A stretch of DNA of 63,093 nucleotides, counting the filler, from Thraustochytrium aureum (Eukaryota): NCBI GenBank assembly GCA_012862495.1. It is 4 parts of 2 records of this genome, joined end to end, with 100 filler letters (N's around TTAATTAATTAA, not from the genome) between each part and the next. Parts side by side here need not be neighbours in the genome. Positions count along the whole stretch, not along the records: positions 12,252 to 40,165 come from BLSG01000170.1; 3 more parts are not named here. One strand, given 5' to 3'. The notes under the pieces are model-generated. The model was not told the DNA's origin, made no database searches, and saw only the letters and a list, made by a program, of their open reading frames with translations. The translations under genes were made by a program, and so were the position numbers. Within the stretch, counting starts at the first letter, position 1. Every line of letters begins with the position of its first letter. This document shows positions 1 to 63,093 of this stretch, in pieces.

Positions 1-831
1 GAGGTCGACTTTTACACAGGCGAGCCAGTCTACATCGGCGAATGGCAGGCTGGCGAGCGGCACGGCCGCGGCACAGAGTACGCTGTAGGTGGCAAGGTGT
101 TGTACCGCGGCAGGTGGTGGAGGGGCGCGAAGGTTAGCATGGCAGAGGAGAGCGAGCTACGCGCCGCGAGGCGAAGAAGGAGGAGGCGGCGAGGCGCAAG
201 GCTGGTGCGGCGCTGGGCTTTGGAAAGCGCCAGTCGTCCCAGAGGCCGGTTTCGAAGCGGAAGAGCCTGCTCAGTCGCTACGTGCAGGGAACGGCACGCC
301 ACCAGCGGCGGCAGTCAGGCCATGGTGCTACCGTGCGCAACGCCGTTGCTGGCGCCAAGCAGCAGGGTGATTTGGCGAGTTTCGCGTCAGAAAGTGATCC
401 TGCCGAGCCGGACCGGGAGACCAGCCACAGCTGTTGCAACAACCGTGACGACAATGACGACAATGACGACGTCGCCAGTAGCGCCGCAAGCAGCGACGGG
501 ACGTTCGACTTTGATGCGCTACTGGACGAGGGCCGGCTCGACTATGAAGACCTGCTCCACGCGAGCTCGACGGAGTCAGAGCCGCAGGGCGGAGATGAGT
601 GCTCTTCTTCCGTCAAGGTCCGTGGTGCGGATTCAGAGGCTAGGGGCTTCGGGGTGGACCAGGAGCCTGCTGGAGAGCCTACACGGCGCTCGCCTCTGGT
701 CCGAGCGGCGCGCAGCAGCACGGGAAGCTTGGCGCGTTCCGCTTGACCGCTGCTGGCCAAAGCTAGCTTTGACGAGTACGCGCACCATTAGGGTGTCGCT
801 CGTCGAAAACGGACCAGGTAGCTACGGCTAG
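1..831 (+). CDS. MORN-repeat protein, 3' part (5' end outside window; C-terminal frame uncertain)
   Basis: Frame 1 from base 1 reads EVDFYTGEPVYIGEWQAGERHGRGTEYAVGGKVLYRGRWWRG, matching the MORN consensus YxGxWxxGxxHGxG followed by YxGxW. The tail may shift into the acidic 282-746 frame. Confidence 0.7.
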   Translation, partial: EVDFYTGEPVYIGEWQAGERHGRGTEYAVGGKVLYRGRWWRGAKVSMAEESELRAARRRRRRRRGARLVRRWALESASRPRGRFRSGRACSVATCRERHATSGGSQAMVLPCATPLLAPSSRVIWRVSRQKVILPSRTGRPATAVATTVTTMTTMTTSPVAPQAATGRSTLMRYWTRAGSTMKTCSTRARRSQSRRAEMSALLPSRSVVRIQRLGASGWTRSLLESLHGARLWSERRAAAREAWRVPLDRCWPKLALTSTRTIRVSLVENGPGSYG

Positions 832-961
832 GGGACGGCGCAAGTGGCCTGTCCACAGGCTCAGAGAGCATCCCACAAGGTGCGCCGCCAGGGAATGTTG
901 GTTGATAGGTAGTGAAAGGAATTTGTCATTTTTTCATGAAAGTCCACGTGTCAACGCGAGG

Positions 962-1050
962 ACCTTCGGGCAGGCTACCTTCGGGCAGGTCATGAGTACC
1001 TTCGGGCAGGCTTAGTGCCTCGAAGTTCGGGCACATTACCTTGGGGCAGG
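962..1050. repeat. Four dispersed copies of ACCTTCGGGCAGG upstream of the tRNA
   Basis: Copies at 962-974, 977-989, 998-1010 and 1038-1050 (last has one mismatch). Confidence 0.85.
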
Positions 1051-1152
1051 TCGATCCCGATGAACGCAGCTGCCGAGTGGGCCTCACACCCTCAAAATCA
1101 ATTTCTCTATAAAGTTCAAGGGGCAGCTGATGCTCGACCAGGTGGTCACGGC

Positions 1153-1243
1153 AGCGCCATAGCTCAGCGGTAGAGTGCTGGGCCCATAGTCCTTATGGAA
1201 CTTAGCAACCCAGAAGTCGCAGGATCGAAACTTGCTGGCGCTA
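1153..1243 (+). tRNA. tRNA-iMet: Initiator tRNA-Met (CAT) with a 19-nt canonical-position intron (1189-1207)
   Basis: Acceptor stem AGCGCCA/TGGCGCT (A1:U72), D arm GCTC..GAGT, anticodon stem CTGGG/CCCAG with three G:C pairs, loop CC-CAT-A (C33), T loop ATCGAAA (A54/A60). The intron follows position 37 and contains TATGG, complementary to CCATA of the anticodon loop. Confidence 0.93.
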
Positions 1244-1246
1244 CAC

Positions 1247-1264
1247 TTTTTGCGGCTTTTTTTG
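1247..1264 (+). terminator. RNA polymerase III oligo-dT terminator
   Basis: T-run starting 4 nt after the tRNA discriminator base, with a second, longer T-run just downstream. Confidence 0.75.
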
Positions 1265-1270
1265 TGCGCC

Positions 1271-1359
1271 GAACGAAATATTGTTCGTGAACCTTTTTGT
1301 TCTATTAGAAGAACGAAGTATTGTTCGTGAGCCTTTTTTGTTCTATTAGAAGAGCGAAA
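1271..1359. repeat. AT-rich 40-41 bp tandem repeat running into an assembly gap
   Basis: GAACGAA(A/G)TATTGTTCGTGA(A/G)CCTTTTT(T)GTTCTATTAGAA twice, plus the start of a third copy at the gap edge. Confidence 0.85.
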
Positions 1360-2204
1360 NNNNNNNNNNNNNNNNNNNNNNNNNNNNNNNNNNNNNNNNN
1401 NNNNNNNNNNNNNNNNNNNNNNNNNNNNNNNNNNNNNNNNNNNNNNNNNNNNNNNNNNNNNNNNNNNNNNNNNNNNNNNNNNNNNNNNNNNNNNNNNNNN
1501 NNNNNNNNNNNNNNNNNNNNNNNNNNNNNNNNNNNNNNNNNNNNNNNNNNNNNNNNNNNNNNNNNNNNNNNNNNNNNNNNNNNNNNNNNNNNNNNNNNNN
1601 NNNNNNNNNNNNNNNNNNNNNNNNNNNNNNNNNNNNNNNNNNNNNNNNNNNNNNNNNNNNNNNNNNNNNNNNNNNNNNNNNNNNNNNNNNNNNNNNNNNN
1701 NNNNNNNNNNNNNNNNNNNNNNNNNNNNNNNNNNNNNNNNNNNNNNNNNNNNNNNNNNNNNNNNNNNNNNNNNNNNNNNNNNNNNNNNNNNNNNNNNNNN
1801 NNNNNNNNNNNNNNNNNNNNNNNNNNNNNNNNNNNNNNNNNNNNNNNNNNNNNNNNNNNNNNNNNNNNNNNNNNNNNNNNNNNNNNNNNNNNNNNNNNNN
1901 NNNNNNNNNNNNNNNNNNNNNNNNNNNNNNNNNNNNNNNNNNNNNNNNNNNNNNNNNNNNNNNNNNNNNNNNNNNNNNNNNNNNNNNNNNNNNNNNNNNN
2001 NNNNNNNNNNNNNNNNNNNNNNNNNNNNNNNNNNNNNNNNNNNNNNNNNNNNNNNNNNNNNNNNNNNNNNNNNNTCAAACCAGCAGCATTCAATTGATCT
2101 TAGGAGGGCTAGCTAGGCGACGAGGGTTTTATTCATGGGGACACAGTGCAGGGACGGAAAAACACAGGCTCGCAGGCCGCGCTCCAGGCGCGCGCGACGC
2201 AGGC

Positions 2205-4594
2205 TCAGACGCTAGACGCCCGCGCCAGCATTGCCTTGCACTCTTTGGTGTCTGGGTGGTGGTCGCCGTAAGCGGCCTGGTAGATGGCGAGCGCCTGGCG
2301 AAAGCGCCCAGCGGCCTCCTCCGGCTTGCCCTGCGACTCGAGCAGCGAGACACCGATATTGAGCAGGATGTTGGCCACCTTGGGGTGGTTGGGCCCGAGC
2401 TGCTCTTGGTAAATGGAAAGCGCCTGGTTGTACTTCTCCATGGCCTTGGCGTACTTTTTCTGCGCCTCGAGGCAAACCGCCATGTTGTTGTACGTTGTGG
2501 CAATGTCCGGAATCGCGTCCAGAGTGCGCACGTTGGCGCTCACTGCGCTAATCGACGAACCGACGCTCTGGCGGTTGCTCGTGTTTGGGGTGGTCGCCCC
2601 AGTGAGGCTGCTCCTGTGCGAGGCTCGCGCCGAGGGCGAGGAGGCAGAAGCAGCCGCAGCCGGAGACACGAGCGCTAGCGCCTGGTTGAGGATCTCGAGG
2701 GCCTGGTCCGACTGGTCCTGGTCATTCAAGATGACCGCGATGTTGTTCAGGGTAACAAAGACCGTGAGGTGCTGCTCTCCGTAGGCGCGCTCGTATATAT
2801 CAAGCGCCTGCTGGTAAAGGTCGAGCGCGTCGTCGAGGCGCGACTGGCTCGCCATCACGTTGGCCATGCTGTTGAGCACGTCAGCCACAGCCGGGTCAAA
2901 GTTGCCGAGTTTTTCGCGCCGAATCAGTATGGCCTGTTCGTACTTCTTCAAGGCCTGCTCGTACTTGCGCTGGTATGCCAGCACGTTGGCCGTGTTGACG
3001 ATCGTATCGGCCACGAGGAGCGGGTCCTTGTCCTTGATGAGGATGAGAAGCAGGCACGCCTGCTCGTACTTTTCGAGCGCCTTGTCGTACTTGCCCTTGA
3101 GGGCCCACACGTTGGCGATCTTGCTGAGCGTCTTCGCTACCATGGCGGGGTCGTTGCGCGCTTTGTGGATGAAAAAGGCCTTTTTGTACTTGCTCAACGC
3201 CAAGTCGTACTCGCGGAGGTCCTCGTACACGGTGCCCATCTTGCTCACCATCGCGGCGGCCTGCACGTCCTTCTTCTTGCGCGAGTAGACGCCCAGCGCC
3301 TCCGTGTAGTACTTGATCGCCGTGTGGAAGTGCTGCTGGTGCTTTTGCTGCTTGGGCAGCTGGTCCGCTTGGTCCTTGAGGATGAACAGCAGCAAATCAC
3401 CTGCTTGCGCGACGAGGTCGGCGAGCTCGAGACCCGACTTGTTGGGGCGCAACCTGGACAAGCTCAGGATCGTGCTCTGCACCAGCCAGGTTTGGCTCTG
3501 CTCCCGAACAGACTTTTGGATCGCGCTCCGCGAGGTGTGGCCCTTGAGGAGCGCGTAGTCCTCCCGTTTCCCGCAAGCCAGGTCTTGGTTTTGCACTGTG
3601 CGCAAAATGGCGTCTACTCTGCCCTTGTCGAGCAAGACCTCGGCTCTTCCTCGAACAGGGTCGAGGCGCTGTCGCTGTCCACTGCGGCGTCGGGCTCGTT
3701 CTGCGGCTCGGAGATTGGCGACGTGCTCAGTCCCGAGATTTTGCCAGCCGCCTCGCCGCGGCGCGCGCGCGGGACCATCGTGGGCAGCGAGAACCCCGTG
3801 GCCAGCATGTGGTGAATTTCCCAAGCGCACCAAAAGCGCGTAAGCACGTGGGGGTCTTCCCAGCTCTCGAGGAGGACCCACCGCGAGTCGAAGCGCGCCA
3901 TGGCTTTGACCAAGACGTCAAGCAAGCCGCGCTTGTCCTCGCCCTGGTCGAGGATGCGAGCAAAGTTGACGCCGAAAATGTCCATCCAGACAAACTGCTC
4001 GTCGGTGCGCTTGTGCTTGCGTCGGCACTCGGCCACAAGCGCGTCGGCCAGGACGACGAGGCGCGTGTCTCGCGGGCAAACAAGGTAGCAGCCTTGCAGG
4101 GGGCCGCCGAGGGCGTGCCCCCCCTTTCGCTCGATGATGTCGACGACGGGGACCAAGTCGTCGCGAGCCTCTTCCAGCAGCACAAACTCGAAAACGTCCT
4201 CAATGGTCCACTCGCGGCGCCGTTTCTCGCGCGCCACGCGCGCGGGGATTGTCACGAGCTTGTCTTCTCCGCTGGCTCTTGCGCGCAAGTCGCCCGACCC
4301 GAGCTCCTCGACAACGTGCAGTGTGCGCCCGCTCGAGGAAACGCCGCTCACGTCCTCGGTGAGCACCACGAGCTTGATGTCGGGGCCAACCTCCTCCGCG
4401 ACCACGCCGGCAGCGAGCGATGCGATGTAGCTCACCGGCACGCCCTTGAACGTGACGAGCCTGTTGCTCAAGTCGTCCTCCTTGGGCTTGTCGCGCCTCG
4501 CGAGGGACATCCTCGAGCCCCTGGAGCTCTTGGAGCTCCGTCTAAAGCTCAGCCTCTTCAGGCTCTGCCTCAGCGTGCTCGTCACGGCGTCCAT
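2205..4594 (-). CDS. HET/TIR-like domain + TPR-repeat (kinesin-light-chain-like TPR) protein; frameshift near 3645
   Basis: ORF 3614-4741 has FVWMDIFGVN...WEDPHVLTRFWCAWEI. ORF 2205-3881 has many TPRs (VADTIVNTANVLAYQRKYEQALKKYEQAILIRREKLG; HPKVANILLNIG). One added base at GAGGAAGAGCCGAGGTC joins the two frames. Confidence 0.8.
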
Positions 4595-5998
4595 CTCTCC
4601 TTTCAGCTCGGCGCCACCGCAGGCCCGCCCAGCTGCAGCGCTCGGTGTGGCCGTCCCACGTGAGGCGGCCTCAAGTGGACGGCTGCACCTGGAGCCTCGG
4701 CTGCGGGCCAGCGGCTGCGTCCTGCCTGGCCGCTCCCCCAACGCTCGCGCCGCGCCTCTGCACCCGGCAGGCGACTCTGTCTCGCTCGCAGGGGCTGCGG
4801 GCCAGTGCGCGGCTGGATGGGGTGCCTGCCCGCTGCCTGTCGCACGCCCTTGGACGCCTGGCGCTCGTTTTGCATCTGTTCTGCTCTTTTTTCTGTCTGG
4901 TGTTCACGAGAAGAGGGAAAATGCGCCACGCGCCAGCCCGCCCGCTTTAAAACGCAAGCTCGACGGCGCCTTCGCACAAGGACGCACCCGCCGCATTCTT
5001 AACCAGCGCGCGCCGCGCAGCCAGCCAGGCGTCCCGGGCGAGCACATCGCGTAACGCGCGGTGCCAGAATGACGAGGACGCCCGGCGCACANNNNNNNNN
5101 NNNNNNNNNNNNNNNNNNNNNNNNNNNNNNNNNNNNNNNNNNNNNNNNNNNNNNNNNNNNNNNNNNNNNNNNNNNNNNNNNNNNNNNNNNNNNNNNNNNN
5201 NNNNNNNNNNNNNNNNNNNNNNNNNNNNNNNNNNNNNNNNNNNNNNNNNNNNNNNNNNNNNNNNNNNNNNNNNNNNNNNNNNNNNNNNNNNNNNNNNNNN
5301 NNNNNNNNNNNNNNNNNNNNNNNNNNNNNNNNNNNNNNNNNNNNNNNNNNNNNNNNNNNNNNNNNNNNNNNNNNNNNNNNNNNNNNNNNNNNNNNNNNNN
5401 NNNNNNNNNNNNNNNNNNNNNNNNNNNNNNNNNNNNNNNNNNNNNNNNNNNNNNNNNNNNNNNNNNNNNNNNNNNNNNNNNNNNNNNNNNNNNNNNNNNN
5501 NNNNNNNNNNNNNNNNNNNNNNNNNNNNNNNNNNNNNNNNNNNNNNNNNNNNNNNNNNNNNNNNNNNNNNNNNNNNNNNNNNNNNNNNNNNNNNNNNNNN
5601 NNNNNNNNNNNNNNNNNNNNNNNNNNNNNNNNNNNNNNNNNNNNNNNNNNNNNNNNNNNNNNNNNNNNNNNNNNNNNNNNNNNNNNNNNNNNNNNNNNNN
5701 NNNNNNNNNNNNNNNNNNNNNNNNNNNNNNNNNNNNNNNNNNNNNNNNNNNNNNNNNNNNNNNNNNNNNNNNNNNNNNNNNNNNNNNNNNNNNNNNNNNN
5801 NNNNNNNNNNNNNNNNNNNNNNNNNNNNNNNNNNNNNNNNNNNNNNNNNNNNNNNNNNNNNNNNNNNNNNNNNNNNNNNNNNNNNNNNNNNNNNNNNNNN
5901 NNNNNNNNNNNNNNNNNNNNNNNNNNNNNNNNNNNNNNNNNNNNNNNNNNNNNNNNNNNNNNNNNNNNNNNNNNNNNNNNNNNNNNNNNNNNNNNNNN

Positions 5999-6299
5999 GC
6001 AGCGGGCGTCCTGCGCCGCCGCCCCCACCGCCTGCCGCTGGCGGCTCGCCTGCTACAAGTCGGGCGCCGTCAGAGCCAACAGCGCGCGCCCTTACGCATA
6101 CGCGCCGCAAGCGGCTGACGAGCTCACGCTGGCCGAGGGCGACATTGTCACGATCACGGCGAAGGAGGACGACGGCTGGTGGCAGGGCAGACTTGCGAAT
6201 GGCGCATCTGGCGTCTTTCCGAGCAACTATGTCGAGCTGATAGGCGACGAGTACGAGTACGACGACGACGATGATGGATATACGGGCTCGGCGGTATAG
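5999..6299 (+). CDS. C-terminus of a proline-rich + SH3-domain protein (rest in gap)
   Basis: YAYAPQAADELTLAEGDIVTITAKEDDGWWQGRLANGASGVFPSNYVELI is a canonical SH3 (ELT, WW, GxFPxNYV). It is preceded by a poly-Pro stretch and followed by an acidic tail and TAG at 6297-6299. Missed by the ORF track. Confidence 0.88.
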
Positions 6300-6640
6300 G
6301 AAAAGTTGATGCATCTCTGAATACGAGTTGGCTTTTGGGCGAGCACGACCGCAGCGCCGCGGTTTGGTTGCAGCGCCGCGGTTTGGCGTGCGAGCCCCCT
6401 GCATTGTTGACGGCCCTCGAAACCGCGACGACTCAGATAGTAGGTAGATAGCTGGAAGAACGACCAACGCGACTACTGGCTCCTCGCTTTGGCTCCTCCG
6501 CTTGCTCTAGGCCAGCAACAGGCCGACGCGGCGGGGCGAGAGGGCGCCCCTGGCCTGCTGGCGCTCTGCAGTCCAGCCCGCCTGTGGCCCGCTGGCGCTC
6601 TGCAGTCCAGCTCGCCTGGAAAGCAGATCCAATTTCAGCG

Positions 6641-7486
6641 TCAGAACCAGCGCCTGCCTCGGAACCCAAAGCGGCGAAAAGCCCAGAATGCCGCCCCGAC
6701 GCCCGCCCCCACGAGATGCGACACATAGCCGACTTGCGTCTGCGAGCTCCCGAAGCGCACCCCCGCAGGCGCGCTGAGAGCTCCGAAGGCGTCCTGAAAC
6801 ATGACAAACACCCCAAAGATAGCTGCCGGGATCGGGATTATCCCGTACAACATGATGAGCCGCCGCGGCCACTCGAGCACGCTGAAAGCGACGCAGCTGT
6901 TGACGGCGCCAGAGGCGCCAAACAGCACGGTGCGCTGGCGCGAGCTGTACGCCTGCGCCACCTGCGCCGCAGATGACACCACGCCAGATCCAAGGTACAT
7001 GCCGAGGAACGCGCGGGCCCCGAGGTAGGCGATGAGTTCGCCGCCGAAAAAGTAGAGCCCGAGCATGTTGACCATGAGGTGCCAAATGTTTTCGTGCGAA
7101 AAGGTGCAGGTCAGAAGCGTGTGCAGGCGGTGGTGCACGAGCACGCCCTCCGGAGAGCACGTGAAATGTTTGTACATGAAGAACGGATTCTGCGTCTTCC
7201 ACAGCAAGAACACGCCCACGTTCGCGCCGAGCACGCCATACAGTACCTGGTCGCTGCTAATCCCACCACCACGCCGCATCGGCGGCCCTCCTGCGCCGCC
7301 GCGATACATGGTCCTGAGCCCTGTGCCGCCGAGCGGCTTCAGTGTCGATCCAAGTCCGCATGACCGTCGCGTCAGGGCGCTCGCCCTGAGCACGTCTACA
7401 GGCCTGCTCCCCGCATGTCGCGCGGCGCCGCCCGTCGCGTACGTCCGCAGCGCTGCGCGGCCCGCCCAGCCAAACGCCGCCGCCAT
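6641..7486 (-). CDS. Rhomboid intramembrane serine protease, probably organelle-targeted
   Basis: TFSHENIWHLMVNM, catalytic GASG, SHLVGAGVG. Arg/Ala-rich N-terminus resembles a transit peptide. Confidence 0.9.
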   Translation of the reverse strand: MAAAFGWAGRAALRTYATGGAARHAGSRPVDVLRASALTRRSCGLGSTLKPLGGTGLRTMYRGGAGGPPMRRGGGISSDQVLYGVLGANVGVFLLWKTQNPFFMYKHFTCSPEGVLVHHRLHTLLTCTFSHENIWHLMVNMLGLYFFGGELIAYLGARAFLGMYLGSGVVSSAAQVAQAYSSRQRTVLFGASGAVNSCVAFSVLEWPRRLIMLYGIIPIPAAIFGVFVMFQDAFGALSAPAGVRFGSSQTQVGYVSHLVGAGVGAAFWAFRRFGFRGRRWF

Positions 7487-7771
7487 CGCTGCCGCGCCGC
7501 CACGCTCGAGCCGGCGCGACAACCAGCGCAACAGCCAGGGCAACAACAAGCCGCGCCGTCGCAAGTCGCCAGGCCGCCAGCGCCCAGCCGACCTCGCCAG
7601 ACCACCAGCTGGATGCGCCGAGAGGACCTGACCGCCTGGACGGAGAGAGTTCGTTCAACGCTCTCGTTGGCGGCAGGGCGTCAGCTCGCGTCTTCCTCCG
7701 AAAAGTTGGCTCTCGAGACCAACTCCGACGCGCAGACCCCGAACTCGACTGGCTCGTGGCGGCAGTCCCGC

Positions 7772-7838
7772 GCAGCAGCAGCAGCAGCAGCAGCAGCAGC
7801 GCCAAGCAGCAGCAGCACCAGCAGCACAAGCAGCAGCT
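7772..7838. repeat. (GCA)n microsatellite between the divergent rhomboid and CDF genes
   Basis: Directly visible. Similar CAG/CTG tracts at about 10096, 30747 and 60103. Confidence 0.9.
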
Positions 7839-7904
7839 GGCGATAGACAAGACTGGCAGGCGGCCTTTTGCAGGGTCTGGGGCCGCTGTCGCGCGCCAGG
7901 ACGT

Positions 7905-8759
7905 ATGGCGTCAGAGTACAGGCGGCTGTCGGAAGTCCGTGACGACGACGAAGCAGAGGTCCAGACGGGCAAGTGGTGGACGCTGTGCAGACCTGGGAGC
8001 AATGTGGTGCTGCTGAGCGCGGTGTTTGTGCTGTTCGGCGCGTTTGCGGCGAGCGAGATGGTCGCGGCGCTGGCGTCCAACAGCATTTCGCTGCTCGAGG
8101 ACGCGATGAGCATGGTCGTCGACTCGGCGACGTACGTGCTCAATATGGCGGCAGAGCGCAAGAAGGACTCTGGCGTGGCGGAGCGCACGCGGCTCAAACT
8201 CGAGTTTTACATTCCGCTCTGCAGCGTTGCAGCGCTTGTGGCTGCCTCGGCGTACGGCATCGTGCAGGCCACGAAAGTCATCGCTTCGCCGCCCGAAGAC
8301 CCGAGCACTGGCGACACAGTCATGCTCGTGTTTGCGTCGATCAACCTGATCATAGACATCGTCTCTATCTTTTGCTTTGCGAGTGTTAACCGGCTGCTCG
8401 GCTATGAGAGCCTGGACGCCGATGCCGAGGGCGAGTCGGATACATTCCAGGGCGACGAAGGCGAAGCCGGCCTGCTTGGCCAGTCGGCTAGTTTTGACGA
8501 GGACAGCTCAAACGAGACGGCGCACGCGAGACACAAGAGCAATACGAACATGTGCTCCGCATACACGCACGTTTTAGCCGACACCTTGAGGAGCCTCGCG
8601 GTTATGACAGCTGCGCTGGTCTCGATGAGCAGCGACGACATCAACGCCGATGTAGCAGACGCTTGGGCGGCCATCGTCGTCTCGTGCATCATCTTCGGTT
8701 CCATTCTGCCGCTTATGTGGGGCCTCAAGCAAAAGTACCAGCAGCTGTACGTCGATTAG
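7905..8759 (+). CDS. Cation diffusion facilitator (CDF) metal transporter lacking the cytosolic C-terminal domain
   Basis: Six hydrophobic segments; SISLLEDAMSMVVD (TM2) and NMCSAYTHVLADTLRS (TM5 HxxxD). Confidence 0.85.
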   Translation: MASEYRRLSEVRDDDEAEVQTGKWWTLCRPGSNVVLLSAVFVLFGAFAASEMVAALASNSISLLEDAMSMVVDSATYVLNMAAERKKDSGVAERTRLKLEFYIPLCSVAALVAASAYGIVQATKVIASPPEDPSTGDTVMLVFASINLIIDIVSIFCFASVNRLLGYESLDADAEGESDTFQGDEGEAGLLGQSASFDEDSSNETAHARHKSNTNMCSAYTHVLADTLRSLAVMTAALVSMSSDDINADVADAWAAIVVSCIIFGSILPLMWGLKQKYQQLYVD

Positions 8760-9435
8760 CGAAGCCGAATGCCACGCAAGGGGGCGCGAGCAGAAGCTCG
8801 GGCCGCTCGTGGCAAGAGCCAGTAGAGTTAGCCTATCGCACGCACACAAACAAACAGACGGCACGTTTTCCCCAAGCTTGCCGCTTTGCTTTTTGGCGTG
8901 TTGTCCTCGTTCAGGGCCATCATATCCTTCCAACAGGGCTTTCTGATTCGATATTGGAAGGAGGGCCCAACTGCTGCACTTGGTTGGTGCGTTCCCGTAG
9001 TTAACCCATGGATCATCAAGGACAGAGCAGGGCGGCATGGCAGCAGGCCGCCTGCAGGGGTCCGGGTCCTCGATCAAGTCTGCATCGATAGAACGCACTC
9101 TTTCTTGAGAATCTTTCTTGAGATTGTCACAGGCGTTTCGTGGCCAGGCCATTTTTTGTCAGGCTCTGTGCCATCTTCAGACTCTGGGTTTTCAGTCTGG
9201 TTCCTGTGGGACTGGTCTGGGGGCTCGCCAGCACGCAGTCTCCGACGCGCGCAGAGACGTCCTTCCTTATCCTCTAGAGAGACTCTGCCCGAAGCCAACC
9301 CAGTGAGTACCATGGAGTATCAAGACCAAAACGAAACAAACGTGATATGTTACAAGGGTTCGCCTGCGTCCACGGCACGGGCGACCAATACTCCTACAGC
9401 CCTTTTCTTCAGAAACGAGGCGGACGTGCAGTGGG

Positions 9436-10164
9436 CTAGGCCGAGTCTGCACGGCGCGTCCGCAACGCCTCGTCGCAAGCGCAGTCCTGCAGCCTCTTCA
9501 CGGTGGCCTTGTTCATTCGCGGGGACAGACCGCTCAGACGCGCATGCTTTTTGGGTAAAGGAGGAAGCGGCGGCTCTGCCGGGGCCGTTTCTTCTGGCCC
9601 AGGGAGAGCCTTGACCAGTTTCCACGCGAGGGCACTTGCCACCTTGGTGTCCTCCTGGCGTTCGCCACTGCACGCCTCGCTGTCCGCCTCCTCCTCCTCC
9701 TCCTCCTCCTCTTCCAATCCGCTGGCATCCTCCTGCGACCAGGCTCGCGCCTGCATTATAAAGCTTCCGTCATGCGCCGCCAACAGCTCCGCAGCCGGGT
9801 CAAAGTCAGGCTCGCTCCAACTTTCATCGGACGAGGCCGAGTCCCCAGAGAGCGTTTCCTCCGAGTTGTTGTGCACAAGCTTGGCCGAGATCGGCTCGCG
9901 ATCCACCTGCGCCGCCGCGCTTTCCATGTACGCCTGAACTTCCCTCGCGTCCACCATGGCGCTCTTCGCCCGCCTGTGCCTCCACGGGCGAAGCCGCCGA
10001 CCGCCGTCGTCTTTCTTGCCGCTCGCAAAGAGCCTCTGCAGCAACGACCCGGAATGCAATTGCCTAGCACCCCCCGCGCCGCCACCACCACCACCAGCAG
10101 CAGCAGCAGCAGCAGCCGCCGCCTTCGCGTCCGCAGCCGTCTCGCCGGCCGGCATCCCGTCCAT
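9436..10164 (-). CDS. Hypothetical low-complexity acidic protein
   Basis: Open frame with poly-Ala/Gly and poly-Glu tracts; no recognised domain. Confidence 0.4.
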   Translation of the reverse strand: MDGMPAGETAADAKAAAAAAAAAGGGGGGAGGARQLHSGSLLQRLFASGKKDDGGRRLRPWRHRRAKSAMVDAREVQAYMESAAAQVDREPISAKLVHNNSEETLSGDSASSDESWSEPDFDPAAELLAAHDGSFIMQARAWSQEDASGLEEEEEEEEEADSEACSGERQEDTKVASALAWKLVKALPGPEETAPAEPPLPPLPKKHARLSGLSPRMNKATVKRLQDCACDEALRTRRADSA

Positions 10165-11252
10165 GGCGGCGACCGGCTCGAAGTCACTCACGATCGGGGT
10201 CTGTGCCCAGGCAGGCCACAGCGCGCCGAGCTCGCTCGCAGGAGTGCGATCAGCAGGTGCCCACGCGCGCACGCACGCTCGAACGCACGCACGCGCATCC
10301 ACGCAGCTCGTGCCCTGGAGGGAGGACGGGGCTCTGCGCAGGCCTGCACGCCAGCCAGCCAGGCAGCCAGGCAGGCAGGCAGGTAAGTGGCGAGGTGAAC
10401 AGTTCGAGTANNNNNNNNNNNNNNNNNNNNNNNNNNNNNNNNNNNNNNNNNNNNNNNNNNNNNNNNNNNNNNNNNNNNNNNNNNNNNNNNNNNNNNNNNN
10501 NNNNNNNNNNNNNNNNNNNNNNNNNNNNNNNNNNNNNNNNNNNNNNNNNNNNNNNNNNNNNNNNNNNNNNNNNNNNNNNNNNNNNNNNNNNNNNNNNNNN
10601 NNNNNNNNNNNNNNNNNNNNNNNNNNNNNNNNNNNNNNNNNNNNNNNNNNNNNNNNNNNNNNNNNNNNNNNNNNNNNNNNNNNNNNNNNNNNNNNNNNNN
10701 NNNNNNNNNNNNNNNNNNNNNNNNNNNNNNNNNNNNNNNNNNNNNNNNNNNNNNNNNNNNNNNNNNNNNNNNNNNNNNNNNNNNNNNNNNNNNNNNNNNN
10801 NNNNNNNNNNNNNNNNNNNNNNNNNNNNNNNNNNNNNNNNNNNNNNNNNNNNNNNNNNNNNNNNNNNNNNNNNNNNNNNNNNNNNNNNNNNNNNNNNNNN
10901 NNNNNNNNNNNNNNNNNNNNNNNNNNNNTCCTACCTACTACCTTTTCCCTCGCCCAGAGGTCAGACCGGCTTCGCGCGTGCGACTGCCGAGGGCGTCCCG
11001 ACGCGCTCAGCCGCTCTCTAGAGCACTGTCGACCTGCGTCAAGCGCAGAGTGCGGTCACGCGCAGAGCACTTGCCAAGCGCCTGTCTGCACTCGAGCTTG
11101 CTGGAGCGCTTCGTGGTGGCGGCGGCCTCGATTTCGGCCACGTGCAGAGGCGGCGATCGTGTGGGCCGCGCTTTGTCGCAGTTTTTGCTCGTGGAAGGAA
11201 AGACCTGCTGTAGCAGAGCGTGCGACGCTGGTCTGAAGCGTGCCGGCAGAGG

Positions 11253-12151
11253 ATGGGCGAGATGGGCGTGGAGGAGTTGCCCGACGTGATGGGCGGCGAG
11301 CAGCGCGGCGGGTTTGGTGAGGAGGGCCTTGTCCGGGTCGCGAACGCGCACGAGTCGTCTGATGCCGCCTTTGAGTCGCCTGATGCCGACTCCGAGTCGC
11401 CACCGTGCCCTGCGACTGGAGCTGCAATGATCGTCGACCCGCCCCCCACTGAGGAGCAACTCGATTCCAGCGCCGTCAAGATTGAGGTTGTCGCGGAAGG
11501 GGAGCCAAACGCGCCAACGCAGAGCCCGCCGACCGTCGTCAAAATCAATGTGGGCGGCCGAGCCTTTGCGACATCTCATTCAAACGCCTCCCAACACGAC
11601 TGGATTGTCTCGCGCATCCTGAAGGAAGGCCTCGCGTGGACGTTAGATGAGCAGGGCGCCCTGTTTTTTGACCGCGACCCGCGCGTGTTCGAGTCGTACA
11701 TTATGCCGATGGTACGCAGCCCAGCGCGGGCCTTGCAGCTCCCTGCAATCGACACCGAGGAGTTTCAGCAGCTGCAAGACGAAGCCGACGCTTTCGAGTT
11801 TACCGCCATGCGGCAGCTCCTCACGCAGGCTCAGGTAGATGCAGCCGAGCGGGAAACGGCCGACAAGGCCGAGCGCCTCCAAGACAAGAGGGCCAGGGTA
11901 GAACGTGAGCTGCAAGCTGCAATTGCGCAGGCCAAAGGCGCTGCAAAACACAGCTCGGCAGCGCGGCGCTGCGAAGAGCTTCAGATCCAGCTGCAGAGCC
12001 TCGACTTTGCGAAGGACAGGACTCTCATCTTGGGGCGCCGCAAGCGCAGCTCGCTGATGCACCGCCATGAGCCGCCCAGCGACATCTCGTTCAACCTTCT
12101 CATCGTCGGCGTAACCGGGACGGGCAAGTCCTCGTCAATCAACACTCTGCT
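11253..12151 (+). CDS. BTB/POZ (T1-type) + coiled coil + P-loop GTPase-like protein, 3'-truncated at the scaffold end
   Basis: VVKINVGGRAFATS...FFDRDPRVFESYI...LQDEADAFEF (BTB); FNLLIVGVTGTGKSSSINTL (Walker A, GKS). Confidence 0.8.
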
Positions 12152-12251
12152 NNNNNNNNNNNNNNNNNNNNNNNNNNNNNNNNNNNNNNNNNNNNTTAAT
12201 TAATTAANNNNNNNNNNNNNNNNNNNNNNNNNNNNNNNNNNNNNNNNNNNN
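12152..12251. other. Artificial scaffold linker N44-TTAATTAATTAA-N44
   Basis: Exactly 100 nt, palindromic core with stops in all six frames; identical to the linkers at 40166 and 56970. Confidence 0.97.
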
Positions 12252-12396
12252 CTCGGGACGCTGCAGGCAGTGCCGCAGCGCGGCAGGCAGGCAGGCGAGC
12301 ACCGCCGACTGGCTGGTAGCGGTTTGGTCGGAGCCCACCGCTGCGCTGGGCGCGGACAGACCGCCAAGCCTCCGGCGGCAGGCGGCGAGGAGCACG

Positions 12397-13242
12397 ATGA
12401 GGCGGAGCGTCGGCGTCGGACGCGCGATCAAGGCGCGCAAGGAGCGGGCCGCGTTCCAGGAAAAAGGCGCGCAGCTCACGGAAGCCAAGCTCGAGGACAT
12501 GCAAGCGCAACTGACGCAGTTTCGCGAGAACCTGGAGGCGTTTGCGGTCAAGCACAAAAAGCAGATCAACAAGGACCCAGAGTTTCGGAGCAAGTTCCAA
12601 ACCATGTGCGCCAAGATCGGCGTCGACCCGCTCGCCTCGAACAAAGGGTTCTGGTCAGAGGTGCTGGGCGTCGGCAAGTTTTTCTTTGAGCTTGGCGTCC
12701 AGATCATCCACGTGTGGTAAGTAGTGGCAGAGGCGGTTCTCTCTGAGAAACGTCCGAGTTGTCGGCCCGATCTGCTAGCCGAGTGCTCGCGGACACTTGC
12801 TAACCTCCGGGAGCGCAGCCTTGCAACGCGCGAGGCGAACGGCGGACTCATCAAGCTCGGCGACCTGGTGGCATACCTGCAGCGCATCCGAGCGCGCAAC
12901 GCGCAAGCAGACCAGGTCGTCACCGAGGAAGACGTCAAAAGGGCGATCGTGGCACTCGAACCGCTGGGCAACGGAATCAAGCTCCTGCAGGTCGGCGCTG
13001 ACAAGATGCTGGTCAGCGTGCCGCTGGAGCTGAGCTCCGACCACGCTGCGGTGCTCGACGTGGCTAAAGGGGCTCAGGGCAGGGTTTCGATAGAGCTCGT
13101 TCAGCAACGGCTTGGATGGGCGTCCGACCGCACGGAGCGCGTCGTCGATACGCTTTTGAGCCAGGGTATGGCCTGGGTAGACGCCCCCGCAGACGGACCG
13201 CGCGAGTTCTGGTTCCCCTCGCTTGTACTTCACTTGATGTAG
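12397..13242 (+). CDS. SNF8: ESCRT-II subunit Vps22/EAP30, one intron (12717-12818)
   Basis: MRRSVGV...[38 protein letters not shown]...[10 protein letters not shown]...GMAWVD. Removing the GTAAGT...CTAAC...CAG intron restores [13 protein letters not shown]. Confidence 0.95.
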
Positions 13243-13804
13243 CAAAAAAACCAAACCAAACCTAAAAAGTCTTTAGAAACGATGCACAAGAGATAATCGG
13301 GCTCTCCAAAGCTGGATACCTAGTCCGTATACGTGCGGGAGGCGCAACCAGCAGGAGGGCGAAACCCCCGTCGCGTCGCGTCGAGATGGTCGTGCGCCTC
13401 CGCCGCAGCACTTTCTCCCCCCCCCAAAAAAAATATCATCCGCAGCCAGATCCGCAGCCAGGGCAACGCTCAACGGCCGGGCCAGCTCGCCCAAACATAC
13501 ACCCGCGCTGGTGGTGTACGGCTTTGGCAGTCGTCAATCCCTGGCGCTGGCCCGTGCGCTCTCTGCAAAGGCGAGCCCTCAGCCAGCGTTGCCCGAGTCA
13601 AACCCAAACCACACCCGTCTCACTAGCTGGCGACCGAAATCGCCACGTTCGCCCAGGACACCGCTCACGGTACTAAGAGAGAGCTCGGCAAGGGCGTGGC
13701 CCCTCCCCAGCAGAACAACGCCCTCCCCGCACGCAGGCCGGTCCCTGGCCACCGCTCGAAACAATGCGCGACGAGGCGAAACAAAAACAAGCCAAAGACG
13801 CAAC

Positions 13805-14452
13805 TCATGACTCGTTCATCCATGGGTGCGCAAAAACGCCCTCCACGGTAAGGCGCTCGAGCGGGTTTTCGCGGAACACACGCTGCAGGAGGTCGATGAG
13901 GTTCTCCGAAGCCCGAAATCGCCAGGCAGCCAGAACAGCGCGCAGGTTGTTTTGCTGCACGATCCGCCCGTAGCCATCCAGTTTCTTCGACCTGCGAGCG
14001 CGCTCCCAAGGCGGGGCCTGGAAGAGCATGACGAACAATGTAACCACCGCGCTCCAGAGGTCGACCACAGGGCCGTCGTAGGGGGCGCTGGCCCACATTT
14101 CCGGTGCGGCGTAAAGCACCTTGCCAACAAAGCCCGTGTGGGGCACCGGCTCCCACCGTGAGGTGCGGTAGCCGAGGCTGCCCGCCCTCGCCGCGCCCTC
14201 GCCGCGGGCCGGTCTCATGAGATAGGCGAGGCCAAAGTCGATGAGGACAGGGCGCGTCGGGTGCGTCGCGTCCATGAGGAAGTTCTCCGGCGACACGTCC
14301 CTGTGCGCGACGCCGCGCTCGTGGACGTAGACAAGGGCGCTCAACATCTCGCGAAAGATCTGCCGAGCGCGGGGCTCTGCGAACGGACCATGCAAAGAGA
14401 TCAGGTCGAAGAGCTCCTTTCCGGCCAGAGGAAGCACGGCATAGATGTACAT
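13805..14452 (-). CDS. Ser/Thr protein kinase (CAMK-like), 5' part in gap
   Basis: ELFDLI...HRDVSPENFL...IDFG...GKVLYAAPE...DLWS...PLERLT...HPW. Confidence 0.9.
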   Translation of the reverse strand: MYIYAVLPLAGKELFDLISLHGPFAEPRARQIFREMLSALVYVHERGVAHRDVSPENFLMDATHPTRPVLIDFGLAYLMRPARGEGAARAGSLGYRTSRWEPVPHTGFVGKVLYAAPEMWASAPYDGPVVDLWSAVVTLFVMLFQAPPWERARRSKKLDGYGRIVQQNNLRAVLAAWRFRASENLIDLLQRVFRENPLERLTVEGVFAHPWMNES

Positions 14453-15897
14453 NNNNNNNNNNNNNNNNNNNNNNNNNNNNNNNNNNNNNNNNNNNNNNNN
14501 NNNNNNNNNNNNNNNNNNNNNNNNNNNNNNNNNNNNNNNNNNNNNNNNNNNNNNNNNNNNNNNNNNNNNNNNNNNNNNNNNNNNNNNNNNNNNNNNNNNN
14601 NNNNNNNNNNNNNNNNNNNNNNNNNNNNNNNNNNNNNNNNNNNNNNNNNNNNNNNNNNNNNNNNNNNNNNNNNNNNNNNNNNNNNNNNNNNNNNNNNNNN
14701 NNNNNNNNNNNNNNNNNNNNNNNNNNNNNNNNNNNNNNNNNNNNNNNNNNNNNNNNNNNNNNNNNNNNNNNNNNNNNNNNNNNNNNNNNNNNNNNNNNNN
14801 NNNNNNNNNNNNNNNNNNNNNNNNNNNNNNNNNNNNNNNNNNNNNNNNNNNNNNNNNNNNNNNNNNNNNNNNNNNNNNNNNNNNNNNNNNNNNNNNNNNN
14901 NNNNNNNNNNNNNNNNNNNNNNNNNNNNNNNNNNNNNNNNNNNNNNNNNNNNNNNNNNNNNNNNNNNNNNNNNNNNNNNNNNNNNNNNNNNNNNNNNNNN
15001 NNNNNNNNNNNNNNNNNNNNNNNNNNNNNNNNNNNNNNNNNNNNNNNNNNNNNNNNNNNNNNNNNNNNNNNNNNNNNNNNNNNNNNNNNNNNNNNNNNNN
15101 NNNNNNNNNNNNNNNNNNNNNNNNNNNNNNNNNNNNNNNNNNNNNNNNNNNNNNNNNNNNNNNNNNNNNNNNNNNNNNNNNNNNNNNNNNNNNNNNNNNN
15201 NNNNNNNNNNNNNNNNNNNNNNNNNAGTAGCTAGTAGTAGCGCGGATTGCCAATGAGCCCGAGGAGCAGGTGCAGGCGCGAGAGCCCCACTCCCACCCAC
15301 TCCACCGGCCCCGGAAGCCGTGAGGACGCGCCAACCGAGAGCGCGCGAGCGCACAGCGTGAGAGTGAGCACCTCCTCACAGCCAGCGCATTCCAAAACGC
15401 CATTGTCCCCGAACGGCACTTGCGAGAAACCTCCAAAGCGCCTCGCTCCCCTCACGGGCATTCTCAACTCCCCGGTGGCGAAAGGCCCCCACATCCCGCG
15501 CCCCCCTTGACCCGAAAGTATCCCCGACAAAGTAGATGGTTTGGCCGACGCCGAAAGGTGTGTGGCCTCCGTCGTGTTTGTTCTTCTTCGAGATTTGCCT
15601 GTGTCTTGGAAGGAGGGGGGAAGGGGGAGTTAGGAAGGAAGGAAAGAAGGAAGGAAGTACGACTCGATGCCTGGAGGAGCCACGCGCAGGAGGCCGCACA
15701 CGAACAATCCCTCCACGCTGCGCTGGCAGACCGCGAAAGCTGCTCGAGGGCGCTCGGTCGCTCGGTCGGTCGGTCGGTTGGTTGGTTGGTTGGTTGGTTG
15801 GTTGGTGGCGGGCTGCTGCGTTGCGGGCTGCTGCTGTGTCGGAGGCCGCGCGCTGGTGCGGGGCTCGGTCGTGCGCCGTGGGCGCGGCAGCGCGAGG

Positions 15898-18741
15898 ATG
15901 GCGCCGGGATGGAGGGCTGAAGTGTTCGCCGTCGTGGTCGTGGCCGCCGCGCTCGGGGCGCTCGTGCAGGAGGCGAGCGCGAGGAAGGCAGAGTACAGGA
16001 TGACCATCAGAGACTTTCTGCCGGCGAATTGCATGAGGCGGAGCGAGTACCAAGTGGCCTGGGGCAGGTCCTCAGCTGATTTCGGAATCCGAGACTCGAC
16101 GTACGACAACGCAGCGACCCTCACGGGCACGCTATTGGTGAATAGTGAGAGCCTTGATTGGGCTGTGTTTTGCCCGTATTGGGAAGAGATGCGGGCGGGC
16201 AACATATCCGGCCACCCGGACTTTGAGTCGACCGGATACGTCGACGGGCCGAGCTGCACCGTCGGCTGTGACGGGGTCCCAGATAGCTCTCCAACGATCA
16301 CCCCCGTTGTGCTCAACGACCTCGAGACAGCCTCCTCAGGGCTCCGCAAGCTTGTGTACTGCTTGCCGGGGGACGAGGACCGGTGTGGCCGAGGACTGGC
16401 GGACGACAAAAAAGACCTTTTCACGACCTCGCGTGGCAAGTTCTTCAAGTCGTGGTACTACGACGACCCGAAGTACAACAAGCGCGTCGGAGTCACGATT
16501 GAGCTCGAAGGGAACGGCAACTTGGTCGAATTCAACTCGGAGGAGTTCTGCAAAGTGGAACAGGGCAAGGCGACGTGCTCCAACCCAAAGTTCGACCCGC
16601 TGCGGAGCTACGTCTCAAAAGTAGCCGAGGCGACATACAGGGACGTTTACCCTCGCGCCGCAGACGCGCCGGCCTGGCCAAGCTCAATCTCAGGCTCCGC
16701 GACTTATCCCAACTCCAAGTTCTGGTACACAACGGAGATTCACACCTATTTTGAGTTCGCGGGGGATGAGGTTTTCGAGTTCAAGGGCGATGATGACGTC
16801 TGGGTTTTCATCAACGGTAGGATGGCCGTGGACCTGGGTGGGCTGCATTCGCCGAAAGAGGGCAAGGTAGTTCTCAGCGACCCGGCCATTCAACTGGCGC
16901 TCAACATCACCCCAGGTCTGGGCAACATCTACAGGTTCGACATGTTCCACGCGGAGCGCCACATTGACGGCAGCAACTTCAGGATCACCACTTCGCTCTC
17001 CACGGCCTGCAACGTAGCCGACACGAATGCAAACGAGGTCGCCTTTTCCTGGGCGAACGTGTCCGCTTCGTCGTTCTCGTTTGGCGGGCCAGCCGAGCTG
17101 CTCGGCGAAGGGGACTCGGCTTTGCTTCGCCTGACCTCCAACTCCACGGCTTTCCGCAACGCGGCCACACACGCGTACCTGGTTCAGCAGCAGAACGTGG
17201 GCACGGGCTTTGTGACCGAGTTTACATTTGCGGCCTCGGCTGAAGGCAACGCGCAGGGCTTTGCCTTCGTGATGCACAACCGCGCCGCTGGCCTGAAAAA
17301 CATGCCCCAAACGACCGGGCCGAGCCTGAACATCAGATACCTGGAGCGGAGCGTTGCTGTCGTGTTCGACATGTGCGTCACGCTGGACCCCGCCACCGGC
17401 GCCTGCGAAGGCCAGCGTGTCAGCATCCACTACCCCAAGGTGGACGGAGAGTTCAACGATGTCAGCAACAACACGGTCACAGTTTTCGACACCGTGCAGC
17501 GCACCCTGCGCTACCCGGGCGAGACGCACTTGGTGCGCATCGAGTACCTGCAGTCCCCTCCGTGGCTGGAGGTCTACATCGACAACTCTCTGTACCTGCG
17601 CGACGAGGACTTTGACATCACACGGATCCTCGGCGGCCGCAACGCGTATGTCGGCTTTTCTGCCTCGACGACGAGTGACCCAGTGGAGATTTTGCTCTCC
17701 GATTTCTCGATAAACACTGTGCGCGTCGACCCATCCAAGACGTTCGGGCTCACCCTGCAGCCCAACGCGACAGCGTCTGAGATTCAAGCGGACGGAGCGG
17801 ACGCGGCCGAGTTTTCCTTCCAGACGCGCGACTTTTGCGGGAACTTGATCCAGTACGGTGGCTTCAAGTCTTTCGGCACTGGCTACTTTGTGGAGATCAT
17901 CCCGGAGCTCGTTGCCCTCGATGAGGATGGTGTTGCGCCGGATTCTCGCCTCCTCGCAGAACTGGACGAGCTCACGTATTTCGGTGGAGCGTTGGAGCCG
18001 GCCATCGTTCCCGCTGAGATTGTGGACAACGGGGACGGGTCGTACGCTGCCAGGCTCGCAACCGACCTCCCCGGCGCGTTTGCCCTCTACGTCTGCTTCG
18101 GGAAAGGTGGGTGCAACTTTAGCATCTCGTTCGAGGACGCGGAGGTCGTGTTCCCTGGCTCAAACTTCACCCAAGGCCTGACGTGGGCTGTGCTGAGCGC
18201 GAGCGCCACCGCAGAGTACGTTGGCACCGTTCGCAACGCGGTTGGCGTTGTGGCGCTCACGAATCGGCCCACGACTTCGCCCACGGCCTCCATCCCGCCC
18301 CCCGAGCCGGACAATGCCGAGACGATCAAGTGGGCCGCTGTGGGCGGTGGTAGCGCCTTCTTTGTGTTTTTGTGCATCTCGTTTATCGTGCTCCGCAACC
18401 GGCGTCGCTGGCGCAAGGACAAGGCCTTCATCGAGAGCGGGAAGCTCTACAACATCGACAAAGACGTTACTTACGACAAGGCGGACGAGTACGGCGTGGT
18501 CGGCCGTATGCTTCTCAGCACGCGCGCAGCCATCATGCGAGAGCGGGCGCAGACCGTCAAGGCCCCGCTGGCCACCGAGATCAACGCGCTTGTCACCGAA
18601 AACGAGGAACTCAAAGAGCAGGTCCGAGTCAACAAGATGCACACTCAGGTCTCGGCTACGCTTGCCTCGGCGCCGGCTCGGCCCGGCGCTAGCAAGCCTA
18701 GGCGCAAGGAGTACAACGGGGACGACCATGAGTCGCTCTAA
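15898..18741 (+). CDS. Type I membrane protein: signal peptide, PA14/fibro-slime (Psi-like) domain, legume-lectin-like domain, filamin/Ig-like repeat, TM, short coiled-coil tail
   Basis: Signal MAPGWRAEVFAVVVVAAALGALVQEASA; TIRDF, HPDFE, FWYTTEIHTYF..FEFKGDDDVWVFING..VDLGGLH, FHAERH (fibro-slime/PA14); LLRLT..GFVTEFTF..GFAFVMH..AYVGFSAST (L-lectin); IVDNGDGSY (filamin-like); TM AAVGGGSAFFVFLCISFIVL followed by RNRRRWRK. Confidence 0.88.
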   Translation: MAPGWRAEVFAVVVVAAALGALVQEASARKAEYRMTIRDFLPANCMRRSEYQVAWGRSSADFGIRDSTYDNAATLTGTLLVNSESLDWAVFCPYWEEMRAGNISGHPDFESTGYVDGPSCTVGCDGVPDSSPTITPVVLNDLETASSGLRKLVYCLPGDEDRCGRGLADDKKDLFTTSRGKFFKSWYYDDPKYNKRVGVTIELEGNGNLVEFNSEEFCKVEQGKATCSNPKFDPLRSYVSKVAEATYRDVYPRAADAPAWPSSISGSATYPNSKFWYTTEIHTYFEFAGDEVFEFKGDDDVWVFINGRMAVDLGGLHSPKEGKVVLSDPAIQLALNITPGLGNIYRFDMFHAERHIDGSNFRITTSLSTACNVADTNANEVAFSWANVSASSFSFGGPAELLGEGDSALLRLTSNSTAFRNAATHAYLVQQQNVGTGFVTEFTFAASAEGNAQGFAFVMHNRAAGLKNMPQTTGPSLNIRYLERSVAVVFDMCVTLDPATGACEGQRVSIHYPKVDGEFNDVSNNTVTVFDTVQRTLRYPGETHLVRIEYLQSPPWLEVYIDNSLYLRDEDFDITRILGGRNAYVGFSASTTSDPVEILLSDFSINTVRVDPSKTFGLTLQPNATASEIQADGADAAEFSFQTRDFCGNLIQYGGFKSFGTGYFVEIIPELVALDEDGVAPDSRLLAELDELTYFGGALEPAIVPAEIVDNGDGSYAARLATDLPGAFALYVCFGKGGCNFSISFEDAEVVFPGSNFTQGLTWAVLSASATAEYVGTVRNAVGVVALTNRPTTSPTASIPPPEPDNAETIKWAAVGGGSAFFVFLCISFIVLRNRRRWRKDKAFIESGKLYNIDKDVTYDKADEYGVVGRMLLSTRAAIMRERAQTVKAPLATEINALVTENEELKEQVRVNKMHTQVSATLASAPARPGASKPRRKEYNGDDHESL

Positions 18742-19745
18742 CCAAATATGTTGCTGTTTTGTTCGATCGTTGTCCGGCCATGCCGAGGCGGAGTTGCGTT
18801 TCCTGACCGAGCCGAGCGACCGAGCGAGATTGCGAGCGACTGAGCGACCGAGATCGCGAGCGACCGAGCGACCGAGATCGCTTGCCGGCCTACTACGCTT
18901 GGATTGGATCCGCTTGGATTGGCCTTCGTTCATGCACAAGCGCCCAGCGGCCCCCACCGACATGCCGCTTCACAGTCACGGTGGCTGCAAAGATCCCTGC
19001 AATCATCGCCGCAATCCCCGCTCGTGGGCACCTAGGTATGAGTCGACGGCAGGAAAAANNNNNNNNNNNNNNNNNNNNNNNNNNNNNNNNNNNNNNNNNN
19101 NNNNNNNNNNNNNNNNNNNNNNNNNNNNNNNNNNNNNNNNNNNNNNNNNNNNNNNNNNNNNNNNNNNNNNNNNNNNNNNNNNNNNNNNNNNNNNNNNNNN
19201 NNNNNNNNNNNNNNNNNNNNNNNNNTAGGTAGGTACTCCATTGCGCGCGCGCGGATGTGCAGCGGCGCGTCGAAGCAGATGCTTACCTGACAGCATGTCC
19301 TTGCGCGCTGAGCATTGCTTGCTTCCTGCGCACAATAGCTGCCAACTTGGATGGCCCAAAAGCAGCGCCCTCGGGCGAGAACAGCGAGCAAGTGCAAGCA
19401 AAATGGATTCGTCGCCGACCCTCCGCCGAACGCAAGCGCCCCAAACTCGCTCGGTCTCTCCAAGTCCAAGAAAGAAATCCAGAGACCTCGCGGTTCAGTG
19501 AAAAGTGGTGGGACACAAGTTGTACGCTCTTTTTTGACAACAAAACCGAAACCGAACTCTTGCTCGCATGCCAGTGCCAGTGCGTTGAACGGTGCGAGCA
19601 GACAGACCCCGAACAGAACAGAGCAAGCGAATTATCAATTGAGCAGCGGCACCGCAAAAGCGAGCAGAGTAGCACTTGGCTGCAACGAGAGCGCCTGAGA
19701 GCAGCAGAAGGGCCAGAAACCAGACTTTCGCAGAGCAGCTCTACG

Positions 19746-20315
19746 ATGAGCCTGGGCACCAAGGCCTTCGAGCTGGACGCCGCCCAGGCAGTGGCCGAGC
19801 CGTCGCAGCAGCAGGGCGACATTCCTCTCGCAGAGCCCATCCAGAACCCCGCGCCAGTCCCGACACTCAACGCAGTGGCCGAGTTTCCCGAAAGCGGGGC
19901 AGTGTTCCACATGAACGCACCCAACGAAAGCACCAAGAATAACACCGCGGTGTCGATCCTCTTCATTCAGAAGAGCACACCATCAAAGAGCGAGCTGGAG
20001 CGCTGGGTGGTGCCGAAGAAACTCCGATCCGTCTCGGTTATGGGCGGGCACAAGTACGACTTCCGCAACGCCGTTTTCGTCCATGACACGTGTACAATCT
20101 ATGCAGGTGCGCTCTTGGGTTCGGTGCGCATCGTCGTACCACCTGGCGTCAAGGTCGTCTCAAAGGGCGTTGGCCTGCTCGGCGGCTTTGACTCTAATGT
20201 CGCAGATCCGCCATCGGGGCCTGCCCCGACCATCGTCGTCAAGGGCTCGGCCACGCTTGGCGGGGTTCACGTCGTCGTGGACAGGTCCGCGCCCGCCGTC
20301 CGAGTTGTCGGATAG
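19746..20315 (+). CDS. Small beta-rich protein resembling the bacterial LiaF/DUF2154-type C-terminal domain
   Basis: WVVPKKLRSVSVMGGHKYDFRNAVF...ALLGSVRIVVPPGVKVVSKGVGLLGGFD...PTIVVKGSATLGGVHV. Confidence 0.7.
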   Translation: MSLGTKAFELDAAQAVAEPSQQQGDIPLAEPIQNPAPVPTLNAVAEFPESGAVFHMNAPNESTKNNTAVSILFIQKSTPSKSELERWVVPKKLRSVSVMGGHKYDFRNAVFVHDTCTIYAGALLGSVRIVVPPGVKVVSKGVGLLGGFDSNVADPPSGPAPTIVVKGSATLGGVHVVVDRSAPAVRVVG

Positions 20316-20548
20316 CCGCAGGGTTCGAGCTTGCGCGCCCACCCTTTTGCATTGTACAGTACTAAAGACACGAGAGATTAACCGGTTGCCCGCTTTGACG
20401 ACCCGGCCTCGCCGCGCGCCCGTCCGCAGCCCTCCTGCACTCCCAACGAGATCCGGCTGGCGCAGCAAGCGGGACGGGGACCAGCGCCGCACGCAGACCA
20501 GCCGACAAACAAACAAACAAACAAACCAAAAAACATTTTCATTCTGTC

Positions 20549-23500
20549 CTAGATACAACCTGTTGGAGATGGCCGCCACGACAAACGACTGCTTGACAAC
20601 TTCAAGGGGGAGGGCGAGCTCCTCGGCAAGCGTCGCAACCTTCGCCCTGTCGAGCGTGATTGCAAAAGGGTCCGGCCCTGCGCCACCCGCGGCCTCGTCG
20701 CCGCTCCCGCCCCTCGCGCGAGGCGCAGAGTCACCGGGCCCGCTGAGACACGCACGGATCTTCGGGTCAGCCCTCGCTCTAGCCATGAGCGAGAAGGAAA
20801 TGTCCTGAAGCACCCTGCGCGCAGATTCGGCAGTCTGCACGAGCTGGGCGTCGATCTCAAACCCACTGACATCGTCAAAGCCGCGAATCCAGTCGTGATG
20901 CAGCAGCTCCTCCGCCGTCGGACGCTCACTAGGATCCAGGCGCAGGCCTTGCGCGAGGAAATCACGATACTCCTTGGAGAACGTGACAACCTCGCCCTGG
21001 CCTCGCGCGTCTGTCCTCAGAGCGGACCGGAACAAGACGCTCTCGGGAAGCTCGAGTGGCTCGCCCGTGCGCCAGCGCTCGAGGAGCTTCCAGTACACGG
21101 CAGAGCCCTGGTTGGCATCCGACTCGCCACCGGAGGAGGCCGCGCTGAAGGAGCGCGCGCGAGCCCCCGGCGCGTTCGGTCCGTCTTCCTTTGCGACGGG
21201 CTTGCAGATCAGCTCGTCCGGATAGTGACCCAGCGTGACCGCCATCATGGAGAGAGCGAACGAGAAGATGTCGCAGGGATAGCTGTACTGCTCCCCGCGC
21301 AGGCGTTCTGGGCTCATGTACTTCATCGTGCCCACAAAGGTGGACGCAAAGTGGTGGCCCGCCTCCTCCAGCTGGCGCGCAAGACCAAAGTCGGCAAGCT
21401 TCACCTGCCCCTTGCTACTGATCAGGATGTTGGCAGGCTTGATGTCCAGGTGCAGCATGTTGTGCGTGTGCAGGTACGCAAGAGCGCGGAGCACGCTCCG
21501 CGCAATCAGAGCAAGCGTCCGCTCAAAGCAAACGCCCGTGGAAACGACGAGGCCGCCCGATGACGCAAACGCCTCTCGCTGCGGTGCAGCCGCGCCCCGA
21601 CCCATCCGTGGCTGCCCCTGCACAGAGCCAAGGCTTTCGGGCTCGCGTGGAGCACGCGCAACGTCTTCGCGCGCATTGGCTGAGATGCTAGGAGCATCCT
21701 CGCTCGACTGACGCTGGCGCATGCGCGAGANNNNNNNNNNNNNNNNNNNNNNNNNNNNNNNNNNNNNNNNNNNNNNNNNNNNNNNNNNNNNNNNNNNNNN
21801 NNNNNNNNNNNNNNNNNNNNNNNNNNNNNNNNNNNNNNNNNNNNNNNNNNNNNNNNNNNNNNNNNNNNNNNNNNNNNNNNNNNNNNNNNNNNNNNNNNNN
21901 NNNNNNNNNNNNNNNNNNNNNNNNNNNNNNNNNNNNNNNNNNNNNNNNNNNNNNNNNNNNNNNNNNNNNNNNNNNNNNNNNNNNNNNNNNNNNNNNCCCA
22001 GGGCATGCTGGTGCGGGCTTGACACCTTGACGGCCTCGGGAAGAGCGCTGGGACAAGCAACGGGCGTCGAGTCTGCTTGAACGGCTTCCGCAACGCGCAG
22101 CCGGTTCAGCAAGTCTTGCAGCGACCCACCATCAAAGTACTCCATCACCAGACAAACCGACTGCGAGTCCGGGTCAAGGTACGCCTCGTGCAGCCAGACG
22201 ATATGCGGGCATGGCGCCTGGCCGTCGGTGAGCGCGGCCAACGTCGACTTTTGACCGAGCGAGCCGAGCTTGCGGTACAGCGCGTTGAGTTCGCGAACAG
22301 CCTGGTGGCGCGAGCTCCGGTCAGTGAAGCGGATCTCCTTGACAGCGACCAGCTTAAACGTGGGCAGATGCAGCGCGGCGTAGACGGAGCCGCTCACCCC
22401 CTTGCCCAGGTCGCCAAAGCGAAACAGAGTGTCCTTGACCGGCACGCCACCCGCAACGACGGCGGGAACGCCAGGTCGCAGCGCGGTGGAGCTGGACTTG
22501 CGCGGCGTCACAGGGACCGACGTATCGCTCGAGTCGTCCCCGTCGGCGTCCAACTCGATGGACGAAGACGAGGACCGCGACGTCGGCTCTTCGTCCTCCA
22601 GGCCGCCCTCGGTAATCTTGAAACCCTGCATTTGCAAGACGTTGTTGGCGAACATGAAGGTTTGAGCCGAGGTCGCGAGCGCGTTGAGCGGGTTCGAGGC
22701 GTCGGACGGCGTGGCCATGGCACCGGCCTGCCTCGCTGCTGCGTCGATCTCGACAAAGCGCAGAGACATGGGAGCCAGCGCCGGCATCTCGAGCTGCAGC
22801 CCAGACGAGCTCCCGGCACCGCTGATGTCAAGTTCGAGCCCTTGACCGGGGTAGGCGCTGCCTGGAGGGAGGCGCCTTTGGGGGTTTACCGGCCGGCGGC
22901 TTGTGTGCAAAAACGCGAGCCCCGAGACCGAGTGCAGCGGGTTGGCATAGCCGGAGGCGGGCTGAGCGATGAGCTCCACTACGGCGACCTTGCTGCGCAC
23001 CTCGCCGGTCCCCAGTAGCTGCACGTCCGCGGCATGGCGATCCGGGAAGATGGCGAGGACGGTGGCCGGGAGGTAGCGGCGGGCCTGGTAGTCCCAGACA
23101 CCAACGCTGTCGCCAACGTTGAATGCAGAGACCGGTCGGCTGAGCATTTTGCTCCCGACGACGCGCTTGCCGATACACGAGTCGAGCGCCATGATGACGG
23201 CCGGGAACGCGGGTCGGTCCTCGGGGTCTTCGGCCCAGCAGCATCGCACCAACTCGACCAGCGCGGGGTCTACCTTGATGGCTGGATCAACGGGGGGCGG
23301 TGCTTGTTGTTGCGAACCTCAAAGAAGAGGCGCGCCACCGTCCAAGACCGAGGGTGCGGTTGGCGTTGGTACAGGATCTGCCAGAGCACCAGCCCATAGC
23401 TGTACACGTCGATCTTCTTGTCGATGTGCTTTGCTTCGAGCAAGATCTCTGGCGCCATATACGCCGGGGTCCCACATGGGGCGCTCTCTACCTTTTGGTT

Positions 23501-26500
23501 TGGCCCATGGGAAAACTTGGCGATGCCGAGGTCGCAGATCTTGGCGTTGCCGGCCGGGTCCAGCAGCACGTTCTCCGGCTTGATGTCGAAGTGGATCATC
23601 TTGTTCTCGTGGATGTAGGCGCACCCGCTTGCGATCTGGCGCGCGATGGAAAGCTTGCGCTCCAAGGTGAACTCCTTGAACGAGAGGTTCTGGCTCTTGG
23701 AGGTCTTGAGAATAAGGTCCAGCAAGCTGCACGCTGCCAGCTCCATGACCACGAGGAATCGCCACCCTCCGGTGTCGTTGCTGTGCGCCTCCGTGCAACC
23801 GTACAGCTGGATGATGTTTGGGTGACGGAGCCGACGGAGGTTTTTCACCTCGTTCAAGATTTCCTCCGGCGGTGTTTCGCGCACAAGGGAGCGGCTGCTC
23901 GATGTCGAGCCGCCGGTCAGCGTGATTGGCTGCCTCTGCTCCTCGCTCTGCAGCCCATGCAAGCTCCTGTCCTCCAACGTGCCTGGGCCTACCCTGCCCA
24001 CGGCGTTAGCTATCGCCAGCTGCTGCATGAGCGACTGCACGCCGACACCGCCATCAAGACCGTCGGGCCCCAGGTCGTTGCTTCCAGATCGCAGCAGAGC
24101 GGACCCACGGCGGTTGCCTCGATAGGTTGCCGAGCCAAGTACTGGCGTTCCTGCAGCGCTAGAGGCGCTCGCGACCCCCACAGAATTTTGAGAGCCCGCA
24201 GCGACAGACGAGGTTGCGCTCATCGATGTCGTCGTGGACGACCCTGTGAACGCGCTGATCGTCGAGTCAACGGAAGGGGCAGAGCTCTTGTGCTTGAGAA
24301 GGCGAGCGCGATGGGCACTGCTGGCCGAACCGATCGACGGGCTCGCACCATGGAGCGCTCCTTTGACAGAGGCGTCGTCGTTTGCAGCTCCGCCGGGCTG
24401 GCCGTTCGCTCCTGGGAGCGGCTGCGCATTAGCCGCGACGCCTATGACAGGTGGGACTGCTACAATGGCGACGCCGGCGGCGGCCGAAGCAGGCTGCTTT
24501 AGGGCTGCGACGGGCAGCGCCTCGGAGCCAGCCGGAACTGCTTCCGACGGCAGCGGGTTTTCGTGCCTCGGCGTGAGCGAGCTCGTTCCTGGCGCGAGCC
24601 CGCCCAACGCTAGATGGGGGACACTCGGCTTTGGCGCTGCGGGGCCCGCAATAGACGAGGCGCCAGAGGACCCCGAACGGTACGTTCCGCTGCTCGCGTA
24701 CCTGTTGGGGCCAGGATTTGCGGCGCGGCGCCGCGCTGCAGCGTCGAGCGGGCGAGGAAACAGCTCCTTGACGGCCACATCCGAGCCGCAGTAGGTAGCC
24801 TTGAAGATCCGACCGTTGGCGCCGAGGCCGATGACAGGCCCAAGGATGAGCTGGTTGAGCTCGATCTGGAGGCCGCTGATCCCGGCGGACGCGCTGTCAG
24901 ACGAGCCGCCCGTCGAGTGCCGCGAAAGGTAGTTGCGGCTGCTCGNNNNNNNNNNNNNNNNNNNNNNNNNNNNNNNNNNNNNNNNNNNNNNNNNNNNNNN
25001 NNNNNNNNNNNNNNNNCGTTTCCAGAACCTTGAAGCCCTTGTCCGAGGCCCGCTCCGTCGCTGCGGCGGCGCGGTCTCCGCCAGAGGGCTTTGCGGACGA
25101 GAAAACCGAGTGCTTGCCAGAAACCGTCCCCACTTCGCGGTCCGATTTGTCGCGGCGCCAATAGGCGATTCCTGCGACGACAACAAGCAGCGCTACCCCC
25201 AAGGAGGGCGCCCACGACGACTGTCGTGCTGTTTTCTTCGATTTGGCTTCCCTTCGTCGACGCCGTCGGCGCCGCCGTCGGAGCGTCATTCCGCGGGACG
25301 AGCGACTCGATATTCGGGCAAGGAAACTCGTTCGCCCCGTCGATCGCCTCGATATTTCGTGTCGGGATCACCGTGGAGGAGAACCGAAAGAGCGACTCGA
25401 ACCAAATCGTCTCGTTGTCGGCGATCTCGTCGAATTCGGCGTCCACCCTGCCACGCGCAAGGGCCATCCAGGCATCCGGGACCCACCCGGGGTACAGCAC
25501 ATAGGTTTCGTTGATGGCCGGAATTTTCGCTGTGTACAGTGGGCCGTCCTCAAACTGGAACAGATACCGGAGGTATTCATACGTCGTAACCTGCGCTGCC
25601 GAAGGAGCCGCTACGGGGGCCGCTACGGGAGCCGCTACGGGCGCAGCAGAAGGAGAGGCGACGGGGAGCGCGACCGGGCTGGGCAACAAGGAGGGCACCG
25701 CAGTGGGCTGAGGCGAATTCGTCGCGTTCCCAGTCGCGACCCCTGGCGTCGGCGCAGCGCTCGGGCTAACCGCTTGGGTCGGTTGGGGCACAGGGCCGGA
25801 GGGCGGCAGTGCCTGCAGCTGGCGTCGCACCTGTCCGGCGCTCGACGTAGGCGGACGCGCGAGGCTTGGCGGCTCGACGGGCGACGGTGTCGTTCGGCCT
25901 GGCTCGACTATCGCTGACGGCGCTGGAACGGGGGCCAGCGAGGGACGCGGCGAGGGCCGAATCGTCGTCGGCATAGCGGTTGGCGGAGTGGACGGCGGCT
26001 TGGCGTGGATTGTGAGCTGCGAGTTTACGACGAGCTCAAACGTGACGAGGCACACGTGGCGTATGTGCTGCTTGCCAAGGTCGGCCGAGAGGTCGATGTA
26101 GCGGCCGTCGCTGCCCAAGGTGACGCAGTCCGACACGTTGACGAAGGGCACGAGTTCGCTGCCGTCCAGGTCAAACTTTTTGTTCTTGATGTCCAGGTCG
26201 GAGGGCCATTGCTGGGCCATGAGCCCCAACATGACGCACCGAAACCCTTTTGTCACAACTGCTGAAGGCTCAGGCTCGAAGCTGAATCCCATCAGCACTG
26301 CGCCAGATATTGAAGCATAGCGACCAACGGTGGGCGAGGCTGTAGGCGACGGCGTGGGCGCCGGCGTCGGCCTTTGTGTCGTGGGCGAGACCGTCGGCGA
26401 GCGCGTCGGCAGCATGGTTGGCGCCGTTGGGGCGAGCGTAGGAACGATGGGGACGACTGGCGAGGGAGTGGGCGAAGTGGTCGGCACCGGCTCCGCTGTG

Positions 26501-27166
26501 ACCTCCGAGTGAAGGTACTCGCTAGTGCAAGGCCCGCCACGCGTGATTTGCTCCTTGCCGTCCACCACGAGTACCTCCGTGGCGCACCAGCCTTCGAAAG
26601 TGGGCTCGTCCAACGCGTCACTGAGCGCCTTGGTGAGCTTCGCCCACGGGTTGTTGCGCGGCGGCTTTTGGCACGCGTTGAACGCGTCAACTACGACCTT
26701 GTTCCTGTATGTGAACGGCACGGCGCAGTTGACGGGCTCGGAGGACTCCTCGAGGAGCATGTCGGTCAGTCCCTTTTCGCTCCTAAAGGTGGTCGTCCAC
26801 AGCTGACGTACCCCGGTTTGCGTTGCGCGCACTGACAGGGATTTAGCCCCCGCCGTTGGCAAGCTCTGCGCGAGCGCGGGCCCCATCACGTCCTCGCCAA
26901 GCCCGCCAAGAGCCGGGACGTGCGAGCGGCGTTCGCACTTGCAATAGAGCCAATACAGGCTGTACCGCTCGGAAGACCTGTTGTAGCTCTGAAAGGCGGG
27001 ACACCAAAGGTCGATGTCCGCCGCGAACGTCTTGTTCGGCTCCGCGCCAGCCGGAACAAACCCGTTCTTTTTTGATGCGCAAGACCCTTGCGGGAAGCGC
27101 TGCACGCCGAGGCAATTCTTTCCTTGGCAGGAGGGCTCCCACGTCCACTCGTTTTCCGCATAGCAG
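20549..27166 (-). CDS. Single-pass receptor with tandem TKL and MAP2K-like kinase domains (5' end in gap; frameshifts near 25198 and 23295; internal gaps; 3' end approximate)
   Basis: Ectodomain is Cys-rich then P/T-rich. TM TTVVVGALLGVALLVVVAGIAYWRR appears after removing one G from a G5 run. TKL: IGLGANGRIF..VAVKE, HPNIIQLYG, HFDIKPENVLL, ICDLG, GTPAYMAPE, CWAEDPEDRP. Second kinase: LGKGVSGSV..VAVKE, HLDIKPANIL, DFG, TFVGTMKYMSPERL. Confidence 0.85.
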
Positions 27167-27489
27167 NNNNNNNNNNNNNNNNNNNNNNNNNNNNNNNNNN
27201 NNNNNNNNNNNNNNNNNNNNNNNNNNNNNNNNNNNNNNNNNNNNNNNNNNNNNNNNNNNNNNNNNNNNNNNNNNNNNNNNNNNNNNNNNNNNNNNNNNNN
27301 NNNNNNNNNNNNNNNNNNNNNNNNNNNNNNNNNNNNNNNNNNNNNNNNNNNNNNNNNNNNNNNNNNNNNNNNNNNNNNNNNNNNNNNNNNNNNNNNNNNN
27401 NNNNNNNNNNNNNNNNNNNNNNNNNNNNNNNNNNNNNNNNNNNNNNNNNNNNNNNNNNNNNNNNNNNNNNNNNNNNNNNNNNNNNNNNG

Positions 27490-28110
27490 TCGCTTCCTGC
27501 GCACTCGCGCGCTGCCCCGCCTGCTTCGCCCCTGCTTCGCTCCTGCTTCGCGTCCTGCTTCGCGTCCTGCCCGCGCCGCCTCCCGCTTCGCGTCCTGCCC
27601 GCCTGCTTGCCTTCTGCTTGCCTCCTGCTTGCTTCTGCCTCTCCGCGCGGCTGCTCCCTCCCTCTCTGCCTCTCTCTCTCTGTCCCTGTCGCCCATTCTC
27701 TGACTCTCTTTCCCTTTCTTCAGGCTTCCCTTTCTGACTGTCTCCCTTTCTGTCTCTCTTTCCCTTTCTTCAAGCTTCCCTTTCTGGCTGTCTCCCTTTC
27801 TGCCTTCCCTTCTTGTCTGCCTCTCTTTCGGTTGTCTCGCTTTCTGACTGTCTCCCTTCAGGCTTCCCTTTCTGCCTTCCCTTCTTGTCTGCCTCTCTTT
27901 CGGTTGTCTCGCTTTCTGCCCTCCCTTTCTGGGGCCGCCCTTGTTTGGCTCTCTTTGGGTGGCCTGTCTCTCTATCGGCTGTTGTCTCTCTTTCGGCTGT
28001 TGTCTCTCTTTGGGTGGTTGCCTCTCTCGGTGGCCCTTCTGAACTGAGCGAACTGACTCTGCGTCTGTTTTTGAGTCTGTCTCCTGCCTGTCTCGCTGGC
28101 GCCTCTCTCT
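27490..28110. repeat. Polypyrimidine (CT-rich) low-complexity tract with a 72-bp internal duplication
   Basis: Plus strand is strongly C/T-rich. CCCTTTCTGCCTTCCCTTCTTGTCTGCCTCTCTTTCGGTTGTCTCGCTTTCTG occurs at 27794 and 27866. Confidence 0.85.
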
Positions 28111-28835
28111 CTCAGGCTGGGGCTGGTTTGCAATTTGCAAATGCGGCGCGGCCCCTCCCTGCGGCGTTTGCGCCTCCCTGCGTCGGCCTCCCTCCCTGCG
28201 CAGCAGCAGCGCGTTCAAGTTTCGCAGCTGCCTACTTGGCGCAGAGCAGAACCGGAACAGACTGAATGCGCCCGCGCGCCTCCCTGCCCCTGCCACGCCT
28301 TTGCGTCCAAGTTCAAAATTCAATTCAAGTATCGATTGAATTGAGCGTATTGCTTCACGCGCTCGTGAGGGAGCTGCTCCGCGGGTTTCCCAGACGCCCT
28401 CCATCGCGTTGGCGTTTTTACTCTCTTGAGGCCTTTTCGTTCGCAAAGCAGATCTGTCCTCCTTGAAGGCTTGGCAGACGTTGACCACTTTTTTCACTTT
28501 TTTGAGAGCGGTTGGGCGGACCAAGTCGGGCGGGCGATTATTCTCCACCTTCCTCCTCTCCTTCCTTCAAGCGAACCCTCAGAACAGACGAGAGGGCGCG
28601 TTTTTTTCTGTTCTGAATGCACTCTGAGGACGGGAAATGCACTCACACAAGAGGACGAAACGCTGAGGGCTCACTTGGGGCTCACTCCTTTTCCTTTTTT
28701 CTTCATCAAAAAAGCACCTTTTTTCCGCCCCGAATTTGGCGCATTCGGTAACGGTCCTTCACGAAAAGGAGCAGTTCTTTGTACTCGTCCCCCTCAGGCG
28801 TGCACGACTTGTCTGCGACGAGAGATCAGAACAGA

Positions 28836-30118
28836 TCAGAAGGAGAGCTCGCGGGCGAAGTCTGTGCGCGCGACCTGGCTGCCGAAGACCACCGACGGCA
28901 ACAGTCGCATAAAGCGGTGCAAAATGTAGCCCGTGAGACCCCAAATGACGTGCTCGCTTGGAGCGCCGCGCTGACGAAACACCGGAGGGCTGTACTCGCG
29001 AACAACCCAGTTGTCCTGGTCGAGCAGCGCCTCCACGGTCACGGTGAACGAAGAGCGAACCTCGCCCGGGTTGGGGTCCAGCTTGAGCTGCTCAAAGTTG
29101 CCCAGGTACCCGACAATCGGGGTGACCGCCACGCCGGTGATGGAAGTGACCTCGCTCCAGTCGCAGCGCAACACGCCGAGAACGTCCACCACGTCCGGGT
29201 GGATGCCCACCTCTTCGTGCAGTTCACGCAGACCCGCGTCAACGATGCTCGGGTCAGAGTCGTCCACCATGCCGCCAGGAAAGCAGACCTCGCCCTTGTG
29301 CCTGTTCACATTATGCGAGCGCTCTGTGAACAGAATGGACGGCTCGCCTTTGACGTGGCAGAGCGGGAGGATCACGCTGGCCCGCTTGCGCGCCCGGCTC
29401 GAGATCTCGCGCGGCAGTCGGTTCAGCCGCTTTTTCAGCCGTGCGAGCACCTTGGGGCTGAACAGGCCCCCCTCAGCCTGCCGCGGCAAAACGTAGTCGC
29501 CACTGTCAAGGGGCGGCGTAGCGGTGCTCGAGTCAGCCCGGCGCTCCGGCCCCGCGTGGCCGCCGCCCTCGATGCCGTCCAGCTCGGGGGGCCGCTCCGG
29601 GCTGAACCCGCGGTGCGATGAAGGCAGCACGGCAAAGGGTGCCAGCAGGTCGCGCAGCTCGCTAATCGCTTGTGCGCTTGGAGGCTTGGCCTCCGCTCCT
29701 TCGGCGCAGAGGCGCGCAGCGCACTCTGCCAGAATCTCCTCGCGGTCTCGCAACGCGCGAGCAAGCGCAGGCGCCGTGTAGTGGTGCACCAGCGCCTCCA
29801 GGTCCTGGCTTTTACGCCCCGAAACAGAGTACCCGCGGTACCCCGAGTCGTCGCGCCTGTCGAGCCACTTGAGCAGCCGCTCGACCGTTTCCTTGCTTCG
29901 CGCCTTGGCTGAACCGGCGACAGCCTGCCCGAGGCCGCGCCAGTCAGCGGCTTGGCAGCCGCCTCAGCACTCGCGCCTTCTCCGCCGCCTGCCTGCGCTG
30001 CGCTGCTGCCGCTTGCCAAGTGGCGCCGCCACGGGCCGCCGCTGACGCACCGATTCTCCCGGCAAGCGCCGCTCGCGAGCGAGACCAGCCCGCCAACGCG
30101 CCGCCGCCAACGCATCAT
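28836..30118 (-). CDS. Nudix CoA pyrophosphatase (NUDT8/PCD1-like) with N-terminal extension; at least one frameshift in the 5' part
   Basis: RASVILPLC...LFTERSHNVNRHKGEVCFPGG..D....AGLRELHEEVG (NuCoA motif plus Nudix box), VTPIVG, IWGLTGYIL. Arg-rich transit-like start MMRWRRR. Confidence 0.88.
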
Positions 30119-30743
30119 CTACGCGCGGCGACTCGCGCCTGCGTCCCTCCGAGCCCTCCCCGCGATCGCGCCTGCTCGCCGGGGCCAAGGGCCTGCCTTG
30201 GCTGCCTCGGGCGCCGACCTGTCTCGATGGACCGAACGCGGTTTGCACTGTCTGTCGCTCGCTCGCTCGACCCTGACGCGAGCCGACCTCGAGCGTATTG
30301 CCAGCGCGTTGCCAGCGCATTGCCAGCGTATTGCCGCAAGGCGCGGGGCGAAGGCGGCGCTGGGCGATCGATGTCGATGTCGCGCTGCGGCCAGGCGCTT
30401 GGGTCCGGTCTGAAGCTGCCTCGCCCTGGCCGAGGCTGCGCGCGACCTGAACGGGTCGGGCCTCGACTTGTTGGCGCAAGTGGAGGCGAGCTGCGTGTGG
30501 CAGCGCAAGGCTCTCGCCGGCTGGCGCAGATCGGGTGGACCGCGCCGAGCCGGCAATCAACCATCCATGCGCTAGAAACGCGAACGCGGTGGGGTCCTTG
30601 CTGCGAACCTGCGCGACCGCGCCCTCGGGCAGGTCGTTCAGCCCAGCCTTGCACGCAGCGCTTCGCCTGCACGCCGGGACGCGAGCGCCTGGACGACACC
30701 GCAGCAGGGCGCAAGGTCCGCAGCCCACAGAGAGCTGCGTTGC

Positions 30744-30779
<36 letters not shown>

Positions 30780-31253
30780 GGCAGCAGCGGACAGGCACGT
30801 TCCGCACGGCGAACAGCAGTTCCTTGGCGTGCGTATGTGTGGGACAAACAAACACCAGCAAGTGCAAGTCCCATTGAGCTCCAGGCGGTGGGCCCCGCGT
30901 CAGCCCAGGCGAGACAGCCCTCGGCGCACTCGCGCTCAAAGGAGGGCCGGTCCGCGGAGACTCGTGTGGAGCCGAGCACGGCGCGGCGTGCGGTCAAGGT
31001 TTCCTTCCACTGCTGAGGGTTGCGGAGGATCGATTGCAAGGGTTGTACTCCAGCCAGAAGGGAGACTCCACACAGCAGTCCCAAGCGCCACTCGGTCCAG
31101 CCAGCCAGCCAGCGAGCCTGCCTGCTTGCTTGCCTGTCTGTCCTTCTGCCCGCCTGCCTGCCTGCCTGCCTGCCTGTTTGCCCGCCCGCGCGCAGTCGCG
31201 CTGCAACGCACGCGCACCCTGCGGGGTGTCGCGCAGCTCGCGGAAATTAGAGA

Positions 31254-32295
31254 ATGGAGGGGGCTCGGGGCTCCCAAGGGGCGGGAGCCCTGCCGTGGTG
31301 GCGCTCATCGCGCTAGCGGTCGCTGGCCTCGGCGCTTGGGTGAGCTGGAAGCGAGCTCGCGGCCGGCGCACCGACATGGCTGGGGGCGGAGGCCAGGCCA
31401 AGAAACCGACGGCGCCCCACCGCACGGCATTCTCTCACTGGAGGAGCTGCAGCGGCTCGATAAAGGCTTGCCATCTGGCGCAGGCGTACTTCGAGCAAAG
31501 CTGCTCGAGCACAGCCGCAACGAGCTTGTGGACATCCTCTTGGTCTGCTCTTACGTTGGCCTTCGCAACGTCTTGGTGGAGGTGTTGCCCATGCTAAAGG
31601 CGGACAAGGCGCGCCCCCCGGGCGACGCGGTCGAGACGCGCCAAGGACGGAGCAGCTCGGCTACAAACGCTTTTCTAATCGCGGCGAGGCAAGGCCAGCT
31701 AGACATTGTCGAGACCCTCCTGAGCATGGACTGCGTGGACGTCAACGCGCGAAACTCCCACGGCAACTCTGCGCTAATTCTTGCCGCCTTTGCGGGCCAC
31801 CTCGCTATCGTCAAGCTTCTCGTTTCCCGGGCCGTGGACCCGAACATCGTCAATCGCTTCCAGGCCACCGCGCTGGCGTGCGCTTGCGAGCGCGGCTTTG
31901 TCGAGATTGTTCAAGTGCTCTTGCAGCGGGGCGATGTGAACCCTAGCGTCAGCAACCAACTGGCCCTCCGCAAGGCGCTTCAGTTCAAGCACCACGGCAT
32001 TGTCCTTCGCGTTCTGCAGGCTTCTGCGCTGGCAGTGCTGCCCCCGCCAGCGCCCCCCCTGGCGATTGACGACCACCTTCTTGCAGAGCTTCATGCAACG
32101 GCTGTTGGCACGGCGCGGCAGTGTGCAGGCCTCATGCGCTCGGATTGGCTTGCGCCGCTCCCTGTGCACCTTCGAGCGTACGTTGTTTCGATGGCGTTCG
32201 GCAACTCGGTCATCTTGGTCGGGCCCGCGCGCTCGTGTATGTGGCGGATCTCCAAGGTCCTGCTGGACGTCTGCGGGCCGGTCGGGCATGCATGA
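31254..32295 (+). CDS. Ankyrin-repeat protein, probably with an N-terminal membrane anchor (frameshifted 5' end)
   Basis: AFLIAARQGQLDIVETLL..VDVNARNSHGNSALILAAFAGHLAIVKLLV..TALACACERGFVEIVQVLL. Hydrophobic PAVVALIALAVAGLGAWVSW lies in the adjacent frame. Confidence 0.82.
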
Positions 32296-32910
32296 TTGGT
32301 CCTCTCGCTGGCTCGCTCTCTAGCTTTTGTAGAGAGCCCTCTATCACGTCTTGTAGAGAGATAGCGCAGCGCGAGCTCTGCTAGCACGCGTTTTGGGAAA
32401 TGATCAAGAAGGCGAGTGTTCCGTGGCGCGGCGGCAAAGCAGCAAGGTTTGTATATGTATGCGTCGCTTTGCGACGGCCGCGCGTGCTCGCCGAGGCTTT
32501 GACGGCGCGTGCCCCCAGTATGACTACGTACTCCTCCNNNNNNNNNNNNNNNNNNNNNNNNNNNNNNNNNNNNNNNNNNNNNNNNNNNNNNNNNNNNNNN
32601 NNNNNNNNNNNNNNNNNNNNNNNNNNNNNNNNNNNNNNNNNNNNNNNNNNNNNNNNNNNNNNNNNNNNNNNNNNNNNNNNNNNNNNNNNNNNNNNNNNNN
32701 NNNNNNNNNNNNNNNNNNNNNNNNNNNNNNNNNNNNNNNNNNNNNNNNNNNNNNNNNNNNNNNNNNNNNNNNNNNNNNNNNNNNNNNNNNNNNNNNNNNN
32801 NNNNNNNNNNNNNNNNNNNNNNNNNNNNNNNNNNNNNNNNNNNNNNNNNNNNNNNNNNNNNNNNNNNNNNNNNNNNNNNNNNNNNNNNNNNNNNNNNNNN
32901 NNNNNNNNNN

Positions 32911-33231
32911 TTTAGCGAATGTTACGCCTCAGCTCGCCGGCCAAGTCCAGCAAGGGCCCGCGCCTTTCGAGCTGCCAAGCACGATCGATCGCCACTAGCA
33001 ACCTCAAGTGCAAAGAATTTTAGTGAATGTTACGCCTCGGCTCGCTGGCCAAGTCCAGCGATGGCCCGCGCCTTTCGAGCTGCCAAGCACGATCGATCGC
33101 CACTAGCAACCTCAAGTGCAAAGAATTTTAGCGAATGTTACGCCTCAGCTCGCCGGCCAAGTCCAGCAATGGCCCGCGCCTTTCGAGCTGCCAAGCACGA
33201 TCGATCGCCACTAGCAACCTCAAGTGCAAAG
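32911..33231. repeat. 108-bp tandem repeat, about 3 visible copies abutting a gap
   Basis: Units start at 32911, 33019 and 33127 and are near-identical. Confidence 0.93.
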
Positions 33232-33335
33232 CTGGCCGAGACAACTACAAAGAGCCATTGTAAATTTCCCCATTGGTGCGAGCACGAGCGACCCCAGAAT
33301 TGCAGCGAGCAACGCACCCGACCGCGCACAACCGC

Positions 33336-34851
33336 CTAAGCTCGAGGCTTAAACTCCACCTCGTCGTGGCCAAGCGCGACTGGGCCGCGGCCTAGAACGG
33401 GCCCCTTCAATTTCATCTTGAGTGGAACATCAAGAGAGGTCAGCGAACCCCCGCCTGGGAACGTCGGGATCGGAGTGGTTACCACAAGGTCCTCGATCTC
33501 GCCAAGTGGCAAGTTTGACGCGCTTTGCCAGGCTTTGCCGTCTTTACGGCCAAGCCCATCAAGCCAACGAGCCGTCTGGCAAAGTGACACTCGGACGCGG
33601 AATGTGGTGCCTGCTACAGCGCTTGCGCGCTTCTCGAGCGCCCTCATCGCGCCAAGTGCAGCCAAGTACCCGGTCGCGTAGTCCAAAAACTGGACCGGGA
33701 GGTGCTGGGGCGTCGGCCCGACTTGAGCGCCCGCACTCGCTCCCTCACCCAGCGCCGCCATCGTCTGCTCGAAGGCAAGACCGCTCGTGCACTGCATGAG
33801 GCTGTCAAAGCCGCGCGTCGCGCTCCAGGGCCCTACGTGCGAGAACGCGCTGAGCTCGACGACAACAAGACCCGGGAAAGTCCCGCGCGAGCTGCTCTGC
33901 AGACAGCCCAAACCTGCTCATGCTCCCGGGGCGGTACGCGTTGATAACCACGTCGGCCTGCGCGAGGGCGTTCTCGAGTCGGCGCCGTGCGACGTCCTGT
34001 TCGAGGTCGAGAAACGCGCAGCGTTTGCCATGGCCGGTTGCAAGCACCGCCGCCTCGACGAACGGAAGCCGCGGCGAGCTGACGCGGACGACGTCGGCTC
34101 CAAAGTCGGCGAGCGTGCGGCCGGCAACCGGCCCGGCCAGGACCCGAGAAAAGTCGAGCACGCGCAGCCCAGCAAGGGCGTGCTGGCTTGAGCCGGCTTG
34201 CGCCACGGGCCTCCAGAGGTCTCTCTGGGACTGCACAGGAGCCTGCGGCAAGAGCTCGTCGACCTCGAACAATGGAAGCCGACGCACCTCGATAGCCTGT
34301 GGGTGCTCGGCCCACTCTTGCGGCGAGCGGACGACTGCAGCGCAAGCGCCTCTCTTGTTGAGGTCAGCCTCCAGCTTGAAAGTATCAGAACAGCCAAGAA
34401 CGGCAGCTTCGACCTGGTGCCGCGACGGGAGCTCTGCGCCAGCGGGTTGCCCAGCTGTGAGCAGCCCGAGTGTTTCGAGAACGCGATCGCGATGGTGCGC
34501 AAAGTTGCAGTGGAATTGGATCCATCGGCCGTCGCCGCCCAAGTACATCCCCGAGAGCGGGTCCCACAGTTGCGGGGTCCCTGAACTTCGCTGCAGGTAC
34601 CTTTCCTGCCGAATGGCGGCAGCTGCGGCGCGGGCCTCGACTGTGACGCACTGCTCCGGAGAGTCGACGCCGCCGAGACGGCCCGCTTGGAGCCCGACGG
34701 CGGCCAGCACTGCCTGCGCGGCGTGTTCGCAGCGAAACGGAGTGCGGAGTAGCCGGTCCGCGGATTCTTGGCCTGCCAGGCAGACTTTGGCGGCGAAGGG
34801 GGCTCCGCCCAACAGTTTCAAGAGGCCATCCAAAACCGCGTTCGCAGACAT
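33336..34851 (-). CDS. CoA-transferase family III (CaiB/BaiF), long two-lobed type; frameshift near 33865
   Basis: DGRWIQFHCNFAHHRD; LAGLRVLDFSRVLAGPVAGRTLADFGADVVRV; GKRCAFLDL; ADVVINAYRPG; RGFDSLMQ; LPVQFLDYATGYL. Confidence 0.9.
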
Positions 34852-35594
34852 GACGATTGACTGCCAGCGCTGCTCCCTCGCGCGCGCGCACGAGGCCGAA
34901 TACCGCAGCGTCGGCGTTTCGCGGCCCAAATTCGAGGTTGCTTCTCTCCGATGTGCAGACTCGAAAGAGGACTGCCTGGCTGCCTGCTCGCCCGTTCTGC
35001 TGTGTTGCGCTGCTACGCAGCTTGTTCCGACCACGTGCTGCTCGAGCAACGTTGCCGGGCCACGACCTTCTCTCGTGTTTGCTTGCCCTCAGGGCTCGTT
35101 CCGCCCCCGCGCAAGTGACTCGCCTCGTCTTTCGATGGCACGCAACGGCACCTGGAGCTTGGCCTTGCTCGAGGTCAGCCAGCCTCCGGGCGGGAGGGAC
35201 CTCAGCACGGCGCCTGACCTTGTTGAGCAGGCCATGCGAGTCTCGCGCGCAAAAGCCCAGGACCCGACCCGAGCGCGGCGCTGCTCGCCTGCAGCCGGGG
35301 GTCGCGCGATACGAGGGGCGCAGGCCTCAAGCTCTAGCTTGCGTGCTCTGGTGCTCTACTCGAGCGGAGAAGTGGCGCCTGAACTGCGTGTCCATTCCGT
35401 TGCGTGGCAAATCCTGATCGCGCGCGCGTTTAGCTCCCTCCGCCCCGTCCCGATCCCTCGCGCAGGTCTCGCGCTGGCCTCTCGCGCGGCGAGGCGGCGC
35501 TACCGTGTCGTCTTGGCTGCGGGCACGTGCGGCGCGGGCGGCGACGCGGACCGTGTAAGCCCCATCTGCGGCCTGCTGGTCACTTGGGGGGAAA

Positions 35595-37102
35595 ATGTGG
35601 GCTGCGCGAACGCTTTGGCGTCGAGGCGGCGCGCGCAGGCTCGGATGGGCCCGCATGACTGGCGCGGCCTTGGTAGCTGCCTGCGGGAGCGCCGCGTGGG
35701 CCGGCGCAGGCCCCGCGAGGCTCGAGGAAGGCGGAGCAGNNNNNNNNNNNNNNNNNNNNNNNNNNNNNNNNNNNNNNNNNNNNNNNNNNNNNNNNNNNNN
35801 NNNNNNNNNNNNNNNNNNNNNNNNNNNNNNNNNNNNNNNNNNNNNNNNNNNNNNNNNNNNNNNNNNNNNNNNNNNGCCAGCAAAGTGCGGCTGCGACGCG
35901 CCAACACCAACCTGACCAGCCTTGACAGCGTGCTCATGGGCTACGAGTACAGACTGCGCGAGACGGCGTCGCTGGAGAAGGTCTTCAAGTACTTTAGCTC
36001 GGTGATCCTAGATGGCGAAGAGTTCATGACCCCGCTCGACCTCGTGCGCGCCATCAGCCCCGGCGTGCCGCCGTCGCCCAACTCGCGGCCGCTCAACATC
36101 CCGCTGTTTGAGCAGTCCACGGAGCCCGAGTTTTCCAAAGAGGAGCTGCCAGACTTTTTCAAGTTTGGCGAGGGGGACTCGGGGCTCATCTCGTTCGAGC
36201 GCTTCTTGGTGATCGTGACCCTGCTCGCCCTGCCCGCGGCCGAAGTCCCAGTCGCGTATCGTATGTGCGCAGGCGAGGACTTTAATAACGAGGTCTACCG
36301 CGGGGTCAACTTGAACGTGCACAACTTTGATTTCATCATGCAGCGCAACATCAAGATCCGCGGTCAAGGCTACACGACCGAGCACGAGCCGGGCGCCACG
36401 GTGCACTACTTGTTCGGCCCCAACTTGGACAAGACGCTGACGCTGGCCGAGTTTCAGGACTTTCACATGCGCCTGCACGACGAAGTGGAGCGGCTGCAGT
36501 ACTACCTGTTGAGCGACAAGATGGACAAAGAGGGGCGGCCCGAAATGTCGCTCACGGCGTTCGCGAAGAGTGTCGCCGCGCTTGTGCCTTCTGATTACCG
36601 CGGCGCGTTCCTTGAGCGGGCTCAGCGGCTTCCTCTGGAGCCAGTCTCTGAGACTGTGATCGAGCACGAGAAGCGCCTTGGGCGCCTCTCAGAGGAGCAG
36701 TGCGCAGACGGGATGGTGTTGGCGCGAAGCTTGAGCGTGACGTACGACGAGTACAAGGCTTGGCAGGAGGTGCTCCGCTCCCTCTTGCAGATGGAGGACG
36801 CGGTGCGGCGATACTCGTACGAGGACGGGCACTTTTCGCGCACCAACATCAACCGCGCCGCCAAGGCGGTGGCCGGTGTGAAGCTGAGCCGCGCGCAGAT
36901 TTGGGCGATATTCTACCTGTTTGACACCAAGGGGTCGAACGCGCTCTACCACGACCAGTTTGCGCGGCTCCTCAAGCCGCACTCTGTATCGACCGACCCG
37001 CGCACGGAGGCAGAGGGGCTCGGGCTTGGCAATCTCGTTGCTTGCATGGCTTCGAGCTGCAGGGACTGCGTCCGCAACTGGTACGAGGGAACGAGCGACT
37101 AG
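35595..37102 (+). CDS. MICU1-like mitochondrial calcium uptake regulator (internal gap)
   Basis: YEYRLRETASLEKVFKYFSS...FMTPLDLVRAI resembles MICU1 YENRIR..DKIFRYFA..MTPEDFVRSI; also RAAKAVAGVKLS..IFYLFD. Transit-like start MWAARTLWRRG. Confidence 0.82.
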
Positions 37103-37390
37103 CTACTAGAGTGACAAGTGAGGCGGAGCGCCCGCCCGCCCGCGCCGCAGAGCGGCTGCGCGCAGCGACCAACGCCGCGGCAAGCCGGCGGGCGTACGTA
37201 CGTGCCTGTGCAACCAAAACAGTGTTTTCTTGTAGTCAGAGGTTGGTACGTCCATTTGTTCAAGCTTGTAATAGCACGAGTAGAGTACTTGCGGTAGTGG
37301 TCAGCAGGTCAAGCAGGGCGCACAGGCGCCTGCAGTCCGAGCAGCGGATTCACAGTCAAATCACAGGGGGGTGGCGCGTGCTCCTCCGGC

Positions 37391-37996
37391 TCAAGGCACC
37401 GGCTCGTAGGCGCGCAGGGCCTGCTGCGCCAGGTGGTACACGTTAAAGTAAAGCTGGCCCTGGCCCGCTGGCGTTGAGAGATCGTAGCGAAAATGCTCGC
37501 ACAAAAACTCTGCAACCAAGCTGAGCACAATCATCGAGGTGGCCTCATACTCCTTCTCGGAGCGGATCTCGCAGGGCGGCCAGCGGTCCACCGCAAAGCA
37601 CGTCACTGCCTTGACGAGCGTGCGCAGGTCGAGCACTCCAAGCGCGCATGCCATGCCGGCGCGGTCCTCGCCCAAAAAGTCGAGTAGCGTCCGTGGCGTT
37701 CCGTCGTGGAGCTCTGCGTCGCGTGGGTTGGTCTTCTTCCACCGCAGGACGAGGGAATACAGCTTCTTCTCGCGCCTGTATTCTTGGTTCATGGTTGCGC
37801 TCGACTCTTGCTTTAATTTGCGCTCGTGGTCGTGCAGCTGGTACTCGATCACCCGCGGCACCTCTGCGAAGCGGACGGCCGTCATCTTGCGGGGAGTGCT
37901 GCGGTTTGCGAGCGACACGGATGGGGATTTGCTTGCGTTGGACGACGACGGGCTCGGGTCGGCTGCTACGAACGAACGCAGACAGCCTTTTCTCAA
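37391..37996 (-). CDS. Hypothetical protein
   Basis: 201-aa open frame with globular composition; start uncertain. Confidence 0.45.
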   Translation of the reverse strand: MRKGCLRSFVAADPSPSSSNASKSPSVSLANRSTPRKMTAVRFAEVPRVIEYQLHDHERKLKQESSATMNQEYRREKKLYSLVLRWKKTNPRDAELHDGTPRTLLDFLGEDRAGMACALGVLDLRTLVKAVTCFAVDRWPPCEIRSEKEYEATSMIVLSLVAEFLCEHFRYDLSTPAGQGQLYFNVYHLAQQALRAYEPVP

Positions 37997-39602
37997 TTAG
38001 CTGACTGTGAAAGTGCCAGCGCGGCGGCACGATCAATCAGGGACTGGGCCTGGAGAGGCAGGCTTTTGCGACGCTCCCGCGCGAGCAGGTTTCAGCTCTT
38101 GCCGTGCGCTGTGGCAGCGGCTGGCTCCCTGCAGCTGCGCTGGCTGTGAGTCTGCCGAAAGGCCCAATGCAGTGATCTGGCTCGGACCGATGATGGCGCG
38201 ACAGCGCCGAACTCGACAAATCGGATCTACCTCCTCGGCCGGCTGTCGCGGTTCAGCTGCCTTGCCTTCTTCAACTCCTGACTGACTCCTGTTTGGTGTG
38301 CAGGCTGATGAAAGGGCTAAGTACTTACTCTGTAGGTAAGGGTCTGTGACGGTTTTGGTTTGGGGCCCAGGTCGGCGCTCTTTTCCGGCTCGAGCCGCAT
38401 TTCTCCAGAGCGACGAGTTGCCAAAGCACGCGAGCTGACTGCCCGCCGCCTGCCTGATGAATGATCAGGTGCGGCTGGAGGGTACCTGTGGCAGCAAGCA
38501 AGCAGCGCTGCTCGGCTCCCTGCAGTCGTTCAATTCTTGGAGGCCACGCGCATGCCGCTCGGAACGGAGCTCTCGCTGAATGCAGGCTGGATGGAAGGCG
38601 CTCAAGGGCACCGCTTCAAGAGCGTCAGCTCCCTCGGCGCCGGCTCGAGAGGCGCTGACAAAAGCTGTAGTATGCGTCCTGCCAGTGCGTGTTGAGGGAG
38701 CGGAGGCGCTGGCGAGGCGGCTCTTGAGTGCCGCTTGCGCGAAACTGCCAACTCGTACGTTTACAAGTAGAGTAAGCGTGCTTCATCAGCCGGAGTTGGA
38801 TGGCGGGAGCGAGCCGGATGCTGCCGCCGCCGCCGCGCTGACCTCGCGTCCTTCCTCAAGAGCGCCCTCACCGCGTGCGGGCGTGTTTGGAAGATGTCGC
38901 CAGGGTCCTGGCTCGGCTGCTGGGCGGCTCGCTTGCTCGCCCGTTCGCCTGCTCCTTGTCCCTGCAGAGGAGTCGACCGGCTCCTCTCTCAGCATGGCTG
39001 AACGCAAGCCGGTCGCGCCTGCGACTTGGGTACGATCCAGTAACTGCCCTGCCTCCGTGGATGGATCGTGCTGCGGACGAGCCTCCGCGACGCCGCAGCA
39101 GGCAAACGTTCAGCCTGCATCGGGGAGGAGCCAAGCGGTTTCAGCGCGCTTGTCCGCCTCCAGGCGCACAACGCAACGAACNNNNNNNNNNNNNNNNNNN
39201 NNNNNNNNNNNNNNNNNNNNNNNNNNNNNNNNNNNNNNNNNNNNNNNNNNNNNNNNNNNNNNNNNNNNNNNNNNNNNNNNNNNNNNNNNNNNNNNNNNNN
39301 NNNNNNNNNNNNNNNNNNNNNNNNNNNNNNNNNNNNNNNNNNNNNNNNNNNNNNNNNNNNNNNTCTGCTGTAGTGGTAAGGTGTGGGGCTATGGGCCGCG
39401 CTGCCGGAATGTGTCGTCGCGATGGCATGCAGGTCGTCCAGGGCATACGGCGGCGGAGGCGCTTGCTCGCCTGCGGCCACGTGCAACGTGCAAGCAACTG
39501 TCTCGAGAGAGTAGAGCTGCTCTACTACGAGTCGACTAGGAGTTGAGAAAGATTCAAAGAAACGATCTGTTCTGTTGTTTCCTCCCGAGAACACCGCAGG
39601 TA

Positions 39603-40151
39603 TCAAGCAAACGAAAGCTGGGCCCCCGTTGACTCCACAAGCGCGTTCAGGTTGGCGATCTCGCGCTCCGTGCCGCCCAGCATCGAAGCGGACGGCAAGG
39701 CCTCCACCAACGTGCCGCCAGACGCAAAAATTACCTTCGAAGGGTGCGCGAGCAAACTCGGGGCAGTCGTCCGCGACACGGCCAGGCCAGAGGCGCTCTC
39801 GAAAATGGACTCCGGCAATGCCTTTTCCTTGACGACGTGCATGGCTCCCCACATCCGCGAGACGCCTTCAGGCGACCAGATCACGTTGTTCTGAAAAACG
39901 ACAGAGGAGCCCTTGGACACCTTCGGGGCGGGCTTGTGACCAAGCACGAGCGTCACCTCCCCAGTCGCACTGTCAACGACGGCATGCCCGGCGAGCCCGA
40001 CAGCGCCCGTGAGCTCGACAGAGGCAGCCGCAGCCGTAGCAAGGGCACGGGAAAGCACGGTCGCGCCAATCTGGCCGCGGCAGGCGACCTGCGTCCCGTA
40101 CACAGCTGCGTAGGCCCCGTCAGCTGCCTCGTCAGGAGCGCTAGAGTGCAC
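39603..40151 (-). CDS. Hypothetical protein, 3' fragment at scaffold end
   Basis: Open frame with beta-rich, protein-like composition running to the linker. Confidence 0.4.
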   Translation of the reverse strand: MHSSAPDEAADGAYAAVYGTQVACRGQIGATVLSRALATAAAASVELTGAVGLAGHAVVDSATGEVTLVLGHKPAPKVSKGSSVVFQNNVIWSPEGVSRMWGAMHVVKEKALPESIFESASGLAVSRTTAPSLLAHPSKVIFASGGTLVEALPSASMLGGTEREIANLNALVESTGAQLSFA

Positions 40152-40165
40152 AAAGTGAATGTGCG

Positions 40166-40265
40166 NNNNNNNNNNNNNNNNNNNNNNNNNNNNNNNNNNN
40201 NNNNNNNNNTTAATTAATTAANNNNNNNNNNNNNNNNNNNNNNNNNNNNNNNNNNNNNNNNNNNN
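40166..40265. other. Artificial scaffold linker N44-TTAATTAATTAA-N44
   Basis: Identical 100-nt structure. Confidence 0.97.
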
Positions 40266-40403
40266 GCGCGTTGTCTGGTGGGGCAACTCCACATTGAGTT
40301 CCAGACAGTGCAACTGCGCAGGCAGACCCCCAACGCGCCCAGACGAGCAGGACAAAGAGCAAGAGGCGCGGGTGGTGCTAGACGGGGCGAGGCGCTTGAG
40401 ACG

Positions 40404-43400
40404 ATGGGCGGCGCGGTGTCCCAGGCCGGCGCGGCGGCGGAGGAGGTCAACGCGATCCAGGCGCTGCCGGGGCCCGTGCGCGGCAAGGTGGTCGAGCAAG
40501 TGGAAGAGTTTCTGCGCAGCGTCGTGGTGGAGGCTGGCGTCTCGGATGCCGAGGTAACCGTGTTCCGCGCGAGTGGGCTGATGCAAGCCGACTTTCGGAA
40601 TGCGTCCGATCCGTACGTCGCGCTGACGCTTGCCGGCCCCGATGGAACGCCTACTGGGAGCGACAACCAGGTGGTCGTGTCGACCAAAGTGCGCAACTCG
40701 CACCACCCCGTATGGGGAGGCGGCGCGAACGGCGAGACGCTGCGGATTGGACCTGTGACGGGAGCGGACTGGCTGCTCCTTCGCGTGTTTGACTCGGACG
40801 AGCGCGAGCCCAACCCGACGGGGTCCTTGACGACCTCTTGGGGTCGACACTCATTTCCCTCGCTGATCCCCTCGGCACGCACGGACTGCAGCGCACCGTC
40901 GATCTGCAGATTGAGACTAACGACGGCCCGCAGAGCGCCGGCAACGTTACCTTTTCCTTCCGGCGCACTCTGGAGCTTCCGGAGCTGGCCAGCAACGCGA
41001 CGATCAAAGACATCATCACGGCATACTTTGAGCTCGTTCCCAAGCACAGCAATGGCGAGCAGGTGCGCGAAGAATGTGCTCGGGTCCTGGCGAGCTATTT
41101 GCACGTGGTTCGCGAGCACGTCACCGTCTCTGCCTCAATCGCAGAAGCGCTACGGAGCCTCTCTGCTCGCAGGGCTGGCCACGCAACAGTGCTTCATCGC
41201 CTCCTTGCTGCCGTGCGTGACGGAACGATCGAGCAACTGATGCCCGAGCTCTGTGTCATATCGCCGCGCCTTGCCAAAGCGCATGAGCAGGCGCAGCCGC
41301 AGGCGCAGCAGGAGGCGCAGGAGCAGGCGCAGCAGGAGGCGCAGGAGCAGCAGCATTCGGCTGAAGACAGCACATTGCCGGGCGCGGAACACCCACTCCC
41401 GGAAGTTGTCCTCAGGTGCGAAATTCGAACCATGAGCGAGCAAGACCAACTGCGATTCGTCCGAGCAATCCAAAAGATGATGGAAAGNNNNNNNNNNNNN
41501 NNNNNNNNNNNNNNNNNNNNNNNNNNNNNNNNNNNNNNNNNNNNNNNNNNNNNNNNNNNNNNNNNNNNNNNNNNNNNNNNNNNNNNNNNNNNNNNNNNNN
41601 NNNNNNNNNNNNNNNNNNNNNNNNNNNNNNNNNNNNNNNNNNNNNNNNNNNNNNNNNNNNNNNNNNNNNNNNNNNNNNNNNNNNNNNNNNNNNNNNNNNN
41701 NNNNNNNNNNNNNNNNNNNNNNNNNNNNNNNNNNNNNNNNNNNNNNNNNNNNNNNNNNNNNNNNNNNNNNNNNNNNNNNNNNNNNNNNNNNNNNNNNNNN
41801 NNNNNNNNNNNNNNNNNNNNNNNNNNNNNCTCGGACGACAAGGTGCGGCGCAAACTCGCGAGCGGCGACATGGCCAAGCGGTCCGCGGACTGCCTTGACG
41901 TTTTCGCCAACGCCCAGCACTGGCAGCACGCCTCGACGGAAAACAAGGCCTCCGAGTCTGTTGAGGGGCCGCACAACGGTGTGCACAACGCTCTCGGCTT
42001 CCCCCTCACCTCGCTCAGGTTTGCTGCCTTCCATCCGATGTTTTGGCTGCTCCACTGCAACACGGACAGGCAGTATGAGAAATACGTAGAATTGGCCGGT
42101 CGCGAGGCCTGCGTGCGGGACATGCGCAACCACCAGCAGATCCGCGCTGAGATGGGCAACGCAAACTTGTTTGAGCAGGATGCCGCGCCGTTCGCGCGGC
42201 CCGAGCACCTCGACCACATCGCGCCGCACAACAAGGGGAGAGGCTTCTCGCCCGAGGACGCCTTGGTCGACCTCTTCTGCCTGGGATACGCCTACGACCA
42301 GCTTCCGCCCCAACCCAAGCAGCTCATGCGGGAGCTTCCCGTACTAGCCCTGTTCCAAGGACGTCGACGTGGCCACCAAGCTCGTTGGCCGCGACGGCCT
42401 CATGAAGAGCTTTGACGTGCATGTGTACATCGCCCCGAAAGAGGGCGGCGCAGAGCCCGCTCTGCGGGCCGAGCTGGGGGCCGCGCTGGACAAACTGAGC
42501 AGCGCCCAGGGCGACCCAGCGTCGGAGGACGACGAGCGCAAGGTTTTTGCTGAGCACCCCAACTATGCTGGCGTTTGCTCGCTTTTCGGCGGCAAGGGAC
42601 CAGAGTGCGCCAACTGCCGCGCCAACGGCGTGATTGACGCCAAAGTGGTGCTCAACAACGCCATGAGCCAGCTCGGGATCGAGAGTAGGCACGAAGTTGC
42701 GCTCGTCTGCGTCTTGGAGGACGAGTTTGGGCGACTTGTCTTTTTGGAGGATGCCAAGGCGCGGTTCGGGGAAGGAGTCGAGATCCCCGCTCCGCTCGTG
42801 AGTGGTCCGCTGTTCGAGTCGACGAACCCCGACCTCTCTCTAGAGACGGTCTCACAAGCGGCCGGGAGCGTCCAGGCTGTCGAAGAGACCCGCGAAATGC
42901 AGGCCGTGCTGGCCCGGCTTGGCTACTACGCTGGCGCAGTGGACAGCATCCTCGGCACGAAAACGGACGCGGCGGTCCGTGCCTTCCAGGCGATGGCGGG
43001 CATCAAACAGGACGGCGTTGTTGGCCCGGTAACGAAAGCGGCGCTCACGCAGCGACGCTACGACGCGGCGCCCGACCTCGGGCCAAACGAGTCGCACAGG
43101 TCTATGCCAAGGACCAGGTCATCAAGTACTGGGTCGGGACCGCGCCGGGGTATCTGGACCGGGATGCGGTTCTGAGGGAGCTTGGCGCCGCTTTCGACGA
43201 GTGGCAAAGTGTAGGCGTGGTCTCGTTCGAGATGGTTCTTGAGCGCGCTGCCGCAGACGTTCTCATAAGGTGGAGTGATCGCACACCGGACAACTTGCGC
43301 CTCTTCGACGGCGTCGGGGGCGAGGTGGCGCGGGCCGACGCGGGCAATATCACCTTTGACGTTGCGGAGCAGTGGACATGCGAGCCCAACGATCCCCAAC

Positions 43401-43571
43401 TCCCGGAGCTTTCGTCTGCGGGCCGTGGCTCTGCACGAGATTTCCCATGTGCTCGGGTTGCACCATTCGCACGACCCGCGGCAGGTGTTGTATCCCTACT
43501 ACATGGCCGGCCGCGTGCGCCTCACGACGGCCGATAAGGCTGCGCTGCAACTTCTGTACAACAACGCTTGA
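40404..43571 (+). CDS. Multidomain protein: myristoylation motif, C2, tyrosinase (type-3 Cu) with CxxC C-terminal domain, peptidoglycan-binding-like domain, matrixin (M10); frameshifts near 40822, 42354, 43098 and 43396; gap 41488-41829
   Basis: MGGAVS start; C2 motifs ASGLMQAD..SDPYV..HPVW..VFDSD..DDLLG; tyrosinase LRCEIRTMSEQDQLRFVRAIQKM, EGPHNGVH..FHPMFWLLHCNTDR, LGYAY; ECANC; MQAVLARLGYY..TDAAVRAFQAMAGIKQDGVVGPVT; FDGVGGE..VALHEISHVLGLHHS..VLYPYY. Confidence 0.87.
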
Positions 43572-43785
43572 AATCATGAGCGCCACGCTGGGTGCAAGGG
43601 GGATCCTCCTTGCTGGGAGCGTGATGGCAACAACGATAGATAGGCCAACACTCGCTAACAAGAACAAACACTATTTCAAAAGTAGTCAGCGTCAACGGTA
43701 GGCCGCTCTGCGCAAAGTTTGCGTATGATGCCAATGGAGTGGAGAGCGTCGCGGGGCTCGAGCAGGAGGCAGTGCGCGGGGCCTC

Positions 43786-46449
43786 CTAGAGCGATTTACG
43801 CGCCTCGGCGGCGAAGTGTGCAGCGGAACTGATCGTCCAATGAATAACCTTGGCAATAAGGGACTCGTTGCGAACGGGCTTGACGATGACATCGTCGTAG
43901 CCAGCGCTGAGCGCTTGCGCGGTGTCCTGCTCGGAAACGTTTCCTGTAATGGCGATAATTGCTCCTTCATAGTGCTGTCGGCGGAGCTCGGCGACTGCCT
44001 CATACCCGTCCAGAACGGGCATGATGCAGTCCATGATAACCAAGTCGAATGAGCGGCCCTCGGCCTGCCTAGCCGTGATCGCCTCGAGGGCCTCTTTGCC
44101 ATTCGTAGCAAACGTCAGCTCGCACCTGACCTTTGACAACGCACGCGAGACGCAGCTCAACACCACGGGGTTGTCGTCCACAACAAGTATTGATTTGGCA
44201 GCGAGCTGCGCAACCTGCGCATCGCGCTCGAGGCTTGCAAGCGCCTTTTGGCGCACCTCCTCGAGCTGGGCTCGTTGTGAGGGCAGAGTTTGCCTCGGCG
44301 GGAGTTTGAACGGCAAGTGCACGGCGAAGCAAGACCCCTCACCCTCTTTGGACGATACAAGTCGCAGGTCGCCGTGGAGCGAGCGAGCAATGTCCCGTGA
44401 GAGAACGAGGCCCAAGCCCGTTCCTAGCGCCTTGTTCGGCTGGTTGCCCGCAATCCTCGTGAGAAACGTGAAGAGCTTGCCTTGTTCCGAGGCGGGGATC
44501 CCGCAGCCCGAGTCCTCGACACAGACGACGAGAACACCGTCAAAACCCCGGCCTGCGAGGTCTTCCGAGCAAGGCTCGACACTGACTCGCGTCTTGATAA
44601 AGCCTGAGGTCACAAACTTGCTCGCGTTGGAGAGCAGGTTACCGACGATCTGGGACAGGCGGCCTCGGTCCGCGACGATGCTCTCCGGGACGCCTTCCGA
44701 TAACACTGGCGGGACCCTGATGACGCCGCTGTGCACGCGAGAGGCGTACACTTTGTAGCAGCTGCGCAGGATATCGCCCACCGAGAAGGTCGACAGCGTC
44801 GGCTGGAGTTTGCGAGAGCAGATCTGCACGTAGTCCATGGTCGAGTTTACCACCGAGTAGAGCTGATCTGCAGCCAGTAACACGTCATCGGTTGCCTCGC
44901 TCTGGTGTTCGCAAACGAGGGACTCTGCGCCTGAAATTATGGCCTGCACGGGGTTCCGGATCTCGTGCGAAAGGTAGCCAAGTAACGCGTCCTTTTGCTC
45001 GGCTAGCTTGAACTCAGTTACGCTCCGGAACACGCCGCTCATCAGCGGACCCCCCTGCGCGTCGACCACGCTAAGGATAAGCTGCACCTCGTATTTGGCG
45101 CAAAGGCAGGCCCGTGTTTCAGGCTCCTGCGAAACAGAGACTTCTGTAGCGCACAAGTCAGGGACCACTTCGTGTTTCGCGGCACTCCCTCGGCCCACAC
45201 TGTCCGCTGCACAGGCCCAATTCCCGTGCCGCGCTGGTGCCAACGGAGCGGGCATGCGTTCGTGGCTTGGCTTGCCTCTGAGTTGCGCGTCGAGTCGGAC
45301 CGTTCCGGCTGCAAGCACCAACTCCACCAGCGCCTCGGCGCGGAGCGCCTTTGCGTTGGGCTCGTCCTCGCGCAGCCGGCCGCAGCTGAGTCGTGGGTCG
45401 GTGACGCAGGCCGGAGCCATCGTGCCGCTCATGACGACGGTCCAGTTTGGGTGAACTATTTCGTCCAAGGTGCCGAAGCTCTCGAGAAGAGCTGGAGCCG
45501 AGTCAAAGCCGAGCGTGTTAGCCCCAGCCGCATTGCAGTAGAGGATGGTCCTGTCGCCAGGCGAGAACAGCAAGACGCCGTCCGAGCAGTTTTCAAGGAT
45601 GCAGTCCCCCCGCAGCGCGGCGCCGGCTTGCCCCAGGTCTAAACAGAACCGGAACTCTGCCCCCGAGCCTCGCTTTGCGCAGCCGGAGCGCTCGTTGCTT
45701 GCTGCAGGCTGGGGCGACTGAGGGACAGCGGCGTGTTCACTCGGCGACCTGACTTGGCCGCCTTGCGGCGGCGTGGGCAGTTCGCCTGTTGGCTCACTCA
45801 GCTTGCCCTTAGGGCTGTGACGGCTTGTTTCGGGCGTTCCGGGCGAGCCGTGCGAAGCTGGCATTGTCATCGCTTCGACCAGCAGGACGAGCGAGCCGAT
45901 TTGCGAAGCAACCGGCAGCAGGCCTTCCGCCTCGACGTTTGTCCACGGGCGGGAGCAGCGAGTGAGGCAGAGGACGCCGATGCTCTCAGCTCCGACGAGG
46001 ACGGGTAGCTTGAGCAAATGCTGGGGCTCGGGGCCGCCAATCACGACGGCGGCAATCCAGGCCGAGACCTGGCCGACACCGTCATGCTCGATCACATAGT
46101 CGCCGGACCTCAGTAGCTGGGTCAAGGCCTCCGTTCGCTCATGCTTGCAATCCACTTCGCGCGTCATCGCGGGGGCTGGGTCTAGGGAGGGCTCGCTGCT
46201 TGCGCAAGCGAGGACCCGCAGCTCGTCGGAGGCTGCCCCAGCCCCGTCGCGGGGCGCGCTCGCTTCGAACGCACGCGCGAGAAGGCCGAGGCCTGCGCCT
46301 ACCTCTCCCACGACATCGTGCACCAGCTCGCTCAGGACGCGGTCCAGTCGCGCGTCTGCAAACGCGTTTCTATGCGCCTTAACCAAGAGCTCTGCGAGCG
46401 ACCGCGCGCGTCGCGCTGCGGGCGTCGGGTGCAGTTGCGCGTTGGGCAT
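43786..46449 (-). CDS. Soluble hybrid histidine kinase (GAF-like, PAS-like, HisKA, HATPase, REC)
   Basis: H-box LSHEIRNP; N-box QIVGNLLSNASKF; G1 VEDSGCGI; G2 GTGLGL; receiver ILVVDDN..LVIMDCIMPVLDG..AITG..KPV. No TM segment seen. Confidence 0.92.
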   Translation of the reverse strand: MPNAQLHPTPAARRARSLAELLVKAHRNAFADARLDRVLSELVHDVVGEVGAGLGLLARAFEASAPRDGAGAASDELRVLACASSEPSLDPAPAMTREVDCKHERTEALTQLLRSGDYVIEHDGVGQVSAWIAAVVIGGPEPQHLLKLPVLVGAESIGVLCLTRCSRPWTNVEAEGLLPVASQIGSLVLLVEAMTMPASHGSPGTPETSRHSPKGKLSEPTGELPTPPQGGQVRSPSEHAAVPQSPQPAASNERSGCAKRGSGAEFRFCLDLGQAGAALRGDCILENCSDGVLLFSPGDRTILYCNAAGANTLGFDSAPALLESFGTLDEIVHPNWTVVMSGTMAPACVTDPRLSCGRLREDEPNAKALRAEALVELVLAAGTVRLDAQLRGKPSHERMPAPLAPARHGNWACAADSVGRGSAAKHEVVPDLCATEVSVSQEPETRACLCAKYEVQLILSVVDAQGGPLMSGVFRSVTEFKLAEQKDALLGYLSHEIRNPVQAIISGAESLVCEHQSEATDDVLLAADQLYSVVNSTMDYVQICSRKLQPTLSTFSVGDILRSCYKVYASRVHSGVIRVPPVLSEGVPESIVADRGRLSQIVGNLLSNASKFVTSGFIKTRVSVEPCSEDLAGRGFDGVLVVCVEDSGCGIPASEQGKLFTFLTRIAGNQPNKALGTGLGLVLSRDIARSLHGDLRLVSSKEGEGSCFAVHLPFKLPPRQTLPSQRAQLEEVRQKALASLERDAQVAQLAAKSILVVDDNPVVLSCVSRALSKVRCELTFATNGKEALEAITARQAEGRSFDLVIMDCIMPVLDGYEAVAELRRQHYEGAIIAITGNVSEQDTAQALSAGYDDVIVKPVRNESLIAKVIHWTISSAAHFAAEARKSL

Positions 46450-47243
46450 GGCGAGTCTCGCAGACTTGGACTCCTTGCTCCTCGCCTGGCCCACCGCCTT
46501 GCCAACGAGTCTTGGCCGCTTCCCGCCCGTCGGCATTCCCGTCGGCCGAGCGAGTGGTCGCTCGAGACTCGAGCGCCGTCCGCCCGTACACGCAGCTTGC
46601 CAGATTGGTATCTGCAGGTGCACGAGCCACAGCGCGCGGGCCCTGAGCCTGCACTGCTCCGAAAGCCCTTAGCTTCCAAACGGCGTGGCCGCCTCACAAC
46701 ACTGCCACTCTAGACTCTGCGGCGGTCAAGTTGCAGAGGCTTCAAGCCTGTCACGGTGCCGCCGCGCTCACATGATACTGTAGCTCTTGACCTCGGCTTC
46801 AAAGTGGAGAGGATTCAATGCGGCGCGGCGGGGTCTCCAAGGGCTGTAGCTCTTGACGGGGAGATGTTCANNNNNNNNNNNTACTAGCTAGCTAGAGTAG
46901 GCCTCATCATGGGTCTGCCAGGATCATGATGGTGAGGTGCGGTCACTTGGGCCGAATTCCCGTCCAACTTTGGAACAAGTATGACAGGGGAGCGCAGCGA
47001 TCCGACATGCTAGAGTCCCACTGTGGCACACAATGCGACCACAGCGCCTGCGCAGAGGTGCTACTGGGAACAAAGAAACAAGCGCAAGCTTCCTTCCTCC
47101 GCGACCTCACAACGGCGGTGGCGTTCGTGACAGCATCATGATCAAGCCATGCCGTCAAGCCTTGTCAAGATCATGGAAAATCTTCTGCGTTCTGAACTGA
47201 TTCACGTAGAAGCTATGTTTCTGTGGGAGAGCCCGGGAGTACC

Positions 47244-49262
47244 TCACAAACTTGACCAGGCTTGCAGGCCGACGACCACCCCCTTCTCCACATCCTCGCG
47301 AATTTGGGTTTTGAGGATCTTGCCCGTCGCACCACCTGCGACGCATGCAACCAATCGCGCGTCAGCAACCGGTACAGTAGGTACAGAAAAACAGGTTGCC
47401 AGAGCCAACCTCGCCCTTCTTTCAAGAAATTGACAGCGAGAGAGACTTACGGGGCAGCTGCTCGCTGTACAGAAATACGTGCACGGGCTGCTTGAACTTG
47501 GCGAGCTTGCTGCAGACTGAGCGGATCGAGGCGGGCGTAATGCGGACCGCCGCGCCAGCCTTGGGGTAGATCGCGACGCCAACCTCCTCTTGCAGCGTCG
47601 GGTGCTTGACCCCGATCACCGCCGCCTCGCTGACGTCTGGGTGGTCGTACACCGCTGCCTCCACCTCAGCACAGCTAATGTTTTCGCCACCCCGAATAAT
47701 GATGTCCTTGGCGCGGTCTAGGATGTACAGGTACTGTCTCGCGGCGCCACAGGTCAGCAATCAATCGCCGCCAAAGCGGGCCTCAAAGCACGTTGCGAGC
47801 CCAGCATTGTCAAATCTAACTTACACCCTCGTCGTCCAGGCGCCCAATGTCACCACTGTCCAAAAACCCGTCAGGCGTGATTGTCTTGGCCGTGGCCTCT
47901 GGGTTGCGCCAGTACTCCTTCATGATGTTGGCGCCCTTAATCATCACGCGACCGGGGGTGTTTGACAGGGAAGCTTGCGCCCGTCTCGTCGCGTATCTCG
48001 AGCTCGACGCCAGGCACCGGGCGCCCGCACGACGTCGGCTTGGCCACGTACGCTTCGGACGAGTTGAGGCAGACCACCGCGTTCGTCTCGGTCATGCCAT
48101 AGCCCTGCGTCGGACTCGCCTTCTTGAACTTTTTGCCCACGTCGCTCACCATGGACGGCGGCGGCGGCGCGCCGCCGCCGCCAACCGCCTCCAGCGACGA
48201 GGTGTCGAACTTGTCAAAGTCGGGGTGCTGCATCATCTCGAGCACCATCGTCGGGACCCCCGTGAACTGCGTGACGCGCTCGCGTTCAATGAGCGCGAGC
48301 GCCTCCCGGGGGTTCCACTTGTACATCATGACGAGCTTGCGCCCGACAATCACGGAAACCAAGAAGACGGCGTGCAATCCAGTCGCATGGAACAGCGGGA
48401 CAACGAGCAGGATTGCCGGGTCGTAGGGCGACGCCTCGCTATTCGCTTCGCTGGTTCCGCCCGTTGCGGACTTTACGGCCTTGCCGAGCATTGACGAGGC
48501 GATGGCAGAGTTTAGCGCGTGCGTCACCCCGCGGTGGGTCATCACGACGCCTTTGGGGAAGCCTGTCGTGCCGGAGGTGTACATGAGAATTGCATTCTCG
48601 TCCTTGTCGCACGGGAAGGGCGGCATCTCTTGGCCCTCTCCGCGCGCTAGGGCGTCGCGCCACAGGACCACCTTGCTGTGCTGCAGAGCGGGGGGCACGT
48701 GTGGCTTGGCGCACAAGCACGGCAGTTTTGAGCGCCGAGACCTGGTCCAGATCGGGAGCACGCGCTCCATGCGCTCCTCGTCGCAGATCACGACCTTGCT
48801 CTCGCTGTTTTCGAGGCCGTACGTGAGCTCTTTGGTCGTCCACCACGAGTTCATCGGCACCGCCACGGCGCCCACTGAAGTCGCCGCGATGAAGGCGATA
48901 ATGTACTCGGGGCAGTTTCGGGCGCAGATCGTGACGCGGTCGCCGCGCTCCACGCCAAACGAGTGCACCAGCGCGTGGCCCAGCTGGCCCGCCATCTCGT
49001 ACGTCTGCTGGAACGTGATGCGCTCTTCCCCGTACACGAGAAACTCGCGGTCCAAGAACCCGCGGAGCACCGGCACGCGAAACAGGTCGGGCAGCGTCTG
49101 CGGCAGCATGCCGGGCGCAAACACCTTGTACGTGACGCCCTTATGATGCGGCGCACTGCCATCCGCATACGCGATCACTTCCTCGCGCATTTCAAGCGGT
49201 CCTCCGGGCCCGAACAGCTTGGCCGCCACGGCGCGCTCCACGGCGCTCTTGGGGGGCGCCAT
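47244..49262 (-). CDS. Acyl-CoA synthetase (ANL/AMP-binding), two introns (47734-47824, 47336-47450), frameshift near 47962, C-terminal SSL
   Basis: MYTSGTTGFPKG, QGYGMTET, SGDIG..DDEG|YLYILDRAKDIIIRGGEN, LP|RGATGKILK. Both introns are GTAAGT...CAG and restore the frame. Confidence 0.93.
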
Positions 49263-49998
49263 TTCCTTTGTCTTTCCCAAGTCCAACCAACCCACGCCGT
49301 CGCAACCAGTCTCTGGACGCCCGAAGCGACACAACGCACAAACGCGACGCTGCCCGCGACCTCCGCTCGAGCTAACGCAGGCTCCGCGACTGCTTCAGGG
49401 CCCTGCAGCTCCGGGGATTGGGTTTGGGATTATTGTCGGACTGACGGACGCACGATCCAACACCAGCCCCCTCACCTCACTTGCTCCGTCAGTCCGCTCC
49501 GCAGCGGCTGCTCTGCGATGCGCGCCGCCGGCGCACGTCCTGCGCCTGCGGCGGCCCGCGCGCATCTCCAAGCACATCCGCTTTCCGATGCGCACGCCGC
49601 GCGGGCTGCGGCCACGCAGGCGGGCCGCCGCGCATCGCAGAGCGCCCCAGCGCGACACCAAATACGGCGATTTTGCTGTGTACTGGTGGGTTGGGGTCCG
49701 GGACGGTCGCGCGCAAAGCGTTTGCGGAAGGACTGACTGTCAACAGGCCCTTTCCAGGCGATTGCGCTCGGCCGCGCCTTCGCTCCTTGGAGCCCTCCTG
49801 GCAGCGCTGCTGGCGGCCGACTGGCCCGCATGCCGCCCGCCCGTCCGGCCTGCAGCAGTGTCGCGGNNNNNNNNNNNNNNNNNNNNNNNNNNNNNNNNNN
49901 NNNNNNNNNNNNNNNNNNNNNNNNNNNNNNNNNNNNNNNNNNNNNNNNNNNNNNNNNNNNNNNNNNNNNNNNNNNNNNNNNNNNNNNNNNNNNNNNNG

Positions 49999-51643
49999 GT
50001 GGCGGAGGCGGTCCGCGGGGCGGACCCGAGGTTGCGCTTGGGCGCTGTTGCGCTCGCCGAGCTGCTCCGGCGCGGCAAGGTGACGAGCGCCGAGATGGTG
50101 GACCTGTACATCGAGCAAATCTCGCGCGTCAACCCGCACTTGAACGCCGTGGTCGCGACGCGGTTCGACGAGGCGAGGAAAGAGGCGAGCGCCGCAGACG
50201 AGCTGCTGCGGCGCGCGGCACGAGAGCCCAAGGTTGCCGCCGAGCTTCCAGCTCTGCTCGGTGTCCCGTGCATCATCAAAGAGGTGCACGAGTACCCGGG
50301 CATGCCCTACACAGCCGGGCTTGTAGGCCGACGCGGCAAAGTCGGCGTCAAGATAAACCCGGCACTGCTGCGCATCGAGCGCGCTGGCGCCATCGTGCTC
50401 GGCAGCGGCAACATCAGCGAGGCCTGCATGTGGAGCGAGAGCGACAATCGCGTGCACGGGCGCAGCAGCAACCCGTACGACATCTCGCGGACGCCTGGCG
50501 GCAGCAGCGGGGGAACGCCGCAATCCTCTCGGCGCTCGGTTGCTCGTTCAGTGTGACAAGCGACGTCGGCGGCAGCACGCGCATTCCGGCTCTATACAAT
50601 GGGCTATTTGGCCACAAGCCGTCCGGAGGAGCCATCCCGAACGGGCGCAGCCTGCCGGTCGTTCACGGGCTCGTCGAACGCTACTGCCAGCTCGGGCCCT
50701 GCACGCGCTCGTCGCGCGACCTGATGCCCCTGCTGCGCATCCTCTCCGGCCCGACCGAAGACCACGAGTTGCATGATGCCTGCGCTGAGGAGCGCGCCTA
50801 CCACGCCGTGCAGGCTCCGTACATGCGCGATTTCCACTGGCCGGCGCCCGAGTCCGTGGACCTCCGGAAACTTCGGTTCTTCGTTGTGTGGGACCAACCC
50901 GGCGTGGCCCTCGGCCTCGTGTCTCGGCGTCACAGCGACATGCTCGACGCGCAGCAGCGCGTCGTCAGATTTGTCGAGGAAAACATCGGGGCGCGCGTCG
51001 AGCCCGTCACGTTCCCGGCGCTTTCGCAGTGCTTTGATATTTGGGCCGCTATGTTGCAGCACGCCAACCTCAACACGCCCTTCGCCCAGGTCATCTCTGA
51101 GGGCAAACCCCGCACAATCAACTCGTTCTGGGGCTGGCCAAGTGGATATTGACCTGGGGCAGGCTTTCGGACCACACGCTGCCGGCTCTGGGGCTTGCTG
51201 CTGGAGAGTCGATAAATCACCTCACGCCTGGCCGCAACAAGGCCCTGATCCAGCTGGGCCACCGGCTTCGCGATGACATCAACGCGCTGCTCAAGCTGGA
51301 CGGTGTGCTCATCTTTCCGAGCCTGCCCAACCCGGCGCCGCGCCACGGGCCGCTTCCGAACTTGTTGTTCTTTGCTGACTACGCGGCGTGCGGGATCTTC
51401 AACACGCTCGAGCTCCCCGCCACGGCCGTCCCGTTGGGGCTGTCTCGCAAGGAGGGACTTCCCGTCGGCGTGCAGCTCGTGGCGGGCAACGGGCAAGACC
51501 ACCTCACGATCGCGCTTGCTATGGCGCTTGAGGAGGGCGGGCTGGCGGGCTGGGTCCAGCCGAGGCATCGTCCTTCGCCGCAGCCTCGAGCGAGTGAGCA
51601 ACAAGACTCGCCCTTGGGGGCCCAACGCGCGGATTGCAAGTAA
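49999..51643 (+). CDS. Amidase-signature enzyme, FAAH2-like (5' end in gap; frameshifts near 50520 and 51135)
   Basis: LLGVPCIIKE (catalytic Lys), NPYDISRTPGGSSGG, SDVGGSTRIPA..GHKPS, FNTLELPATAVPLG..GLPVGVQLV. Confidence 0.92.
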
Positions 51644-51853
51644 AGATGATTGTGTTTTTGGCGCGCTTCTTGCGGGCGCTATTCACGTGGCGACGCTGGT
51701 GCTGCCCTTCTGCACCTCCCGTCGCGGCTGCCTCTATGTGCTGCTGGAGTCTAGCTGGTCTGTGTTTTGTGTTTGTGCTGGCCCGAGCTTCCCAGCGAGC
51801 TCGAGCGACTTGGGCGCTCGGCTCGGCCATTCCGCTCAATCTCAATCGCCGAG

Positions 51854-52396
51854 CTAGTCGACGCGCTTGAGTTTCTCGTTGAGCGCGCGGAGCTCTTCGC
51901 GGCTTTCCTCAATAGAGGCCACATTGCCGCGCATGTGGCGCAGAGAGCCGACCACGATCAGCAGGAAGATGCATGACGTCGGGAAGAACTCGCGATCCAC
52001 CTTGAAGTTCCTTTCGACGAGGTGGTAGCCGTAAACCCGACCTGCGCGAGCGCCAGCGCCAGCGAGGCCTGGAAAACGCGGCCTGCCCAGTACGCGTCCG
52101 AGGACGCACCGATCCGCCGAATCCACACTGCCGACAAGAGGTAGAATCCCGCCGACAGCACATCAAACGCGAGGTGGTCTGCGTCAGTCTTGTGGACCCA
52201 CCCGGCGTACCCAGCGTAGGCCACTAGGCCGACCGACAGCTTGAACAGAAAGTCTCTCCACAAAAATGTTGAACGCCTCCGTCTGCATGTGAATGTCGTG
52301 CAGCGGCCGCTCGGCGCGATCCTTCAGCGCGCGCTCAAAGTCCTCGCGTTCCGCCTTGGCTTCTGCGGCCCCGGGCTTGCGCGACCTGAGCCCCAT
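51854..52396 (-). CDS. Small hypothetical multi-pass membrane protein (frameshifted)
   Basis: Hydrophobic segments spread over adjacent frames (LSVGLVAYAGY; FDVLSAGFYLLSAVW; CIFLLIVVGSL) with a coiled-coil-like C-terminus. Confidence 0.5.
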
Positions 52397-53405
52397 CGCC
52401 GCTTGGGCCGATTCCGCAAGCGCCGATTCCGCAANNNNNNNNNNNNNNNNNNNNNNNNNNNNNNNNNNNNNNNNNNNNNNNNNNNNNNNNNNNNNNNNNN
52501 NNNNNNNNNNNNNNNNNNNNNNNNNNNNNNNNNNNNNNNNNNNNNNNNNNNNNNNNNNNNNNNNNNNNNNNNNNNNNNNNNNNNNNNNNNNNNNNNNNNN
52601 NNNNNNNNNNNNNNNNNNNNNNNNNNNNNNNNNNNNNNNNNNNNNNNNNNNNNNNNNNNNNNNNNNNNNNNNNNNNNNNNNNNNNNNNNNNNNNNNNNNN
52701 NNNNNNNNNNNNNNNNNNNNNNNNNNNNNNNNNNNNNNNNNNNNNNNNNNNNNNNNNNNNNNNNNNNNNNNNNNNNNNNNNNNNNNNNNNNNNNNNNNNN
52801 NNNNNNNNNNNNNNNNNNNNNNNNNNNNNNNNNNNNNNNNNNNNNNNNNNNNNNNNNNNNNNNNNNNNNNNNNNNNNNNNNNNNNNNNNNNNNNNNNNNN
52901 NNNNNNNNNNNNNNNNNNNNNNNNNNNNNNNNNNNNNNNNNNNNNNNNNNNNNNNNNNNNNNNNNNNNNNNNNNNNNNNNNNNNNNNNNNNNNNNNNNNN
53001 NNNNNNNNNNNNNNNNNNNNNNNNNNNNNNNNNNNNNNNNNNNNNNNNNNNNNNNNNNNNNNNNNNNNNNNNNNNNNNNNNNNNNNNNNNNNNNNNNNNN
53101 NNNNNNNNNNNNNNNNNNNNNNNNNNNNNNNNNNNNNNNNNNNNNNNNNNNNNNNNNNNNNNNNNNNNNNNNNNNNNNNNNNNNNNNNNNNNNNNNNNNN
53201 NNNNNNNNNNNNNNNNNNNNNNNNNNNNNNNNNNNNNNNNNNNNNNNNNNNNNNNNNNNNNNNNNNNNNNNNNNNNNNNNNNNNNNNNNNNNNNNNNNNN
53301 NNNNNNNNNNNNNNNNNNNNNNNNNNNNNNNNNNNNNNNNNNNNNNNNNNNNNNNNNNNNNNNNNNNNNNNNNNNNNNNNNNNNNNNNNNNNNNNNNNNN
53401 NNNNN

Positions 53406-56400
53406 GACTTCTTCAGCGATGCGATGAAGAAGGTGAAGAGTAACGCGGTCAAGCTCGTCGATGAAGGCAAGCTGCTGCTCGAGGAAGTCGACTCGAGCGC
53501 GGAAAACCTGATGACTCACGCTGGCGAGGCGCTCACGAGGGGCATGCAGGGCAAGGACGGCGAGGCGGAGAGCGAGGAGGACGGGAACGAGGTCAATGAC
53601 GACGAAGAGGACGAATGGGAAGGCTGGGGCGGCGACGAGGGCGACGAACCCGACGAGTTGGACCAAGGCGAACGCGACGCAGACACGGATTCGCCGCCCC
53701 GAGCCCAAATCGCGTCTCAAGCAGGCGGATGCTGGCGCCGAGGATGGCGGCAACGGCAATTTTCGTCGCCAAGGGCGGAGAGCTTCGCGCGACGAGCAAG
53801 CTGACTACGAGGATGAAGAATCGGCGCCGCCAGCGCCGGCACAGCAGCGCAGCGGCCGCACCGGCGGCGGAAACCTGTTCGGCTTCGTGAGCGACATGCT
53901 CGTCAAGAACTTTGACGATGTGCACGCAGAAGAGGGAGACTCGAGCGAAGAAGAGCAAGACGCGGAGGGCGAAGCCCCCGACGGCGAAAGCGACGTTCAG
54001 GACCAGGACGACGCGCCATCCCTCTCTCGAGGATGGGGAGCAAGAGCTAAGGGCGGGGATGTGTTTGGCTTTGTCAACAGCATCATTGGCTCGGACGGGA
54101 ACGACCAACACAACACCCACCTCGACGAAATCAATGCGCTTCGAGCGATGGTGCACGATCTCGAGTCACAGGTGCAGCTCATGTCCGAGGAGAAGCAGAT
54201 CCTGTCCAACAGGATCCGAGAAAGCCAAGAGGGGCAGCCTGAGCCGGCGAAGCGCCGTGGCAGCGACGCGCAGCCCCCTGTTGCAGGCGAGCGCGACCTG
54301 GCGGACAACGCGGACAACGAGCTGCGCGCCAGGCTGGGCGAGCTCCTGCCCAAGGCCGCGCTAGCGGACGACTCGAGCTGAAAGTCGAAAGCCTGCAGGC
54401 CAGCCTTAGCGCGCGCGACACGGCCATCGAATCGCACAAGCGCCAAATAGACCAGCTCCGCGCTCAGCTCGAGTCCCACCAGGCCGGGGCGGAATTGACC
54501 GCGTCCGCTGACCAGCAGCACTCCGCCGCCGTCGAGGAGCTCAACGCGCAGCTTGCAGAGGCGATGGACCAGCTCGACGAAAAGACGGAGGCGCTTGCGC
54601 ACATGCAGCGCCAAGTCGACGCCTTCAAGTTCAACGTGGCGTCGCAGCCGGACGCAGGCGCCCGTGTCAAGGAACTCGAGTCGACGGTCCAGAGGCTTCA
54701 AGCGGCCAACGAGGACCTTCAAAGCGTCGTGAGGGAGCGCGACGACCTCGTTGCGGAGCTGGAGGCCGCCGACCGCGCGCGAGAGATAGCCTCTGAGGAG
54801 TACGCGGCGATGATCAAGGCGCGCGAGAGCGAAATTGCAGACCTCAAGAACTCCGTTGAGGAATCTACAAAAGAGCTTGCCCGCGCTCGATCCGACATCG
54901 AGGCACATGGTGGGTCTGGCGAAGCCTCTGAGCTCGCCTCCCAGCTCGAACAAGAGCGCGCCTCGCGGCTCGAACTCGAGGCTGACATCGGGGCTTTGCG
55001 CCAAGCCCTCGAGCTGGAGCGCGAAGAGGCGGCGGCCAAGCTTGAAGAGTTACGTACTGCAGTAGACCGAGCTCGGGGCGACCTTGATGCGCAGCGCAAG
55101 GCCTTTAAGGCCGCTGCGGAAGATGCAGAGTCCCTACGCAGCGTCGCCGGCAACGACAGTGACCGGCTCGCAGAGCTCGAGCAAGCGCTGGTCGAGGCCA
55201 TGGCCGCGCGCGACCAAGCGGTCGCTGCACGCGAGGAGGAAGCGGCCACGGCCCAGTCCGAGCTCGAGGGTTTACGAGCAGCTAAGGGCGAATTGGAGGC
55301 GGAAGCAGAAGCGATGCGGCAGGAGCTCGAGCGGCTGCGCGACGAAGCCGGCGCCGCGGCGGCAGCTGCAGAAAGGGCCGCCACTCTTGAAGCAGAACTC
55401 GAGCAAGCCGTCGCCGCCCGCAACGACGCCTCAGCTGCGGCGGAGGAGCAGCTAGAAATGCTGGCTGCAATGCGGCAGGAGCTCGAGCGGCAGCGCGACG
55501 AAGCCGGCGCCGCGGCGGCAGCTGCAGAAAGGGCCGCCACTCTTGAAGCAGAATTCGAGCAAGCCGTCGCCGCCCGCAACGACGCCGCAGCCGCGGCGGA
55601 GGAGCAGCTGAAAGCGCTCGATGCGATGCGCAGCGCTCTGGCCAAGGCAGAGGAACGTGCCGAGGAAAGCCAACAGGAAGTTGAGCGCGTCCGAGACCAA
55701 GTGGATGAAGAGCAGCGGACACTGCGCGCGGCGCTGAGCGCTGCGGAAGAGGCCCTCGAGAAACACCGCGAGGAGCTCAGCAGCCTCGCCGCGTTGCGTG
55801 AACAAGAGGCCGTGCAAGTCGCTGAAGCCCTCAGGCTTGCCGAACGAGAGCGCGATGACGCCTTGGAGGCGGTCGCCACCCACGGCGTGGGCAGCGCTGA
55901 GAGCGAGAGCGCCAACGCCGCACTGCAAGCGCAAGTCGCCGAGAGCGAGAGCGCCAATGCCGCACTGCAAGCGCAAGTCGCCGAGCTCGAGGCGGGGATA
56001 TCTAGCCGGGAAGAGGAGATGAGAGCGCTGCGCAAGCGCCTCGGTAGCGCCCTGGAGATGGCCCAGCAAGAGCCCTCGTCGCTGCGATCAAGCAGCGGCC
56101 GAACGAGCCCATTGCCAGCCGAGTCGCTCGTTGAGCGCGTCGAGCGCCTCGCTGAGGAGCGCCTACAGGCGCAGCGAGCCGCCCGCAGGCTAGCCCTGGA
56201 AACAGAGCAACTAAGGGAGAACGACGGCGCTCCCGTGTTCACGACGCGCCTGACCACGGAGGAGGCGCTCGAGCACACGAGCGAAATCGTGCACCAAATG
56301 GAGGGAATTCGGGGCAACTTTGAGCGCCAGCTCGGGCTGCTGCGCGCAGAACTTGGCCAGGCCCAAGCCCGAGCGGCAGAACAGGAGGCCCTTGCCGCTG

Positions 56401-56969
56401 ATCTGCGCTCGGCGCTGGACAAGGAGCGGGCTGGCCCGCCAGGCAGCCCGAACGAGCGCAAGCGGCTCCTGCTGCGCCTCGCGCACGAGCAGCACCTAGC
56501 CGACGCCCAAGCCGTGTGCATCAAAGACTTGGAGGAGGATCTCGAGCAGACGGAGGCCATGCTCGACTCGGTTCTCGACGCAAAGCGCCGTTTGGCGGAG
56601 GCGCTCGAACAGAAAAATGGTGATGCCAATGTTTCGGCAGACACGATCGAGCTCGTTGCCGACCTGGAGGCTCGCCTCAAGCAGCAGACGGATACCGAAT
56701 CTGTCCTGCAGGCTCGACTCGTCGAGCTTGAAACTCGCGCCCGGGAAGCCGAGGGCCGGTCGAGGGCACTCGAGCAGGACCTTGAGCACGCGAGAAGCGA
56801 GCTCGCCTCTGCTGCGCAAGTTGCTCGCGCCGAGTGTGAGCGTTTGCAAGAGGAGCTCAGTAGTGCGCTCTCGGCGAAGGAGTCTCTCGAAGCTGCAACG
56901 GCTCAGTCTGAGCAAGGCGCGGAGGCCTCTCGCGAGCGCCTTGCAGACCTCGACAGTGAGCTCGAGCGC
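53406..56969 (+). CDS. Large acidic coiled-coil protein (golgin/tether-like), both ends missing, frameshifts near 53700 and 54370-54490
   Basis: More than 800 aa of E/A/L/R heptad-rich sequence after an acidic, disordered N-terminal region. Confidence 0.75.
55311..55610 (+). repeat. In-frame 156-bp (52-aa) tandem duplication; a second 42-bp duplication at 55899/55941
   Basis: AMRQELER.RDEAGAAAAAAERAATLEAE.EQAVAARNDA twice; ESESANAALQAQVA twice. Confidence 0.9.
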
Positions 56970-57069
56970 NNNNNNNNNNNNNNNNNNNNNNNNNNNNNNN
57001 NNNNNNNNNNNNNTTAATTAATTAANNNNNNNNNNNNNNNNNNNNNNNNNNNNNNNNNNNNNNNNNNNN
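56970..57069. other. Artificial scaffold linker N44-TTAATTAATTAA-N44
   Basis: Identical 100-nt structure. Confidence 0.97.
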
Positions 57070-57696
57070 CCTTCCGCGCGTTCTAAAAGAAACAGCGGGT
57101 CACTGCACGTCTCCCCTCTTCAGCTATTATAGCGGGTCGGGTTAGGGTAATAGCGCAGAACCGCGGGCGTGCGGATATAGCGGGCCTGCATAGCGCTGGT
57201 TAGGGGTTGGAGAGTAGCGGGCTGGGTTAGGGTGGCCGGAGGCATGCGCGCGTGTTGGGCGCCCTTGATGCGCGAGTCCGCCCGCTGGGCCTCATCTCAC
57301 CGCCGGTGGCGCGGCTCGCGGGCCGGCTGGTCGCTGGCTGGCTCGCTGGGGATGGCCGGCAGGCGCTGTCTCTACATTGCTTTTTACTTCGTTTGATTGA
57401 AGTGTGTTGAGGGCTGGAGCTGGCGGGCGCGGGCGGGGCGCCACGCGCGACCGAGCCTGCCAGAAACGCATTTCAGCGAGGCAATCCCAGGCTTCGCGGG
57501 CCGGCCTCCGAATCGATGCTCGCGGCTTGGTCTTGATGGATGAAGTCCAGAAGGGCTAGAAGTGCACGCGCGGCTGGGGTTCTGCGCGGTGGGATTGGTT
57601 GACCTGTCGACGCGCTGGCGGAGCCCAGCTCTCGATCGAGTGCAAACGACGACACACTGCCAGACGAATTTCGGCTCCACCAAGGCACGCGCCTCC

Positions 57697-58146
57697 ATGG
57701 ACCGCGACCAGGATGTCCACAAGAAGGCCCGAGTGGAAGTGGCCGGGTTTGTCGGCGACGGGACGTTCCTGGGCGACGGCGGACCATGCCTGCAGCGTCT
57801 GTGGGAGCTGTGGCCCTGGCAAGCGATGCGCGTGCACTGCCCGGGACGATACAGGGTGCGCGGGGTGCCCGCGGCGACGCAAACCCGGCCGGAGCAGCTT
57901 TTGGAGCGCATCGGCGCCACAGATGCGATACGCGCCAAGGTGCTGGGCGACGGGGGGCGACGCGACGATCTTTTCGTGGTGCGATTCTCGGACGGCGGCG
58001 GCGGCCTCCTGACCTTTCTCAAGTCCGACGGGTCGTTCGTCCACACACTCAATACGGACACCAACTTGAAGCGCAAGCTGGAGGCGATGGGGCTGCAGGA
58101 AACGGTGGCGCTCTTGTACGGCGACGAGGCTTCGTCATTTGATTGA
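57697..58146 (+). CDS. Small hypothetical protein with a conserved-looking motif pattern
   Basis: HCPGRY...LFVVRFSDGGGGLLTFLKSDGSFVHTLNTDTNLKRKL; clean ORF with ATG and stop. Confidence 0.65.
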   Translation: MDRDQDVHKKARVEVAGFVGDGTFLGDGGPCLQRLWELWPWQAMRVHCPGRYRVRGVPAATQTRPEQLLERIGATDAIRAKVLGDGGRRDDLFVVRFSDGGGGLLTFLKSDGSFVHTLNTDTNLKRKLEAMGLQETVALLYGDEASSFD

Positions 58147-58326
58147 TTTGCATCAGTGTTCTCGCTTTCACTTTGTTACTCTGCTCTACGTACTCTACTT
58201 ACACCTTGCACTCGCGCCGATTGCACTGGTCATCGACAAGGTCACCCCGACCCGCCCAGAAAGCCGGCAAAACTGCCAGGGCCTCAAAAGCCGACGCGAG
58301 CCCGACGCCGCCCACCTCACTCAGAG

Positions 58327-59366
58327 TCAGACGCTAGACACGGCTACCTGGCGCACGGCAAGGATTCCGTAGCCCGACCACTTTAGCATCAGGCGGCGCG
58401 CCTCATCGAACGAGACCCAGTGTTTCGGCGCCTGCCCCTTGCGCGACGTTAAAAGCCACCGCTTGCCGGCTTGCGTCTCCTTGAGCGCGTAGACAGGCGC
58501 ATAGTGGTTTTTCAGGTGGAACAAGAGCACGGCGGCGTGCCCGCCCTGCGTTGCCTGCTTGGTAAAGTTGAGCCAGAGCTGTGCCCACTGCGCGTCCACG
58601 TCCGCCTCGTCGTCCGTGCCGCGAACGCGCACCCTGCAGCGCACGGACTTGCCCATGAAATAGTCGCACGCGAGGCCCGACGACCAGGCTGCGCTGTGCT
58701 CGGCTGAAATGCGCGAAACGGCCTCCTGTTGCACTCAGCGGGCGCGAAACGTCTTCCGTTAGTGCTCGGCCTCTCACGGCCAAACAACCGCTCGCCCCAG
58801 CGCCATCGACTTTCGAGAAAAACTTACTCGAACGCCCCAGTTGCCGATGCAGGCCGTGCTTGGCCGCTCCGCCTGCAGCCTGCGAAGACCGCGGCATTTG
58901 CGCACCCAATCCTTGAGCTCCTTTTGGAGGTCAATGCGCCCGGTGTCCGGGACGGCCGTCTCGTCCTCGGCCTCGTCCTCGGCCTCGTCAGCGCCCAGCG
59001 CTGCGCCCTCCTCAACGCAGCAGCTCTGAGCGGCACCTTCTCCGTCGCTCTCAACCTGTTTCAGGAGGTCTGCGAGCTGGGCGATGACAGCGTCTCCTCC
59101 CGCCCCTTGCTCATTTGCTTGTGCAACGACGTGCGCGCGGAGCTCCGCCACCGACTCAAAGTCATGGGCGCGAAGCCCGTCCAGCTGCCCGCCGCCCAGC
59201 AGCCGTTCGATGCGCCGCTGCCGCGACTCGACGCGCTTGAGCATCATGGCCTCGTAGAGCTTGACCACGTGGTCTTGCGTCCACCGTTCCTCGCTTTGCG
59301 CGGCAGAGTGGATGTTCCTTAGCGCGTTCACAGCCGTTGCGACTGACGCTGCGGCGCACGCCGGCG
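58327..59366 (-). CDS. Hypothetical protein, C-terminal part (frameshift near 58830; 5' end in gap)
   Basis: RPSTACIGNWG...YFMGK...AVLLFHLKNHYAPVYALKE...LLTSRKGQAPKHWVSF. Confidence 0.6.
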
Positions 59367-60101
59367 NNNNNNNNNNNNNNNNNNNNNNNNNNNNNNNNNN
59401 NNNNNNNNNNNNNNNNNNNNNNNNNNNNNNNNNNNNNNNNNNNNNNNNNNNNNNNNNNNNNNNNNNNNNNNNNNNNNNNNNNNNNNNNNNNNNNNNNNNN
59501 NNNNNNNNNNNNNNNNNNNNNNNNNNNNNNNNNNNNNNNNNNNNNNNNNNNNNNNNNNNNNNNNNNNNNNNNNNNNNNNNNNNNNNNNNNNNNNNNNNNN
59601 NNNNNNNNNNNNNNNNNNNNNNNNNNNNNNNNNNNNNNNNNNNNNNNNNNNNNNNNNNNNNNNNNNNNNNNNNNNNNNNNNNNNNNNNNNNNNNNNNNNN
59701 NNNNNNNNNNNNNNNNNNNNNNNNNNNNNNNNNNNNNNNNNNNNNNNNNNNNNNNNNNNNNNNNNNNNNNNNNNNNNNNNNNNNNNNNNNNNNNNNNNNN
59801 NNNNNNNNNNNNNNNNNNNNNNNNNNNNNNNNNNNNNNNNNNNNNNNNNNNNNNNNNNNNNNNNNNNNNNNNNNNNNNNNNNNNNNNNNNNNNNNNNNNN
59901 NNNNNNNNNNNNNNNNNNNNNNNNNNNNNNNNNNNNNNNNNNNNNNNNNNNNNNNNNNNNNNNNNNNNNNNNNNNNNNNNNNNNNNNNNNNNNNNNNNNN
60001 NNNNNNNNNNNNNNNNNNNNNNNNNNNNNNNNNNNNNNNNNNNNNNNNNNNNNNNNNNNNNNNNNNNNNNNNNNNNNNNNNNNTTCTGCTTTAGGCGTTT
60101 G

Positions 60102-60137
<36 letters not shown>

Positions 60138-61017
60138 GTTGTTGCTGTTGGTTTGCTTGGTTGCGTTTGGGGTCTGCCGATTGCGGGCTGATCGCCAAGC
60201 CAGCAAACCGTGGACAAAATCACATGGGGTAAAAATCCTTCGGCTGTTGGTTTTTTCCTCGCCGAGCCGTCTGGGGGAATTTCGCAATGTGAGCGACTCA
60301 CAGGAGCTTTCAAAAACCACCTCGTCGACCCGGAGGAGCCTGGACTGTTCTTGAAAAGCCACATCTGCAAATCAAACTGGCGGTCGATGGGCATCATGGC
60401 CCACGCTTCACGTGCGTTGGCTGGCCTCATCACAAGCGCGCCCAGAGTCAGCCAGCCCTCTTGAATCCTGAACCTGGCCTTGCCAATGAGTGGCACCTGC
60501 CAACGAAGGCCCGCACGTGCAACGAAACACGTTGACGCGAAAATAAATCGGTATGAAGGCGCTCGGGATTCGGGACGCGGGAGGACTCGCCTACTCTTCA
60601 CTCTCCAACAGGCCTTCACTTGTCAGTCGATTCCTCGTAGCACTGCAAGCGCATTCATCCTGGAGCCACTCATCACTTCCTCCCCTGCCTCTGTTCCTAT
60701 CTTTCAAATTTCCTGTTAGGTTTAGAAAAGGGGTTAGGGTGGCAACAAGTGTAGGTTCATTGTTCGGTTGGTCCAGAGCAGNNNNNNNNNNNNNNNNNNN
60801 NNNNNNNNNNNNNNNNNNNNNNNNNNNNNNNNNNNNNNNNNNNNNNNNNNNNNNNNNNNNNNNNNNNNNNNNNNNNNNNNNNNNNNNNNNNNNNNNNNNN
60901 NNNNNNNNNNNNNNNNNNNNNNNNNNNNNNNNNNNNNNNNNNNNNNNNNNNNNNNNNNNNNNNNNNNNNNNNNNNNNNNNNNNNNNNGCGCTGCGCGGCG
61001 GCGAAAGCAAGCGAGCT

Positions 61018-62221
61018 ATGGTCGTCCAGGTCTGGGACCCGTTTCGGTCCCAGGACGGCAGGGTTTACTTTTGCAGGCGGCTCGCTGCGCCGCGCGACAG
61101 TTCGCGTCACGACGAGGCCTCGGCCTGCTGGGAGCCGCCCACCGACGCCGACGTGGTCGTTCTCGGGGACGGTGTCCATGCGGTGAACGATGCTGCGAGC
61201 TGGGAGTGCTATCGAGACGAAGCCGCCGGGGAGCTGTACTTTGTGAATAAGATTACGGATGAAACGACGTGGCGGACGCCGCCAGGGTGCCGTGGAGCGC
61301 CCGTCGTGAACGACGCGGGAAGCTGGCTCACCTTTGTCTGCGAAAGACGCGCCGGCAAGCGCTACTACATGAACAAGATCTCCAAGGAGCTGACCTGGCA
61401 CCGGCCGCGCGAGCTCGGCGAGCCGAGCCAGCACGAGCCCGGGCCGACGAGCTCGGCGAGTTCGCTCTCGACGCGACGCCGGGGGGCAGTGCCGAGCAGC
61501 ACGGCGGCGACGGCGACGGCTTCGTGAGCGAGGGCGGGGACGAGTTTTTCGTTCCAGACGAGTTTGCTGACTTTGTCGAGGATAGCGATGGCGACGAAGA
61601 CTTGGCCGCGACCCACGCAGAGCCGCAAGACGATGCCATGGACTCAGCCCCAGCGCAAGATTCTGTTGGCGCACCAGGTGCCGGGAGCCCGCCAAGCAAG
61701 AGTCCTGCGGAGGTGGGCGGCCCTCTTTCTGAGCGGATTGCGGAAGACCGCATCAAGGCGCTGCGCGAGGCCTTCGAGAGGGAGCAGCGCGGCACCATTC
61801 ATGCCCGGTTCAACGAGCTGCTTGACGAGCGCGGCGTGCAGCCGCACTCGCAGTGGGTGAACTGGCATCGGCGACTGGCCCATGAGCCCCGTCTGCTCGA
61901 CGTCCCGATCGAGGATCGTGCCCGGTGGTTCAAGGAGTTTGCGCTGTCTCTCATCGGGCGTGAGCGCGAGGCGCGTAAGCGGCGGGCTCGGCGCGTCCGG
62001 GGCCTGCTCCGCGCCTTTGCCCGAAGCGGGCTGGAAGCAGCGGCGCTTGGCGGAGCGCAAACAGCGACCCCGTGGCCCTTGCCGAGAGCTTAGAGAACCT
62101 GCGCAAAGGCGCTCAAGCCGACGCTGGCGAGGTGGACCGAGCGGCGGCGCAGGCGCTGCTGGCTGCTCTCGCGAGCTTGGAGCCGCGAGACCGCGCCCGC
62201 GCAATAGGCGCTCCTCGGTAG
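61018..62221 (+). CDS. WW-domain (x3) + FF-domain protein (PRP40/TCERG1-like architecture); frameshifted, 3' end approximate
   Basis: WDPFRSQDGRVYF..WEPP; WECYRDEAAGELYFVNKITDETTWRTP; WLTF..KRYYMNKISKELTWHRP; FNELLDERGVQPHSQW..LAHEPRLLDVPIEDRARWFKEF. Confidence 0.8.
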
Positions 62222-62375
62222 CGACCCAATCTCGCGCAACAGGCGCTCCTCGGTAGCGACCCAAACGTGGAATGAATAAATAGTGTTGCTTACTACTCTA
62301 ATGCGTCTGCAGACTGTCCGGCTTGCGGCGCTCTCTGCAAGTCTACTCGCGCCTCGGCCAGCCGGGGCGCATTCT

Positions 62376-63093
62376 TTACAAATATCTGTACAACAAGCTG
62401 ACCAAGCTCGTGCCACGAGTGTCCAGCTCGTTCTCGAAAACGGCAAAGCCAACGTCCGAGCTCCCGTTCGGGTCAGACACCTCGCCGTTGAACGACATCG
62501 CAGTCCGAGTGCCGTCCCAGGTCACCCAGACGGTGTCGCCCGACCCGATCTCGCCTGGAAACCAGTCCCGAAACTCGGCCTCCAGCTCGTCCACCAAGCC
62601 GTGCTTGAAAGGGTGGAGCTTCAAGAGGTGGGCGCGCAGGGACTCGGCCCAGCCGTCAGCGAGCTCGGCCCCGTCGACGGGCCGGACCATCACCACGCGA
62701 AGCGCCATTGGGTGCGGGTCGTGCAAGAGCTTCTTGAACAGCGCCTCAAAGTCCCTGTCCGCCACAAGCCTCTTCCAAACCGCAAGGTCCTCGGTGCGGT
62801 TCTCTACATAGAGCCCGACGACGCAGAGCTGGGCGTCGTGCGCAGAATTGAGCAGGCTCATCCCAAAGAGGTCGTACGGGCTGTCTCGGCCGGGCGGGTT
62901 GGTTCGCATTCGAAAGTCCACGCCCGTCGTCTTGTCGCGCGCTGTCCCGTTCGAGACCATCGGGAACGAGGGGTCGGTGTCCGCGCTCCCGCCCGTGAAG
63001 AATCCGATCTGGGCGAGCCACACCCCCGTCACGCAAAACACCCCGACGACCACGAGCGCTGGCCACGTAGCTAAGCGTGAGCCGCGGCGCCTT
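62376..63093 (-). CDS. Chalcone-isomerase-fold protein with N-terminal hydrophobic anchor (5' end at or beyond window edge)
   Basis: DKTTGVDF..LFGMSL..CVVGLYVE..ALRVVMVRPVDGAELADGWAESL..GDTVWVTW..FNGE..VGFAVFENEL follows the CHI-fold pattern. Confidence 0.65.
   Translation of the reverse strand, partial: RRRGSRLATWPALVVVGVFCVTGVWLAQIGFFTGGSADTDPSFPMVSNGTARDKTTGVDFRMRTNPPGRDSPYDLFGMSLLNSAHDAQLCVVGLYVENRTEDLAVWKRLVADRDFEALFKKLLHDPHPMALRVVMVRPVDGAELADGWAESLRAHLLKLHPFKHGLVDELEAEFRDWFPGEIGSGDTVWVTWDGTRTAMSFNGEVSDPNGSSDVGFAVFENELDTRGTSLVSLLYRYL

Follow-up and report, generated by a model that had tools for sequence, protein, structure and literature searches.

The fusion of a receptor, a first kinase (kinase 1) and a second kinase (kinase 2) in one chain is real in the marine protist Thraustochytrium aureum. 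In the window, the whole 63,093-nucleotide stretch of assembly GCA_012862495.1 that was analysed, a gene on the minus strand encodes a single-pass membrane protein in which a mucin-like ectodomain is followed by a TKL kinase, then by a barrel predicted to be Tudor-like and finally by a MAP2K, and in our judgement the chances are about even that the molecule operates as a one-chain relay. The initial annotation had proposed a single polypeptide containing a transmembrane (TM) helix, a TKL kinase, an SH3/Tudor-like segment and a MAP2K; agreement of four of four public runs, closed gaps and relatives with the same domain order bear this out. The ∼286-residue insert of kinase 1, the insert of kinase 2, the SEA-like fold and the non-RD character of both kinases had gone unremarked there and are included among the features below.

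27167..27488, minus strand: assembly gap (N run), presumed to hold the start codon and signal peptide; RNA-like contigs enter from both sides (loose ends 27166 and 27489)
26512..27165, minus strand: Cys/Trp-rich N-terminal ectodomain region; 15 columns invariant across 7 relatives, Cys in 8 of these columns
26323..26511, minus strand: Pro/Thr-rich mucin-like stalk 1, from sequence; disordered in the model
26029..26322, minus strand: predicted SEA-like domain, first part (beta-alpha-beta-beta; model residues 282-379)
25585..26028, minus strand: Pro/Ser/Thr/Ala-rich mucin-like insert within the SEA-like fold; model residues 382-526 below pLDDT 50
25369..25584, minus strand: predicted SEA-like domain, second part (alpha-beta; model residues 528-599), conserved in 7 close relatives
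25158..25221, minus strand: single TM helix, then basic residues; includes the one-base error at 25206-25208 (4/4 runs)
24946..25016, minus strand: juxtamembrane assembly gap, 28 true letters, in frame; bridged in X1, X2 and X4
23166..24860, minus strand: kinase 1, TKL, non-RD (His-Phe-Asp), catalytic residues intact; from Pfam, motifs, TKL clade and profile matches
24803-24829, minus strand: kinase 1 Gly loop
24764-24778, minus strand: kinase 1 beta3 Lys
23900-24760, minus strand: kinase 1 low-complexity insert, about 286 residues
23579-23593, minus strand: kinase 1 catalytic loop
23289-23290, minus strand: one-base assembly error in kinase 1 (4/4 runs)
22968..23123, minus strand: predicted Tudor-like five-stranded barrel (pLDDT about 90), belonging to the receptor half
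22602..22658, minus strand: beta motif preceding the kinase in the MAP2K half, conserved in members with intact kinase 2
20886..22425, minus strand: kinase 2, STE7/MAP2K, non-RD (His-Leu-Asp), one activation-loop Thr; from PDB matches, tree, AU test and motifs
22389-22406, minus strand: kinase 2 Gly loop
21731-21996, minus strand: kinase 2 insert with assembly gap, 50 true letters, in frame; bridged in X2, X3 and X4
21438-21452, minus strand: kinase 2 catalytic loop
21306-21392, minus strand: kinase 2 activation segment
20539..20828, minus strand: conserved C-terminal segment, from the family alignment, and probable stop (20539-20541), from one low-depth contig

A single open frame on the minus strand, for which 23252 to about 21998 had been claimed and which we find to run from 23318 to 21996, takes in the last part of kinase 1, the small barrel and the kinase 2 N-lobe, and a 3,607-nt contig covers the kinase 1 core through the end of kinase 2 in one frame. 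Upstream, the two single-base frame fixes that had been proposed are both needed: in four of four public runs there is one base fewer than in the assembly at 25206, giving the frame change near 25200, and one extra base behind 23288, giving that near 23290. Both frame changes are errors of the GCA_012862495.1 assembly. They had been ascribed to a G5 and a C6 run; their true sites are a C3 run (25206-25208) and a T2 run (23289-23290), respectively, on the minus strand. Contigs from the public runs bridge the 71-N and the 266-N gap with the frame kept, and no stop codon was seen by eye in all 28 letters of the former and the 30 of 50 letters inspected in the latter. The gene does not end at 20549, as first annotated, since that stop lies in another frame; one DNA contig of low depth (2.8) adds a base behind 20560, leading to a probable TGA at 20539-20541. 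With five corrections applied the span becomes 6,369 nt, exactly 2,123 codons, and the corrected frame encodes at least 2,122 residues, the start codon presumably falling in the gap at 27167-27488; full-length relatives begin with a hydrophobic N-terminal stretch, as judged by eye and hydropathy.

The contigs cover the gene piecewise, none reaching from end to end. Runs X2-X4 derive from one study and are putative RNA, a status guessed rather than on record; the only candidate for a spliced intron as proof of it, an 81-nt skip at 37948-38028, is without GT-AG ends in any register. Absent read cover at 27923-28345 and 38498-39343 was left out of the evidence. Of the strain differences listed, all 12 that fall in the kinase cores and barrel are synonymous (six of six in the kinase 2 core), as are 27 of 39 overall.

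Extending the search for TM, TKL and STE7 combinations beyond T. aureum, as had been suggested, yielded 26 other records with both kinases, the named ones mostly thraustochytrids; they include P0026, P0100 and P0105, each a single ORF derived from a transcript assembly. All family rows except two that are N-terminally shortened (19 of 21) align over the TM helix, and a single helix sits between ectodomain and kinase 1, as in single-pass receptor kinases.

The ectodomain gave no Pfam, Atlas or Foldseek match (Foldseek at E ≤ 0.001), and its model has a mean pLDDT of 46.9. Pro, Ser and Thr together make up 31% of 650 residues, mostly in two stretches. In this low-confidence model we find what may be a SEA-like fold with a mucin-like segment inserted into it: the four best structural matches are the Gpr126 ectodomain (Z 9.0, rmsd 5.4, 109 aligned) and three MUC16 SEA entries, with Z from 9.0 to 6.9 (MUC16 SEA: Z 7.1, rmsd 4.1, 114 aligned), other ferredoxin-like folds scoring at most 6.6, and the SEA matches extend over both sides of the insert. 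The Cys/Trp-rich region has no Pfam family or Atlas match and is modeled mostly below pLDDT 70. A likeness of this region to fibronectin type II, suspected by eye, is unsupported, the fold-search rows covering residues 279-601 and thus barely probing it.

Kinase 1 had been called a TKL, and by our analysis it classifies as one, with TAK1 and CTR1 nearest. In a quick tree it groups with rows of IRAK, RLK and further TKL-like kinases (SH-aLRT 97). Its family forms a separate clade of 34 rows (support 99) outside the RLK/IRAK clade, named Raf, MLK and TAK1 sequences lying outside the sampling of the tree. A family profile places TAK1 and CTR1 first at 199-200 bits, the next family scoring 183, and a single partial query returns a mixed list headed by Snf1 and CTR1. 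The catalytic Asp is kept in all 27 members. Membership in the TKL group does not in itself imply a MAP3K.

The spacer between the kinases, annotated at the outset as an SH3/Tudor-like segment, is predicted to be a five-stranded Tudor-like barrel. Its model matches the SMN Tudor domain in Foldseek (E 7e-4) and that of PHF19 with Z 10.1 and an rmsd of 1.5 over 56 aligned residues; there is no sequence match in the PDB, and the Atlas leads are all below 0.9. Strands one and two carry a conserved Trp and Tyr, candidate members of an aromatic cage as in Tudor methyl-readers, and later positions are non-aromatic in the family alignment.

The grouping of kinase 2 with STE7, on which the initial annotation had made its reading depend, is also recovered, and the domain is assigned on sequence grounds to the MAP2Ks. 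In a tree of 45 rows, four of them outgroup and animal MAP2Ks not among the remainder, it lies inside the MAP2K clade (support 100/98), together with named STE7 sequences from plants, fungi, oomycetes and Fonticula, and placement with the four STE11/STE20-like rows is rejected (p-AU 0.003). Its best PDB matches are Dsor1/MEK1 at 98 bits, as against 88 for STK25. The Gly loop, beta3 Lys, alphaC Glu, catalytic Asp and Lys, and DFG are all intact in the T. aureum copy, and the catalytic Asp is kept there and in 20 other records. The canonical MAP2K switch with two sites and an HRD arginine is missing. Leu replaces the HRD Arg, the residue that engages the phosphorylated loop and is found in only 5 of 20 fused kinase 2 domains vs 55 of 56 free MAP2Ks (56 parsed out of 72), and of the two-site S/T-X3-5-S/T activation loop only the second site is found; the first (-4 or -6) is present in 3/20 fused and 44/56 free domains. 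By contrast with these losses, a Thr at the MEK1 S222 position and an Arg at the R234 position occur in 20 of 20 complete, intact kinase 2 domains. In MEK1 both activation sites are described as required, both engaging R189, the position at which this kinase 2 has Leu, and simulations place phospho-S222 near R189 and R234 (PMC13052910). No canonical MAPK-docking motif (KIM/D-motif) was matched by pattern in the T. aureum copy, and across the family such matches occur in 8 of 21 rows vs 5.3 expected, that is without enrichment, with no conserved motif found; a basic-then-hydrophobic stretch of longer spacing, noted by eye, resembles that of free Aphanomyces MAP2Ks.

Kinase 2 is without catalytic Asp in 5 of 27 members and cannot be parsed in one more, such that 6/27 look dead, and the fusion thus persists without MAP2K catalysis. 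One Hondaea genome contains RD, non-RD and dead versions of kinase 2, and among three Hondaea paralogues one with a dead kinase 2 stands beside two intact ones. Unfused TM-kinase 1-barrel receptors, which end in a segment similar to the barrel, are sister to the fused clade in the tree and mark the point of fusion. The pre-kinase beta motif has weak matches (6-16 bits) upstream of the free MAP2Ks P0116, P0122, P0181 and P0203, and the C-terminal segment is matched weakly in free MAP2Ks, at no more than 27 bits. We infer from the trees that an older TM-TKL-Tudor receptor acquired an entire MAP2K gene downstream of its barrel. The fused kinase 2 domains fall into three groups in the free tree, a single origin not being rejected (p-AU 0.41). 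One relative, P0044, carries the kinase 2 lineage on an LRR-7TM receptor without kinase 1; it is the sole such case and has Lys at the position of the conserved activation-loop Thr (n = 1).

In the relay that we favor, a signal sensed at the surface would activate kinase 1, whose phosphorylation target would be the one conserved Thr in the activation loop of the tethered kinase 2; a MAPK would in turn be activated by kinase 2. By analogy with known systems, the Thr may be targeted in cis or between the two chains of a dimer, the input may be mechanical or adhesive, given the SEA-like fold and mucin stalks, the receptors may cluster, and a MAPK may be the output of kinase 2. Because the HRD arginine and first phospho-site are missing, the kinase 2 switch would be single-site, possibly anchored by the retained Arg equivalent to MEK1 R234. 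Counted in favor of the relay are the single frame and 3,607-nt contig, the other records with both kinases, the TAK1/CTR1 ranking, the invariance of the Thr and of the kinase 1 Asp, the synonymous core differences, the sister unfused receptors, the Lys of P0044 and the fungal mucins that drive MAPK pathways; counted against it are the loss of HRD Arg and first site, the lack of a canonical docking motif in the T. aureum copy, the dead kinase 2 of some members, a P0044 without TKL, the poor ectodomain model and the want of an end-to-end contig. The invariant Thr could also be structural instead of a phospho-target. The 'hard-wired cascade' of the initial annotation is hence plausible in modified rather than canonical form, since the canonical switch is missing, a canonical docking motif unmatched in this copy and kinase 2 defective in 6/27 members.

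Competing with the relay is a reading with parallel outputs, in which kinase 2 would be a MAP2K that needs no phosphorylation and is governed by its tethering, by clustering or by relief of an intramolecular block, and kinase 1 would serve other substrates or act allosterically. The lost HRD Arg and first site, the kinase 2 lineage on an LRR-7TM receptor with neither TKL nor Thr, the existence of unfused kinase 1 receptors and the case of a non-RD plant receptor kinase described as signaling without its own catalysis (PMC8463890) all speak for it, and the Thr in every intact fused domain and the universal kinase 1 Asp speak against it; we regard it as unlikely, if by no means negligible. Alternatively, kinase 2 may be mainly regulatory or a scaffold, restraining kinase 1 or holding a MAPK or free MAP2K in the manner of JAK and the cereal tandem pseudokinases, with kinase 1 the true output; a supported subfamily in which kinase 2 is dead, kinase 1 intact and the C-terminal segment conserved fits such a role, as does the dead Hondaea paralogue. 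Retention of the catalytic Asp in the T. aureum copy and 20 other records, and strain changes in the kinase 2 core that are without exception synonymous, argue in the opposite direction, and we regard this reading as quite improbable. That assembly alone has joined a pair of neighboring genes, or the pieces of a processed or split product, is an extremely improbable explanation: although the whole gene is not within one contig, 20 gap letters are unseen and shorter ORFs occur in three clusters of relatives, the junction of the two kinases is one open frame inside one contig, both kinases recur together in the other records, and the short ORFs break at varying places, in the ectodomain, inside kinase 1 or inside the barrel, and not at a domain boundary.

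Literature searches, mostly of open papers and their main texts, gave no description of a receptor-TKL-MAP2K architecture, in keeping with the original impression that it is undescribed. MAPK cascades usually consist of separate kinases joined via docking motifs and scaffolds, and a natural, conserved chain of this kind makes the effect of enforced proximity on a cascade testable; here proximity is accompanied by a MAP2K that has lost the HRD arginine and one phospho-site, and a genome encoding all three versions, RD, non-RD and dead, provides material for comparison. The protein is also a first candidate for a surface sensor wired to MAPK signaling in thraustochytrids, whose signaling proved sparsely covered in the literature searched. 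Beyond the relay itself, we entertain at somewhat less than even chances a broader reading, in which thraustochytrids and their kin would possess one-chain signaling mucins comprising a sensor, a MAP3K tier and a MAP2K tier, the captured MAP2K having been rewired from two sites to one, diversified into RD, non-RD and dead forms in one genome and put to use again as the plug-in output of an LRR-7TM receptor that is itself unrelated.

RSK/MSK and JAK likewise combine two dissimilar kinase domains, of which one regulates the other, in a single polypeptide, but these are cytoplasmic and pair AGC with CAMK, or a pseudokinase with a tyrosine kinase, whereas here a membrane protein pairs TKL with STE7. 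Transmembrane TKL receptor kinases, some with two kinase domains, are reported for the Phytophthora infestans kinome, where tandem domains are described as belonging to the same family and TM helices as confined to TKLs (PMC3019232); the T. aureum protein resembles them as a stramenopile receptor-like TKL with a TM helix and differs in that its second domain is STE7. The cereal tandem kinases WTK1/Yr15, RPG1, WTK7-TM/Pm36 and Gb3 are described as two-kinase proteins that arose through fusion or duplication and frequently pair a kinase with a pseudokinase, with WAK, RLCK or LRR_8B domains or, in the intracellular Gb3, a MAP3K-like pseudokinase (PMC8761531, PMC13649570). Among those that the cited passages describe there is no MAP2K domain or mucin-like ectodomain, and the T. 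aureum pair is not one of two plant RLK/Pelle-type domains, kinase 2 being STE7 and kinase 1 outside the RLK/IRAK clade. Fungal signaling mucins with a SEA domain are reported to drive MAPK pathways (bioRxiv 10.64898/2026.05.06.723240), and yeast Msb2 and human MUC1 share with the present protein Pro/Thr/Ser-rich stalks, one TM helix and, as far as the low-confidence model and the proposed relay hold here, a SEA-like fold and a MAPK output. Msb2, however, signals through its tail and partner proteins, while in T. aureum the non-enzymatic tail of such mucins is replaced by two kinase domains (Pfam) within the chain, and a mucin-like segment interrupts the putative SEA-like fold. The order of the two kinases follows that of the cascade in which a RAF/TAK1/CTR1-type TKL MAP3K acts on a MEK-type MAP2K, with kinase 1 resembling TAK1/CTR1 and kinase 2 Dsor1/MEK1; here, the two tiers would reside in one membrane protein, both being non-RD and kinase 2 retaining only the second site of its activation loop.

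The gene is encoded on the minus strand in a eukaryotic, GC-rich assembly with many gaps and, in the sequence as given, is split into four frames, listed here with two neighbours.

Frames of the fusion gene and Pfam-annotated neighbours (window coordinates)
To about 25207, minus strand: ectodomain, open reading frame
25202-25017, minus strand: TM and juxtamembrane region, open reading frame
24943-23273, minus strand: kinase 1, open reading frame
23318-20160, minus strand: last part of kinase 1 and the whole of kinase 2, one open reading frame across an N gap
15634-18741, plus strand: PA14 and legume-lectin frame of 1,035 codons, Pfam
28839-29963, minus strand: NUDIX hydrolase gene, upstream of the fusion gene, Pfam

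The best four of eight listed public sequencing runs (X1-X4) were compared with the locus. All four lack one base at 25206 and carry one additional base behind 23288; the GCA_012862495.1 assembly is therefore in error at both frame changes. The two single-base fixes proposed in the initial annotation are thereby confirmed but not their sites, which are C3 and T2 runs adjoining the G5 and C6 runs named there. The 71-N and 266-N gaps are 28 and 50 letters long, respectively, in three runs each, and both lengths preserve the frame. An extra base behind 20560 is found in one DNA contig (depth 2.8) and, given this base, the gene would end at the TGA at 20539-20541. Once every correction is applied there are exactly 2,123 codons counted from 27165, with the start falling within the gap at 27167-27488. 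An identical pattern of 44 N, 12 bases and 44 N, likely a masking or scaffolding artefact, occurs three times (12152-12251, 40166-40265 and 56970-57069). The PA14 frame encodes, by eye, a C-terminal hydrophobic helix followed by a short tail, and is another surface protein, two genes from the fusion gene.

Continuity was examined in X2-X4, putative RNA runs that all derive from one study. Contig 22 of X4 spans 20561-24382 in a single piece, starting inside kinase 1 and reaching the end of kinase 2. Contig 17 of X3 extends over 22574-24945, and contig 23 of X4 crosses the TM (24607-25569); none of the four runs has a contig over the whole gene. A spliced intron was sought in X2-X4 as proof of RNA and none was confirmed. 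The three runs do share an 81-nt skip at 37948-38028 that lacks GT-AG ends, is accompanied in X2 by the unskipped form and is probably an in-frame indel allele. Forty of 118 strain differences were examined, 39 of them within the gene, and of these 27 are synonymous and 28 at third positions, with 12 of 12 synonymous in the kinase cores and barrel. Homologous records P0026, P0100 and P0105 are single ORFs in transcript assemblies, and the shorter ORFs clustered with them are interrupted at positions unrelated to one another. That two genes were joined by the assembly is set against a contig running from one kinase into the other, and we regard it as very improbable.

Of the pieces queried against Pfam, the last three contain kinase domains, and the ectodomain and TM pieces match no family. 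Kinase 1 groups with TKLs in the tree, in agreement with the initial assignment, and TAK1 and CTR1 head the matches of a profile built from ten kinase-1 rows; a single partial query gave ambiguous matches. The catalytic Asp of kinase 1 is present in 27 of 27 sequences, 26 of them non-RD. Kinase 2, assigned at the same time to STE7/MAP2K, indeed falls inside the MAP2K clade (support 100/98), together with STE7 kinases of named plants, fungi, oomycetes and Fonticula. The 45-row tree includes P0044, 14 of the fused domains from the first alignment and five added later, and contains no animal MAP2K. An AU test rejects a forced grouping with the four STE11/STE20-like rows (p-AU 0.003), and Dsor1 and MEK1 are the best solved-structure matches. 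Since a pre-kinase motif and a C-terminal segment weakly match free MAP2Ks, a whole MAP2K gene may have been taken up. Kinase 2 departs from canonical MAP2Ks. Of 27 family members, 16 have HLD in its catalytic loop and 5 have HRD, another 5 are without the Asp and 1 is unparsable; HRD occurs in 5/20 complete intact fused domains vs 55/56 free MAP2Ks, and the first activation-loop Ser/Thr in 3/20 vs 44/56, the free set being the 56 parsed of 72 sequences picked non-randomly, by similarity.

Overall model quality for the ectodomain is low (mean pLDDT 46.9). The best part brings together residues 282-379 and residues 528-599, which flank a disordered Pro/Ser/Thr/Ala insert. The top structural match of this core is the Gpr126 ectodomain (Z 9.0), over a range that we take to be its SEA domain, followed by three MUC16 SEA entries (Z 6.9-7.1); unrelated ferredoxin-like folds score almost as high, and a SEA-like core is a lead from modelling. 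The Cys-rich N-terminal part is conserved only among close relatives, and no fold was identified in it. Segment 22968-23123 is predicted to form a five-stranded barrel (pLDDT about 90) that matches the Tudor domains of SMN, TDRD3 and PHF19, with no complete aromatic cage evident.

Three homology searches and a full scan of 1.84 billion representatives (best 150 of the scan) extend the TKL and STE7 combination beyond this gene, to at least 26 other records with both kinases, some partial and two (P0041 and P0042) near-twins. The TM is present in 19 of 21 aligned rows, the remaining two being shortened sequences. Named members include P0001 (automatic UniRef label: MAP kinase kinase), P0152 and P0155 of Hondaea fermentalgiana and P0105 of Mucochytrium quahogii, all Thraustochytriidae. 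P0042 and P0160 are labelled Batrachochytrium salamandrivorans (BASA81 loci) whereas every other named member is a thraustochytrid; the label is doubtful, with a mixed or mislabelled assembly possible.

One clade unites all kinase-1 domains (34 rows, support 99), and in a quick, midpoint-rooted tree its first branch consists of P0206, P0224 and P0236, receptors that terminate directly after a barrel-like segment without a second kinase. The barrel thus appears to belong to the receptor half, with the fusion junction directly behind it. Four further records nested within the clade also lack kinase 2, perhaps through truncation or secondary reduction. As to single or multiple MAP2K capture, a one-origin tree is neither supported nor rejected (p-AU 0.41). 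Elsewhere, P0192 (Paulinella micropora), P0049 and P0208 carry, with no TM seen, a STE-group kinase that groups near PAK and STE11-like rows in tandem with a MAP2K, each domain forming its own supported clade; they appear to represent a second, independent fusion of an upstream kinase and a MAP2K. Many other proteins (P0161, P0173, P0180, P0187, P0193, P0196, P0201, P0202, P0238, P0259 and others) combine TM helices with two to four TKL-like kinase domains; some have a TM ahead of each domain, and no MAP2K-type domain occurs in any of them.

The most likely reading, which we hold at about even confidence, is a one-chain relay from the surface through kinases 1 and 2 to a MAPK. Surface sensing would switch on kinase 1, which would phosphorylate the single activation-loop Thr of the tethered kinase 2, which would in turn act on a MAPK. 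The relay is favoured by the cascade order, by the MAP3K-like kinase 1 and by the invariant Thr: the equivalents of MEK1 S222 (Thr) and R234 (Arg) are found in 20 of 20 complete intact fused domains, numbered from the alignment of kinase 2 to the solved structure and PMC13052910. It is favoured, too, by loss of this Thr in P0044 (n=1), which lacks kinase 1 but shares the kinase-2 lineage and has another Thr one position off. P0044 (Hondaea fermentalgiana GBG30141.1, 2,069 residues) has no TKL. Its ectodomain looks LRR-like and Cys-rich by eye, it shows seven hydrophobic peaks at 941-1322, and its MAP2K-like kinase is non-RD and nests among fused kinase-2 domains; it appears to couple this output module to another kind of receptor.

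The relay is disfavoured because MEK1, in the available part of a simulation study (PMC13052910), requires two sites that both engage R189, whose equivalent here is Leu, and because dead kinase-2 versions persist. Parallel outputs, with kinase 2 a phosphorylation-independent MAP2K, are a tentative alternative to which the same Leu is relevant, set against the invariant Thr; a regulatory or scaffold kinase 2, for which the dead versions come into consideration against the intact domains, is less probable still. Specificity in MEK1 begins with a canonical docking motif, according to the part of PMC12871702 available, and a pattern search gave no match to this motif in this kinase 2 and no enrichment across the family. 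A Pro-containing short linear motif ending in Phe lies in the linker before kinase 2 (22720-22760, minus strand), recurs in 5 of 21 linkers and in fragment P0125, and is a candidate docking or autoinhibitory element.

The architecture was initially not recognised as described, and our literature searches for a receptor-TKL-MAP2K or MAP3K-MAP2K fusion or for thraustochytrid kinases, with most subscription papers and all supplements outside their scope, likewise found no description of it. In the available parts of the sources, all TM kinases of P. infestans are TKLs, with tandem domains from one family (PMC3019232), cereal tandem kinases combine other families (PMC8761531, PMC13649570) and signalling mucins reach MAPK cascades via partners (bioRxiv 10.64898/2026.05.06.723240). 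The parts are known; the whole architecture is real and conserved, and the relay would be non-canonical.
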